Positions 1 through 499 of a stretch of 499 nucleotides of DNA are shown piece after piece. The DNA is from a phage. The first letter of the stretch is position 1; each line of letters starts with the position of its first letter. The notes beneath the pieces were generated by a model, which was not told the origin of the DNA, did not search any database, and saw only the letters and a program-made list of their open reading frames with translations. The stretch lies in the sequence record EF517075.1; one strand, written 5' to 3'. Made by a program: the position numbers and the translations under genes.

Positions 1-23
1 TTCAGGCAATCTTAGAAAAAGAT

Positions 24-239
24 ATGCTGCATCTATGTAAGCAGGTCGGCTCAGGTGCGATTGTCCCCAATGGTAAACAGAAGGAAATGATTGTCCAGTT
101 TCTGATACACGATATGGAAGGATTGATGACATTCGTAGTACGTACATCATTTCGTGAGGCCATTAAGGACATGCACGAAGAGTATGCAAATAAGGATTCT
201 TTCAAACAATCTCCTGCAACAGTACGGGAGGTGTTCTGA
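24..239 (+). CDS. Hypothetical small phage-like protein; probably 5'-partial, since the frame is open back to position 3 (..QAILEKD-MLHLCKQ..). C-terminus ..FREAIKDMHEEYANKDSFKQSPATVREVF, stop TGA 237-239.
   Basis: ORF track 24..239 (71 aa from the first ATG). The same frame has no stop between position 3 and 24, and there is no convincing Shine-Dalgarno upstream of ATG 24 (only A-rich cttagaaaaagat), so the true start is probably upstream of the window. Its stop overlaps the start of the next gene (TGATG), indicating a co-transcribed, translationally coupled unit. Confidence 0.6.
   Translation: MLHLCKQVGSGAIVPNGKQKEMIVQFLIHDMEGLMTFVVRTSFREAIKDMHEEYANKDSFKQSPATVREVF
226..231 (+). promoter_or_regulatory. 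Shine-Dalgarno (GGGAGG) for the CDS starting at 239
   Basis: GGGAGG at 226-231, 7 nt before ATG 239-241; lies within the 3' end of the upstream CDS. Confidence 0.6.
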
Positions 240-448
240 TGTCTGACTATCTGAAAGTGTTGCAAACAATCAAAAATTGCCCTAAGACTTTTCAGTCCAA
301 CTATGTACGGAACAATGCGAGCCTCGTAGCGGAGGCCGTTTCCCGTGGTCACATCTCGTGCCTGACTACTAGTGGACGTAATGGTGGCGCTTGGGAAATC
401 ACTGCTTCCGGTACTCGCTTTCTGAAACGAATGGGAGGATGTGTCTAA
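239..448 (+). CDS. Hypothetical small basic protein (69 aa), phage early/accessory-region type; function unknown
   Basis: ORF track 239..448. ATG preceded by GGGAGG with 7-nt spacing; start overlaps the upstream stop (TGATG) and its own stop overlaps the next start (TAATG 446-450). By hand count about 9 K/R versus 3 D/E (net positive), three Cys, no obvious hydrophobic transmembrane segment. Confidence 0.7.
   Translation: MSDYLKVLQTIKNCPKTFQSNYVRNNASLVAEAVSRGHISCLTTSGRNGGAWEITASGTRFLKRMGGCV
433..438 (+). promoter_or_regulatory. Shine-Dalgarno (GGGAGG) for the CDS starting at 448
   Basis: GGGAGG at 433-438, 9 nt before ATG 448-450; embedded in the last codons of the upstream CDS (..K R M G G C V *). 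Confidence 0.6.
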
Positions 449-499
449 TGTCTTGTGACCTTGTGACTATTCCACGCGATGTGTGGAACGATATACAGG
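448..499 (+). CDS. Hypothetical small protein, 3'-partial (runs off the window); N-terminus MSCDLVTIPRDVWNDIQ
   Basis: ATG 448-450 overlaps the TAA stop of the upstream CDS (TAATG) and is preceded by GGGAGG at 9 nt. The frame is open to the window end (17 codons visible). Not in the ORF track because no stop falls inside the window. Confidence 0.55.
   Translation, partial: MSCDLVTIPRDVWNDIQ
452..467 (+). repeat. Perfect tandem direct repeat of an 8-mer, CTTGTGAC x2, inside codons 2-7 of the third CDS
   Basis: Direct reading: cttgtgac (452-459) immediately followed by cttgtgac (460-467). Short enough that a chance occurrence is possible. Confidence 0.4.

Follow-up and report, generated by a model that had tools for sequence, protein, structure and literature searches.

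Coupled translation of adjacent genes by termination-reinitiation and by unmasking of a Shine-Dalgarno sequence (SD) is classically known from the junctions of the trp operon of E. coli and from the coat-replicase pair of the RNA phage MS2. A cluster of three small genes (5.5, 5.7 and 5.9) with overlapping stop and start codons has been annotated in phage T7 since its genome was sequenced in 1983. In the T7 annotation (V01146 / NC_001604), these genes together occupy positions 16851-17517, with gene 5 (DNA polymerase) and gene 5.3 upstream and gene 6 (exonuclease) downstream. T7 is an obligately lytic phage, and its genes 1.6-6.3 are class II (middle) genes that are transcribed by T7 RNA polymerase (PMC5569994).

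The genes 5.5, 5.7 and 5.9 encode the proteins gp5.5, gp5.7 and gp5.9, which act on H-NS, host RNA polymerase and RecBCD/MukBEF, respectively. gp5.5 binds the oligomerisation domain of H-NS and allows growth on lambda lysogens (PMC8501957; PMC11482910). gp5.7, a winged-helix-like protein of 7 kDa, acts as a repressor of host RNA polymerase at the T7 promoters A1-A3 and has the sigma-S holoenzyme as its main target (PMC5569994; bioRxiv 10.1101/262279). Alanine scanning identified six residues (F18, Q19, R24, S35, L42 and W52) that are required for gp5.7 activity (PMC5569994). Mutations in gp5.7 lead to escape of T7 from the dCTP-deaminase and dGTPase defences (bioRxiv 10.1101/2021.04.26.441389), and RADAR2 is likewise activated by gp5.7 (PMC11482910). 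Three independent T7 escape mutants carry frameshifts in gene 5.5 and show a phenotype like that of 5.7 mutants (bioRxiv 10.1101/2021.04.26.441389). gp5.9, an acidic protein of 52 aa, is a parallel coiled-coil DNA mimic that stops RecBCD from binding DNA (PMC9836394) and also prevents DNA loading by MukBEF (PMC7617805). Its solved structures are PDB 8b1r and 9gmb/9gmd.

Identity and gene content of the locus

The sequence analysed here, referred to as the window, is a stretch of phage DNA of 499 nucleotides. Its best match was wild-type phage T7 16912-17410, with 97.2% identity over all 499 bases and no gaps (megablast against 50,697 phage records, 189 hits). The window is collinear with T7 genes 5.5, 5.7 and 5.9 without insertions or deletions, and it agrees with them in the reading frames, the SDs, both one-base overlaps and the order of the flanking genes. 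Fourteen single-base differences separate it from T7 and give seven amino-acid changes. The source is a derivative of T7 (Autographiviridae). The window is read, with a probability of about 0.97, as a class II segment of this T7 derivative in which gene 5.5 ends, gene 5.7 lies in full and gene 5.9 begins, i.e., small host-takeover genes with one-base overlaps and SDs of their own. Its identity, gene content and overlap anatomy, together with the conservation of the overlaps, were observed directly, and the products of the three genes are all made from the same long + strand transcripts. The locus and the functions of its genes are already known, and their tight packing is real but ordinary. 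The coordinates of the features are given in Table 1.

Table 1. Features of the 499-nucleotide window and the corresponding genes of phage T7
Feature	Position	Strand	Details
Gene 5.5, 3' part	1..239	+	Residues 22-99 of 99 aa and TGA stop (237-239); 97.2% T7 identity; PF11247; PHROG 1452
Predicted hairpin	211..231	+	UCUCCUG (211-217), 8-nt loop, CGGGAGG (225-231); pairs the gene 5.7 SD inside the end of 5.5
Gene 5.7 SD, GGGAGG	226..231	+	7 nt before ATG
5.5/5.7 junction, TGATG	237-241	+	TGA 237-239, ATG 239-241; A239 common to both
Gene 5.7, complete	239..448	+	69 aa and TAA; T7 17150-17359; PDB 5lgm; PHROG 1334
Gene 5.9 SD, GGGAGG	433..438	+	9 nt before ATG
5.7/5.9 junction, TAATG	446-450	+	TAA 446-448, ATG 448-450; A448 common to both
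Gene 5.9, 5' part	448..499	+	First 17 of 52 codons, cut by the window end; 16/17 residues as in T7 gp5.9
T7 gene 5.5	T7 16851-17150		T7 annotation
T7 gene 5.7	T7 17150-17359		T7 annotation
T7 gene 5.9	T7 17359-17517		T7 annotation

The listing of open reading frames gave two + strand frames (24..239 and 239..448) and a third frame that runs from 448 out of the window end. The ATG at 24-26 is the internal Met29 of gp5.5, the true start of which lies 61 nt upstream of the window. The codon phase of gene 5.5 begins at window position 3, so that the first whole codon is Gln22, 78 codons lie in the window and the N-terminal 21 residues fall outside it. The encoded part of gp5.5 matches the Pfam family PF11247 (Phage_T7_55) over profile positions 22-99 of 99 (E=2e-51, 172.7 bits vs a cut-off of 25). 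gp5.7 matches PDB 5lgm over residues 1-69 of 69 (E=2.8e-41) and PHROG 1334 (E=6.7e-39). The 17 of 52 codons of gene 5.9 in the window are too short to scan. Full-length T7 gp5.9 matches PF25708 (Phage_T7_Gp5_9) with 27.8 bits (cut-off 24.5), as well as PHROG 9014, PDB 8b1r and PDB 9gmb.

The first-pass annotation, made from the letters of the window, had described phage DNA with three small co-directional overlapping genes, and the match to T7 bears this out. Both one-base overlaps of stop and start codon were found again in the sequence, as was a GGGAGG SD inside the upstream gene for each of the two downstream starts. The size of roughly 60-80 aa that was proposed for the three genes holds for gene 5.7 only; the first gene starts upstream of the window and the third is cut by its end, and their full products are 99 and 52 aa long, respectively. 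The proposed lack of a promoter or terminator was borne out by the scans: the window contains no T7 promoter consensus at <=3 mismatches and no intrinsic terminator, and its one sigma-70-like site, on the minus strand, compares with 0.7 expected by chance. Rfam gave no matches in the window at E<=1. The closest annotated T7 promoters, phi4.7 (13915) and phi6.5 (18545), both lie outside the window.

Conservation of the gene junctions

The locus was aligned across 14 annotated Studiervirinae phages of four genera (Teseptimavirus, Teetrevirus, Przondovirus and Helsettvirus). In all 14 phages, the 5.5/5.7 junction has the form TGATG, TAATG or GTGA, the junction between 5.7 and the next gene has the form TAATG, TGATG or ATGA, and a GGAGG-type SD lies ahead of every such junction. 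The core of the 5.7 SD (GGGAGG or GGAGG) is invariant in 13/14 phages, the exception being K11 with GAGGG, and the GGAGG of the 5.9 SD is invariant in all 14. TGA and TAA are the only stop codons that occur at the junctions, and these are the two stops whose A can also begin an ATG.

The same arrangement was found in 79 full-length IMG/VR loci, which were found using gp5.7 and which all encode a gp5.7 of 69 codons (79/79). The upstream junction has a 1- or 4-nt overlap in 76/79 of these loci (the values for the remaining three are -8, +1 and +2), and its forms in the relatives are TGATG/TAATG with a 1-nt overlap and GTGA/ATGA with a 4-nt overlap. A 1- or 4-nt overlap is likewise found at the downstream junction of 78/79 loci, as TAATG/TGATG in 15 and as ATGA/GTGA in 63. 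Because junctions and SD cores are kept in the 14 phages, and junctions in these 76/79 and 78/79 loci, the packing goes beyond chance. Between T7 and seven natural relatives, 70-86% of the differences are synonymous in the + strand frames, and this mostly synonymous divergence places the + strand frames under purifying selection.

Translation of gene 5.7

The first-pass annotation had also called the three genes translationally coupled. The elements named for this, an overlap and an internal SD, are present at both junctions; coupling itself is plausible for the step from 5.5 to 5.7, and the SD of gene 5.9 is unmasked. Like the classical coupled junctions (ATGA/TGATG), the window combines overlapping stop and start codons with an SD in the upstream open reading frame and a predicted hairpin that pairs with this SD. 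Unlike the classical cases, the T7 pair is known by its sequence and a predicted fold, and the hairpin is confined to the T7-type clade.

The consensus structure computed from 15 sequences has the 5.7 SD base-paired to 211-217. The occlusion was compared with controls in which the SD was held fixed and only its flanks were shuffled. In the partition function, the unpaired probability of the 5.7 SD was 0.03 in the window and 0.02 in T7 vs 0.36-0.38 in the flank-shuffled controls, and only 1% (window) and 0.5% (T7) of the shuffles were as low as the real SD. The two arms fall in conserved codons for Ser-Pro and Arg-Glu, and nearly all of their pairs are invariant, which leaves covariation uninformative for the hairpin. 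The 91-nt regions around the two junctions folded no better than shuffled sequences (z -0.4 and -1.3). The 5.9 SD showed no predicted occlusion (unpaired 0.39 vs 0.27 in the control).

An occlusion of the 5.7 SD throughout the family was considered and rejected. Shuffling of the whole segment had hinted at it (0.28 vs 0.43), but the control with the SD held fixed erased the effect (0.28 vs 0.34, median rank 0.5); the whole-segment shuffle is an unfair control because it displaces the G-rich SD. In 60 non-T7-type relatives, pairing of the 5.7 SD was no higher than in controls (unpaired 0.31 vs 0.34). The occlusion persists only in the T7-type clade.

The predicted hairpin at the 5.7 SD and the phenotype of the 5.5 frameshifts support coupling of 5.7 to 5.5. 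Ribosomes that end gene 5.5 would help gene 5.7 to start by local reinitiation, and in T7-type sequences a ribosome reaching the 5.5 stop, within a few bases of where 5.7 starts, would melt the hairpin that is predicted to hide the 5.7 SD. On the basis of the modelled fold and the reported mutants, 5.7 is functionally coupled to 5.5 with roughly two chances in three. The stricter proposal, that in T7-type phages the hairpin would hide the 5.7 SD so that only ribosomes coming straight from the end of gene 5.5 produce gp5.7, is tentative and stands at less than even odds. Since the SD of gene 5.9 is unmasked, independent initiation of this gene is as likely as reinitiation, and with its accessible SD it is probably also initiated independently.

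Alternative readings of the locus

The first-pass annotation placed the three genes in an early or accessory (moron-like) region of a temperate phage or prophage and expected many uncharacterised products there; this reading is almost certainly wrong. Lambdoid early regions, too, commonly contain small overlapping genes with internal SDs, and PHROGs lists both gp5.5 and gp5.9 under 'moron, auxiliary metabolic gene and host takeover'. Against this, all 189 megablast hits and all 897 hits at lower stringency were phage records, and every one that was listed or inspected was T7-like. The flanks carry the genes for T7 DNA polymerase, primase/helicase and exonuclease and structural genes, and the inspection of the flanks for lysogeny genes that had been suggested covered 12.5 kb around the locus, where the annotation lists neither an integrase nor a repressor nor exo/bet genes. 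The window has no flanking promoter or terminator of its own, phi4.7 and phi6.5 being the nearest promoters. A megablast search gave no match in the 20,395 records that make up 5,426 complete E. coli genomes, and because nothing was found in complete E. coli genomes the window is not prophage DNA. Its three products are all characterized, two of them with solved structures, and the locus is a set of class II genes between gene 5 and gene 6 of an obligately lytic T7-type phage. An equally improbable reading takes the 116-aa open reading frame on the minus strand (352..2) as a real coding feature. Its 116 codons are uninterrupted in both the window and T7. However, the frame contains one to three stops in the phages 13a, vB_Yep_9, EG1 and HZP2, in which the + strand genes are intact, the substitutions of the relatives are mostly synonymous in the + strand frames, and the T7 annotation of this 12.5 kb places no gene on the minus strand.

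Two further readings concern the 5.5/5.7 junction itself. In the first, ribosomes shifting to the -1 frame late in 5.5 would express 5.5 and 5.7 to a substantial extent as one fusion protein, as is suggested by the joined coding sequence 'possible gene 5.5-5.7' in the GenBank and RefSeq records of T7, and PHROG 17900 is a family of 170 positions that covers both proteins. The open 5.7 frame extends 15 codons upstream of the ATG (window 194-238), and an SD-like GGGAGG lies shortly ahead of the stop, as at some known shift sites. The programmed -1 frameshift of gene 10A/10B in the same phage, for which a joined product is also recorded, uses a defined shift site of the G_GUU_UUC type (PMC5009743). 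Unlike gene 10, the 5.5/5.7 pair has no in-phase slippery heptamer (X_XXY_YYZ) in 194-239, as can be read from the 5.5-frame codons of 195-239 (GAT TCT TTC AAA CAA TCT CCT GCA ACA GTA CGG GAG GTG TTC TGA), and the 5.5/5.7 fusion protein has been reported not to be expressed (PMC5569994). gp5.7 alone is functional and folds as a protein of 69 aa (PDB 5lgm). In relatives with the 4-nt GTGA/ATGA overlap, the 5.7 frame is +1/-2 and not -1 relative to 5.5, and these differing frame relations mean that no single shift mechanism is conserved throughout the family. The fusion is thus unlikely, and strongly so. It is doubtful, to a much lesser degree, that the overlaps are mere genome compaction, with 5.7 and 5.9 translated independently from their own SDs and without functional coupling. 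Both SDs are near-consensus GGGAGG with spacings of 7 and 9 nt, and such strong, well-spaced SDs would permit independent initiation; the lack of predicted occlusion at the 5.9 SD, the control-level pairing of the 5.7 SD in the 60 non-T7-type relatives and the overlaps of 1-26 nt at many other T7 gene junctions all fit this reading. Coupling is favoured by the 5.7 SD, which is nearly fully paired in the predicted T7-type ensemble, and by the 5.5 frameshifts that phenocopy 5.7 mutations, although a missing 5.5-5.7 fusion protein or missing gp5.5 could alternatively explain this phenotype. Across relatives whose proteins diverge by about 25%, 96-99% of the junctions still overlap, even though a short spacer would hardly lengthen the genome.

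Substitutions that distinguish this copy from T7

All 14 differences between the window and T7 are G:C-to-A:T transitions, which appear on the + strand as nine C-to-T and five G-to-A changes. Natural relatives show transitions in both directions and, in addition, 29-55% transversions. At 12 of the 14 variant sites, the T7 base is found in all other aligned phages. The window never sides with the outgroups against T7, which indicates that the window descends from T7 itself.

The changes relative to T7 are T56I, G58D and D84N in gp5.5, A10T, S13N and A34V in gp5.7 (66/69 residues as in T7) and R3C in gp5.9. Among them, G58D of gp5.5 and A10T and A34V of gp5.7 fall in columns that are invariant among the 14 natural phages, and the first two bases of the glycine codon and of both alanine codons are invariant in these phages. 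The G58D allele of gp5.5 may be impaired. F18, Q19, R24, S35, L42 and W52, the residues listed for gp5.7 in PMC5569994, are all kept in the window. The 14 changes comprise seven missense and seven synonymous changes, where 66% non-synonymous changes would be expected (P=0.15), a distribution compatible with neutrality, and the absence of nonsense changes is unremarkable (P=0.45). Purifying selection on these 14 changes of the window itself was considered and not retained, as the pattern is indistinguishable from neutrality.

A similar pattern is found in the mutagenised T7 isolates K, P and P82 (AY264775, AY264777 and AY264778), which have the same backbone and exclusively G:C-to-A:T changes in this region. 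The isolates P and P82 each have five changes in the region, and isolate K has 10 and two ambiguous bases. Isolate K and the window have common changes at 101 and 250, and K has N at 189 where the window has A, whereas most changes of the three isolates are not shared with the window. Isolate K carries the nonsense changes W52* in 5.7 and W13* in 5.9 and a G-to-A change in the 5.9 SD; the frames, stops, starts and SDs of the window are intact. Mutagenesis of T7 with nitrosoguanidine has been documented (PMC8923235, citing Springman 2010 and Bull 2003). The exact variant of the window has no record in the phage, IMG/VR, GTDB-genome and JGI-metagenome collections, a search of IMG/VR, GTDB genomes and JGI metagenomes for a 38-base pattern over three of its variant sites found no identical copy, and the exact gp5.7 variant is unrecorded in the assembly index. 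Judged from the sequence, the likeliest source of the window would be a heavily (chemically) mutagenised laboratory lineage of T7. In view of its pure G:C-to-A:T signature, this copy should not be used as natural variation in comparative analyses.

Significance for T7 and related phages

The analysis corrects the reading of this DNA in three respects: it is class II DNA of a lytic phage and not an accessory region of a prophage, its first open reading frame is truncated by the window, and its products are characterized. For T7 specialists, the predicted masking of the 5.7 ribosome-binding site would offer a concrete explanation of how 5.5 frameshifts come to have their reported polar effect on the triggering of defences that depends on 5.7. 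If the hairpin model is true, dependence on the hairpin would fix the ratio of gp5.5 to gp5.7, the protein that also sets off the dCTP-deaminase, dGTPase and RADAR defences. Such dependence would also account for the 5.5 frameshifts that let T7 evade nucleotide-depletion defence.

Origin of the variant

The 14 differences between the window and wild-type T7 are all G:C-to-A:T transitions. In an alignment with 10 other sequences, 12 of these 14 differences are found only in the window, and none of the aligned outgroups sides with the window against T7 at any of the 14 sites. By this distribution, every one of the changes is derived and arose on the window's own lineage. The exact variant was not matched in the collections searched (phage records, IMG/VR, GTDB genomes and JGI metagenomes). 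Judged from sequence, the pure G:C-to-A:T spectrum is most likely the signature of a laboratory T7 line mutagenised with an alkylating agent of the nitrosoguanidine type, and not natural variation.

Coordinates of the features described
Feature	Position	Strand	Remark
Differences from wild-type T7 (n=14)	window 17, 101, 106, 112, 189, 197, 250, 260, 266, 276, 292, 339, 382, 454		
gp5.5 G58D	window 112		missense
gp5.7 A10T	window 266		missense
gp5.7 A34V	window 339		missense
Isolate K (AY264775, L018)	569-1067		aligned to window 1-499
Klebsiella-phage-like relatives (IMG/VR loci L049-L098)	locus position 401		start of 5.7
Open frame of 116 codons	window 2-352	minus	antisense to 5.5 and 5.7

Isolate K, a mutagenised T7 isolate, has the changes at 101 and 250 in common with the window, and at position 189 it carries N versus A in the window. 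Chance alone would account for about 0.7 shared sites. The shared changes could represent mutational hot spots, or the two lines could have an ancestry partly in common.

Genes 5.5, 5.7 and 5.9 in related phages

A strongly diverged allele of gene 5.5 is present in T3 and in the Yersinia phage phiA1122 (columns ~100-330 of alignment A3, corresponding to window 1 to ~200). From about window 200 onward, including the end of 5.5, the whole of 5.7 and the start of 5.9, both phages are ~93% identical to T7. This change in identity points to a recombination (mosaic) boundary within gene 5.5. Phage phiA1122 is otherwise grouped with T7 in classification.

The gp5.7 of the 79 IMG/VR relatives is exactly 69 codons long without exception, and in 34 of them the gene starts with GTG rather than ATG, within a four-base GTGA overlap. 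The gene located 3' of 5.7 in these relatives ranges widely in length (~40-135 codons) and is frequently not a gp5.9 homologue.

The antisense frame is open in both T7 and the window. It is interrupted by one to three stops in phages 13a, vB_Yep_9, EG1 and HZP2, which rules it out as a gene and makes it a by-product of codon usage on the sense strand.

Possible functional consequences

Half of the 14 changes are missense. G58D, A10T and A34V fall at alignment columns that do not vary among the 14 natural phages compared, which represent four genera; hence the gp5.5 and gp5.7 encoded by the window, with their frames intact, may be functionally weakened. In isolate K, gene 5.7 is interrupted by a nonsense codon at window 394 and gene 5.9 by another at window 486, and the Shine-Dalgarno sequence of 5.9 has changed from G to A at window 434. 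This shows that genes 5.7 and 5.9 are dispensable in the laboratory.

Follow-up and report, generated by a model that had tools for sequence, protein, structure and literature searches.

The question raised by this stretch of phage DNA is what its second open reading frame (ORF2) encodes, and whether the product acts against the defences of the host. A first-pass annotation had described the 69-aa product as a strongly basic small protein of unknown function and a candidate host-interaction or anti-defence factor. We note that the "unknown function" of this description is overtaken by work on phage T7, whose Gp5.7 was characterised in 2017-2018 and has a deposited structure, 5LGM. Based on the comparisons presented here, we consider it very likely that ORF2 is an allele of T7 gene 5.7 and that the mechanism described for T7 Gp5.7 would hold for this allele. 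Its identity, synteny and conservation are direct observations of the present analysis; the observation is real, but the gene, the structure and the mechanism are already published.

The window, by which we mean the whole stretch of 499 bases that was analysed, is 97.2% identical by megablast to T7 16912-17410 over all of its length. According to the T7 annotation, that region takes in the last part of gene 5.5, the entire gene 5.7 and the first part of gene 5.9. The features of the window are as follows:

1 to 239, plus strand: 3' part of gene 5.5 (H-NS inhibitor), codons 22-99 and the stop codon TGA at 237-239; Pfam PF11247 Phage_T7_55, E=1.3e-51, and T7 annotation.
227 to 233, plus strand: Shine-Dalgarno sequence GGAGGTG for gene 5.7, lying within the end of gene 5.5; from reading of the sequence, and invariant in 10/10 aligned phages.
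239 to 448, plus strand: gene 5.7 coding sequence, 69 codons and TAA; very likely Gp5.7, host RNA-polymerase / sigma-S inhibitor, as an allele with A10T, S13N and A34V.
434 to 438, plus strand: Shine-Dalgarno sequence GGAGG for gene 5.9, within the end of gene 5.7, 9 bases before the ATG at 448; from reading of the sequence.
448 to 499, plus strand: 5' part of gene 5.9 (RecBCD inhibitor), with R3C relative to T7; T7 annotation and the table of differences.

The ORF2 frame runs from the ATG at 239 to the TAA at 446-448, and it is tied to both of its neighbours by overlapping codons, the start with the stop of gene 5.5 (TGATG, 237-241) and the stop with the start of gene 5.9 (TAATG, 446-450). 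The GGAGGTG at 227-233 stands 5 bases upstream of the gene 5.7 ATG and is a 7-base perfect complement of the 16S rRNA 3' end (the anti-Shine-Dalgarno sequence), and the record of phage ETEP21B annotates a ribosome-binding site at the counterpart of the GGAGG at 434-438. An Rfam search at a permissive threshold returned no RNA family in the window.

The ORF2 protein and wild-type T7 Gp5.7 are identical at 66/69 residues (95.7%). A match to PDB 5LGM (E=2.8e-41) covers residues 1-69 with 65/69 identical, the deposited protein being the Gp5.7 L42A mutant that was used for NMR (PMC5569994), and a match to PHROG 1334 (E=6.7e-39) covers positions 1-69 of 69. Scans of the 69-aa protein against Pfam (E<0.1) and NCBIfam returned no family, and it was recognised only by PHROGs and by the PDB sequence search. 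Full-length homology, a genomic position with coupled translation signals and retention of the key residues together place ORF2 in the Gp5.7 family. The first-pass annotation had allowed that a confident match to a characterised family with an unrelated role would count against its guess; the match was found, and yet the characterised role is not unrelated to what had been guessed.

The chemical character of the protein had been read correctly. With 4 K and 5 R against 1 D and 2 E, it has a net charge of +5.6 at pH 7 and a pI of 9.8, so that it is certainly basic, "strongly" being a matter of taste. The three cysteines (14, 41 and 68) contain no CxxC, and the view that they form no zinc finger agrees with the lack of conservation of C14 in distant homologues and with the metal-free solved fold. 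AlphaFold2 run on the single sequence gave a low-confidence model (pLDDT 57, pTM 0.38); from its 65/69 identity to 5LGM, the product is predicted to adopt the winged-helix-like fold a1-a2-a3-b1-b2-a4.

The length of ORF2 alone is no proof that it is a gene, because an antisense ORF of 116 aa is also present (GTG start, 2-352 of the window, minus strand). This antisense frame is also open in T7, NC-A and ESh6. It was considered as a gene and rejected, as it is interrupted by stops in 13a, 3A_8767 and Vi06 and the substitution pattern fits the plus-strand frame; most likely it arises as a side effect of codon usage in the genes on the plus strand. The real coding evidence for ORF2 is that substitution pattern. 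Gene 5.7 in 13a, NC-A, 3A_8767 and ESh6 differs from that of T7 by 7-11 nucleotides but by only 0-1 amino acids in each, and in the four closest natural relatives 35/37 of the nucleotide differences fall at codon position 3 of the gene 5.7 frame, with 2 amino-acid changes in total. Together with the GGAGGTG and the TGATG and TAATG overlaps, this pattern bears out the earlier claim that ORF2 is a real gene with a strong ribosome-binding site and coupling, and the orthologous T7 protein has moreover been studied in purified form.

The gene is also widespread. A tblastn search found gene 5.7 homologues in 1283 phage records; the matches listed are T7-like genomes of about 37-42 kb, and the hosts among them include Klebsiella, Escherichia, Pseudomonas, Salmonella, Yersinia, Vibrio and others. 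In records from eight genera, gene 5.7 usually adjoins gene 5.5 and either gene 5.9 or an exonuclease gene. An alignment across genera shows M1, Y4, L5, L8, K12, S20, R24, L29, E32, A33, R36, H38, C41, G46, N48, G50, W52, T55, G58, F61, L62 and G66 to be invariant, and across the eight genera the motif EAASRGH is near-invariant and the functional residues are conserved. A megablast search of 5,426 complete E. coli genomes gave zero matches. From its presence across phages and its absence from these E. coli genomes, it follows that gene 5.7 is a conserved gene of lytic T7-like phages and not a prophage accessory; the prophage setting in which ORF2 had been placed gives way to that of a virulent T7-like phage.

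What the protein does can be taken from work on T7. In pull-downs Gp5.7 captures E. coli RNA polymerase, and it binds the core enzyme as well as the holoenzyme; it is without effect on catalysis or on lacUV5, N25 and galP1, and it represses initiation at T7 A1, A2, A3 and lambda pR if it is added before open-complex formation (PMC5569994). Its NMR structure is an atypical, metal-free winged-helix-like fold of order a1-a2-a3-b1-b2-a4 with a basic patch, and it prefers A1 promoter DNA from -40 to -27, although very weakly (Kd ~0.6-8 mM); in the authors' model it does not block formation of the initial promoter complex (PMC5569994). Toxicity is abolished by alanine at F18, Q19, R24, S35, L42 or W52, the F18A and L42A proteins being folded yet inactive and the S35 alanine substitution disrupting folding (PMC5569994). 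A second study reported that (p)ppGpp and sigma-S build up during T7 infection, that Gp5.7 is a far better inhibitor of the sigma-S than of the sigma-70 holoenzyme, the opposite of Gp2, and that its binding site is sigma-S region 4, with open-complex formation blocked (10.1101/262279). Phages deleted for gp5.7 lyse later and form smaller plaques, the gene being dispensable in the laboratory (PMC5569994); the plaques cease enlarging on ageing lawns (10.1101/262279), and the deletion mutant is outcompeted by another phage on old cultures (PMC7617280). The defect is not rescued by a delta-rpoS host (10.1101/262279). The published mechanism is thus itself incomplete, because the affinity for DNA is millimolar and the delta-rpoS host brings no rescue.

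Transferred to ORF2, this mechanism would run as follows. A 7-kDa middle-gene Gp5.7 would be made from a transcript of T7 RNA polymerase, with its translation coupled to that of gene 5.5 before it and gene 5.9 after it, and would fold into a compact, atypical winged helix-turn-helix-like domain. It would bind the RNA polymerase core and, more effectively, sigma-S region 4, with its basic surface facing the DNA beside the -35 element, and would keep complexes at A1-A3, the strong T7 promoters that depend on the host enzyme, from isomerising to the open form. Being a much stronger inhibitor of the sigma-S than of the sigma-70 holoenzyme, it would complement Gp2. Because infection would raise sigma-S by way of (p)ppGpp, and sigma-S prevails in stationary phase, Gp5.7 would be dispensable but needed for optimal growth, above all in slow-growing or stationary cells. 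Finally, the resulting shut-off of host transcription may be read as a signal of infection by several defence systems. Two elements of the first-pass annotation are touched by these data: the supposition of nucleic-acid or protein binding and of interaction with the host holds for the T7 protein, which engages RNA polymerase core, sigma-S region 4 and DNA near the -35 element, and the label "early" has to be replaced, gene 5.7 being a middle gene transcribed by T7 RNA polymerase (10.1101/262279).

All 14 differences from T7 (at window positions 17, 101, 106, 112, 189, 197, 250, 260, 266, 276, 292, 339, 382 and 454) are G to A or C to T when T7 is taken as the starting point. Five natural relatives, which serve as outgroups, carry the T7 base at 13/14 of these sites, so that the derived state is that of the window. 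Among natural relatives the spectrum of differences from T7 is mixed, with G:C to A:T making up 23% of 262, which gives P ~1e-9 for 14/14. The mutated G follows a purine in 11/14 cases against a background of 47% (p=0.018). APOBEC-like deamination in TC context was considered and discarded, TC being not enriched (5/14 against 30% background).

The mutagenised T7 isolates K, P and P82 (AY264775, AY264777 and AY264778) share the spectrum and the purine-G preference of the window: in the same 499 bases their changes are G:C to A:T in 10/10, 5/5 and 5/5 cases, with purine-G context in 15/16. The window has 12 changes that are absent from K, P and P82 and lacks theirs, and so represents a different lineage. 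G:C to A:T changes dominate after treatment of T7 with nitrosoguanidine or hydroxylamine (PMC6042481), and the window probably comes from a chemically mutagenised (nitrosoguanidine-type) T7 laboratory lineage and not from a natural relative of T7. We also observed that C101T and C250T are common to the window and isolate K, that isolate K has N at 189 where the window has A, and that site 250 is also T in the natural phages 13a, 3A_8767 and Vi06; the changes in common with isolate K may stem from mutagen hot spots or from a brief common history. Beyond gene 5.7, the same type of change produced the missense differences T56I, G58D and D84N in Gp5.5 (window 106, 112 and 189) and R3C in Gp5.9 (454), at sites where the five natural relatives keep the T7 base.

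Several other accounts of ORF2 have to be weighed against this reading. The likeness of the Gp5.7 fold to winged-helix regulators might suggest a classical MarR-type, sequence-specific repressor that occludes promoters without contact to RNA polymerase, and the preferential binding of the A1 promoter from -40 to -27 speaks for it. We regard this as extremely improbable: dissociation constants of about 0.6-8 mM are set against direct binding to RNA polymerase core and sigma-S region 4, initial promoter complexes form despite Gp5.7 in the authors' model, and neither Pfam (E<0.1) nor NCBIfam returned a MarR/HTH profile for ORF2, the only PHROG hit of the kind being a "transcriptional regulator" at E=0.39. 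Alternatively, the main product might be a 5.5-5.7 fusion made by -1 ribosomal frameshifting close to where gene 5.5 ends, so that an H-NS-binding and an RNA-polymerase-binding domain would be joined. Relative to gene 5.5, gene 5.7 does occupy the -1 frame, which is open from base 194; the records of T7, Vi06 and phiSG-JL2 carry a two-piece "possible gene 5.5-5.7", PHROG 17900 (170 positions) spans both parts, and gene 5.5 frameshifts allowed escape from defence just as mutations in gene 5.7 did. That last phenotype is, however, equally explained by lost translational coupling; gene 5.7 has a perfect Shine-Dalgarno sequence and an ATG of its own, the free 69-aa protein suffices for binding to RNA polymerase, for inhibition of transcription and for complementation of the deletion, and on reading 194-238 we saw no X-XXY-YYZ slippery heptamer, only a strong Shine-Dalgarno sequence directly before TTC-TGA. 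A literature search on "5.5-5.7" returned only unrelated numeric ranges. A fusion as the main product is in our judgement improbable, if less so than the MarR-type repressor.

The suggestion that ORF2 is an anti-defence or restriction-alleviation factor, neutralising a host immune system directly, has a certain appeal in this setting: the neighbouring genes counter host defences or neutralise host functions (gene 5.5 against H-NS, gene 5.9 against RecBCD), and the accumulation of sigma-S in the stringent response may be viewed as a physiological barrier that Gp5.7 removes. The published data run the other way. T7 escapes defence by dCTP deaminase and dGTPase through mutations in gene 5.7 (R24W, H38R, C68Y, stops and frameshifts); escape from Kiwa, in T7 and T3 alike, comes about through mutation of gp5.7 or of T3p30, its counterpart in T3, and the protein supplied in trans restores the defence; and co-expression of Gp5.7 with RADAR2 reduces cell growth. 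These escape-mutant, in-trans and co-expression data mean that the activity of Gp5.7 is sensed by the defences and does not inhibit them, and no dedicated defence protein that Gp5.7 binds is known. The anti-defence reading is already largely refuted by the escape-mutant data, and we consider it very improbable; Gp5.7 triggers dCTP deaminase, dGTPase, Kiwa and RADAR2, and phages get away by mutating it. One might then speculate that the hypermutation of the window is a natural trace of a DNA-damaging or deaminating host defence, and that A10T, S13N and A34V were selected to tune down the shut-off and so to evade sensing by these four systems. We give this hardly any credence. The three substitutions were not found among the published escape mutations in the supplementary data searched.

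A more serious doubt concerns the activity of ORF2 and not its identity as an allele of gene 5.7. Every residue with a demonstrated role is kept (F18, Q19, R24, S35, L42, W52, R36, R60, R64, H38 and C68), including all of the basic DNA-facing arginines R24, R36, R60 and R64. Residue 13 occurs in nature as S, C, G, V, R or K, and residue 10 as A, F, D or G in distant homologues. Residue 34 is alanine in 10/10 natural homologues compared; it lies within EAASRGH, adjacent to S35, and the published alanine scan left native alanines, A34 among them, uncovered (PMC5569994). On this reading of the sequence full activity of the allele is likely, although A34V strikes a family-invariant motif. The exact protein had no identical counterpart in the public collections searched, and a 26-base exact probe spanning three window-specific substitutions had no match in viral, metagenome or genome contigs, a result that concerns the allele and not gene 5.7.

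The opposing possibility is that ORF2 is intact but hypomorphic, a gene decaying under relaxed selection in which A34V, perhaps with A10T, weakens folding or the binding of sigma-S or DNA. All 14 differences of the window are of the mutagen type and 7/14 are non-synonymous, where 67% would be expected without selection, and this mutation pattern suggests little purifying selection in the lineage of the window. The invariance of A34 in natural homologues counts in the same direction, as does the fact that gene 5.7 is dispensable in the laboratory and that two mutagenised isolates, K and K115, have lost it. In isolate K (AY264775), the sequence annotated as "similar to gene 5.7" has a stop at W52; isolate K115 (AY264776), by its name a descendant of K, has 382 bases between gene 5 and gene 6, with genes 5.3-5.9 not annotated, so that gene 5.7 was evidently expendable in those laboratory lines. 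ORF2 itself, however, has no stop codon or frameshift, it keeps all of the residues of demonstrated role, the change of alanine to valine is conservative, and both S13 and A10 vary in nature. A weakened gene is therefore a tentative alternative which we think rather unlikely, although it is far less remote than the others considered here.

As a discovery, the identification of ORF2 carries little weight, the gene, its structure and its mechanism being published. Its use lies in part in annotation: in many phage records the orthologue of gene 5.7 is entered as "hypothetical protein" or is given, in error, a name that belongs to gene 5.5 ("HNS binding protein", "suppressor of silencing"), and only a few records, including ETEP21B, name it as a sigma-S inhibitor. 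The correct label to carry over is inhibitor of sigma-S RNA-polymerase holoenzyme. Moreover, Gp5.7 is a recurrent trigger of bacterial defences, and natural and induced alleles are therefore useful reagents. The A34V allele would offer a cheap test of whether EAASRGH is needed for sigma-S binding and for the triggering of defence.

Among known systems, the closest to ORF2 is T7 Gp5.7 itself (in UniProt "Fusion protein 5.5/5.7"; PHROG 1334), with which it shares its length, its flanking genes 5.5 and 5.9 and the start and stop overlaps, and from which it differs by A10T, S13N and A34V. The MarR winged helix-turn-helix domains resemble Gp5.7 in overall topology and in turning helix a3 and a beta wing towards DNA, as seen in the published NMR work; they differ from it in the order of the elements, which is atypical in Gp5.7, and Gp5.7 has a two-stranded wing, 69 residues as compared to 80-100, no dimerisation region described and a millimolar affinity for DNA, so that the likeness is one of fold and not of family membership. 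The closest functional parallel is T7 Gp2, which like Gp5.7 is a 7-kDa middle-gene product that blocks formation of the open complex by host RNA polymerase at A1-A3. Gp2 is unrelated to Gp5.7 in sequence and fold, and its binding site is the beta-prime jaw within the DNA channel; it is essential and acts strongly on the sigma-70 holoenzyme but poorly on the sigma-S holoenzyme, and Gp5.7 is the reverse on each count.
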